Shown here: positions 1-64,000 of the stretch, piece by piece
Numbering within the stretch: the stretch's first letter is position 1
Layout: every line of letters begins with the position of its first letter
Assembly: GCA_964199315.1 (NCBI GenBank)
Contig: OZ116703.1
Span: 992,001 to 1,056,000 of the forward strand
Length of the DNA: 64,000 nucleotides
From: Orbicella franksi
Taxonomy: Eukaryota
Reading direction: 5' to 3'
Program-made: the position numbers and the translations under genes
The notes under the pieces: generated by a model
Told to the model about the DNA's origin: nothing
Seen by the model: the letters and a program-made list of their open reading frames with translations, nothing else
Database searches by the model: none

Positions 1-176
1 ATACGTTCGTCCATAACACGAACAGAAGTCGACGATTGTTTGGCGATTTCCATGTTGTTTGCAGGTCTGACTCGCACAACAACTTTCATATTGCTGTTTT
101 TATCTCCATTAACTTGCGATCGTCTCGACGATGAAGAACGTTTTCTCGAAGGGCAGTTTTCTGAGGTTTGGACCAT
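1..176 (-). CDS. KIF18: Kinesin-8 (KIF18A/B-like) motor protein, first coding exon; gene continues off the left edge
   Basis: Reverse strand from aaaATGG at 176 reads MVQTSENCPSRKRSSSSRRSQVNGDKNSNMKVVVRVRPANNMEIAKQSSTSVRVMDER. MKVVVRVRP is the kinesin motor start and matches KIF18A (HMKVVVRVRPEN) better than KIF19. Confidence 0.8.
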   Translation of the reverse strand, partial: MVQTSENCPSRKRSSSSRRSQVNGDKNSNMKVVVRVRPANNMEIAKQSSTSVRVMDER

Positions 177-229
177 TTTGTCTGTGTTCTAGCTGAAATG
201 CGAATTCCAAATTATTTTGTAGTGTTGTT

Positions 230-530
230 GATTTCCATTGATCGGCTTTCTGCTTAGCGTCCATGCGACACATTTGAATTTCGAACGTTTACCACAAGCT
301 CTTCGCTGATTGGTCAGAATTCCCGGGGCGTATTTTGTTAGCAGGGAGGGAAGGGATGAGGCGGTTTAGTTTCAATATTGCTTTTCAGATCTTGCACAGA
401 AATAACAAATAAAAATTTTAGATTTGTAATGAAATCGCGAAATAATAGATATTGTTGTGTACCGAAGCACGTTACGTGTATGCGAATGAGAATGTTTGAA
501 TATAAGAAAACCCTTTGATTCGCCGCCCGG
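230..530 (-). promoter_or_regulatory. Putative proximal promoter of the kinesin-8 gene
   Basis: CCAAT on minus (ATTGG 309-313), CHR-like TTTGAA at 273-278 and 495-500, E2F-like TTTCGCG on minus near 435-442. Short motifs only. Confidence 0.4.
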
Positions 531-625
531 TTCACCTCATTCCCAGGCTCTCACCCATCTGCAAGGTTGGTGATGCGATGTCAAAACGGTAACCCGGTCT
601 GTTATCTCTGTGAAACGAGGACCAG

Positions 626-756
626 ATGGCGGATGGCGGCGGGTGGCGGGTGGCGGGTAGCGGGTAGCGGGTAGCGGGTAGCGGGTAGCGGGTAGCGGGT
701 GGCGGGTGGCGGGTAGCGGGTGGCGGATGGCGGATGCGGATGCGGATGGCGGATGA
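626..756. repeat. G-rich heptamer tandem repeat (GCGGGTA/GCGGGTG)n grading into GCGGAT(G) units
   Basis: Directly visible; produces the spurious PPATRYP ORF 532..885. Confidence 0.9.
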
Positions 757-988
757 CAAAATGTGGAAGGAAAAATGAAGATGGAAAATGGCGAATGACG
801 ATGTGCGGCCGGTAAAATCCGGATGAGAGGAAAGGCAGTAGTCGATTTTCAATATTTTAAGCAGGAGAAGTGGAATATCCGTCATCAGAATTCGACCATC
901 ACGGTAAGATAATACCGTTGTTGCCTCTGATGGCTGGCGGTAATGATAATATTTGTGAGATTAATGCTCCTTTTGGTTCGCTAAAAAG

Positions 989-1340
989 CCCGGTACTCAC
1001 TTCCGACGCAAGCATAAGCATCAGCATCAACACAAGAAGCTTATGCGCTAGTGAGGACGGCCGCGACATAAGCATCGGCGCAGGCCTTCTGCTTATGCTT
1101 TTGTTTCTGTCGCAGTTATGTTCAGTGAGGACATGGTTAGCATGAGCATAAAGTGCACGCTGATTGGCTGAAAGTCTTCCGCTTATGTTTATGCTTACGC
1201 TTACTAGTATGCCAACCATGTCCCTCCTCTGGACATAACAGCAACATAAGCATAAGCATAAGAAAAACGCAAGGTTTCTGGACATAACAGAAACATAAGC
1301 ATAAGAACAACGCAAGGTATATTCGTAAGCTTATGCCTAG
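989..1340. repeat. Fold-back MITE-like repeat built from AGCATA/TATGCT units
   Basis: Internal inverted repeats, e.g. gttatgttcagtgaggacatggttagcat (~1115-1143) versus the reverse complement of atgccaaccatgtccctcctctggacataac (~1209-1239). Confidence 0.6.
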
Positions 1341-1370
1341 CCGTCCGCAAAGTGGCGCATTCACCTCTTT

Positions 1371-1610
1371 TAAAAAAATTATACATCCGTAGACTTTATT
1401 GGAATCCAAGCCATTGCTTCTTTCTTCTAGTATCGTTTGCGCTAATCATTTCTAGTCCTGTGATCATTTGCAAGCATGTACCAATCTCACTAGCTGAACA
1501 TTTACAATGCAGGTTCATAAGGGTTGACGAGGAAAGCGTGCAAGACTTTCATGTCAAATGGACAGCGGGATCTTTGAGTCCTCAGCTCCTCCCGCTATCG
1601 TTTCCACCTT
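1371..1610 (+). repeat. Copy 1 of a ~250 bp duplicated segment (copy 2 at ~9991-10260)
   Basis: Shared blocks tacatccg.agac...ggaatccaagccatt and gttcataa.ggttgacg.ggaaagcgtgcaagact..catg.caaatggacagcg..atctttgagtcctcagct.ctcccgcta. Confidence 0.85.
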
Positions 1611-2989
1611 CTTCTGTCCTTTTCTATAAACTGGTCTCCAGAATCAAACTAGTAACACCACATTCTATCGCGCGCGCACGAGCGCAACCTTTATTATGAC
1701 ACACACACACTTCAGTCTTCAGAACAAATTCAGGTTTTCGGTTGTGGCTGGAGTTTCGGCTGTCAACATTCAAAATGGTTTTTGTAACTTGCTGGTTAGC
1801 GTTTATTGCTGTTAGCAATGTCATTGGACGTTTTACTAAGAATCGTTGCGATGAAAGGTAAGGCTAAAGAACAAACATAATACTTTTCTAATGTCGAATG
1901 AGAGAAAAAAATTATTTCAAGTCCGTGGACTACTTCAAGTTCTCCAATGGCGGCGGCTTATTGTAAAATGTTCTACGACTTTCGCTTTTCGCTAATATGA
2001 TCACGAGAAAAAGGAACTTTCAAGATTTTTTTAGCAATATTTAGAACGGCGTTTTCAAAGTATAATGAAACCAGCCGTTATGAGCAGAAAGAAAACGCGT
2101 TTTATCGATTCGTCCTATCGGTGCACCGTGTCCATGGCGACAGTGTAAACAAAAGGATCGCGCGCGGCGCGCGGAACATTTATTCGCATTTAGCCATTTA
2201 CTCGGAAGCATAAGTAAATTAATATCAACACGGCTTAGTTACCAGACAAGTTAGATAGCACGCAGCGCTGACTCCGACACATCGTTTCAAACTTTAACCC
2301 CGTTGTTGGAATAAATTCTCAACGCAGAGAAGTTCATAATATTTACGCAATCAAAGAATTTTGTCATGTGTGATATCTCAGAATCCCATTGGTCGAAGAA
2401 GTTAGCTTACGTCATCCTGAAGCCGCGTGCGACTGGGTGCGAGTGTAAAACGGAGGGTAGTGCTGGGGTTTGTGCTTGATAAAGAGTTTGCTTTGAAACG
2501 TACGGAATTTTTCGAAGTTTATGCGAAGCGTTTCTGACCCACCTTTTAGGAAAAGCCAGACGAAAAGCTACCCTGCATGCCGGCATAAAAAAACTCAGCT
2601 CAGAAAGAACACGAACACCCCTGTCCTATAAGTTCAAGTAGCGACTCGTGGTTTCGCTCGTCGGAGCCAGCAAAGAGAGTCCGCAGCAAAAAACGTAGCG
2701 ATTATCGCGAAGGACTATGCGATATCAGAATACGATTTCGATTCAGGAACTATTATTATAAATTGTTATGAGAAACGAGATTTCGATTCAGCAATCATAA
2801 TTTGAAATCACTATTAGAACTGCGATTTCGATCGCTCGATCAGTTCGCAACGACTAGAGTTGCTGGCGAAATAGTATCCTTGTAACAGCATATCCAGAGA
2901 ATTTTCCAGTCTTCTCGCGAAGAGAAACTGTTTTTCTTTCTAAGGTAAACCCAATCATAACACACCAATAACTTTTTTTTGGTTTTCAG

Positions 2990-5900
2990 CGACAATACAG
3001 TGAAGGGAGAGGAGGTATCAGTTCACAAGAAGGTAAGAGATTGAGTAAGAAAAACGTGTTAGTAGAACACAGCGGTTTATATAGCTGAATGCATAAGATG
3101 CCTCTCACACGAAAATACCAGTGTGAATTAAAGCGTAAAAATTTTAAAGTCGTTAAGTTGTTAGTGCACTAAATTAAAGGTAAAAGGTTAAAGTATATTT
3201 TTCTCTTGTGCTTCTTTTGTTCAGACAAGAACAAGAAAACGAAAGAACACGGAACAACACGAGTACTGTGAGGAAAATAAAGTTCGTCGAAAGGAAGTGC
3301 ATGCTCAGTGGCTCAACAATTTATCCAACTGCACCGAGGTTAAAGTCCTTGGAGAAGGAGCTTTCGGAAAAGTAGGAAAATTTAAAATTAAGAATAACTA
3401 TACTTCAGGAATTCCAATCTTAAGCGAATCTTTAGTCCACAAAGTTTGAAATTTGTTGCGTTTGCTCGTAGAGTCTTCAGAGAAGTCTCACTTCTGACAA
3501 TTCTAATTTAATTTCTAGCGAGCATTACGTGAAAATTAGCCATTTCAGAGAACTAGTATTGTATGTGTGGGTTGGTGTTATATAAAACACTTCAATGGCG
3601 GATCATGGCAATACAGTAACGCATTCATTTTACTCCTGTTATTTAGGTAAGCCTATATCGACAGAATGACACCAAAATGGATTATGCCGTCAAGGAATTA
3701 AAAAAATTTGATCCAGACAGTTACGAGATCGAGAGAAAAATCTTGGAGCTCGGTAATTCCACTTGGAATCTTTTTCTGTCCGCACTTTGTGGAGAGTTCT
3801 TTTACAAGGTATGTGAAAATCGAATGCCACTTGATCAGTTAGCTAAGCTTTCCAACTACCCCAGGGTTTCGACTAAAACACAGGGCAGCAATTGATCGTT
3901 TACAGCCATTTTAGTTTGCATGCTCTCACTACCCCTCCCTCACTTCCCCCCCCCCCACCCCCCTCTGGAGATAAGTCTGAGGTTTGCCTCCAGTCTTTTC
4001 CCGGAAGAGGGCTTGACGGTGGCTAATATTCCTTTGGGTGTATCTACAGTAAGAGTTATCGTGTAACTCACGGAAAAACGAATTTAGCTTTGTTTGAAAG
4101 CCTGATGATCGTCAGACGATCTTGCAGCGATTGTTTTCTGTTGTTGTCTTGAAATCTCTGTTTATTGTTAACCACATGTTTCTTTCCCGTGTGCGATTGG
4201 TACAAGCACGTCACGTGACGCACCCAGAAGTGGAAAGTAACCGAGGTTATTATTCTCTAGCAATACCCCTAACGTGCTAAAGGCGAGTTTGCATTTCATA
4301 ATACTGTAACAATAACTGGCCGTATCCTATATGATCAATTTCCTTCCATTCTGTTCACATTTCAGGGCTGCCGTTATTTGGTATTGGAGTTTATGCTCGC
4401 AGGGGACCTGCAGAAGGTTTTCGAGATGCACAAAAAACGGTTCAGCGAATTGCAAGCGAGGTAAGATGAAATCGAAAATGTAACGCGTTTGCGGCGCCGT
4501 GCCGTCATCGAGTCGTTAATATATAATTGCATATCTAGAGTTCACAGGCCCATAGAGATAAAGACTATCTATCATCACAGGCTCCCAATGTGTGCAGAAA
4601 AGTAGCACAGCTGCATTTTAAACATTTAGCCTTATTGGCATAAAATACGAGGAGAAATAACTGTATTTAAAACGATTAGTTTTATGATAAACAAAGTTAA
4701 GATGAAGTGTCTTAATGGTTCTTTGGAAGGCAACAAACATTTGATGCTCGATATTTTCAAAGTGTAACTCCAATTTATAATGCCTGTTCTCTAATAATAC
4801 AAATAGTCTCATTATTGTGATGTTTTCATTCTTTATGGTTTTAGATTCTACATCGCTGAAATTATCTGTGGGTTAGAGTTTCTACACTTGCAAGGAGTGG
4901 TCCATAGGTAAAATAGATGTTGCTTCATTTTACAGCACTTTTTTTTATTAATTACCACACACTTGAATACGTACAATACGGCTACCCACACTCGTTAGAG
5001 TACAGTGCGGCTACCAGAGCGATTTTTATTTTAGCGTCGAAAAGTAATTGACTTTGCACTTAGTACGCTACGCGATTGGCTTAAAAAACTCGCGCCAATT
5101 TTAAGACCAAAACCAATCGTTACTCGTTCGCACTCGTTTTCCCGCGCTTCGTGTCATTTTATTACTTCGAGTTTTGATTGGTTCACTTTATTGTCTATGT
5201 CCTTTGTGATTGGCTAGAGTGATTACTTTGGTTTTGGTTTTACGGCACTCAGTTGAAACCGCACTAACATTTCTAACAAAACTAATACCTGGTAAAAATT
5301 TTAAAATGATCTCTGGCTAAAGCGATTAAAAATTACAAGCTTTCGACCGCCTGAAATGCAGTCTTCAACAGGGTAAAATGTCAAAACTAATACCACTCAA
5401 TTTATACAAAGTCTCTTAAAGATTTCCAATCTATCAAAGCATATTATATGTCCATGTTGAGGAGAATTTGTATGGACAGAGTAGATAGGCCATCTTTACT
5501 GATGAGCTTTGGAAATTTTCACAAGTCAGTCATTTTGCTACTCTTCAGCTTAAATTGTCAACGATGATTCGGCGACTTGTCATAGATTTAAATGACTTGT
5601 ACCCAGTCCTCTCATGCTTTGCGCATGCACTAATATTGGGGAATTAGAACTACTTTGTATGGAAGCCACTTCAAATTCTTGTAACTGTTTCTATCTTTCA
5701 TTTTATTACGACAGAGACTTGAAGCTTCAGAACGTCCTTATGGATGAGGAGGGACACCTCAAACTCGCCGACTTTGGTCTGGCAGTGGATGACATGTTGC
5801 TGGGAGAGAAAATCGAAGAAGATTGGGAAACCGGGACACCTTCATATATGGCGCCTGAGGTATGTCTAATCTCAAGCCTCGAAAATGAAAAATTATTGGA

Positions 5901-8559
5901 AATTATAGTGTCTGACTCAGGTCATCGGGTGAGAAGAGCTAGAATATGAACTGTCCCACCTCCTTTTCAATATTAGTCGAGTAAGCCTGTACGCGAACTG
6001 ACGAGCACACTAGCAGACGAGCACGCGAGCACACGAGCACACGAGCACACGAGCACACGAGCACACGAGCACACGAGTACACGAGCACACGAGCACACGA
6101 GCACACGAGCACACGAGCACACGAACACACGAGCACACGAGCACACGAGCACTCGAATTCTCGAGCACACAAGCACGTAAGAACGCGTTCCCACTCGAAA
6201 AATATGATTGCACGAGGAGACTCGTCTCACGCGAGGTGATTTTCGCGCGAGTCTGTATGCTCGTTCCCTGAGCAAAATAAGAGACTCTTTTTAGTCCAAA
6301 TTGGTGAGGAGATGAACAAACAGATTTATGTTTGTCTTCGCTTTTTGTTTTAATCTCTCTGTGTTATTATCTGAGATCCTGTCTGATCTTGTCAAGTGTC
6401 GCTCTACATGCTCTTTATACACCTCACTACATTAAAATCGATGGCAACCGCGTGACTTCATTCTCATTATGACTTTTTTTCAGGTAATTGAACACCAGCC
6501 ATATGATTCCTGTTGTGACTGGTGGTCGCTTGGAGTGATGCTTTACTATATGCTCACATCCATGGTTTGTGACAGAAGTTGTGATTATCCAAGTTAAAAG
6601 TGGCTTTAGTTTCAGCTGTCGATACTCTTGTAATAGTTTTCAGAAACTCGATGGAAGAACTTCGATACTGTTTTAGGATAATCGGTAAATTCCGGTCCCT
6701 GAGGAACGAAGGAGGCCTGGACTCATTTGTGCAGACGCGTTTAACTTAAGCAACTCGGTCGAAAAAAAATTGCATTGAGCAGTAATTTGTTTTAGATGCA
6801 AAAGCACTTAATTTTTTTCCTTATGTGTTCGTTTTTTTTCTTTTAAAGTAACAAGGAAAAAATATAATTCTTTACGATAGCTCTTAGAGTCATGAATAAA
6901 CACCATCATTTTTCGCGCTACAGTGTTCAAGGAGGTCTGGGGCCTCTGGAAATAGGACACCATTTGACGTCAGTAACCATGAATCAAGGCCTTGAATCAA
7001 GACCATGCCCGGTTTGATGTATTTTTTCTTCATGAACAGATGCCGTTTCCTCAAAAAGTCATCCAAGACCTCTATAACGCAATAGTTACAGACGAGGTGG
7101 AATATAGGCGTAAATTGTCTGTGATTGCTTGGAATTTGCTAACACAGGTAGGTAGACATAGTGCAGAGTAAAATTCCTTTTCTATTCCAAAACTAACGAT
7201 TACATATATTCAGAGAGAGCTGAGTTTATGACAGCTCTTCTGACATGCATTTTTCCCTCCTCATATAAAGACAACTTCTTTTTCTTCCATCAGTTGAAAG
7301 TCACTTTTAAACTACATGTTTATGTTTGAAGAACCGAGGGTTTCATTGCGCTGTAGGAAGATAACTTCAAATACTGACGCATTTTTTCAGCTGCCACAAT
7401 TCTAGATATTTTAGACATTCGCACTTATCATATGCACCTCGTTGGGCTATACATATGTCTCTTAGAATTACAATATCTTAACCTTGGTTTGTTTTCTCAA
7501 GCTCTTGGAAAAGAACCCCTTGAGAAGGATTGGTTATAAGGGTGGATCAAACCCGTGGATCAGAAGGCATGGGTTCTTCCAGGCCTTAAACTGGGACGAA
7601 CTTGAACAACGAAACATCAAGCCGCCCTGGAATCCAAGAAAAAGAATTTTGCTCGAGTAAGGATTCTTTTAAAACAAACAAACACACATACATAATGTAA
7701 AATACATTTATGCATTGTGTATGATATGATTCTGAACGAGATGGGACATAGCCAGTCATTCTGTCACAAAAGTGTCATCAGTCATTTTAGCTTTCTTTGA
7801 CAGCGAAAAAGGGTGTTTTTAGCTGTCTTCCTTTGCAGAGGGACGTCTTTTCCTGTTGATGGTTTTGTCTTGTTAAGCTGGTTGTGTTTTCAAAAAAACA
7901 GCAGAATAAGACAAAACTATTAGCAGAAAAAATGATCAAAATGTAAATATGAATGTCAGCCGGCTTATGAGCCTGTCTGTGTGTCTGTGTGGATTTATGT
8001 ATGTGTCTGAACATTGCATTTTCAATTTGATACCACAACCTTGCAATGTGCATTAGTTACCCATTATATCACTACTTTTATAGCTTCAATACACTTATTT
8101 AAAAGTTGATAGCAAAACTAGACAATTATAATTAGGCATCCATCAACATTAGGGTTTTCAGTTTACATGTTCATGACAGTGCCCTTTAACCACAGCATTC
8201 GCTAACGTTAAGGATTCTGTCCCACATATTACAAGCTATAGGTGACGCTATTTTAGACTATGTTAGGCGATTGTGTTACATAAAATGACCGAAACAATTT
8301 TAGTTGTTGGTCCAATTCAAAGACTCTAAGATCAGAACCAACAATCAATAAAGTCGTGATCTATCTTTGCAGGTGTGAGGCAAAAATGGAGAAACAAGGG
8401 AAGTCCTCTCCTGGCTGTAAGAGTTCCTCTGAGAGTTCCAATAAGACTCCCTGTGCTTCCGCTTCTTACTCTGCTTCGTGTGTTTCCGCTGAAGGCATTA
8501 AGGATGAAGATGGTGTCTCTTGTTCTCCTTCAGCGACCGACAATACTTTAACTCCATAG
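2990..8559 (+). CDS. PKC-like AGC-group Ser/Thr kinase, multi-exon; N-terminus unresolved
   Basis: Phase-consistent exons 2990-3032, 3225-3371, 3647-3808, 4366-4460, 4845-4907, 5715-5859, 6484-6564, 7040-7147, 7502-7656, 8373-8559. Motifs: [83 protein letters not shown] further exon at 2889-2944 is possible. Confidence 0.88.
5016..5266. mobile_element. MITE-like non-autonomous element in kinase intron
   Basis: Imperfect TIR (cagagcgattttta / gaaaccgcacta) and internal GATTGG / ttggttttggtttt motifs of a high-copy family I recognise from memory. Confidence 0.55.
6001..6177. repeat. Octamer tandem repeat (GAGCACAC)n, about 20 units, intronic
   Basis: Directly visible; gives the spurious ARVLVCSC ORFs. 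Confidence 0.92.
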
Positions 8560-9156
8560 AAAAGTTGAAATCATTGAACAAACAAGTGATGAGAAAAGAA
8601 ACTCATCAATCAGAAGAACACTGAAAATCTATTCAGATGGAAACCAAGGCTTTGATGATCTCGGTCTTAGAGAATGGAGTAAACAATGAAGAAAATTGTA
8701 AACTGCTGGATACGTACTGTTCTGATGTACCCATGTACCGGTATTTAGCCAGCAAAATTACATCTAAGATCGAGTTCGGTGCCTCGTGAAGCAAAGTGCA
8801 TTTAATTATGGCCAGTAGTAGATCATTTGCGGGCCGGTACAGATCTCTTTCCTTTCACCGTTCGTTTGCCCGCAATTATGTCGAGGACTCACGAGTCCAA
8901 GGATCACCGACTGAATCAGCTATTTTGGTTATCTATAACGGATTTGAGAGAACCCAACACTGCAAGCACTATGCTTCGGTTAACCATAGGCTGCTGTTCA
9001 ATATTTCTTCCCTTTTCTTTATCGTATTTGGCAAGGGGGTCGCGGATCCCGATTTGTTCGAATCCTATCCGTGCGGATACACCAAGGTCATTCTGGATGA
9101 CGTGAACATACACAACGTCGACAATTTATTAAATTTGTAAATATGTACGAAGTTTT

Positions 9157-9347
9157 CCCCTGCTGGCCGGCGCGTCTTCAGACGGATCACCTTCGGGTGG
9201 GACAGGGTCAGCAGGGGTACAAAAATATTTGTCAATTTTTAATCTTAAAAAGTTTTTGAAAATTTTTTAAATATATACGTAGTTTTCCCCTGCTGGCCGG
9301 CGCGTCTTCGGACGGATCACCTTCGGGTGGGACAGGGCCAGTAGGGG
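9157..9347 (+). other. Two tandem copies (130-nt period) of a 61-nt GC-rich three-way-junction motif with two UUCG-type hairpins
   Basis: Copies at 9157-9217 and 9287-9347: CCCCTGCTGGCC-ggcg-CGTC(ttca/ttcg)GACG-gat-CACC(ttcg)GGTG-ggacag-GG(T/C)CAG(C/T)AGGGG. Confidence 0.7.
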
Positions 9348-9990
9348 TAAAAAAATATTGTAAATTTTTAGTATCATAAAATTAAATTGAGTTTCATTGA
9401 AAATTGCTTCTCCGTCTCTTTTTTTCCTACTTACCCCAGAATGCGCCTCAAGGACTCTTTCCAGGTCCTCCATTGTGACGTAGGGCCTTTTGAAGACGTC
9501 AGATCCTTCTCGGGTCGTGACCTCACGGGGGTGTGTCCAAAATGACCGTTTTGGTCATGTGGGCGATATCCGGCTTTCTTATTGATTCATTCAAAAAATA
9601 CTGTGCTCTGATTGGCTTCTCTGCATACCGACTACGTATACTACTTATTCCTGTTTTTTAAAATTATTTTCAGTATTCTGTTCCTTGTCATAATCCCCTA
9701 CACCGCAAATACTGAGGAACGAAACGCAAGCCAGCGCAAGGGCGAACAAGTCTAAACCAAAAGATGAATTTAAGAGCTGACGTCAATCATCTTCGTCTCT
9801 AGTTTTTGAGCTACTTCCTTTACCACTATCTGAGCGTAGATCCTGTGTTCGCAATTTTTGGGTTAGGTTTTCCCTCGAACTGTCGGACAGCGAACGTTCG
9901 CTATACTTTCGAGTTTGGTGGAGAGTGAGAATTCCCGAGTACTTCTCGTTTTTATTGTTGCCTTTATGCCTGACACCACTTAGGATAATT

Positions 9991-10260
9991 TAAAAAATTA
10001 ATATATACATCCGCAGACGTTTCATGGAATCCAAGCCATTCCTACTTTCTTTTTGCGGTACATTTGCGGGAATCATTTCCAGCACTGGGATCATTTGCGG
10101 TCCATTTTAGGGATCATTTGCGGGCCTGTACAAATCTCACTGACTGAACTTTTACAATGCCGGTTCATAAAGGTTGACGGGGAAAGCGTGCAAGACTTCC
10201 ATGCCAAATGGACAGCGAAATCTTTGAGTCCTCAGCTTCTCCCGCTATTGTTCCTCCCCC
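9991..10260 (+). repeat. Copy 2 of the ~250 bp duplicated segment (copy 1 at 1371-1610)
   Basis: Same blocks as copy 1, with a better preserved gggatcatttgcgg repeat inside. Confidence 0.85.
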
Positions 10261-10900
10261 TCAAAAGGTCAAGAGTCTAAACAGAGTAGAACGCTCGGTC
10301 GTGGCCGCCCGCGTGTGAATTCATCACTTCACGGTTTACCACGCAAAATGAAAATGAGCAGCTGGTAATTGTATTCACTGTTCGTAGAGTTCAACCCCTT
10401 TATGGGCTCAAGCCCTACATAGAGCGGAAAGGCAAAGCACAGGGATACCATGATCACGGTCCCAAGTGCAGTTTAAAAAAGAAAACACTCGGATATGAGC
10501 AAACTATTCTTTCTTTTTCAGAGTCCTTTTCAAGCACTATATTACATTTCTGTAAATATGCAGACAGGTATAACAAGTAAATAAACTTTATGACCGTGAT
10601 TTGTGAAAAAAGGTGAGTTTCTAGCGGTCTTTTTTACCGTCAAACACACCCCTACAGTAGGGGGTGTGTTTTGGGGCCCTACTATTGACAACCTTCAAGA
10701 CATCGTTTTGTCAGTTTTCCTATGTTCTCAGCCAATCAAACAACAGCCCTCAAGCGCACCTAGCTGCACGTGGCCGCATTGATTATCCCGCCTCTTCGCA
10801 ACTTGATCTCGTCCCCAGTTGTCCCCAGGTGCTTAGCAAAGGACCGCGGCCTCTGCTCTGGGAACGAGACTGGCCTTCATGAAAAAAACACTCAGGTTGG

Positions 10901-11185
10901 CCATAGTTAATAGAGAGGAATGGTTATGAAGATCGGCAAACATCAAAGGAGCAAACAAAGATTTCAAGACTCATGTTGGAAGGTCCGCGACCGTGCACAA
11001 TCTTTTGTTTTGCGCTCATACATTATGCATGAATTACGTAACCGAAACGTTTCTATTGGTTCGTTCCCCAGTCAGTAGTAAACAACAATTGTGTTTTGTG
11101 CACGGTCAAAGCCAAAAAACTGAACAAAAACATGCAACAAAGAACTTTGTTGAGTTCCATAACCATTCCCCTCTATTAACTATGG
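10901..11185. mobile_element. Fold-back MITE with ~28 bp TIRs
   Basis: ccatagttaatagagaggaatggttatg versus cataaccattcccctctattaactatgg, plus inner inverted pair accgtgcacaa / ttgtgcacggt. Confidence 0.75.
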
Positions 11186-11556
11186 GTTGGCCGAGCGATG
11201 AAAACCGAAATAAAGGTGCCACAAAGGTGTCAATCGATCGACTTTTGCTTTGCTACAGCGGCGGTGGGGAAGGGGGGGGGGGACTCTCATCTAAGGGGCG
11301 GGTGTGATGACGGCTTAGGTTTGACTGCCAGCTAAAACCTGGCTATAACTATAACTATAACTTTAACTTTTAGAACTTTTCTTCTATCCCACCTTCCCAG
11401 CCCCGTCAGTTTGTATGGAAGTCCCGGACGAGTGTTTCATTCCGCAGCTGAGTGGGTTATAATTGGGCACATATAGATTTTTGTGTGTGTTATGCTGATA
11501 GACTTCTATCATTTTTCCAAAAAATATATGATTTTGATTCGCGAAATTTGTTATCA

Positions 11557-14500
11557 TTAAGCGAACACAAACTGTTTTTGATGGGCGAAACCCTTTTTTC
11601 CACTCGCTACAAAGTTTGCTTCTTGAAGTTTTTCTAGTAATTGTTCAACTCCTTCTTCTTTTGTTTCGTCTTCCTCGTCATTCTGTTGTGTTGATCTAAG
11701 CGAGCCCAGCCGTTGAAGTCGAACAGTTCCTTTCACGCCACGTCCCTTTAGAGCCATTTTCCCCACGTGTAACTTTCGTCTTGCAAAGAGATCACTGTCA
11801 CTAACAAAAGATGGCACGAACTCGGACTGAACTCGGACTTCACCAAAGTCCAGCAAGGAGTCAGTTTTGTGCAGTCTTTCCATTAACGACGAGTATATCG
11901 AGTCTTTCTTGGGCACCTGTTTTCGCGGGGTAATGACTAGCTCTACTGGCGCTGAATCTGTCGCTTTGATTAATGTTGAATCGGCCTCTGGAAATTCCTG
12001 CAATATTATAGACCCACACATGATCAAAAATTGATTAATCTACATGTACCACCACTGTTAAAATGAAAATAGAGTATATCAAAGCACAAACTGGAAAAGT
12101 ATTCTAAAACACAATACAGCACGAAATACCATTTTACTTTTCTTATACATGTATCAGTGAAGAAAATTAGGGATTTAAATACCTTAACCTTGAGCTGCCT
12201 TGAACCTAAAAGAAATATTTATTTGATTATAGCCTTTACAAATACTAAAACATGATAAACTGTAATATTTTAGACGCAAACTGATTAGCGTGTTCCAAGC
12301 GTTCATTTAGCTTAGTGTTAAAGGAGCTTCTTTGCATATCTTGAAAAGTTAAGCCTCTTGTGAATTTTTGAATTTCGTCATTTGTTATCCGTGTTAATCT
12401 TCTCCATCCTTAGCCATCCTTGTTCCTTTATGGTTTATTATTATCTCTTTGGTGTTTTTCTATCTTAATAAACTACTGTTTTCAGGTTTCCTTCAATTTA
12501 AAGGTAATTTTGTTTGCGGCCAAAATAACTCAAAGCCACGTGACTGGGCTCCATTAATTGTGGGAGGCGGGGGAGAGCGGGAAAAACGACAGGAAAAGAA
12601 ATAGAGGGTCTTGATGCACTTTCCCCCTATTTTTAAAAACTTCAAAACCGAGGGGTTATACCGATCTCTGGGGCCTTACATGTACATCACAATGAGTCTG
12701 GTATTTCTGTGTCGATTCTTACACTGCTTTTAATAGACTGCGCCCGCTGTCGGATTTTAGGTCTAAAACTAAATGTCATCAATTTTTTCCAGGCTTTTGT
12801 TTAATCTTCTACTGCCGCGATTTGTTCAAGATAACTGCACCCTTCACAAGATTTTGCTCACCTTCATTTTCTGGGTTTTCAACAGGATCTTGAAAACATT
12901 TCAGCTTTTTGTAGTAACTGGCGTACTTTTCCTTCATATGTTTATCAGTTCTTTGTTTCAATCTTTGAGACTGCAAGAAATATTACATGACTGGTCATCA
13001 CTTGAGTTATCGCACAACCAACATTGTCAAATGACCAAAAACAAACATTAACTTAAAAATAAAATAATATGAAGTCACTAACCTGTGTTTCAATATCCCA
13101 TTGTAAGTTTTGTGACATCACATGTGAATTGTGTAGGTCCTAAAATTAAATGCAATAACACACACTGTCAGGCAAATTAAACTGTGGGATTAGAGAACAA
13201 AATAAACTTTACATGTATGAAATACCAGCTGCCAATTTAACGCCCCCTTATCACACAAGGTCAAGGATTATTTCAATACCCGCGATGAAACAAGAATTCT
13301 TTGATGACCAAGTTTTGAAGTTCTCGATAATTTTGCTGATGTGGTTCCATCAAATTCTCTGTAGAACTTAGAAGATCCTGCTGATGAGCCACTTAATCTA
13401 GCTTGTTCAAATTCCGTGCAATGTTCCTCTTGTTGTAATGCCTCTTCATCTGTAAATGATATAAGCAATGATAAATTAATAACAAACAACTTAATTAACT
13501 TGATAGTGAAACAAATTACTGGGTAAGCATTGTTTTCTTTCAATGATTATTTTCCTCCTTCTTTCTATTCCAAAACTACATATTAAAGGAGCTACGTCAC
13601 GATTTGCGCATCTTGAAAAGTTTAGCCTAAATTTTTCAAGTTCGTTGTTTGTATTCCGAGTCAATCTTCTCCATCCTTAACCATCCTTGTTCCTTTATGG
13701 TTATCTCTTTGGTGTTTCTCTTTTTCTATCTTAGTAAACTGCTATTTTCAGGTTTCCTTCAATTTAAAGGTAATTTTGTACGTGGCCAAAATCACTCGAA
13801 ATGCCGTGACTGTCAGCTCCTTAACGTCTATGAGCAGTAGTATGCACGAACGAACGAATGAACGAACGAACGAACAAACGAACGAACGAACGAACGAACG
13901 AAAACTTTATTAACGTGTGGGACTCCTAACTTCAATAGCTAATGACTAGTTTACAAAAATTAATAATTAAATATTGAAGATGAAAATACTTACTTACAGC
14001 AGAAGATATAAGGCTATAATGTAATATAAAATGATTCTGTTCACAATTTACATAGTTTGCAGCAACTACTATTGTTGTCAATGAGGTCTGAAAGGTCAAT
14101 TTTTCTTATTCTCATCTTAAATGTCACGAGGGTTGGTGACGTCCTTGCTAAGTTTTGACCAGATATATGGACCCTGGTATCTTATCGTGTGTTTTCCGCA
14201 AGATGTAGTATATAAGATGTACAAATAGTTCTCTATTGCTTTTCCATTTTACTGTGCAAAACAAACTGATTTTTGGACGGGCTGATGAAAATTCCATGTA
14301 CACCATATCGATGAATATCAATGCACCAAGTTTACAATTTTTAAATAAAATCTTTTCAATATTTTCATTCCTTTTTTTAGTTGCAACGATGATATGGTCG
14401 TACATCAACGCAATATTCAAAATATCAAATCCTTACTCTTGACAGTTTCCTCCTGTTGTTGTTGAGGGCCCTAAAATTGAAAGAAAATTTGAATATTATA

Positions 14501-17500
14501 ATCATAATTCTATAACTTCCAGCATGTCAGCCTAACACTGGAGTCCAGCAATGGTAAAAAGAAAGATCAGAAATTACAATTTTGTTTTTGAATAAACTTG
14601 GTACTTACAAACTGGACTGGCTGCTTTGTTGGTGGCTTTAGTTTTCTACTGACATCATTCAAGTCAACAAAAGCTGTTCTGTTAGAGGCTCCTGTATAGC
14701 CACATCTGGCATGCATCACCTGCAGTAGACATAATAGGCAAGCAATGCATGCAGAAGACTATGTAACTTAGCTCTTTGTTTGCAAAATTTCTCATAAAAG
14801 AAATTTTGCTTTTAAAATTTAAAGAAACATTCCTTTTAAGTTCCTTGTGACAAAATGCAAGTGATCATAGACTCAGGACACTGATTTTCAACAAAGGAAT
14901 AGCAACTTAAATATTCAGCAAATTATTTTTACCTTTTACCAGATGTGTTAGTTAAGTTTATAAATTTACCTTTTTATTAGAATGACCCAAATGATCACAA
15001 AGTTCCAAAGACCTCTGTTGCTGTCTGCTCACCTAATCAAAAACAAATGTATCTTTTACATATTTTTAAATCCTTAAATTATTTCAACCCAGCTTTAAAT
15101 ATCAAAGCAACAAACACATTTGAAGTACGAAGTCTGTATATGAATTAATCCTCGTATGTGACCAATGTAGACCATCCAAATCAAAGCTAAATATTGGGCA
15201 GTGATGTTGTGCTGTATGTTTTTCAAAGTTATATGAAAGTAAGAGAAAGCTTAAAAGCACAAAACTCATAATTCCTGTCAGCAGCTGTAGGTGAAGAAAA
15301 TTTAATTTCTTACTAGTTCTATCCTTGGGTTACTATCAACAAAGAAATCCTGGTGCAGTAGACGCCATGACGGAAGATCCCTCTGATGGCTTGAGCTTGC
15401 TCTCAGAGACCCTTGCTAAAAAAAAAAAAGATAAAACACATGTACCATTTAGATGTATATTAACAAAATCTACATTTCCTGTCTTATTATAATTTTAAAA
15501 GACACTAATATAAGGCAAAAACTGGTTCCGCTCTCCCCCAACCTTCCACATTATTACCACTCTTCAGATTTAAATACCATTACTCAAGAATGGAAAGAAA
15601 GAAAGTATTGTAAGTATTGTAAGTTTTGTAAGTTTTGTTAGTATCGTTAAATTGTAAGTTACGTTGACATTGTAAGTAGTAGTTAATTTTTGTATGTAAT
15701 GTAATGTAATGTAATGTAAGATATTGCAAGAATAAAAAAAATAAAAAAAAGGAAAAAAAAAACATTACTCAAGAAGTTTTTTGAAGATTTTCACTTTTGC
15801 CTTTGAGTGCTCAATAACCAATGACTACTCACTGGTCACTACAAATCTTAACAATGATGTTTCAGGAGTAATTCAAAGTATTATCAGAAATTTTATCATA
15901 ATCAATTTATTGCTTGGAATTTGGTATTTGACAAGATCCATGACTCTACTACCTGACGTGAAATTGTTTGAAGAACAAGGGACACTACGAGTCTGTTTTC
16001 AGGAATGCTTTGGATCAAGGAACAGCTAGTGCATCAACAGCCATCTACTTATACAAATCTTTATTTTTCTGTGGACTCTATATAATGTCTGTGAACAGGT
16101 TATAAAGACTGTTCAATCCATGTAATACATTCTCACCTCATATAAGGTGTCCAAATGACGAATCTTTTTCTCATCCTCTGTACAAAGGACTGCTTGAAAA
16201 TCACAAAGCTTCATGGACAGAAAACAAACACTAGTTTTAATAAATAATTTAACATAATTTACCACATTTAATTTAATAAAAAAAAAAACAATAAATGCGC
16301 AATTATAGATGTTAACTAATCAGACCTTGTAGAGATTATTTTTATCCACACCAGTGACCTTTGGAAGAGGTTGCACATGCACATCTGTATCCCGCTCACA
16401 CCTGCAAAATAATAATAAGGTTGAAGACTTCAATATTCCAAAGGATCAAGGCAGTCAGGTGGTTATCAGTGTTGGTGCAATACTCCGGCTTCTGTAGCGT
16501 GAAGCTGCTAGAAGTATTGCTACTTCCTCCCTAGATACAATGCTAGTTTATCATGGTCAGTTATCTTCCCCGCCCTCCCCCCCCCCCCAACTCCACCACA
16601 CCCACATAGCTTTTATTTTGGCTGGCTGTCCCAACAGCTGCTCAGTGGCTATTTACACTACTGGGTGAAAACAGGGACTGTTCTACCACACAGCACTGTC
16701 AACAATCCTAGCCAGGACTTCAGTCTAACCCTCTGAATTCAAACTAAGGTGCAGTGTATTAACCACTAGGCTGCATGAAGCCTCCGCTATCCATTGTTAA
16801 GTGATAGTAAATTATAACAACCAGTAATATGAAGTCAGTGATCAGTATGTGATCTGTCTTGAAAATGTCAAATACAAAGTAATCAGGAGAATCAAACGAC
16901 TGATCAGTTGATAAAAAATCAAACCTCCCAATATGAAGTATAAAAAACTATGGAGATTAGCTAGCTGCCATCAGTAGCATAGTATTACAAAATTGAAATT
17001 AAAAAAATATTTCTTGATTAGGTATGTAAATGTTCAAGAACTTACAAAAGCAAGAGATCTAAGAATTCATAAAGCATCAGACGATCAGGTACTTGTCTTC
17101 TCATGTGTTTGATCTACAAAACGAAATCATCATCAAATAAAACCTTTTTGATAAATATATTGGTGCATTGTAATCATGCCATATGTGCACAAACTATCCT
17201 CCAAGCAATGAAACATTATGTTACCCCTACAAGCTTTTATATAGAGTGTATATGTGACAGTAATAATTTTTGTTTTAAAACTGTTTGGATTGTAATCAAA
17301 TTTTCATTTTGTTATCTGGACTTACATGTTGCTTGAGCTTCACTGGGGAAACAGCTCTTCCACAGATCTGTAAATAATAATTATTTGATTATGTTGATTA
17401 CATGTAACTTTCTGTTTTGCTGAGTTTATATGTTAACTACGTAGATAATTTAGGAATCTAACGTCAGTACCAATGCTAGAAGAAGATAATTTGCCCTCTC

Positions 17501-19676
17501 TGAATTTCCACCCTTTTCATGTTATAACATTTTGGAAATTACACATCCTAATAATATTCAGAGGCTGTATCATTTATCGTCATCATTATTATGAGCCTCT
17601 ATATTGCTGTTTCAACACCCTATTGCAAGTCGGAATTTTGCTCCAACAATTGACCTCACATATAGGTAATTGGGCACATCACATATGGGTAATCACATCG
17701 GGCTGCTGCTTTAATCTCCAATTTCAGTGTTTTGTTGTAAATCAACTTTGGACTCAAACTACATGTATAACTTCAATAGCCTGCAAACACAGATGTCACA
17801 TGTATTTCCAGCAACTCACTTGTTTCAGCCAGCATGTGAAACAAAACCTCCAATAAACCAGATGCTCTCGCCCCCAGGGACGACTCCCATAAAAAAGGAC
17901 AGGGGTGCTTGTCGGAAATTTTGAAAAGAACCCCTAAGAGGTACCAAGATGCTATTTTGTGGGCGTGGCTTGAAATGTTTTTCACCCCTGAGGTACCAAA
18001 ATCCTGCTTCAAGGGTGTGGCTTGAAACTTTTTTATCCCTTAAAGGTACCAATAATTTATTCTAAAACAACACATTATCTCCTGTCACATTTTTTTGGGC
18101 TCAACACCCTAAAGAGTACTGCAAAAGCCCCCAATGTGGGACTTTTGAGGCTCAACATCCTAAGAGGTAACAAAAAAAAAAAAAAAAAAAACACTTTTCA
18201 ACTCCTACAAGGTATGAGGAGCACCCCCATCCTTTTTATATCGGAGCCCCCCCCCCCCTCCCCCGGGGCTCTCGCAGGCTAAAACTGCAAGAACTCACCT
18301 TTAATGTTCTGAGTAAAACATGTTCATCAATTGCCAAACCCAACATGTCTTCATGCTCATACAACTGAAAAGCCACACGAACTTCTCTCAGTTCCTGAAA
18401 ACTGAATGAAAAGCTTCAAACATGAAAACACAGTTAACATATTTCAATGTAATTTTCATAAGGAAATTGTACCTCAAGTATCTGTTGGAGAGCATTTCCA
18501 AAGATTTCTCGATGACTCGTGAGTTGTACAGCGCATCGTGCATGTTGTATGTTCGATGGATGTCGCCATGTAGACACTTGATATCCAACATGTTTAAAAG
18601 GGACTATGTACAAACAAACCAGAAATGAGTAAACTAGAAACAAACATTGTGGAACACATACAAGCCAGAGAGTTTGCCACATCCTCCACAGTACGTGTTT
18701 TTTGATTGAACCAGCCACTCGCACCTTTATCCCCGTTTAGCTTCGAAGATGACTTTTTAAAAATGCTTTTATTGGCTCCCGGGGGCTCTCGACCCGCAGA
18801 GATTTTGGAATGTGTATTAATTAATATTTTCTGTAACTATACAGGTTCTGAGAGCTGTTTATGTACACCCACCTTGTTTAGTACACATCTCTGATTTTAT
18901 GTCGTATGTTATTTTTTCAGACTTACAAGTCCTTAAAAATCCTCACAGGACACTAAACATTACTGGAAAATGTTTAAATGTCTCCCTTTACGTTCATGAA
19001 CATACCTTAATACTCAGCCCGTTTGCTTTCTCCTTCTCAAATTCCTGGGGAACATTTTTTCGAAAAAGATCCTTGCGAAACTAAATAGAAGAAGAGACCA
19101 GAAATCAGGCCACTCGCAATGAGTTTATTTTCGTTCGCAAACTGGGGCACAATACATCGTTAACCGAAGAAAACATTTGAGATCTTATCATGTTCGAATG
19201 AGACATGTCTAAGCATTGATCTACACCAAAATTTATCCAAAATAATTCAGAAGGTGGAAATTGTTAACATTACGACGGCCTTATGAACAAAGACAACGAC
19301 AAAGACAACACAAGAACACCCTCTGTCATTTGTCTCACTGCATGTTAACTGGAGTAATTATAGGTTGTAAAATGTGTTCATAAGTGAAGCACTTACCCCC
19401 AAAGCTTTGGCAAGGCAGCTTTCCGTTTTTCGAGACAAAAATACAAAAATTGAAGTTAGTCTTAAGTAAGCTTAATTAACGAGATCGAAGGCAGCTAAAT
19501 TTACCTCATTATAGAAGCTCATAGAGAGAACACACATTCGAGAACTGACAGAATTACGCAATTCGATCGGCAAAACAGCAGCAAACAAGCAGAGAAGCAC
19601 CGAAGCAAAACACCCAAACTTACCGTAGTTCTTCCCAAGTGTAAACGTCTCTTTTTCTCGGATACTTTAAGTGCAT
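11557..19676 (-). CDS. Uncharacterised 632-aa protein with a degenerate EF-hand-like pair, 19 exons
   Basis: Exons (minus) 19676-19624, 19418-19397, 19080-19006, 18830-18725, 18603-18473, 18394-18299, 17367-17326, 17113-17046, 16401-16326, 16208-16137, 15415-15314, 15032-14970, 14719-14609, 14470-14437, 13449-13280, 13139-13083, 12970-12862, 12793-12723, 11997-11557. All junctions GT-AG and phase-compatible, 1899 nt total. Starts MHLKYPRKRDVYTWEELR; contains ELREVRVAFQLYEHED...RTLKICGR...DRLMLYEFLDLL. Confidence 0.78.
12318..12557 (+). mobile_element. TTAA-flanked MITE (Kolobok-like), copy A
   Basis: TTAA|AGGAGCT...GGGCTCCA|TTAA; body shared with copies at 13583, 58131 and 61511. Confidence 0.7.
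13583..13824 (+). mobile_element. TTAA-flanked MITE (Kolobok-like), copy B
   Basis: TTAA|AGGAGCTACGTCACG...CCGTGACTGTCAGCTCC|TTAA. Confidence 0.75.
13846..14215 (-). mobile_element. 5'-truncated LINE (L2/CR1-like) 3' end with (TTCG)n tail
   Basis: Minus strand gives YTTSCGKHTIRYQGPYIWSKLSKD / LVTFKMRIRKIDLSDLIDNNSSCCKLCKL* (one frameshift), typical of non-LTR ORF2 C-termini. It is followed by a 3' UTR, AATAAA (TTTATT 13906-13911) and a (TTCG)n microsatellite. Confidence 0.75.
15578..15775 (+). mobile_element. Short retroposed insertion with poly(A) tail and 13-bp target-site duplication
   Basis: TSD CATTACTCAAGAA at 15578-15590 and 15763-15775 around an AT-rich 3'UTR-like insert with (TGTAA)n, AATAAA and a poly(A) run. 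Confidence 0.8.
16445..16785 (-). mobile_element. Decayed tRNA-derived SINE
   Basis: Reverse strand has a degenerate tRNA-like head (cctagtggttaatacactgcacc) and a body homologous to the 40283-40422 copy. Confidence 0.5.
17871..18268. mobile_element. MITE with CCCCnGGG/poly-C termini
   Basis: ccccagggacgactcccataaaaaagga versus tcctttttatatcggagccccc...ccccgggg; internal direct repeats gaggtaccaa...gtggcttgaaa. Confidence 0.6.
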
Positions 19677-19689
19677 TTTAACGAGAAAA

Positions 19690-19800
19690 TTAACTTAACC
19701 GGGCTGCGAAAAGAACAACATATCACGGCTTAGAGTCAAAATGGCGCCCATAAACTCCATGACAACAATGTCTCTGGGGACCAATGAACCTGTCAAGTCT
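19690..19800. promoter_or_regulatory. Promoter of the minus-strand EF-hand-like gene, possibly bidirectional
   Basis: AAAATGGCG (YY1/initiator-like) at 19738-19746 pointing right; RFX X-box-like actccatgacaac (19754-19766) and gtctctggggac (19770-19781); CCAAT 19781-19785. Confidence 0.4.
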
Positions 19801-20190
19801 GTCAATCATGTCTCACAATTGAAAATCTTGGATCGGAGCGGACCTGACTGAAAGGAGAGTGGATTTTTCAAAATTCAAGTTTATTGTTGTCAGAAAATTT
19901 GATTTTTATTAGGCTGTATTTGCTTCCCTCAGGACAGGCTGAATTTCAATTGCTTCTTTTTTCTCTAGGTTGACCGTAATTTACCAGTAACTATTGAAGA
20001 GTATCGTATACTTCACTGCTGACGTTTTCAGGGTTGTTTCACACTTCTTTCACTCGTATTGCTCTACGAGTAGAGCCTCCTTTACTCAACTCTTTGGATG
20101 GCGCAGATTAAAAAGTGAAAAAAAAAAGGGAAAAGAAGGTTCTGGTCGCAGGGCACCGGCGAGGAAATGTTGGAAATCCAGTAGATAGTC

Positions 20191-20411
20191 TGAATAAAAG
20201 AGAAACCAGAAACTGCAAGGGAACGGATACGATAAACGCTGCCAACGTAGGCTGGCGTTACATATCTTCGCTACACAGTGCTGACGAGCCCCAAGAAGGG
20301 CGAAACAGCTGTCCACTGTTGCGATCCTACTTTATCGGTTCTTGACATATTGGTGTCTCGAAACGTTTTTCACGTAGTATCAGCCTTGCAGTCTACTCTT
20401 TGAATAAAAGA
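20191..20411 (+). mobile_element. Retrozyme-like 210-nt unit containing the hammerhead
   Basis: 11-bp direct repeat TGAATAAAAGA at 20191-20201 and 20401-20411; nested long-range complementarity encloses the ribozyme. Confidence 0.55.
20275..20319 (+). ncRNA. Type I hammerhead ribozyme
   Basis: Stem I ACAGTG(20275-80)/CACTGT(20314-19); core CTGACGA(20281-87); stem II GCCC-caagaa-GGGC(20288-301); GAAA(20302-05); minimal stem III A-C[AGCT]G-T; cleavage triplet GTC with C17 at 20313. Confidence 0.88.
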
Positions 20412-21297
20412 AGTTGTTGCTTATCGTATCACCGTGGGGTTAGGTTTAGGGAGGGCCTGGAGGAAGGTGAGGGGAGGTGGCTGTTGGGACAGGTGTGTAG
20501 CTGGACAGAGCACGCAGCATAAAATACTAAATCCCAACTCGTTTTAAATTACATTATCCGAGCTAATTGCTAAAGGTCTGCATAAAGAAATTCACTTTCA
20601 CGCCCATTTTTTCTTCCTTGAAATAGGGCCAACTGACATAAAGAAGTTGGAAACAGAGAGTAACGGGCAATGAAACAGTTTCAAACTCCACAGTGCAATA
20701 AATAATAATGGACTCCATTCTCTCTTTTACTATAATTTAATTTATAACATTTACATATTTAATTTACATGTTGCGTTGTTACGCTCTCTGCGAAATAATA
20801 TGCATAAACTGAAACAGCAATGTAATAGAAATTAATAAATTATGATCAGTCGAGAGATTCCAGTCAAAGTTTTCTTCAGCCAAGCGGTCAAACATCAATT
20901 CTGTCTGATTTCTTAGCCTGAAAATTCAATAAAATGTATATTGGTTGAATATTGATTTCACCAAAAGGTTCAGTATTATGTTGCTTTAGGTACCCCTCGG
21001 TACCAACATGGCGTCCCCATTGAAAGCTTTAAAAATTGGGGTGAACTTGACGCGCGGATAACGCGCGTATGAAAAACTGTACAAAGCTAAATCTTGGTGA
21101 CGCTGTTTACTCTCATAATCTTTAATTAATATCCCAGATTCTTGGTGAATCCAGGAGTAAGGAAAGAGGTGGAAAGTGTATACGTGTGGCAGGAAATTAA
21201 AAAGAGTGGGAGGAAACGCTATTGCCAAAACGTGACGGAGAACGAGATTTACAACATGGCGTCAATATCTTTCAATGGAAAAGACACAAGAAAGAAT

Positions 21298-21409
21298 TAC
21301 AGTCAAACCTCTCCAAAACTGCAATGGCCACCTTGGGGACAGAGAAAAGTAGGGGTTGTAGAGAGGTGGCGGTTTTAGGAAGGTGGCCGTTAGTGGAGGT
21401 TCGACTATA
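21298..21409. mobile_element. TA-flanked Tc1/mariner (pogo-like) MITE
   Basis: tacagtcaaacctc ... gaggttcgactata; internal motif acggccac/gtggccgt shared with 37047, 56483 and 59830. Confidence 0.65.
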
Positions 21410-21686
21410 TCATATTTTCTACTTACAAAAGTTGCACGAAAATCTGCATGACTTCTCCATCCTGGCGACTTGTTTTTCACACGCATCAAGCATGACAATA
21501 TCATAAAAGCATGAATACTTATCGGCTTCGTCTACGCAAGGTCTGACATTCTCTGAAGAAACTGCAAAAATAGTGAAAAACATTGCTGGATAAATTATTT
21601 ATTAAATTTAGGAAAAACACTCAGGACTAGCTAGTTTCTGGGGACATGCGTAAAAAGGTAACGGACTGAAGGTCTTGAAGGCTTTA

Positions 21687-22703
21687 CGGTCATTTCGCCC
21701 CAACCAAAAGTCATTTCGCCCCATAATCGAAGTCACTTCGCCCCATACAAAAGTCACTTCGCCCCATACAGAAGTCACTTCGCTCCATGTAAGAAACTAG
21801 TGAAATTTGTCGTGAACTTTTCGTTTTGATGTTGGAGTTGGAATGATTTTGAACTTGAGACTTATGTCAGTTCAGATTATTAACTACTGCAGCTTCCAGT
21901 CACGTTCGTTTAAATACGCTTGGTAACACTAAATATCATTTCGTTGGATTACTTTCTTCATCACGAATTCTTACACGTTGTAATCCCTCAAAATACACTA
22001 AACATCACTTCGTTCGATTACTTTCCTCAACACGAATTCTTATCCGTTGTAATCCCTCAAACCCCGTTAATGCACGGGAACTTGAACTGTTCTTGTTAAT
22101 TCTTATCGTTATCGGCCTCTAGTTTTGCTTACTCAAGAGAAACGACTTTCGGTAAATGTTGTCTCACTTTTACCGCGCGTAATTGGTTGAAAACTTGCCA
22201 TGAAAACGCAGCAATGACGTACGCTTCAAATTTCAGGACTTTATAGCGATGAAGCACTGCTAATCTTTTGCTTTGTTCTTGTTCTTTTACTTTAAACAAT
22301 AATTTTAGAAAAGGGAGCTTTTGGAAAAGATTACGAGTTTGAATAAAGATAAGTTTGCATAAATTATTCGGCTTTTTCTATGATTTTATATTTTTATCAA
22401 AAGAATTGTCACGTTTTTATTTTTTTTTTCCTGTATTCTATGTATTGCATTGTTGATCATTGCTTTTATTTTATTTGGTGGAGCCGTTTGTTTTTTTGTT
22501 TGTTTGGTTTATCCGCCTAGTCCCTCAGTGCATTCAGGTCAGTAAGAGCAGGCTTTCAACAACCGCTTGGCTGACCGTTCGTTGCCCTCGTATTCGTCCC
22601 ACAAGTTGAACAGTTTGGTCTGGAGGTCGCGGTACTTGTGTCGTTGGATTCTTTTGAGTTTCCTGTCAGACACAAGGCGGATCTGCAGGACTTCTTGAAG
22701 TGA
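21687..22703 (-). mobile_element. Mutator-like (MULE) DNA transposon remnant
   Basis: Minus 22700-22539 reads LQEVLQIRLVSDRKLKRIQRHKYRDLQTKLFNLWDEYEGNERSAKRLLKACSY, resembling animal MULE transposase C-termini. The terminus at 21687 carries ~5 units of (aa)gtca(t/c)ttcgcccc with 23-24 nt period; internal ~68-bp duplication at ~21926-22060. Confidence 0.62.
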
Positions 22704-25700
22704 AAAAAAAAAAAAACGCGCAACTTAAACTGTACTGACGTTTCCGTGTATGGGGGCAGATGCGGGATTTGCTACGGCAGCAAATTTGGTTTTCGAGACG
22801 CGAAAAAACGTTTCTGAACAATTCCAGAAAGATTTTGCTTGCGCAGCTTAAGTTTTATACAAAAACATTTCTGCATTTCAGTTCAAAACTGAAAGGTGTA
22901 GAATTTAAACCTACGTACTATACCTTGATTTGTTTGTGATCCTGAGTCACTCCGCGTCTTAATGGGAGATCGAACCATTGTCAGGCCAATTGGTAACCCC
23001 ATAGAAAACATTCTTGCACAAGACGCGAAAATTATAGCCAACAAGACTAAAAGGAACGTCGACGTTTTCATCTTGTTTGTTAAACGATTGCCAAACTTCT
23101 AGTTCTGTAGGCCTGTGGGTTATAATGAGTCTAATTAATGCTTAGTTATATATAGAGCTTTTCACAATGAAGAACTTAATACAGTTTCCAAAATACCAAG
23201 GAAAGTCAATTCGTTGGTCACCAAGGTAATTATTGACAACTGAAAAGAAACATGGCATTCCACAAATAACTCATAGATTAACTTGGCTCAAGAATAACTT
23301 TGGTATTACACCGCTGGCGTGAAATTAATTGCTGTGATGTGCCGAATTGTTTTGTCCACTTTGTCTGTGCTAGCTTGCCAGCTTAAAGAGCGTTTCAGTT
23401 TGTCGCTCACAAGACGACGAAATTTGCATGTAAGCAGCCTGATGTAATGATTGGCCCAATCACGAGAAAACTGCGATTCTTTTGTTTCAAAATTGTTCTC
23501 TCATTGGTGGCTTTTATCTGGCATCTGCTGGGATCAGAATGCCAGCACCTAAGCTTTTCATCTATTCTACAAATCTCTTGACCACGTGATATTCTCTAGA
23601 GAATGTTTCTTTTATCCATCATAAAATAATTCATTCATATACACGCGACTATTTAAAAATTTGAAAGCAAGAATTCTCAAGAGAATCATCACGTGGTCTG
23701 CAATGGGAAAACAAACCGCCCAAGTTAAAGAAGTCTATAGCGGCCCACAGTTACGGAAGTAAGGTATTCATTACTATACCTTGTCGTTTTTAAAATTGGC
23801 TTACGTTCCGAAGCGTGGGAAGAAATTTGGAAATCGCATGATTTCGAATGTGAACCCTTGCCCCAAATCTAGTGTTTCGAAAATTGCTTTCGCTCAAAAC
23901 GCCGTCAATGGTTTTCCTGCTTCTAGTCCTGTTAGAGAACCATCGCATGGAGTTCTGCAACTAAAATATTTACTCTGATATCGGATTTTGTAAAAAGAAT
24001 ATTTAGAGACACTCAAAATTCTTCCGGTGTAAGTTATACCTAGTTTTCTTGTTTTCAGTGATAAATAATGTTGAAACTCAAAATGGGTACTGTTAAAATG
24101 TACTGTGGTATTTACAAACCTCAATAATTGTCTTATTTAATTGGGAAATTTACTTTACCATTTGGTCTGGAAAAACTGAAACCGGCGTCCTTCGAGTCAT
24201 AAATAGCCGTGAGAAAACAAACAGAGATCTTGCGGCCCTTAAAACTCAAGGTATTTTCAATACCACTTCGAACATTCTTGCACTAAAAGCTAAGATGGGT
24301 TGACAACCTGAGGTATGAAACGTCTGTTTGGCTATCCTGAAACTTCTGATGCTGTTTGCATTTAGCTGTTCAGTATCACTTGTGAGACTTGGCCGTCTAA
24401 AGATCGGAGAACTGTTACGTGACCTTTTTCTGTTGGGTTTCGATCAACTATGGAACCGGAAGGCCACCCCTCACGAGTCACGATCACTCCTCACGCGCGA
24501 CGCCCGTGTAATCGATCGTAAAGCGGACTTTGCTCTCGACCCAGATTCTTGCGACCATTTTGTTTGGGTGCCGATGATACACCCAAAGGGTATACGCCCT
24601 TTGATACACCCTTTAGTTTTTTGGTTTTATACCAACGGTAAGATTATTGAAACAGGGAAAAAAAAATGCTAGTTTGGGGGCAGTTTCGCGAAGTTTTTCC
24701 CTTCTCGGGGAGCTTTTCAATTCCTTTTTTCCAGTAACTGACGCCTAATTTTTTCAAATAAATTATGAAACCGCCTCTCTTTGAAAAAGGTTAGCATAAT
24801 TAAACAGTGACTAATTTGGAGAAAAACTTCACCGGCCGTAAGTTGGAACTTGTCTTTCCGTGAAAGAGAATTAAAGCAATCCTTTGCGGCGAAAAGTAGA
24901 CTTCCTGAAAGTCCTTTTAAATGATAATTCCCTCGCATATTGGAATCGTCGCTTCGCTCGGGAGCGGTGATCAAGCGAAGGATTGACTTGTGGCAGCTGT
25001 AGGCGAAAAGCTCAGCAGAGCTCAAGCTATATTTTTTAACCGTTTGAGTTTTGCCAAGCCCGTGATCTTAACTTAATCAACTCTGATATATATAACAGCG
25101 AAAACCTACCGACACTGTACCTGTCTTGTCCCTTTCAATTTTCAAAGAAGCACGACGCGTCGAAGTGAAAAATCACTAAACTAAATCAGCTATATAGCCC
25201 TTTACAGAGTTGTGTTGTCACAACATATGGCAACCGGGAAGTAATTCATAGCTTTAACTACCTCGTTACAGGACATTTTTCCGACAAATGAATCCCGTCC
25301 CTTTGAAAATACGGTACTTCGCGACAATCACATTTTCATGATTTTGCATAATTGCTCAACAACATCAAAATCAAGAAATTTTCGATTCAACAATGTTATC
25401 CCATACGGATCAAAGATACAAGGTGAGAAAGGGAGTTGAAAAGAAAACGACTTGTCTGTTTCTAAAATTTTTAGCTAGTGTTACAATTGAACTTGCTGTC
25501 GCATAATGGCTGACATGTTTGCCAGAATATGGACAGTTTGATGGCAGGAACAGAGATATATTAAAGGAGAACAGGACTTAAAGCAATACTTATACATCTG
25601 AATTGAACTCAATATATGAAACAGGAGGTCTTAAACTGAGCGATACTTGATTTAAATTGACACTTATTTAATGTCCGGATTTGAAACTTTTATTTTTATT

Positions 25701-26587
25701 ATTAGCATGGCGTGATTTTTTGCGGCTTTCTTTTTTTCACATAGGTTTCGCAACTCATTTAGGAAGCTTCACAAGAATTTCCGATCATAAGGCGGCTCGT
25801 CTTCGATTTGAATTCCTTTTAGAGGAAATCTCGTGAATGAGTCATAGTTTGGACTCCCGTTGTGAGAGACAGGTAATAATAAATCCTGCTTTGTTTTTTT
25901 GATATTAAAAAAATTGAAATTAAAAATTATCACCATTGTGATAGACTTTTTATCATCCTGTTTTGTCAAGTTGGACACCTTTTCAGAGCCGCCCATACAA
26001 TACACTCAAAGCCAGTATATCTACTTCTGTACCCATTATTCTCAGAACGAAATACATACATCCTTTGTCTTTCCTTGTTCAATTCTGTAGCAGAACGTTT
26101 TTTCAAATTTTTAGCATTAAACTAGAAAAGCGAAGATTCTTTTTAACTTTAACATTTATTGAATGATGGAAACCTATTTACACTAGTGTCATACAGAGCT
26201 CAAACAATGGCTGTTTATGTTGGCTTACTTGAAGCAAATGTGCCTTAAAATGTTTTAGTGGACTTAACTGTCTACAACAAGGAAATCAAGACAACTGAAG
26301 TACTCAAAAAAACGTTTTTATTCAAGTCCGGTCGCCGGAATTAATCAGTTCTGTATGAATCGTATGAGCTCCGTCCATGAAGGTTAAATGGACAGGAAGT
26401 TGATATTTTTGTCGCAATGAAAATGGACAAGAACGAATAAATAAGCCGTCGATTTCCGCCGCGATATATATCACTGCTATCATATATATCACATGTGTAT
26501 GGTCTCTTTGTTCATCGTTTGCTTGTCCTTCCAAGAAAATGTCGATTTTACATTGTTTTGAACACAGTTACATTTGCAAAAATATCA

Positions 26588-26874
26588 GGCCCCGTCCCCA
26601 CTAATATAGAAACGCAACACTCACCAGTCATTTTGGATTTGTGGTTGAAGAAAACTCGTGCTGGGAAATCACATGATTATTGTGACGCCATCGTTTTCAA
26701 AACGTTTTCCGTCCACAGGAATTAAAACGAAAATCCGGCGTTTTCAAATTCCTTCGGGTTAAAGAGCGTCTTCGAAAAGCTCTATTTTCGTGACGGATTA
26801 GTGCGGACGGTACGCCTAACCGTAGAAATAAAGCTGCGTTTTAAAATTTCTCCGGCATCGTGTGGACGGGGGCC
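26588..26874. mobile_element. PIF/Harbinger-like MITE
   Basis: TCA|GGCCCGTCCCCAC ... GTGTGGACGGGGGCC|TCA, a 3-bp TSD with GGCC termini. Confidence 0.7.
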
Positions 26875-27694
26875 TCATTCTTGCCTCGCGGAATGAACAA
26901 GAAGGTTAGAAGCCACAGACCAAGTTTAGAAGTTAAATTTAGTACAAAAAAAAATGAAAAAAGAAAGGTTCATATAGGCAAGTCATAGAACAGCTGAAAC
27001 TAACTCATTAACTAAGCAGCATAAGGGAGAGATCTGAGAGATTTGAAAAAGTATTGATCAAAGGTACGTTGTGATCGTCATGTACTTGTTGAGAACACTT
27101 GTTAATATGATTAATAGGCCCAACTCAGAGAACAATTTTTAACTTAACAAAAAATATTAAGTGAAAAAAGCACCGGTCGTTTAATTTTTCTATGTATCGT
27201 TGAAGCAACTATGTCAAAAGATTGCTGCCGTTGTTTCACGCGTGCATGAAAATCTTTTGCAAGCTGTCTCAATAATACTTTTGGGGAAAAATTACGTGCT
27301 TTTTGCGGGATGAAAATAGGCTCTCAAAAACTGAAGAGGATTATAAGTTGAAATATTCTGAAACGATCCAAATATTTGTATATGGTATAAACATCCAATA
27401 AATGTTAAAATAAAATAAAGAAGAACTAATAAATAATGGTGTGCTGAGGATAATTAATATATTTGTCATTTACCATATTTAATATAAGCTGCAGTACTTC
27501 TGCAGATATAGCAATCAACATTGTTTCAATGAAACAGTTTCGGATTTGATATTGAGTCCAAAAATAGGGGATTTTTTTTCTGACTGATTCCTAGATGTTC
27601 TGGTTGTGTCGGGATTTAGATCCAGGTTCCGACTGTGGTGACTGTATTAGTCTGCAATCCACCGACGTTTTTGTTGATGGATAATATTTATATT

Positions 27695-27839
27695 TTATTA
27701 ACCGAGCGCGAAGGCCATATTACGTGAATATAGACCCGAGGTCTTAACAGTACGGACCGTGCGAGGCGAGGTCCATAGAAAAAAAGACTGAGGACCGATA
27801 TTCTTCTAGTATACGGTCCCGCGTAAGTTCGGTTAATAA
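27695..27839. mobile_element. Short MITE (TTATTAACCG/CGGTTAATAA termini), related to 57443-57588
   Basis: Terminal inverted repeats and shared ccgaggtc/ggacc motifs. Confidence 0.6.
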
Positions 27840-29124
27840 GAAATTTATAACACGACTGAAAATGATTAGAAAAAAAAATACCAACGATCATGGACTGGAA
27901 AAACATTCCAAACTTCAAGCGAACGATCCAAGCCGACTAGGCGTGTACCCACTTCTGATGTTAAACAAAACAAATTAGGGAAAAGAGGGTTGAAAGAAAA
28001 AAAAAAAAAGAATACTTTATGTGACAGCAAATTCTTTTAGAAACGTAAACCATAAAACTGCCAGAAAACCAAACTTGAATAGTGATGGTGCGGGATCTAT
28101 TCGGGACAGTGGCCGGTTCAATACTTGAAGAATATTGGACCGGCAATGGAGCAGTCTGATTGGTTAACTTTGGTGATTGGCCCTCTGAAACAACTTAATC
28201 GTGTAAAACCAGTATGCAAAGGATATCAGATATAGATATTACACGGCAGGGTGAAGATATGAATTTTATTTTGGAGTCGTAAAAACAATATTTCATGAAC
28301 GGGTGTAACGAGTGAGTAAAATTTTTTTATTACCTCGAGAAAATAAAATTCATATCTACAAGCCACGTTGTAATTTAGTTTTAATAATACAGGGAAACAG
28401 ACTGTTTGTACAAAACACTGTGAAAAAGCGGGAAAATATGAGTGATATGTAAAAAAACGCCATTCGGGTCCCGAATGTATTGTCGCATGAATTTTACGAG
28501 TGGTAAATTTTCTAGTGACTCTTGTTAACACTCGTGTCAATGTAATAAGTAGAATTATCTTAGGGTAGCTTGCATTGACCTATGTTGATTAAAATTCAGC
28601 TATTTTTTTAGGTTTATAACTCTTTTATCAACTCTAGTTCCAAAGTAATATTTGTTTTTGTTTTGTTTGTTTTCTTTTAACAGCGCAAATGACACGCAAT
28701 TTTAACAAATTTCGTGTCATGAAATTTAAATCAAAATCCCTCGTAAGGGAGCCGAGAGCAGTTTTGAACACAGAGTCTGCGTTCCTCTCGAAAATATGGA
28801 GACTATGGGTAAAGTGACACTGAGATTACCTGAATTTGCATACATTTGAATATAAACATGAATTTTAAACGACAGGTATCAAAGGCTTGTACCAGCTGAA
28901 CAGCTGAAGTGTCATGACATGCGACACAAAATGGAAACGGCAGTGTACTTGATGTACTGGCTTCCCTGAACTGTATTCGACGAATACAGAGCCCTACACA
29001 AAATAATATTCTACAGTCCTCAAGAAAGAGCGTGACCTCGCTTCTCAAGCAGATGGTCACTCAACACTAACTTCATATCCCGTTGTATTGTGGTAAATTA
29101 TAAACTACACCCGGCTTTAATACG

Positions 29125-32100
29125 ATGAGCGAATGTGGTCGTCAAATCGACGAATCTTCGCGTCTGGTGAACCCAGTTCTGAACGCTTCGCCGGAAGATA
29201 TTGGTCGAATGGCGGTCGGCAGCATTAAAGTTTACAAAAGAAGGTGGTATATTTTAATGCTTTTTACGCTTCTCAACGCAACAGGGAATATTCTGTGGAA
29301 TACATGGCCTCCAGTTCAAGAGACATGCCAACTGGTGTTTGGTTGGGATAAAACGAACGTGTTGATTATCGGCGCTTTACAAGCGCTTGGTTCAATAATC
29401 AGCATAGTGCCGTCCGCATGGCTTTTGGACACAAAAGGTGAGCAGTAAGCAAGTTTATTCTCATTTTTTCCTTTGTTAAGCCTTGTGTAAAACGACATAA
29501 CTTTGGAAGAATCGTCTAAAGCGATCGACCGGCATATTTGTTGATATTGTTGAACAGGATAATTTGAACGAGTTCGCTCATGTTATTCTATCCGCATGAA
29601 CAGCTTCTCAACGCGAAAACGGCCTCAGATTTTTAAACGGCGGTGTCTTGTTGTGAGATCGAGTGATTATAAGCTAGCGTGTTCTTTCCTTCACCGTCAT
29701 GATCAAACAGGACAATAATTATAATGAATTCTCTAATTTTCAAGTACGAAATCGAGGGTCCGGCGAAGTCACGAAGGACAATGTTGTACGTTTGAGTTTG
29801 AAAGCTAAAAGAAAATTTGGGTATCAGATCCTAGACTAAGTGTAGCTCCTCCAAGTAACTCTAAGTCCATCGAGCGTGATTCTTAGGAAAGTGGGTGAGA
29901 GAGAAAGAGCTATGTTTTGTCGCCTCTCGGCCATTTTGGCCCAGCCATTTTGGACATTAGCATGCGCTATCTCTGGTCACGCTCACGGGGCTACGCAGCA
30001 AGCGTTCCCGTATGAAGAGCTTTTTTGCATTCTGGCCGCGCGCGTAAAGTGGAGCGAGAACAAAAACTCGTCTCTCGCGCGCTTCAATTTACGCGCGGCC
30101 AAAGTACGGAAAAGCTCTTCCTACCGGAACACTTGCTAAGCAGGCTAGCTAAGGCCTAGTCAGGACACTAGCGACACTAACGACATAAGGAGGACGGTAA
30201 GTTTGCTTTGTGAACGTCTTGACATAATGACACAATAGCAACATAACAGCATGAACATAGCGACATAGGGAAAAAACCTGATCTTTTCCTTATGCTTTTT
30301 ATGTCGATGTTCACGTTGCGACATATATAAGCTACTATGTCGTCATGTAACTATGTCGTTATATCGCTCGTGTGAACAAGGCTTGCGGCTAAAACAGCAT
30401 GAACTTAACGTCATAGGGGGAAAACAGATCTTTTCCTTATGTCGTTATGTCGATGTTTACATTATAAACATAGGCCTCTACTCAAATATCGAAGAGAAAT
30501 ATTTAGAGAATTTTAGAGATATTTAGAAAATTTAGGGATATTTAGTAAAATATTTAGAGACACTAAATTTTAGTAATATTCATGGTTTTTCTGGCTGAAC
30601 CCTATGTTTTCTTCGCTACCATTACTCCGTTCTTTGCCAGAAATAATCTTTTTCAGTGGTTCCCTACTTGAAAAATATATTCCATATCACTACAAAAGCA
30701 CTAAAGCAATAATTTTCTATACCAGCATCCAGCGGATGCTGGTATGAACATCGAAGCGCCAGAATCTTCCTCAAACCCCTCTACTACTGCGAGAAAATTT
30801 TGAAAATTTTGGCCTAGGAAAATAAGAGAAATTTAGAAATTCTTTTAATGATATTTTTTATGATTTTGAGCATTTGCGGAAAGATATTGAGGTGATTTTA
30901 CTTGATATTTCTGGAAAGGCTTAAACCGACATATGGCGATTATGTCGTTATGTCATTTTGTCGTTTTGTCGTTAGTGTGAACTAGGCTTAAGAGAGAAGA
31001 GGGTTGCTCGGAGTCTATTTATATCCAGAGGGGATGATGGTCCGTTATTTTTGGGCCAGTGTTCACCGAACTTTTCCCAGATTTGCTTGTGATGGCAAAC
31101 TACAACATGGTCTGTGACAAACATGAATCTCAAATATACAGGGCAGTTGAAGATATTTATATGAAGACTGATATGCTCCTCAGGATTACCACTGACAAGG
31201 TACGGGGCCTCCGGTGAAAGGAAACGGGGCCTGGTGAACGTAGGTTAGCTCATCAGAAACTGACGCATAATGTTTATACCTCTAGGTATACCCCACAGTA
31301 GATTCATTTCCACAGCCTAGTACAGTAGGCCTACAGTTTCATTCTTTCGTAAACCTCACAGATCGTAATTTCGTCTCCAAGACTAATTTAACTATATAGT
31401 CAAACTCAAACACTTTCCTTGACATTTTTTTTAGGTCTTCGGTTTGCAGTCATATGCTCCATGTCACTTCAAACCATCGCTGTCGTCTGCGAACTCATCC
31501 CGTCCCCTCCCCATGTGAGGACCGCGCTCATCACGTTTGCCGAGTTCTTGATTTCAGTGGCGGTACCCGCTGTACAAAATGCGGGCGTGCTTGTGCTGTC
31601 CGCGACCTGGTTCCCGCCACACGAGCGCATGACCGCCACTGCCATCGCCACACTGGTTTCGTACCTTGGGTCGGCGTTTAGCTATGTCGTGGGTCCAAAC
31701 TTCGTACCCGATGTAGATTATGGCAACTTAACTCATTATCAAACAGGAAAAGGCATCGATATCAACAAATTGAGGAATAACACCACTCCGGAACAAATGA
31801 AATTTCTTTTGACTAGAATAAACGACTACTTGTTCATCGAGGCTGTTTTAGTTGGAGTATTATTCTTCGCGGTGCTGATTTATTTTCCCGCCAAACCGCC
31901 CAGCCCACCAAGCTTGTCGTCCGCTGCCGGGCGCCTAGATTTTGCTTCTGGCGCCAAAACTCTGCTCACAAACCGGTCATTCTGGTTACTGTTGTTAATC
32001 TTCAGTCTCAGTAACGGAGTGAACTGGGGATGGTCTAGTGTCCAGGACCTTATCTTCTCTGGAGTTGGGATTGATCAGAAGACCGCTGGCTGGTTAGGAT

Positions 32101-32698
32101 TTTGGGCTAACGTTGCTTCCCTTCTTGGTATATCCTTTTCTTGGTAAGTTTTTTTCTATAGACTGGAGGAGACTGGAATACCCCAGGTAAAATCTTCGGA
32201 GTGGGTACGCTGTTTAATATGATTTGCACACGCAATTTTAGGCTTAGCTAACATTACAACACTATTTTCTCTTCACACAGGTATGCCGATCGCATTCAGA
32301 GCTTCACCAAACCAATCTTAGTCTTCCTCTTTGTCGCTACAGCCTGTGCTCAAACAGTCCTCTCTCTAGCGTGCGAGGGGGTCATACTTCTAACAAAACC
32401 CGTCTTTTATGCCTCGGGCATCTCACAGGTGGTTCTGTTCTGTGGAACTGTTCCCCTCATCATGGAACTCGCTGCCGAGTGCACATATCCGGTCGCTGAG
32501 GGAATCACGTCCGGTATAATGATCTTATCCGTGTACGTCATCAATTTTGTTTTCTTTATCGCTTTCATGTTTCCGCAAGCGAGCCCGCGATGGATGAACT
32601 GGTTACTAGTCTCCTCGACAGTGGTTTGCACTCCGCTTATAGCGCTGTACAGGGCAAGATACAAACGACTGGATGTGGACGAATCAAAACAGAGTTGA
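29125..32698 (+). CDS. SLC49A4: MFS transporter, SLC49A4/DIRC2-like paralog 1 (479 aa, 3 exons)
   Basis: Exons 29125-29437, 31435-32143, 32281-32698 (1440 nt, in frame). Motifs VYKRRWYIL, WNTWPP, LSATWFPPHERMTATAI, YFPAKPPSPPSLSS, ELAAECTYPVAEG. Confidence 0.85.
30151..30990. mobile_element. Nested MITEs in intron 1 of MFS paralog 1
   Basis: Outer element aaggcctagt...gacataa / ttatgtc...gtgtgaactaggctta. Inner element 30472-30922 with imperfect TIR aggcctctactcaaatatc / gatatttctggaaaggctt. Confidence 0.6.
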
Positions 32699-35149
32699 TG
32701 TCTATGATAGCATCTATGAAAAAAACAATATCTCCAAGCAATGCGGTAAAACGGAAAGTTTAGCCTCACTGGTCACATCTGTACAGATAAATGGTAGTTG
32801 TACACGCTCTTATATAAGTCCCTTTTCTCGATGTCCTTCTTTAGATCGAGGCTCTGTAGGACAGTGAGCGTGCGCATGACACAGAGGCCTGTAGGCCTTA
32901 CGAAACTTATTTGGAGTGAAGGATTTAGAAGGGAGAATATCACCCACGCTTTTTGGAGTATTTGCTACAGAGTGTAATAAAATGACCTTTCTCTACCAGT
33001 CTTCTGTCATGTATAAATCGCTTCTTCTCAATCCCTTTTTTCTGAACCTTCGTTTGTTGTCTCATGACACATTGCCTTATCGCGGGTGCATTGAGACACG
33101 TTTCGAGTCGTGTCATTACTACAGTCGGTAGGTGTGCGTTTTTCCTCTCTCTCTCGCACTCCTTCACCAACCGCATCCGATCCAACTGATATCATTTCTC
33201 AAGGCATAACTTTAAGGTCCTTTAAAAACTTAGGTGAAATGTAGACGCAAGAAAATAACAAAAGAAACGGAGAGGGAAAAAAGGGAAATGGCGTCAAAAG
33301 GGAATGAATTTTTGTAACAACCCGGGCAAGAAAAAAATCAGTTAACCTTTGACTATTAGTCGATAATTATGCACCTAGAAATCTAGAGTGCGGGGCTACG
33401 AGCGACGAAGCCAGCAGTTGGGGCTCGTACGTCGTCAGGATGAAATTAACATGCATCCTTAGAATTAAGCTCTTTAGCCAAACCGCTACATAAACCAAAT
33501 ACTCGTTTTGAGTCAATTGTATGAACTTGTATAGATGTGAATAAGGAGAGTTATTTTTGTTTTATTTTTTTCTGAGCTATCCGCTCACCACCAGTTTACT
33601 TTTTTACGTTCTTCACCTATGTCGCTCATGTATGTCTCAAACCTATTTCTAATTACCTCCCCTCCCTCCTAGAAAGGACTTGACTACAGTCTCAATGAAC
33701 GAGAGTACCCTGGGCACGAGAACAGGTGTATTCACAAGAGCAAATGACAAATGCTAATATCTTATTGGTAAAGTTGTCGTCGACGCAACATGCCGTTTCC
33801 CGGACAATCGTGTGATTCTACAAATATCAATCTCTCGCATTATCTTCGGTATATCTTGCAGCTCAGTCTTCTTTATGGTTAACCATTACATGAATCGGAA
33901 CATTTTAAGCAGTTCTTTGACGCTCAAAGGTTTGTCTTAACGGGTCAACTGTGTTACTGATTAATTTTGCTTTTCAAAACATATAGCGGCGAGCACAGCA
34001 GCGTTCGAAAATACACTGAAGCAGAAACAAACGGTGAGTAAATAACTGAGTTATTTTTAAAGAAAAACATTGTGTGGAAATACAGAACTATAGAGTGGCG
34101 AAAACTGGTAATTGCTTAAGAGATTTCGATTCTGAGGAAAAATAGAAATTCTTATTGTATTAATATCATGTATATGCAATATATTCAGCATATGTAGCGC
34201 AGTTACAAATTCACTGAGCTTGTCTTCTGCTCTCTTTCAAAGTTGCGCCCGCAAGCCGCTTGTAGTTACATTTCTCAAACCGCTTTACAGAGATTTTCCA
34301 AACAAGAAACGGAAAAACATCGATTCATCACAGTTTCAAGAAACAAAATATCCTCATTAACTGTTAAAGCTACATTTAAAGCAAAAGGAAACAGAAAAGA
34401 AAACAAGATCTTTACATGTAAATTGACCTGGATTATGTCGCCGAAATTTCAACAGATTTGTGTGGTTTACAGTGGTACGACAAAAGATTAAATTAAAACC
34501 TGTGTCACCCCAACAAAACTGGAGTTAAATGGTTATTTCAGTTTTAACGAAATGATTTGCACGCGGGCTTAAATTTATTATTTTCTGCAGTCGGATGCGT
34601 CAACACTTCTATACTCTCTTAGTACTACGCTGAATACGCATAGGAGAAAATGGTTCCTTTATCAGATCCTTAACAAGCACAAGTTATTTTCAAGCACAAC
34701 TTGACAAAAGTCATTACCCCAGTGCTAGTTTCGGATATTATACTTCTGTCTCGCCCTCTTGTTTTCAAGCACTTAGGGCCGCAGATTTTACACTTGTAAC
34801 TCCATTTAAAACTCGTTTGCACTCAGGTTTTTACGTAGAAAAGTTTTAGTACTCTGTTAATTTGATCCTGATCGTATGTTTGCTTTTGAGCAGAACTGAT
34901 ATTTACTTAACTCTGAGAACTGCATTGACGGACACAGAAGAATTTCATAAACTTTAGACTGAAAACCGTAAAATCGTTTTATATATATATTTATCTGAAG
35001 CATTGTTTATTATAACTTAGTGAATAAAAACTTATTTAGGAAGGTTAGTAATTGAGTTAGCTCTAATTCCAGTGTGCAATTCTGATGTTTATGTTTAAAT
35101 CTTGCATGTTGCTTTATATAGGCTTATAATCGTAAGATTTCAAGTTACC

Positions 35150-36694
35150 ATGCCTTGGAATCATTACACTGGCGACGAAATTCAGTGCAGAGGGAAAGAA
35201 GCACAGCTCAGAAATCGCACTCGTTCAAGAAGCAGTAGACGTGTTCCTTCATCACACCTCAGCAAATCTTGTGAAGGTAATCTATTTCATATTTATTACA
35301 GTTGAGTTCTAGGTTTTGTGATACCTTATCCCCATAAGTCCAGTGGCGTTTCAAGGGAATTTGCTGAAAGGTTCTGAAGGCCAGACGGGGTAAAAAATTC
35401 CCCCCCACCCCGCTGCCCTTTTCTATTACGAGCACTGAAATGGGCCCATTTTCAACTAGATCGTATTTTTCCGAGAGGTTTTCTAAGTTGGTTTGTATAC
35501 TATTGATATTAGGTCTTTCCACAAATATCACGTAAAATCGCCTAAATATCTATCCGGAAATTCTTTGAAAAGTTTTTTAAATATCACAAAAATGTTTCTA
35601 ACTACTATATCTCAAAAACCCTCTAAATACCTCTTATGTTGAATAAACCGATTTTGAATCACTTAGGTCAAAATTTCGAGATTTTCTTGCAGTAGTTGAA
35701 GGAATAGAGGGAGAAGATTCAGGCGTTTCGGTCATGGTTACCAGCATGCGTCATTTTGGAAAAAGAATATATATATATTTTTTGTGGAAAATCGCGGAAC
35801 TGGATTATTTGGCATAAAACTGAGTATTGTTTCAAGAAAATAGCGAGGAAAACACGGGGCTAAGCCCCCAAAAAACTATGAATATTTCTAAATTTTCTTA
35901 ATATCGTAATCAGTTTTCCAAATACACCAAAAATACCCGAATATTTGTGGAAAGTCCTAACTGATTTGTTGTGCTTTAATTTAACAGTCATCTTCAATGA
36001 AGAAAACTCGCCGGAGCAAGAGTCATCGAGAACACCGTGGGGTCTGTGCAAAATTTCTCGCTCAGGGTATTCATACAGTTGTACTGATGTCACCTTTCCT
36101 CTTGGTTTTACGAGCGACGAATGTCAAATGCTGGCCACTCGACAACGAGCTACGAACTACCTTTTTTACATGTACACTGACAGAGGACGTCCTGTGCAGT
36201 CGGTACAAAGATCGAAGAGTTCCAATTCTTCGTCCTGGCGAGTCAAAAGCCCTAGTGAACAAGACGCAATCAAAATGGCGCCAGCCTTTGGGAGAAAGCA
36301 AGATAGTTCGAGATTGTTGAAAAATAACTCCTCTTCTTCTCTGTCTAAGAGGAGAGAAAAGGGAGCTAAAATCACACCACCTCGGAGAGAAAGCTTGGCC
36401 CAAGAAACTGAGTTTTCTATTGACGATTCCCCAGCAAAGATAATGATCCGCAGTTTGAATAGAGACTTGTCGCCGTCCGCGCAATTAGAACGCTATTTAA
36501 TTAGCCTGCAACGGGCGGGTTTTTTAACGAGTGCAAATAAAGAAAAAAGGAAAAACTCTCAGATTGAGCTAGACAGAGAAATCACGGAAAACGCTCGAGA
36601 AGTTAGTTTAAGGTCGAAGTATTTACCTCATCCTCCGGTATATTTATTTGAAAGAGCAGTAAGAAATTCCCCTTTTAATAATAAACGAAGATAA
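35150..36694 (+). CDS. Two-exon orphan gene, ~277-aa Ser/Arg/Lys-rich protein
   Basis: Exon 1 35150-35276 (MPWNHYTGDEIQCRGKEAQLRNRTRSRSSRRVPSSHLSKSCE, gaag|gtaat, phase 1) joins acceptor ttaacag| at 35988 in phase with the 249-codon open frame ending at 36694. Confidence 0.6.
35511..35958 (-). mobile_element. MITE homologous, in opposite orientation, to the 30472-30922 element; fills the orphan gene's intron
   Basis: TIR aggtctttccacaaatat / atatttgtggaaagtcct; the reverse complement of 35690-35890 aligns by eye to 30560-30820. Confidence 0.65.
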
Positions 36695-37046
36695 AAATCT
36701 AGCGTGTGCTGCAATTTTACTATTCTCGTGACCTTCTTTCTTGCGATTCGTTCCTAGACAAACTAGTGCTAACCAATCAATGAAAATGTTGTCTTCTTGG
36801 CCAATCAGGTCCATGAATTTTCCCACGTTTGCAGACCAGCTGTCCTTCCATGGTTATATTTTTGTTAGACTTCTTATTGCAAAGGAACTCGTAAGGAGGG
36901 GAATTTTTAAAAATCGCCTGAGCCATTGAAAGACTTTATTTAGTGTCAATGGTATTAAGCTTAAAAAAAACAAACTAATTGGGACACTATTTAAAGAAAC
37001 AAATAATGTCCCCAATTAAATTTGCATACTAGCATTATAGTACTAC

Positions 37047-37211
37047 TATAGTTTAACCCCTATTAAACGGTCGCCCTCTGGGAAATGGATATATAGTGGC
37101 CGCTTTATAAAGGGGGCTGGCCGCCTAATAGAGGTACAACAATAGAAGAGCCATAATTGGGACTTTGATTACTGGGGTGGCTGTTTAATAAATAGGTGGG
37201 GTTCGATTGTA
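37047..37211. mobile_element. TA-flanked pogo-like MITE
   Basis: tatagtttaacccct ... ggggttcgattgta with tggccgc motifs. Confidence 0.5.
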
Positions 37212-38126
37212 ATTAGTTTTACCGGTTCAAAAGCCGTTGCGTAAGAACAAGAAAGTCATCAGAATCTGTGCAATAACTTAAAGAAATCCAAAAGACGAAA
37301 AGAAAAAAACAAAAACAAGGAAACATGTTTCGGATGTTCAGTATCAGTCATCAGCTACACACACAAGTAGGGTAGAGTAGACGAGTAGATATCTTGTGTA
37401 CTCATTTGTTATTCTTGCTCATGAAGTTCCCATTATATAAAACGCGTCGGGAAGCATAAGAAGGTAGCGGAAGGTTTCGGACCAAATCAAGTTCGCACCG
37501 TAAGTGTTCGCACCAGAAACTCGATTGGTGCGAAACTCAACAAATTTTCCAACGACGTAGCAGAAAACAATACCTCCCCTCCACCCACCGGTAAACTAAG
37601 AACGAACTTTTGCGCGGCTAAACCTGGGCTAAACGAAGAAATCCCAGGAGGGAAAGAGCTTTAGAATTATCATATTCTGACTAAACAAAAGTAGCTGAGC
37701 AACTTTTCATAGCAGGAGGGAGCCGCACGTTGGTAAATAATCTTCCCACCCCACAGCCACAGGTCAGTCACATGACAAACCAGTTGTAAAAATATCCGCG
37801 CGAGCGACCGGTCTTTGTGTCTTCTGGCTACTAGTAAGTTCAAGGTTTTTCACGGAGGTTTCTTTCCTCTTGGCTTTTGCTTGGACTTTTGAGTGGTGAA
37901 TCGAAACAGGTCTTTGATTGTCTACAAGAGAGGAAGGCAAGCACTGTCTGCTAAAATCCAAACACAGGTTGATATGGTTTGGCAGTCCGTGTAGGTCTTT
38001 CGTGTGCTGAAACCTTGAATCTTTTTGAACCGGCGAAGCTTCGCTCTTTGACAAGAAGTCTTTGAAGTAGCAGAAGTTTTGGCATTTCCTGAGTGCTTCG
38101 AGAACTTATTGATAAAAAGGAGCCCC

Positions 38127-41036
38127 ATGAAGAAAAATCAGTCCTTTGAAGAGAGAGCGGCCTTGCTTCGTTCAGAAGATCGGCGATATCGGTCGCTTGG
38201 TTCCGTTCACCAAAACAAATGCAAGGTCTACAAACGCCGATGGTACATTCTCACTATTTTCTCAATCGTTGCGGCGCTCAACAATTTAATCTGGAATACT
38301 TGGGGACCTATACAGGGTACTTCACAAGTTGTGTTTGGCTGGGACAACACCACTATTACACTGCTGGCTGATTGGGGCCCGATATCATTCGTTGTTGCCG
38401 TTGTTCCGATGTGCTGGTTGATGGATATGAAAGGTAAGCTTAAACGTTATGTCAATTAGATTAAGCTCATTGTGTTACTGATAGCAGACTTCTTATTCGT
38501 TTCAATGTAAGCTTAATTTCAAATGATAAAGATTAGACAGCGTTGGGTTTCGATGGATCCAATGAACAAACTGTGCGTGTAAAATTGCATAGTAGGAGTA
38601 GTTCTAAGTTACCGTAGTTCCCTCTAGAAATTCCAGCTTTGGTTCATACATTCCTTGAATAACTGGATCATGTACACTAAAGACATCCGCAGTCAAATGT
38701 GGATCAATACCCTTAATTGATACCCTTGATCAACCCTCTGTCGACCCTTGATGGACACTTGATTGATACTCCATCGACACTCCATCAAAACCTTATTTGA
38801 TATTCAATCAACACTTGATAGACATCTTGGTCAACAGTCAGTCGAGAACTGTGTAATTTTCAATCACTGCATATGAGATATCGATAGAGTGTCATTCCTG
38901 GGTCTATACTTGAGGGTATTGATTGATACTCGACGGTGGTTGCCTTTAGTACACATGATCCTGGAGACCTTGAATTTTCCAATAACCTTCCTTAGGGTGG
39001 GTATGGATATTTTCTGGAACCACACTGTCACAATTTCATACATTTCATCATATCCAGTTGACGTAGCAATGACCCTAGTAACAGAAGTTGGAGTTAAGTG
39101 TCAGCTCAGATAGGCTCCTTCGACTCACTGAACTGGAACAAGTGTGATCAGGAATATGGATCTAAGTCGATCATATTGACTCTTTTTCTGTGTTGATTTA
39201 TAGGCCTAAGAGTAGCTGTCCTAGTTGCCATTTTTTGTGAGTTTATTGGATCTGGCCTGCGCTGTATACCACTCAGTGATCAGCATGTGAACCTACAGAC
39301 TGCGCTTATCCATTGTGGACAGTTTATAACTGGAATTGGAGGTCCAATTGCCATGGCTGCAGCTCCAATGGTTTCTGCAGCGTGGTTCCCTCCTGAGCAG
39401 CGTACGACTGCGACTGCAATTTCTTCCCTGGCTTGTTACAGTGGGACAGCTTTGTCATTTGTAATTGGGCCACTTTTGGTTCCTGATGTGGAGGAATATT
39501 TCAAACAAAATGAGCTTAACGTTACCAGTAATGGGCAGATTTCTTATCTTGAGCTGAGAAATCATTTTAACCAGACAGAGATAGACTACTTCAAGCACAA
39601 AATAATGTACCTGATGTACATAGAGCTGGGAATCACCGCTCTTACAATGTTGTGTGTTATCATTCATTTTCCTGAGAAGCCCAAACTGCCACCAAGTGTC
39701 ACTGCTGCCATTGGACGTCTGGAATTCAAAGTTGGTGCCAAGAGCTTACTAAAGAATTCACAGTTTTGGCTGTTGGTGGTTATTTATGGAATAGGAACTG
39801 GAGTTTATGGTGGCTGGTGTTCAATTCTAGACCTGAACCTCTCACAGTTCGATATTGATCAGAAAACTGCTGGTTGGTTAGGGTTTGGTGCCGTTGTTGC
39901 TGGATCAGTCTCAGGAATTTCATTGTCAATGTAAGCACAAAGTTACACTTGTACTGTTAACTTAAACATACAGTTGAACCTGACTATCTAGAACATGTTA
40001 TCTTGAACTCCCTGTTATCTCAGACTCAAATAATTTCTCCTTTGAATCTGATTTTCTTTGTTCATTTACAATAAATTGGCTATGTTAAACTCCTGCCTTT
40101 TTGTACAATTTTTTCATCTTCCTAAATCAGGAAAGTGGGCTTCAGGTGTAGTTAACATACATCAATTCATTAATTGAGACACTCACTTGTTGTTCTGTCA
40201 TCTTTTATAAGCAAATTCCTTTAGGCTAACTAGTGTAAATCTCTCTTTATTGAAAACTTTTTAAATGGTGCACTTTTTAAACGGTACACCTGGGTGGAGA
40301 GAGGCACTGTGAGAGTAAAGTGTCTTGCCCAAGAACACGACGCAATGTGCCCGGCCAGGGGTTGGACATGTAGTGCTCAATCCTGAGATGAGCACACTAA
40401 CTATGGGGTCTCCGCACCTCCCATTAATGTATATGTAATGAAAAGTATTAATTTAAGATCATTGCTTTTTGTTTCAGATTTGCTGACCACTTCACTCGTT
40501 ACATGAAGCTGATTGTCATAGCACTCCTAACTGGTGCCACAGCATCGCTCTCAATTTTTACTCTGATATGTGCTGGTGTTATTCCGTACTCAAAACTTGT
40601 CCTCTTTATAACAAGCATCTTGGGAGGGTTGTTCGTGAATGGAACCATCCCACTATTCTTTGAATTAGCTGTGGAATCTACATACCCAGTCGCTGAAGGA
40701 ATCACCTCAGGATTCCTAACATTCTCCAATAATTTCTTGCAAATAGTTTTCTACATCTTCCCAATGCTGCCGCACTTTGGTCTAAAATGGATCAACTGGT
40801 GCACTTTTGTGACGACCGGTCTTTGCATTCCTCTCTTGATGCTGTGGAAGCAGAGGCGCTACCGCTCTGATGTTGATGCAAAAGACAGCTATGTTCCTGC
40901 CCCCCATAACAAAGAACTGAGCACTGAGGTCAATTATGGCAGTGGAAGTGTATCATCTAGTGTTAATGGTTTCCTACCAGGTTCTTCAGCACAGACACAT
41001 TCTTATGGCACAAGTAGTTATCCTTCAGTTGCATAA
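38127..41036 (+). CDS. SLC49A4: MFS transporter, SLC49A4/DIRC2-like paralog 2 (530 aa, 3 exons)
   Basis: Exons 38127-38433, 39204-39930, 40478-41036 (1593 nt, in frame); same intron positions and phases as paralog 1. Motifs EERAALL, VYKRRWYIL, WNTWGPI, SAAWFPPEQRTTATAI, FFELAVESTYPVAEG. Confidence 0.9.
38665..38961. mobile_element. MITE in intron 1 of MFS paralog 2
   Basis: TIR ggatcatgtacactaaagacatcc / gttgcctttagtacacatgatcc; internal ttgat/cgac repeats. Confidence 0.7.
40283..40422 (-). mobile_element. tRNA-derived SINE 5' part
   Basis: Reverse strand: tRNA-like head followed by gtgttcttgggcaagacactttactctcacagtgcctctctccacccaggtgtacc, a conserved SINE core block. Confidence 0.7.
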
Positions 41037-43699
41037 GATTACTTTAGTGTAGGCTGATTCTGATGGTTGTGGGTGTAACTTATGACAAATTTGTTGGGGC
41101 AAGATCAAACAGGGATAAGAGTTGACAAGCATGGAAATTGAAGACTTGAACAAGAGTTCTCTGCAGCTCTTTTTAACTGTCTTCTGCTTGTGGTAAAATG
41201 AGCTTAGAACATGCCATTCAGTGAGAATAACAACATGCCTGTTAAACAAGGAAAACCTTAAAATTATGAAAATTTGACCAAACACGTAACTGAGATAATC
41301 GAGTAACGACCAGTAATCAGGCAAGTCTGTTGACTCACATGATTTAATCTTTTTGTTTACCACTTTGGGTTGGGTTTGAAGAGTAACATAATAAATACTT
41401 GTAAACTAAATTCTTTAGTTTGAGCAAATGTGGTTGAAATAAGGAAAGATATTAATGTCTCAGAGGAAATGATAATCCCAATTTATCCATCAAAATAATT
41501 TGGTTCATACTTCAGCCCATATCAGAAAGATACAGGCATGTTTTTATTAAAAATCTCTACTTTGTAAAGGGTTACAGGTTAGAGATTTCATGAGGTACTG
41601 TCAAGTTTCAGAGCATCGTATATAGATACAGAAACCCAGTCATGATTTGATGCATGCCTTTCGTTCGTAAATGGCTTGAACTAAGGAGTATCAGTAGATT
41701 TTGTAGGAAATTTCTTTGATATGATATGACAAATCGTACAAGCAAATGAGTTAGTGAGGATGGAGAACAATTGGGAATATTAGCACACAGCCAAACATTT
41801 TGATGTTTAACTCCAAATTCTACGAAATTTTATTCTAGTATTACATATTTTGTTGCAACTTAACTTAATTCATTTCCTACTCTGAGAAATCTTTTATGAA
41901 ACTTGTCTTCCAACATACTTAAAACATCACAAGTTGCAAGAATATTTCACTATTTAACAGAGCCTTTTGTTTTTAAGATATTATTGATTGTGAGTTTATC
42001 ATGTAGTCTTACTGAATGTTCACGATATAGTTTTGTATTGCTCATCAATAATATATACAGGTAAAAGATTTTCATGGTTATTTATAACAATTAATATATT
42101 ATTTTACGGGACTTTTGGTGGTGATAAGTTTTTAAATTTACTTTAGAATGATATTATTAAATAGTCTGAAAATTTGACAGTGAGCAGTTACTGAGTAGAT
42201 CATCAAGTGGTGTTAAGCAGGAGTTAGAGGGCTTGTTATTATGGAACAACTTTCCATAAGGGCAAAAGCAAATCAAACAGCAAACAGTCTAATGTTTCTT
42301 TTAAACTTCTGCTTTTACCTTTTGAAGTCCACCCTTTCTTGCATTGGTCACACTTCTGGATGATCTAGGAAAGACTGCTCACTCAAGGCTGTCATTAATT
42401 TGCGAGTCACCCGTTGCCTTGGTCTTTACACCTATAACAAACTTGTTGTTTTGTGGGTGAATTATGTCCACAACAGGCATGTTCACCTGTAATGTCAAGG
42501 GCTCATCAAGGACACTCAACCGTAACACCTGTTACCATTAACAGCTTTTAATGACAGCCCTTACACTCAATATGACAACTAATAAGGGGCAATGTTGCTT
42601 CTGACCGCAGAGCTTGAAGGGTAGTATTCATGCTTTGTTATAAATTTGTTCAACGCGTACAGTTTTACCGGTACGTTGTTGATAAGAACACTCAAAAAGA
42701 GATTCAATTGACCAAATTTTAGGGGTTGGGTGGTGTTTAATTGGTCCTTCCAGGACTTAGGTTCGATTTCTGGAACTCTCTCAATTCCAGTCTTCTTTGG
42801 TCTTTGTGTTTAGGGAAGGGGCATGGGTTATCACGTCTATCCAGGGCTTAGCGTAGGACTCTTATTTTAAAGTAGCCATGTTATGAAGGCGTCAGCATAT
42901 GAACAGATGACACATTTCGCTTAAATTAATGAGAGGCAATGTAATAACAATTTCTTATTAAATTTGTTTTCTCCATATAACAATTAGGCTACATTTTAAA
43001 GCTAAAATGTGTATAAATTTACCAATATTTCCTTCTATCAAAAACCAACAACAACATGGTTTTCAGATATGGGCCACTGAGGGGATGGGTTATTATTGTT
43101 AATAATTTATGAAAAAAAAAATGTGTATTAAAATCTGAAGTCAAAAGGACTGTCTGCTGTTTTTGGATCTTTAAAGTTAATGCAATCATGTGGGTTTAAA
43201 CTGTCAATGGAAGGTTGACCAATGTTGTTTTATGGCATTTCTATATATTAAGGTGGCCAGTAATGGAAAGTGCTAGTTCATCAGACTTACTTTTGCAAGT
43301 AACAGAAATTTCCAGGGTAGGCTCTTGCAAAGAATTAAAATTTCAGATAAGCCCATGGATACCTCCTTAACTTGCCCCCCACCCCCACTCCCCAACATTT
43401 ATACATTAAGAAGATGTAGAGAAGCTGTGTGGAAAACATTTCTGGAAAGCAAATCTTGCATATAAGCAGTCAATTTTTCCAAGGTAATCAATCAGGCAAA
43501 CCAAGTCTTTTTTTTTTTGAACATTGAAGCCCGTGTCTGCAACATGCAATTCTTTTGCTTCTTTCTATTTTTGCTTGCCATTTTTCTACCATCCTGAATT
43601 CATCTAATTTTGCAAATCTTGGCTCCTCCTTAGGAAGTGGAGAAAATTGCCCTCCTTGCTAGTCACTAGTAATATTTTGGACGCTGACGATGTGAGACG

Positions 43700-43922
43700 T
43701 TTCGTGAGTCTTACACTCACGTTTATGAGGTCATCATTTCTGGAGCAAGGACCTGATTGGTGAGCGTTGATCACGTGCTCCCCCAGAGTCGGCCATTTCA
43801 AATGTTCGTTGAAAATTGCGGCGGAGGTAATCGTTGAAAATTGTATTTTCCAGCACATTTGCAAGAAAGTACAAGCTGCATTTGTACATAGATTAAGACG
43901 TCTGGAAAATATGCGATAAGCC
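43700..43922 (+). promoter_or_regulatory. Putative CKAP5 proximal promoter
   Basis: Inverted CCAAT (ATTGG 43756-60), E-box CACGTG 43772-77, CHR-like TTCAAA 43797-802. Confidence 0.4.

Positions 43923-64000
<20,078 letters not shown>

Follow-up and report, generated by a model that had tools for sequence, protein, structure and literature searches.

A covarying three-way-junction motif at the gene ends of coral Polintons: a candidate structured RNA from Orbicella franksi

Polintons are recognized by terminal inverted repeats, ends of the form AGT...ACT and a 6-bp target duplication. Polinton/adintovirus elements are widespread in stony corals (PMC8502044, PMC11131425), and the genes of alpha-type adintoviruses, as given in PMC8502044, include a PLA2-like gene. 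The control of Polinton mRNAs has been little studied, and no structured RNA is described for these elements in the literature that we searched: the main text of PMC8502044 (supplements aside) uses neither 'hairpin' nor 'non-coding', and that of PMC11131425 (supplements likewise aside) none of 'hairpin', 'stem-loop', 'ribozyme', 'untranslated' and 'secondary structure'. In the yeast pGKL linear virus-like elements, RNA stem-loops set the 3' ends of mRNAs; according to PMC6211774, these structures lie at a median of 26 nt from the stop codon and some are located inside terminal repeats.

The DNA analyzed here, which we call the window, is a stretch of 64,000 nt from Orbicella franksi (GCA_964199315.1, contig OZ116703.1, positions 992,001-1,056,000 of the forward strand). 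A preliminary description had reported two units at a 130-nt period with an AT-rich spacer between them, and the window sequence confirmed this layout. Units of 61 nt occupy positions 9157..9217 (unit 1) and 9287..9347 (unit 2) of the + strand, and the spacer (9218..9286, +) is part of a local 130-nt tandem duplication that is also present in the paralog at C6:1939569. There was no third match within the 64-kb window, and two matches were reached in 0 of 100 shuffles. The bit scores of the units (91.9 and 94.6) are self-inclusive, since both belong to the training set of the model. RNA folding of the + strand supported the proposed 12-bp closing stem (P1) and two short hairpins per unit (in unit 1, a P2 of 4 bp and a P3 of 4-5 bp), with energies of -33.3 kcal/mol (z -3.06) for unit 1 and -34.9 kcal/mol (z -3.55) for unit 2; the - strand folded 7-8 kcal/mol worse (-26.6 and -27.1 kcal/mol). 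The twin cUUCGg hairpins that had been described hold for only three of the four loops, because the first hairpin of unit 1 has TTCA and not TTCG. The units differ at 3 of 61 positions. The two swaps of G-C for G-U, which had been taken as a sign of pairing in plus-strand RNA, are real; however, they are plain C/T transitions and carry little weight alone, since rare changes in the window-type subfamily give A-C as often as G-U (9 and 8 times, respectively, as distinct pair states in 28 distinct units). The strong support for the fold comes from other subfamilies and not from the pair differences of the window itself.

The same fold was present in at least 20 copies in the genome, a lower bound established by pattern, BLAST and local model searches. 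These copies define four sequence subfamilies of 5, 2, 9, and 4 members, each with its own P1 sequence and P3 arm. When eight copies from the four subfamilies were aligned, RNAalifold recovered the same junction unprompted; 94.7% of the cells of this alignment pair, 7 of the 19 pairs are changed on both sides, and the covariation score was 0.47, compared to 0.24 for shuffled alignments (0 of 500 shuffles reached the observed value) and at most 0.17 when slid. An alignment of 21 copies, some rows of which are misaligned by a bulge, was 87.4% paired with 7 of 20 pairs changed on both sides, a count that was matched or beaten by 39 of 500 shuffles. Note that relatedness inflates covariation tests and that the independent lineages number only four. 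P1 and P3 vary on both sides and the junction is nearly fixed, its near-invariant bases being GGCG, GA and G-W-M-A. P2 does not vary except for changes of the G-U type and a few breaks. It has no change on both sides and can therefore be read also as a DNA palindrome. A GC-rich repeat carrying a protein site in double-stranded DNA, with incidental outer stems, would present such an invariant palindrome next to promoter-like DNA, as is the case here. However, the pairing of P1 and P3 was kept through four sequences, which is needless for a double-stranded site; the covariation largely refutes this interpretation, and we consider it very improbable.

G-U cells outnumber A-C cells by 37:9 in 20 genome copies, a count inflated by shared descent, and cUUCGg loops are present in three subfamilies. 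The stability of cUUCGg is a property of RNA. G-T pairs are tolerated in DNA hairpins too, and the + strand is also the better folder as DNA (z about -3), with about half the folding energy. The excess of G-U and the cUUCGg loops favor sense-strand RNA, with G-T-tolerant single-stranded DNA as a less probable alternative. The earlier suggestion of a candidate novel structured RNA is sustained by a conserved motif, real covariation, the lack of an Rfam match and the favored + strand. In metagenomes, 21 of 120 pattern-matched loci carried the full fold, resembled the copies of this genome and included arrays of up to three units; the remaining 99 lacked the fold by stem counts, and the seven best of them scored by the model reached at most 16.6 bits. 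The sequencing runs that contain the window stretch include coral metagenomes.

Sequence comparison places both units within the 640-bp relic of a Polinton (Maverick/adintovirus-like). We assign this relic to the right end of the element because a polymerase tail lies upstream and terminal-type DNA ending in ACTACT lies downstream. It runs from the last codons of a DNA polymerase B through the units to the terminal DNA. The remnant of the protein-primed polymerase (9006..9140, +) retains the last 44 codons with a stop at 9138-9140, and aligns to the tail of the polymerase of locus L030 (19 of 44 residues identical, pairwise E 6e-11), which itself matches PF03175 (E 3.3e-21). The terminal DNA (9358..9645, +) has CCAAT- and TGACGT-like words and ends in ACTACT at 9640-9645, the segment 9595-9649 matching the Polinton end of L215. 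The integrase is absent from the relic, which retains the right end only. DNA searches revealed four further sites, two of which are paralogous kinase regions (78-87% identical over ~8 kb). A more distant copy led to loci where the motif directly follows the stop codon of a gene for protein-primed DNA polymerase B. This polymerase has at least 150 matches in the 497-Mb genome (150 scored of 207 candidates).

Several contexts had been considered for the motif before its surroundings were known. No retroelement or single-stranded DNA virus was found around the motif. A retrozyme or Penelope-like element does not fit, as the motif adjoins a Polinton end and no hammerhead was found. A terminal hairpin of an element is at odds with a location 300-700 bp inside the end. 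It had also been proposed that the motif would be dismissed if it were simply the subterminal repeat of a transposon. This applies in part: the host is indeed a Polinton, and one insertion includes the motif in its terminal inverted repeat, as the innermost segment. However, interior copies also occur, so this status does not explain the motif away.

Whole elements define where the motif is placed. The element on C8 encodes an integrase (rve, E 6.5e-15), a PLA2-like gene (PF08398, E 4.2e-12) and polymerase B, has AGTAGT/ACTACT ends with a 6-bp flanking repeat, and carries the motif outside its terminal repeat. Polymerase B, the rve integrase, the PLA2-like gene and inverted terminal repeats are features that the host element shares with Polintons and alpha-type adintoviruses (PMC8502044, PMC11131425). 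Candidate frames for the capsid and packaging ATPase of the C8 element matched no Pfam family and gave no meaningful PDB match; a Walker-A-like word is visible in a carrier element. Ends and 6-bp flanks with 0-1 mismatch were found in C1a, C1b and C8, and the first two count as one insertion event because their flanks are identical. In this C1 insertion, both terminal inverted repeats (765/767 bp) have the motif as their inner edge, where it reads outward; on the left, an outward-reading gene precedes it, and in one of the two copies of the insertion a tRNA-His gene does so too. In the metagenome locus L121, the motif follows an upstream gene and precedes the polymerase promoter. The fourth variant is embedded in frame in the polymerase gene of four elements, within its variable 5' region; it has a variant junction and is absent from sister elements. 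Motif sites are of four kinds: downstream of the polymerase stop, at the distal end of whole elements, ahead of the polymerase promoter, and within the polymerase reading frame. Wherever an upstream gene can be identified, the motif has the sense orientation of that gene; the copies on C10 and C15 are in a fragment inside another transposon and hence offer no test of orientation. Most Polinton families of the genome lack the motif. The tandem layout is secondary, given that whole elements carry single units.

Two other interpretations of these copies were examined and rejected. Stop-codon readthrough was considered for the in-frame copies, and an upstream in-frame stop is present in only two of the four. 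A Helitron or PIF1-element origin was considered for the C10 and C15 copies, which resemble a Polinton fragment inside another large transposon. That element (C10 ~0.87-0.89 Mb and C15 ~12.42-12.44 Mb, L014-L017) is a large repeat carrying a Polinton end fragment, with frames that by eye resemble PIF1 helicase, a P/THAP-type transposase and a HIRAN domain.

The location at the inner edge of the 765-bp repeat, at both ends of one insertion, and the better DNA folding of the + strand agree with a fold formed in single-stranded DNA displaced during protein-primed replication, where it would serve replication or integration. We nevertheless regard this function as unlikely, given the motif-free families, the location outside the repeat in C8, the interior location in L121 and in the in-frame copies, the RNA nature of cUUCGg stability, and a folding energy that drops to about half in DNA.

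The neighborhood of the polymerase stop was inspected for AATAAA and the junction in 56 loci, grouped by eye into eight families. In the two commonest families, AATAAA occurred within 25 nt of the polymerase stop in all 27 loci and the junction in none. Conversely, neither AATAAA nor ATTAAA was found within 200 nt in 7 of 7 loci of the P-subfamily and in 2 of 3 window-type loci, the third of which has a premature stop. The trade-off is imperfect because both the junction and a close AATAAA are missing from 19 loci, those of the delta, gamma, epsilon and zeta groups; two of these groups carry a second motif, described below. The window itself has ATTAAA at 9128 and 9381. Words of the form UGUAHAUA, given as a Pumilio motif in PMC2265480, occurred within 60 nt of 7 of the 8 gene-end copies, up to four times in a copy and never antisense, compared to shuffle means of 0.005-0.05; none was found near the two in-frame copies tested. 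One such word, a predicted site only, overlaps the polymerase stop of the window (9136..9143, +). Many UGUAAAUA words overlap the stop codon, those of motif-free families included.

Our preferred explanation, which we hold tentatively and with somewhat less than even confidence, is that the units are locally duplicated relic copies of a Polinton gene-end junction motif that acts as a protein-binding RNA signal for the 3' end or fate of viral mRNAs where AATAAA is missing. Its directly supported parts are the Polinton context, the covarying fold, the sense orientation relative to every upstream gene that could be identified, and the observation that carrier families have no AATAAA nearby. To judge from the G-U pairs and the cUUCGg loops, the motif would fold as RNA rather than as single-stranded DNA. 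Its near-invariant junction may provide a protein-binding surface, possibly on tandem G-A pairs, and the motif could cooperate with UGUAHAUA words in its flanks to influence how the 3' end forms or what becomes of the mRNA. With four copies in frame, the motif cannot serve as an obligatory 3' end; these copies speak against obligatory cleavage or termination and fit a binding site.

A compact small junction with variable stems and fixed junction bases, placed at gene ends without AATAAA and recurring in arrays of 2-3 units, also recalls a new self-cleaving ribozyme that would cut Polinton transcripts into 3' ends. However, constant cleavage would destroy the mRNA of the four elements with in-frame copies in the 5' part of the polymerase gene, where the junction is variant, there is no evident pseudoknot partner, and the loops are of the UUCG type. 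The preliminary description had found no fit to hammerhead, HDV, twister, pistol or hatchet, and our comparisons agree: no such Rfam family was recovered, nor were hammerhead or HDV core words. The hammerhead core (CUGANGA plus GAAA) had no match on the + strand of 9111-9400 and no Rfam match on either strand; no HDV L3-like word was found either, and no Rfam match to HDV. The consensus fold is a nested junction and not the double pseudoknot of HDV, it being understood that RNAalifold cannot predict pseudoknots. The idea that the terminal bases are HDV-like was rejected, as it fails in other subfamilies. No family of twister, twister-sister, pistol or hatchet appeared at E<=10 in the window and L043 or at E<=1 in four more loci; twister- and pistol-like words were confined to the AT spacer, and no hairpin-ribozyme word pair was found. 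Overall, Rfam gave no meaningful match in the window (six chance matches at E<=10) and none in L043, and the four more loci gave four microRNA-precursor matches located away from the motifs. We therefore judge a self-cleaving ribozyme improbable.

The relic is located behind a host protein kinase gene (3000..8559, +, start approximate; Pkinase E 8.8e-12) whose last open frame ends at 8557-8559, and gene and relic were duplicated together at C6:1.94 Mb and C4:32.1 Mb. Units differ from paralog units at 2-7 of 61 bases, approximately as do flanks at 86-91% identity, and among the rare changes of window-type units the stem-breaking states are as varied as the G-U states. No selection on the copies of the window was detected from unit and flank divergence and from pair states; these copies are probably neutrally decaying, inactive passengers in or near the 3' UTR of the kinase. 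Two diverged copies of a small repeat (window 1369-1602 and 9989-10252) flank the kinase gene and relic, and part of this repeat (10087-10126) is very abundant in contigs of RNA runs, at a depth >1300. Further along the window there are two tandem genes that are membrane-transporter-like by eye (31392-32698 and 38052-41036) and the exons of another large gene (55119-63018).

Host adoption, in which the relic array now regulates the kinase mRNA, is not exclusive of the other interpretations. Arrays of 2-3 units arose at least twice in kinase-linked copies, with different breakpoints; L091 has lost the polymerase remnant, and its three units directly follow the kinase stop; and there is no AATAAA between the kinase stop and 10100. 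Against this stand the divergence of units and flanks and the varied stem-breaking states described above. Two raw-read runs yielded 0 and 1 reads across 7400-10400, and in two RNA runs the assembled contigs that cover the units are shallow and unstranded. We consider host adoption quite improbable. A broader proposal would give coral Polintons a 3'-end system that does without AATAAA and has the junction as its catalytic or processing core. The junction might then represent a new ribozyme class of the self-cleaving kind, the first from a Polinton, and the host may have kept and multiplied it behind a kinase family; this we judge to be distinctly unlikely.

Other structures were observed at Polinton ends. 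Motif B, a second covarying hairpin, is located behind the polymerase stop; its loop is of the ACUAG type, and it has one small bulge besides an ACAC bulge. It is commoner than the three-way junction, with loci at L003:1626-1662, L005:1691-1728, L225:410-447, L021, L023, L260, L267, and L253. Its pattern had 42 matches genome-wide, compared to 5 for the reversed control, and no Rfam match. The motif B hairpin of the paralogs was deleted from the window (near 9358). Three Polinton-end regions on C13 (2.897, 2.915, and 2.933 Mb; L023, L024, L026), ~18 kb apart and 99.8% alike, have two motif B hairpins each. A Polinton-borne tRNA-His(GTG) gene is located just inside the left terminal repeat (L190:4715-4788, - strand; C1 ~11.515 Mb), and L093 and L121 have tRNA-like remnants in this position; such remnants also lie upstream of some polymerase genes. 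In L043 (~2020-2260) and sister loci of the P subfamily, a long GC-rich stretch behind the junction is probably structured and has no Rfam match. The terminal repeat of C1/C8 type (e.g., L043 ~2280-2450) contains a TATA box, an ATG and a splice donor that face outward and look like the promoter and first exon of the polymerase gene; it could therefore drive transcription into host DNA.

The system lends itself to experiment. The motif, with 61 nt and four natural variants, is small enough for probing and cleavage tests within days, and sister families in the same genome that use AATAAA provide a natural contrast. Further families have motif B in the same position, suggesting that 3'-end RNA modules form a small set. 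Binding of a protein by the junction would imply a factor, of host or viral origin, that governs Polintons; if the junction cleaves, it would constitute a new ribozyme class.

In searches of the openly accessible literature, no description of the motif was found. Viral contigs gave no match for two patterns, no polymerase relatives and one core-only match without stems, and prokaryote genomes gave one core-only match and no full fold by exact patterns. The motif is a real structured feature, apparently undescribed so far, of a known kind of mobile element. The small self-cleaving ribozymes of mobile elements are alike in size, in variable stems around a conserved core, and in tandem occurrence; the motif differs from them in having no Rfam match and no core words, and in belonging to a DNA element and not a retroelement. 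Kink-turns and k-junctions are defined by tandem G-A/A-G pairs next to a 3-nt bulge. As in these structures and in SECIS elements, P3 can pair at its base as U-G or C-G followed by A-G and G-A, and tandem G-A is possible in most copies; the motif however lacks the 3-nt bulge, and the second G-A is lost in three of the four in-frame copies and in one T copy. The pGKL structures (PMC6211774) are weak simple hairpins (median -7.5 kcal/mol) that have no sequence in common with one another, whereas the coral motif is a junction of -33 kcal/mol with fixed bases. Furthermore, pGKL is read by its own cytoplasmic RNA polymerase (PMC6211774), whereas the coral element is presumably read by host polymerase II. 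The control of 3' ends by pGKL stem-loops is the nearest experimentally tested parallel to the junction motif of coral Polintons.

Follow-up and report, generated by a model that had tools for sequence, protein, structure and literature searches.

A type I hammerhead ribozyme carried by a truncated and rearranged copy of a retrozyme-like repeat with Penelope-type insertion scars in Orbicella franksi

The window, by which we mean the whole 64-kb stretch of DNA analysed here, was scanned with cmscan against all 4227 Rfam families, and a single match rose above its gathering score, namely RF00163 (Hammerhead_1) at 20275-20319 on the plus strand, which covers model positions 1-45 with E = 2.9e-6 and exceeds the family cut-off of 34 bits (Table 1). 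A permissive scan (E up to 10) of positions 10000-32000 returned no second hammerhead, in agreement with the first-pass annotation, which had found none in the window by eye. The motif lies inside a 199-bp insertion (20202-20400) flanked by an exact 11-bp target-site duplication (TSD), and BLAST against the genome showed that repeated sequence is confined to 20193-20402, with unique flanks on both sides. A spliced gene lies on the minus strand, opposite to the ribozyme, and the insertion stands about 450 bp upstream of its first seen exon (19624-19750), which bears an ATG. One of its exons is a micro-exon of 22 nt (19397-19418), further exons lie below 18473, and the joined exons translate open, beginning MHLKYPRKRDVYTWEELRCLAKALGF. 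Nothing points to a functional link between the insertion and this gene.

Table 1. Positions of the hammerhead, of the insertion that carries it and of the neighbouring gene in the window, with the loci of the sister subfamily
Feature	Position	Strand	Basis
Type I hammerhead core (RF00163)	20275-20319	+	Full-length match, 38.8 bits
Helix I, 6 bp	20275-20280 with 20314-20319	+	Sequence
CUGACGA core	20281-20287	+	Sequence
Helix II, 4 bp (GCCC/GGGC, loop CAAGAA)	20288-20301	+	Sequence
GAAA core	20302-20305	+	Sequence
Eight-letter palindrome ACAGCUGU	20305-20312	+	Sequence
C17	20313	+	Predicted cleavage C20313/C20314
Hammerhead with extended stem I	20268-20324	+	MFE fold, covariation
Distal helix I (UCGC with GCGA)	20268-20271 with 20321-20324	+	Present in MFE fold
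Stem I internal loop (UAC opposite U)	20272-20274 opposite U20320	+	
Left TSD copy, 11 bp, TGAATAAAAGA	20191-20201	.	Exact direct repeat just outside the repeat homology
Right TSD copy, 11 bp, TGAATAAAAGA	20401-20411	.	Exact direct repeat
Inverted arm, unit positions 477-526	20202-20251	-	blastn of 526-bp unit, L001 1703-1752
Direct arm, 5'-truncated, ~150 nt, unit positions ~280-438, bears the hammerhead, ends at T1	20250-20400	+	
Exons of the minus-strand spliced gene	18473-18603, 19006-19080, 19397-19418, 19624-19750	-	Spliced reads and contigs, GT..AG introns
Sister subfamily loci	L031-L044, L052-L058, e.g. C3:4672891, C5:6467442		

Several other features were recorded in the window. A near-perfect hairpin of about 115 nt at 30010-30124 gave weak scores with miRNA models on both strands (mir-942, 30.8 bits, far below the cut-off) and is probably not a miRNA but an inverted-repeat element. 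Five AAGTCACTTCGCCCCATACAA-like copies of a 21-nt tandem repeat occupy 21687-21792, and a direct repeat of 67-69 nt is present twice at 21926-22061 with 90% identity. At 22220-22317, RNA reads and a contig carry a different 34-nt sequence in place of 96 nt; here the sequenced individuals differ from the assembly by an indel or an allele.

The motif holds both conserved core boxes (CUGANGA and GAAA) and an NUH triplet, here GUC with C20313 as its last base, and three helices surround the core with helix I open, which is the type I topology. Helix III amounts to two base pairs and a loop in a single molecule and to 8 bp if two molecules pair. Every element that the first-pass annotation had listed was found at the position it gave, and the full-length match obtained from the Rfam search that it had proposed bore out its reading of the motif as a type I hammerhead that is complete and has a palindromic loop on a stem III of 2 bp. 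The exact 45-mer of the window occurs 86 times in the genome and a reversed-pattern control not once, so it is not a chance motif, while a pattern consisting of the intact core and the CAGCUG palindrome finds 167 genome copies, with zero in the controls. Apart from the shortness of the motif, nothing speaks for a chance match to the hammerhead consensus, and this reading can for practical purposes be set aside, given the E value in the window, the 86 identical copies against none in the control, and the compensatory changes between subfamilies that are described below. The window motif is confirmed as a genuine, sequence-intact type I hammerhead.

The insertion is built from two arms of a longer repeat, whose unit is numbered here so that it ends at the outermost terminus; the hammerhead then takes unit positions u305-349 with cleavage after u343, and the two termini are T1 at about u438 and T2 at u526. 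The inverted arm is a tail fragment, the last ~50 nt of the unit, with T2 (...GGTTTC) at its outward end, and in other copies the same segment is likewise inverted relative to the ribozyme arm. The direct arm is 96-99% identical to many copies, the homology ending at about 20395-20402. The left terminus of the window copy is T2 and the right one T1. No ORF reaches 80 aa over or near the copy, and Tandem Repeats Finder (periods up to 500) detected no local tandem repeat there. Its 45-mer is identical to the family consensus, and its four private substitutions (20223, 20226, 20345 and 20349) all fall outside the ribozyme. What the first-pass annotation had treated as a stand-alone feature is instead part of a fragment of 199 bp, TSD-flanked, 5'-truncated and rearranged, that derives from a 526-bp repeat. 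We considered and rejected a short "A+B" subfamily that would propagate as such, because the inner junction was found just twice genome-wide (in the window and at C11:27034887, with a 6-nt offset), each time with its own, different TSD, and two occurrences are too few to call a subfamily.

When the 600 bases around the motif were compared with the 497-Mb assembly, at least 76 BLAST matches and 370 candidates were obtained at 93-99% identity, mostly 96-99%, and the hammerhead family comprises a few hundred copies. The unit of 526 bp has no reading frame. It was established on contig C1, where four hammerheads, each scoring 38.8 bits, lie exactly 526 bp apart in a head-to-tail array of 2.1 kb (3.97 units, 98.6-99% mutual identity in self-BLAST), preceded by an inverted piece of 63 bp and enclosed by a 13-bp TSD; the array was detected by the spacing of BLAST matches, as Tandem Repeats Finder is blind to periods >500. 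The same family is present in sequencing runs labelled coral or coral metagenome, which bears out the suggestion of the first-pass annotation that the motif belongs to the cnidarian Penelope-like and retrozyme elements. Other regular spacings were seen on a much larger scale: four exact 45-mers recur at about 36.6 kb on contig C6 (C6:18648076-18758006), and six are spaced by tens of kb on contig C8 (C8:25135045-25389388), and this regularity suggests that large segments were duplicated in tandem and took an insertion with them.

In about 90 fetched loci, no ORF of at least 180 aa was found to be borne by the element. Ten ORFs of these loci were compared with Pfam and proved unrelated (NB-ARC and others), except for one RVT_1 fragment at locus L079, which is 574 bp away from the element, on the opposite strand and not contiguous with it. 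On contig C15 (~4.73-4.81 Mb), NB-ARC/NACHT-type NTPase ORFs (L056:2479-3045 and L057) adjoin three hammerhead copies 32-51 kb apart, and the locus looks like a tandemly duplicated immune-type gene cluster bearing the repeat.

The unit was mapped on all fetched loci and duplicates were dropped by their flanks, which left 61 independent insertions of at least 150 bp. Element 3' ends form 91 of the 122 outer ends, and 75 of these 91 fall at two sites only, 45 at u430-449 (T1) and 30 at u520-526 (T2), separated by 84-88 nt, while the remaining 31 outer ends, which are 5' ends, are scattered along the unit, and so are the inner junctions. Simple 5'-truncated copies account for 25 of the 61 (20 end at T1 and 5 at T2). 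In 23 further insertions two copies stand head-to-head as inverted pairs with a 3' end on either outer side, and each of these (23/23) combines T1 with T2; neither a T1+T1 nor a T2+T2 insertion occurs among the 61. An exact TSD of 9-15 bp, mostly 11-13 bp, surrounds 29 of them. A 21-nt motif stands before T1 and again before T2, its two copies being 86% identical to each other.

Seen alone, the window copy could be mistaken for a fold-back DNA transposon (MITE), moved by cut-and-paste with the hammerhead as incidental cargo. It has imperfect terminal inverted repeats of about 13-15 bp (…CTGCAAGG / CCTTGCAG…) that are paired in the minimum free energy (MFE) fold, its TSD measures 11 bp, and many other copies are long palindromes. 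These inverted termini, however, arise from the 21-nt motif that precedes both T1 and T2 together with one inverted arm: the inversion turns the two motif copies into short terminal inverted repeats, which give the 199-nt RNA its fold-back look. The TSDs moreover differ in length (9-15 bp), the inner junctions vary in the way that 5' truncation predicts, head-to-tail arrays exist, and T1 is paired with T2 in 23/23, so we consider a cut-and-paste origin very improbable.

The features of the family are those described for Penelope-like elements (PLEs), in whose insertions 5' truncation is high, with partial tandems, a neighbouring inverted copy that is itself 5'-truncated, and a tail confined to one end (PMC8557442). 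In the Anolis PLE, the protein cleaves and extends both target strands and reverse transcription (RT) starts at two adjacent internal sites, the stretch between them being the tail (PMC11167929). The family combines 5' truncation with defined 3' ends and TSDs, and an inverted 5'-truncated neighbour copy with a one-sided tail occurs in it, as in the window copy itself; its insertions are shown in this way to bear the PLE signature. What the 526-bp unit does not contain is a reverse transcriptase and a GIY-YIG endonuclease of its own. As the unit encodes nothing, the enzymes must act in trans, and from the insertion signature we infer trans-mobilisation by a PLE.

In animals the GIY-YIG domain is diagnostic for PLEs that are endonuclease-positive. 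At least 1018 candidate domains of this type occur in the genome, their open frames reaching 796-1034 aa, and none of the GIY-YIG matches listed (150 of ~1018) is closer than 10 kb to a listed position of a hammerhead or a tail motif. An autonomous PLE that shares the hammerhead or the 3' end of the family was not found among the ~90 fetched loci and the GIY-YIG matches listed. Since the unit has no ORF and no GIY-YIG ORF is linked to it, the family is filed as a non-autonomous passenger and not as a PLE proper.

To propose a course of events, a PLE reverse transcriptase/GIY-YIG endonuclease acting in trans would nick both target strands and would prime cDNA from two internal start sites on the element RNA. 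At the window locus both cDNAs would have stopped early, at 50 nt and at ~150 nt, and would then have been joined. On the strength of the invariable T1+T2 pairing (23/23), the long tail of 84-88 nt and the 21-nt motif before each tail boundary, the family may be direct structural evidence that an ORF-less, retrozyme-like hammerhead repeat of a cnidarian is integrated by PLE machinery, a reading towards which we lean, if only slightly.

The principal alternative is a classic retrozyme cycle, in which tandem transcripts are cut to 526-nt monomers, the monomers are circularised by a host RNA ligase and the circle serves as template for reverse transcription; on this view the window copy goes back to the solo integration of one such circle, and the difference from the explanation preferred here concerns only the nature of the template. 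The family has much in common with retrozymes, as tandem units with one type I hammerhead each exist in the array on contig C1, coding capacity, LTR, PBS and PPT are all absent, some insertions exceed one unit, and family sequence is found in RNA libraries. In addition, the RNA of one unit, taken from ribozyme site to ribozyme site, is predicted to be strongly self-paired (-197.5 kcal/mol, against -144.7 ± 6.5 for shuffles, z = -8.1), like the circular RNAs of coral retrozymes (PMC7229834). On the other hand, the DNA copies start and end at T1 and T2 and not at the ribozyme site, no read ends occur at the cleavage site in the poly(A) reads, and just one tandem array is present among 61 insertions, the window copy being a solo 199-bp fragment. 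The unit of 526 bp also exceeds the monomer length of animal retrozymes (~150-450 bp), the coral retrozyme studied experimentally having 225/245 nt (PMC7229834). Unit position 344, where 5' ends of cleaved RNA would be expected, shows no excess of 5' truncation points, and just 2 of ~110 segment starts lie near 347; cleaved RNA as the template for reverse transcription was rejected on this ground. Taken together, a retrozyme cycle is possible and has to be taken seriously, but we consider it rather unlikely.

Whether the ribozyme of the window acts was approached through predicted folding and RNA data. For the 69-nt region the MFE structure (-21.5 kcal/mol) is not a hammerhead, since in it the core CUG is paired to the CAG in the palindrome of helix III, and the monomeric hammerhead fold with its 2-bp helix III is predicted at -15.6 kcal/mol. 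The homodimer is predicted at -47.1 kcal/mol, compared with -43.0 kcal/mol for two separate monomers, and its MFE structure is a double hammerhead with an intermolecular helix III of 8 bp. Motifs with a short palindromic helix III act as dimers, single motifs having no or low activity in vitro (PMC4209133). On these models the window hammerhead is predicted to depend on a dimer, with an inactive monomer fold, which agrees with the dimeric cleavage suggested by the first-pass annotation.

For positions 18400-22399 we used two raw-read poly(A) runs (X24 and X46) and the contigs of two more RNA runs. About 22 reads of X46, a shallow poly(A) library, cover the element on both strands; they have loose ends at 20250, 20251 and 20395, and the consensus of these loose ends is the sequence found in other copies. 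No raw read of X24 or X46 covers the unique flanks (19874-20141 and 20410-20677). No excess of read starts or ends was seen at 20313/20314 or elsewhere on the element in these two runs, and the RNA 5' ends that had been anticipated at 20314 did not pile up, although ~22 reads are a weak test and poly(A) libraries a poor one for a cleavage product with 5'-OH or 2',3'-cyclic phosphate, or for circular RNA. A Logan contig of 424 nt from run X25 bridges 19925-20348, from the left flank into the element, and could reflect read-through transcription or DNA carry-over in the library. The RNA reads and contigs show that RNA of the family is present, not which form it takes; the window copy has no transcription of its own in the raw reads, and its cleavage in vivo is unsupported. 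Because it has no partner ribozyme and no evidence of its own transcription, it is most likely idle. Of the earlier proposal that the motif is intact and may be active, the first half stands, while activity is doubtful for a solo copy with a monomer fold that hides the core CUG and with flanks at zero depth.

Constraint on the ribozyme has to be considered separately for copies and for lineages. In 65 independent copies the per-site divergence is 1.47% in the 45-nt ribozyme and 1.83% in 37 surrounding positions, the identical 45-mer is found in 34/65 and the core is kept in 58/65, with core mutations occurring freely in some copies. Single copies decay neutrally, and the ribozyme is not constrained at the level of the copy.

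The genome contains at least three related hammerhead lineages, and between them a different picture is obtained. Across 63 distinct aligned sequences, 95.6% of cells hold the proposed pair, compared with 26-40% when the partners are slid by 1-3 columns, a statistic that should not be over-read because it reflects few events between three subfamilies. One pair of helix II is C-G (33), A-U (19) or U-A (8), one pair of helix I is A-U (43) or C-G (16), and a distal helix I pair (16-79, alignment A1) is C-G (43) or U-A (15) in these 63 sequences. The subfamily changes in stems I and II are nevertheless compensatory in each case, and the co-varying distal helix bears out the earlier observation that stem I continues past a bulge. 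The internal loop (UAC/U) shows 90-100% conservation in subfamilies whose upstream flanks are unalignable, as do C, A, A and the last A of loop II; this bears only indirectly on a possible loop I-loop II tertiary contact. A sister subfamily (loci in Table 1) has stem I ACCGUG/CACGGU and stem II GACC/GGUC and scores 49.8 bits against RF00163. This divergent sister has only the hammerhead and the 3'-terminal/tail blocks in common with the window family, the rest being unalignable; the shared tail block has a small AGATCT...AGATC stem-loop with a loop that differs between subfamilies, and the sister copies end at a T1-like or a T2-like site. Such a pattern suggests selection on propagating masters for two modules, the ribozyme and the region where reverse transcription starts. 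Free mutation of the core in genome homologs had been named beforehand as an observation against a functional ribozyme; it is seen among the dead copies and is not seen among the lineages.

With these numbers, the possibility that the host has exapted the window ribozyme, and keeps it for a role of its cleavage in the processing or termination of an upstream or antisense transcript, can be weighed. Its position near a promoter and the identity of its 45-mer to the family consensus would fit. However, the copy is young, with only the four private substitutions outside the ribozyme, which explains an intact ribozyme without selection, and 34/65 copies are equally intact; furthermore, the flanks are untranscribed in the raw reads and the monomer is predicted to be inactive. 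We regard exaptation as scarcely probable. A ribozyme inside a dead-end retroelement fragment is an ordinary case of a known class and not a new host ribozyme.

The explanation that we hold with high confidence is that an intact hammerhead is the passive cargo of an insertion that was dead on arrival and belongs to a non-autonomous, retrozyme-like family of ~526 bp with PLE-type insertion. The family hammerhead would be kept by selection on propagating masters, probably for the processing of multimeric transcripts, in which it would act as a double (dimeric) hammerhead, and the solitary window copy would most likely be catalytically idle and decaying neutrally. The window feature itself matters little, as one more decaying copy among thousands of coral type I hammerheads, and it should be annotated as a repeat and not as a ribozyme gene. 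In the copies of the family one has, in turn, a clean natural data set: their 3' termini are fixed and paired, the 21-nt motif is duplicated, a conserved stem-loop opens the tail, and the hammerhead, likewise conserved, stands ~90 nt upstream. Such a data set could help to define what the PLE reverse transcriptase recognises on its template, and the family ties retrozyme-like repeats to PLE mobilisation in an invertebrate.

RF00163 was seeded by satellite- or SINE-like hammerheads, namely those of newt satellite 2, Schistosoma Sm-alpha and the cave cricket. The family described here is like them in its type I topology, its short palindromic helix III and its predicted need for a double hammerhead (Forster et al. 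1988, cited in PMC4209133), whereas hosts and repeat units differ. Canonical metazoan type I hammerheads have a helix I of 6 bp, a helix II of 4 bp, a helix III of 1-2 bp and a small palindromic loop (PMC4209133). In the coral Acropora millepora, more than 6000 type I hammerheads of 16 families were reported, of which 1508 canonical ones belong to tandem retrozymes of 220-245 bp with abundant circular RNA, the rest being tied to PLEs or Terminons (PMC7229834). The present family and the 225/245-nt retrozyme of that species are both coral repeats without ORFs that carry a canonical type I hammerhead (PMC7229834), and they share tandem copies, TSDs longer than 4 bp and a highly self-paired unit RNA. 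They differ in unit length (526 bp versus 220-245 bp) and in arrangement, as the family, known here from its genomic copies, consists mostly of solo or inverted-pair insertions, unlike the long tandems of the Acropora retrozyme.

With the pseudo-LTR hammerheads of PLEs (PMC4209133, PMC8557442) the family has in common the position of the hammerhead, ~90 nt upstream of the 3' terminus, as well as 5'-truncated insertions, to which an inverted truncated copy is often adjoined, and a tail confined to one end. In both, the architecture of the ribozyme implies action as a dimer. Unlike a PLE, the family has no RT/GIY-YIG ORF between repeats and is non-autonomous, its hammerhead is canonical, whereas that of most PLE pseudo-LTRs is a helix-III-less min-HHR with a helix II of 7-8 bp (PMC4209133), and its tail measures 84-88 nt compared with 30-40 nt.

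In mechanism the family can be compared with Poseidon PAc of Anolis carolinensis, in which both strands are cleaved and extended from two adjacent RT start sites (PMC11167929). By analogy, a mechanism of the PAc type would yield exactly the T1+T2 head-to-head insertions of the family. Insertion of PAc in vitro does not require cleavage by the ribozyme, and RNA-seq ends at the cut site are absent (PMC11167929), as they are here in ~22 poly(A) reads. PAc is autonomous and biochemically characterised, whereas the features of the family are deduced from genomic copies. A 2026 preprint (10.64898/2026.07.22.740005) makes the case for animal retrozymes being non-autonomous PLE derivatives, on the basis of co-occurrence and pLTR similarity and mainly in vertebrates, and makes no mention of tails or inverted copies. 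The family sits between retrozymes and PLEs, with a canonical hammerhead, an ORF-less and sometimes tandem unit, and PLE-type integration scars; only this scar pattern, at the level of the family, adds to the literature, and the window copy is an ordinary member of it.

Follow-up and report, generated by a model that had tools for sequence, protein, structure and literature searches.

Stony corals contain thousands of hammerhead ribozyme motifs, which reside in retrozymes and Penelope-like elements. Short non-coding animal repeats, dispersed or tandem, that have type I hammerheads with a weak helix III also include Sm-alpha of Schistosoma and satellite 2 of the newt. The LTR retrozymes of plants are recognized by LTRs with type III hammerheads, a PBS, a PPT and a 4-bp duplication. 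For LINE-1 elements, twin priming, reportedly described by Ostertag and Kazazian in 2001, is said to underlie the 5' inversion of L1 insertions.

More than 6000 type I hammerheads, falling into 16 families, were described in the coral Acropora millepora (Cervera and de la Pena 2020, PMC7229834). Tandem retrozymes of this species are 220–245 bp long, are expressed as circular RNA and show duplications of more than 4 bp, and the hammerheads of invertebrate retrozymes have a helix III of 2 bp with a tetraloop (PMC7229834). Penelope-like elements are their likely mobilisers, and animal retrozymes have been proposed to be derivatives of these elements (PMC7229834). In a later preprint, consensus lengths of 51–972 bp were given for retrozymes, monomer derivatives "that could not transpose" were described, and retrozymes were found to be related in sequence to the terminal repeats of Penelope-like elements (Li, Clavereau and Pollet 2026 preprint, 10.64898/2026.07.22.740005). 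Insertions of Penelope-like elements exhibit strong 5' truncation, frequent partial tandems and, often, an adjacent inverted, 5'-truncated copy; they carry a short extension (30–40 bp) at one end only, and hammerheads lie near the 3' end (Craig et al. 2021, PMC8557442).

The window analyzed here is a stretch of 64 kb, C6:992001–1056000 of a 497-Mb, 805-contig stony-coral assembly, and coordinates given below as plain numbers refer to it. In a first-pass annotation, positions 20191–20411 had been read as an integrant of retrozyme type, retrozymes being non-coding retroelements with a hammerhead. This reading is sustained by the hammerhead, by the existence of a multi-copy family and by a target-site duplication. 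We conclude that 20202–20402 is very probably a dead-on-arrival insertion of a dispersed non-coding hammerhead retroelement, best filed as a non-LTR retrozyme that is non-autonomous and dependent on Penelope-like elements. The termini of the insertion, its duplication, the inversion within it and the loss of 44 nt from it were observed directly.

The insertion, its boundaries and its ribozyme

An 11-bp direct repeat, TGAATAAAAGA, occurs at 20191–20201 and again at 20401–20411. The two copies are 100% identical and are placed 210 nt apart, start to start (family D8 of the repeat finder). Four pairs of complementary blocks were also observed: AAAGAG (20197–20202) with CTCTTT (20396–20401), ACTGCAAGG (20212–20220) with CCTTGCAGT (20384–20392), CGATAAA (20230–20236) with TTTATCG (20331–20337), and GTAGG (20247–20251) with CCTAC (20326–20330). 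The repeat and all four pairings had been listed in the first-pass annotation, and reading of the sequence together with the repeat finder located each of them at the positions given there.

When 20150–20450 was searched against the host genome, 66 scored matches out of 414 candidates were obtained. The 45-mer of the ribozyme had 191 genomic copies at up to two mismatches, 86 of them identical to the window copy. A 21-mer from the distal terminus had 195 genomic matches, and a 27-mer from the interior of the family unit occurred 96 times. Sister copies in the genome number ~200–400, and the dispersed copies that the first-pass annotation had proposed to look for do exist. In two DNA runs, reads were several hundred times deeper over 20192–20396 than over the flanks.

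Sister copies match the window only from ~20194–20202 to 20395–20402. Contigs assembled from sister-copy reads leave into unrelated sequence exactly at 20200/20202, 20250/20251 and 20395/20402. At the left copy of the repeat, family homology starts at 20194–20202 and the read contigs diverge before 20200/20202. At the right copy, sister homology stops at 20395–20402, and the flank beyond it is single-copy and unrelated to the family. Family similarity starts and stops within 1–2 nt of the 11-bp repeat. Both flanks of the insert are single-copy in the genome, and their resemblance to the family is no greater than that of shuffled sequence. Repeats of 11 bp or more were present in only ~1% of displaced control windows. 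Since sister homology ends at the repeat and the flanks are single-copy, the 11-bp repeat is a genuine target-site duplication, as had been suggested. A single-copy unit, or homology running past the repeats, had been named beforehand as evidence against the first reading; the element is multi-copy and its homology ends at the repeats.

An allele lacking the insertion was looked for in the reads of the two DNA runs, one of which may be the source of the assembly. No joint that skips the insert was seen, and both junctions were bridged by error-free or near error-free contigs. A paralogous empty site was likewise not found, both flanks being single-copy in the genome. The window copy has private A residues at 20345 and 20349; in the reads, virtually every sister copy has T and G there. 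The A residues are substitutions that followed insertion.

Some features of the surrounding DNA may be recorded here. A 10-bp inverted repeat (20226–20235/20421–20430, repeat finder) had raised the suspicion of an older family copy in the flanks. The flanks scored no better than shuffles against the unit, and the inverted repeat was treated as chance. A G-rich tract (20436–20500) stands directly after the insertion. Microsatellite-like arrays are present at 638–752 (GGCGGGT x17) and at 6001–6176 (ACGAGCAC x22). Two ORF fragments on the plus strand, 31419–32147 and 39287–39934, matched MFS_1 (Major Facilitator Superfamily) with E-values of 9e-09 and 2e-10, and are probably exons of transporter genes 11–19 kb downstream of the insertion.

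A type I hammerhead ribozyme was found at 20275–20319 on the plus strand. The match to Hammerhead_1 (RF00163) spans the full model (1–45) and scores 38.8 bits (E 2.9e-06) against a gathering score of 34; no other Rfam family exceeded its gathering score in the 64-kb window. The cmscan alignment contains the core CUGACGA ... GAAA and the cleavage triplet GUC^C, and shows pairing in all three helices (I, II and III). Helix I has 6 bp (ACAGUG/CACUGU) and can be extended via a small internal loop to UCGC/GCGA. Helix II has 4 bp (GCCC/GGGC) and the loop CAAGAA, while helix III consists of just 2 bp and is capped by the palindromic tetraloop AGCU. Hence, by its full-length match above gathering, its conserved core, its three helices and its GUH triplet, the motif belongs to RF00163. 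The cut is predicted to fall after GUC, between C20313 and C20314. The hammerhead of the window is the commonest form in the family. Within helix II, ~16% of family reads have A in place of G at 20300.

A 526-nt family unit and the two pieces in the window

The canonical unit of the family is 526 nt long. It is represented by a tandem array on contig C1 (locus L065), with hammerheads at 2705, 3231, 3757 and 4283 of the locus and units that are 99–99.7% identical to one another. A second trace of a tandem, a 524-nt repeat of the terminus, was found on C5. The unit was numbered from the first base of the ribozyme (position 1). The ribozyme segment comprises 502–526 and 1 to ~130, and is followed by a spacer of ~40 nt with a T-run. 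The distal end module takes up 173–230, a linker that is continuous in four loci takes up 231–268, and an interior segment with a long near-perfect hairpin takes up 269–501. This hairpin lies at unit 376–434 (e.g. L065:3080–3138) and has an almost perfect stem of ~23 bp (CUUGCGCCCCGAAAC...GUUUCGGGGCGCAAG). It is kept in every copy that reaches that far, and a similar isolated hairpin adjoins the copy at L019.

When 30 sister loci were mapped, the window sequence was found to split into two modules, 20194–20251 (58 nt) and 20250–20402 (153 nt, containing the ribozyme). Almost everywhere else in the family the two are separated, and their orientation relative to each other is the reverse of that seen here; canonical copies have the distal piece on the strand of the ribozyme segment, ~40 nt further downstream. 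The first arm of the insertion (20202–20251) corresponds, in inverted orientation, to the ~58 nt of the unit that lead up to its distal (D) 3' terminus. The sense strand of this arm is the minus strand of the window, on which 20194–20251 matches unit 230->173 with 93.1% identity. The second arm (20250–20402, plus strand) extends over 153 nt, begins 25 nt before the ribozyme and reaches the proximal (P) 3' terminus; it matches unit 502–526 followed by 1–121/128 with 96–97% identity. It is 96–99% identical to at least 40 scored genomic copies, and the alignment shows homology stopping at 20402. Read through, the window copy is unit 230->173 on the minus strand and then 502->128 on the plus strand, with the intervening ~44 nt missing and one piece flipped.

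The stretch had been taken for a single integrated monomer. The family monomer measures 526 nt, however, and the insert amounts to ~38% of it, in two mutually inverted pieces. Copies spaced by ~210 nt, which the first-pass annotation had suggested looking for, did not appear: the genome has no same-strand ribozyme pairs ~210 nt apart. Nor does the assembly contain an end-to-start tandem junction, gaps of 0–60 nt being allowed. The window copy has one ribozyme and no tandem junction, and bracketing by two ribozymes holds for the family (as in the C1 array) but not for this copy. With its one ribozyme, the window copy would undergo at most one predicted cut, after C20313, in a read-through transcript of the plus strand. 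A second cleavage site is lacking, so that a unit-length RNA cannot be released or circularised from this copy. A join of 20396 to 20200 was present as one contig in each of the two DNA runs, at approximately single-copy depth, and was absent from the assembly. Since this join was found in DNA runs, it is no evidence of circular RNA.

The insert was folded in linear and in circular form. Its linear MFE was -62.7 kcal/mol (z -3.1 against shuffles), and that of the 210-nt circle was -60.6 kcal/mol (z -3.9). The fold is closed by a 9-bp stem, ACUGCAAGG/CCUUGCAGU. The two inner pairings of the earlier list are unused in the MFE structure, which has a local hairpin across the 20250/20251 junction instead. 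The MFE fold of the insert does not take the catalytic hammerhead fold; helix III, as described above, has 2 bp and a palindromic tetraloop. When the 526-nt unit was folded from cut site to cut site, the linear MFE was -197.5 kcal/mol (z -8.1) and the circular MFE was -191.4 kcal/mol (z -8.3), with 68% of the bases paired. The strong self-pairing predicted for the unit matches the look of retrozyme RNAs, to which the modest predicted fold of the window copy is not comparable.

The proximal and distal end modules are weakly alike, their local alignment scoring 28 as compared to 17.7 ± 2.8 for shuffles (shuffle maximum 30). Both hold GATCCTAC, TTTATCG and CCTTGCAGT, and both end in a T-rich ...TCT followed by CAT..TTTT. 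Since the first arm is the distal module in reverse complement and the second ends in the proximal module, the weak likeness of the two modules lets the arms of the insert pair. The fold-back had been regarded as the compact form of a circular RNA. It results instead from the inversion that rearranged this copy and is not a native rod; the junction between the two arms is found in only one other copy, at C11:27034845 (locus L002).

These results bear on the view that the 210-nt stretch is one intact small retrozyme or circular-RNA monomer, with the fold-back as its native rod and the repeat as a duplication or a terminal redundancy. The hammerhead and the flanking duplication are real, the stretch folds better than shuffles (z -3 to -4), and L002 has the same layout with a 9-bp duplication of its own, AAATGAAAA. 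The family unit is nevertheless 526 nt long and far more self-paired (z -8.3 as a circle), and the first 58 nt of the stretch are inverted relative to every canonical copy. The junction exists at only two genomic sites, neither a tandem junction nor a ~210-nt spacing of ribozymes accompanies it, and excision of a unit is impossible with one ribozyme. This view is therefore largely refuted, and we consider it very unlikely.

The likeness between the window copy and L002 calls for another comparison. Their ribozyme arms share the inner end to the nucleotide, their junctions differ only by a 5–6-nt indel, and they have in common a C variant in ...GCAGTCTAC..., while their duplications differ and their outer ends differ slightly. 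Such a pattern would be expected had the layout arisen once, with a ~200-nt product that has a valid 3' terminus on each strand being recopied as a rearranged mini-element, of which the two loci would be sisters. Only two such copies exist, however; they are 93% identical and are no closer to each other than to other family members. The C variant is present in 5 of 33 copies (15%), ordinary ones among them. Moreover, an ordinary single arm (L027) starts at unit position 506, 4 nt away, and ~502–506 may be a common stop point. Propagation of a mini-element is thus improbable in our estimate, and the two loci may go back either to one rearranged founder or to two independent events at a favored stop.

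A different kind of rearrangement was noted at L066:1864–5707 (C1, ~35514360–35518200), where an unrelated stretch of 3.8 kb that lacks long ORFs splits a family copy at unit 276/277. This configuration recurs ~100 and 200 kb away on C1, which suggests large segmental duplications. Similar regular spacings were seen on C6 (36.6 kb x 4) and on C8.

Architecture of the sister insertions

The sister loci analyzed were the best-scoring matches to the window's own sequence and not a random sample. Among 26 sister insertions, every arm had its outward end at unit 124–146 (P) or at 220–231 (D), while inner ends fell anywhere. Sixteen insertions, the window copy included, have two arms. One P and one D end face outward in 13 of these, and P/P or D/D combinations were not observed (0/16). 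In the three exceptions (L019, L020 and L023), either a short snap-back is present or an end is shortened.

Direct repeats of 9–15 bp were present at the boundaries of 16 of the 26 insertions, compared with 1.9% of displaced control windows. Repeats of 8–15 bp flanked 12 of the 13 P/D insertions, and across the insertions of the family the duplication measured 7–15 bp. Single arms with variable 5' truncation also keep their duplications (12 bp in L025, 13 bp in L026 and 13 bp in L027).

The tandem array on C1 (L065:2279–4425, i.e., C1:44083779–44085925) is itself two-armed. A 63-nt inverted distal piece is followed by ~3.97 head-to-tail units of 526 nt, with four intact hammerheads. The array of 2.1 kb is enclosed as a whole by one 13-bp duplication, TCATTTTCAACAA. 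Because one duplication encloses the whole, the array was inserted in a single event, either with a multimeric RNA as template or by repeated copying round a circular one.

The same set of insertions allows a DNA transposon to be considered. If the element were a MITE, the imperfect inverted ends (AGAAACCAGAAACTGCAAGG... and ...CCTTGCAGTCTA...) would be its terminal inverted repeats and the 11-bp repeat a duplication made by a transposase. In favor of this view, the termini of two-armed copies are imperfectly inverted and duplications flank them. The duplications vary between 7 and 15 bp, however, and the inner junctions occur anywhere; many variably truncated single arms are still flanked by duplications, and one duplication encloses a head-to-tail array of four units. 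Neither a duplication of fixed length nor a set of uniform copies bounded by terminal inverted repeats was found, and we attach almost no probability to a MITE or other DNA transposon. Target-primed reverse transcription is favored over a DNA transposon, since the length of the duplication and the extent of 5' truncation vary and single-armed copies exist.

The lengths of the arms were also noted. Eight of ~45 arms, in L004, L007, L015, L017, L019, L021 and L028, are 470–512 nt long. They start 12–35 nt downstream of their own end terminus (P or D) and so cover almost one lap of 526 nt, with the cut site uninterrupted. They are compatible with a cDNA that made one lap of a template, circular or uncleaved; their enrichment is only ~twofold over a uniform spread. 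In a single case, L003:460 (C6, ~2899030), an arm starts at unit 43, three bases from the predicted cut at 39/40, as expected for a cDNA that reaches the 5' end of a self-cleaved RNA.

Partner machinery, related elements and a proposed mechanism

No reverse transcriptase is encoded in the 64-kb window, in agreement with the earlier statement that no such partner lies nearby. An ORF for a reverse transcriptase or GIY-YIG endonuclease, or a remnant of one, was likewise absent from the window and from ~1.5 kb around 30 sister copies. In the genome as a whole, at least 149 significant matches to GIY-YIG were obtained from 1018 candidates. Two of these loci, L051:1459–3252 (minus strand) and L060:19–2079 (plus strand), contain open frames of 597 and 686 aa in which RVT_1 precedes GIY-YIG. 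They are 96% identical and constitute a young Penelope-like family. Homology between them stops ~76 nt past the stop codon, and their sampled flanks have no hammerhead.

When 30 GIY-YIG loci were examined as possible partners, none had BLAST similarity to the family unit, and no hammerhead was found in them by Rfam (at gathering or at E<=1) or by a regular expression for the core. The 76-nt 3' UTR of L060 appeared faintly similar to the end modules of the family; the best E-value in a profile search was ~6, and this candidate was dropped. Contigs of the family were present in poly(A) RNA libraries, but the ratio of element depth to flank depth was lower there, not higher, than in the DNA runs, and these libraries showed no back-junction.

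The family shares with metazoan non-LTR retrozymes a type I hammerhead with a 2-bp helix III and a tetraloop, the non-coding nature and low GC of the unit, its high degree of self-pairing, head-to-tail arrays (526 nt x ~4 in L065) and duplications of more than 4 bp. Such retrozymes are on record from stony corals, and descriptions of monomer or derivative copies exist too. Each non-coding unit of 526 nt has one type I hammerhead and no remnants of Penelope-like proteins, as in these elements. The unit is longer than the 220–245 nt of A. millepora retrozymes and the 150–450 nt of the 2020 paper, and is within the 51–972 bp of the 2026 preprint. The family differs further in that most of its copies do not form long arrays but are dispersed insertions with one or two arms, and in that it is known here as DNA copies; the window copy, moreover, is a rearranged fragment and not a unit. 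With Schistosoma Sm-alpha and newt satellite 2, whose hosts are unrelated to the coral, the family shares the general description given above. Assignment to the LTR retrozymes of plants was rejected, as the hammerhead is of type I, LTRs are lacking and the duplication has 11 bp.

With Penelope-like insertions, the family has in common 5' truncation, an adjacent inverted and truncated copy, partial tandems, an extension at one end only and a hammerhead near the 3' end; duplication of variable length completes this insertion signature. In contrast, the one-sided extension is ~95 nt here (from P to D) and 30–40 bp in published elements, no reverse transcriptase/GIY-YIG ORF was found in or near the family copies examined, and there is no similarity to the Penelope-like loci sampled. 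An autonomous Penelope-like element was dismissed, as an ORF combining reverse transcriptase and GIY-YIG occurs neither in the window nor beside the 30 sister copies. The window copy resembles a product of L1 twin priming in its inverted 5' segment joined to a short 3' segment, the loss of ~44 nt of RNA sequence at the junction, the 2-nt microhomology and the one flanking duplication. Here, unlike in L1, the second priming site is defined, being nearly always the proximal end module, and there is no poly(A) tail.

The kind of element is already known, because the published features of retrozymes and of Penelope-like insertions cover the family (PMC7229834, PMC8557442, 10.64898/2026.07.22.740005). 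The family of 526 nt itself has no match to a published sequence in the supplement of PMC7229834, none of the ribozyme sequences listed there matching it.

A sequence of events for the dispersal of the family may be proposed from the structure of its insertions. Master copies such as the array on C1 would give rise to a unit-length or multimeric RNA. A Penelope-type reverse transcriptase-endonuclease, acting in trans, would reverse-transcribe this RNA at a staggered break. On the (+) RNA, cDNA synthesis would start from both exposed DNA 3' ends, the distal module serving one of them and the proximal module the other, and the two cDNAs would be joined in the middle; the 2-nt GG overlap at 20250/20251 would be this joint in the window. 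Both cDNAs of the window copy would have ended early, at 58 and 153 nt. It is from the insertion scars that we infer mobilisation in trans by Penelope-like machinery.

The outward ends suggest, tentatively, a more general rule, which we hold to be possible but doubtful. Two similar 3' modules ~95 nt apart would both be used at each integration, one on each side of the staggered break, so that one P and one D end would always face outward.

The window copy itself is an inert fragment in single-copy DNA and is of small importance. Its value is that of a minimal, clean example, with two outward 3' ends, an 11-bp duplication and a 2-nt overlap at the junction. It also advises caution, as a good fold and a flanking repeat around a solo hammerhead are no proof of a circular-RNA unit. 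The regularity of P and D ends and the single duplication around a whole array may bear on how retrozymes integrate. If true, the two-terminus rule would account for the one-sided 'tail' of Penelope-like insertions, and the window copy would be its smallest product. Were it general, it would provide direct structural evidence for double-ended target-primed reverse transcription of multimeric or circular retrozyme RNA with Penelope-type machinery.
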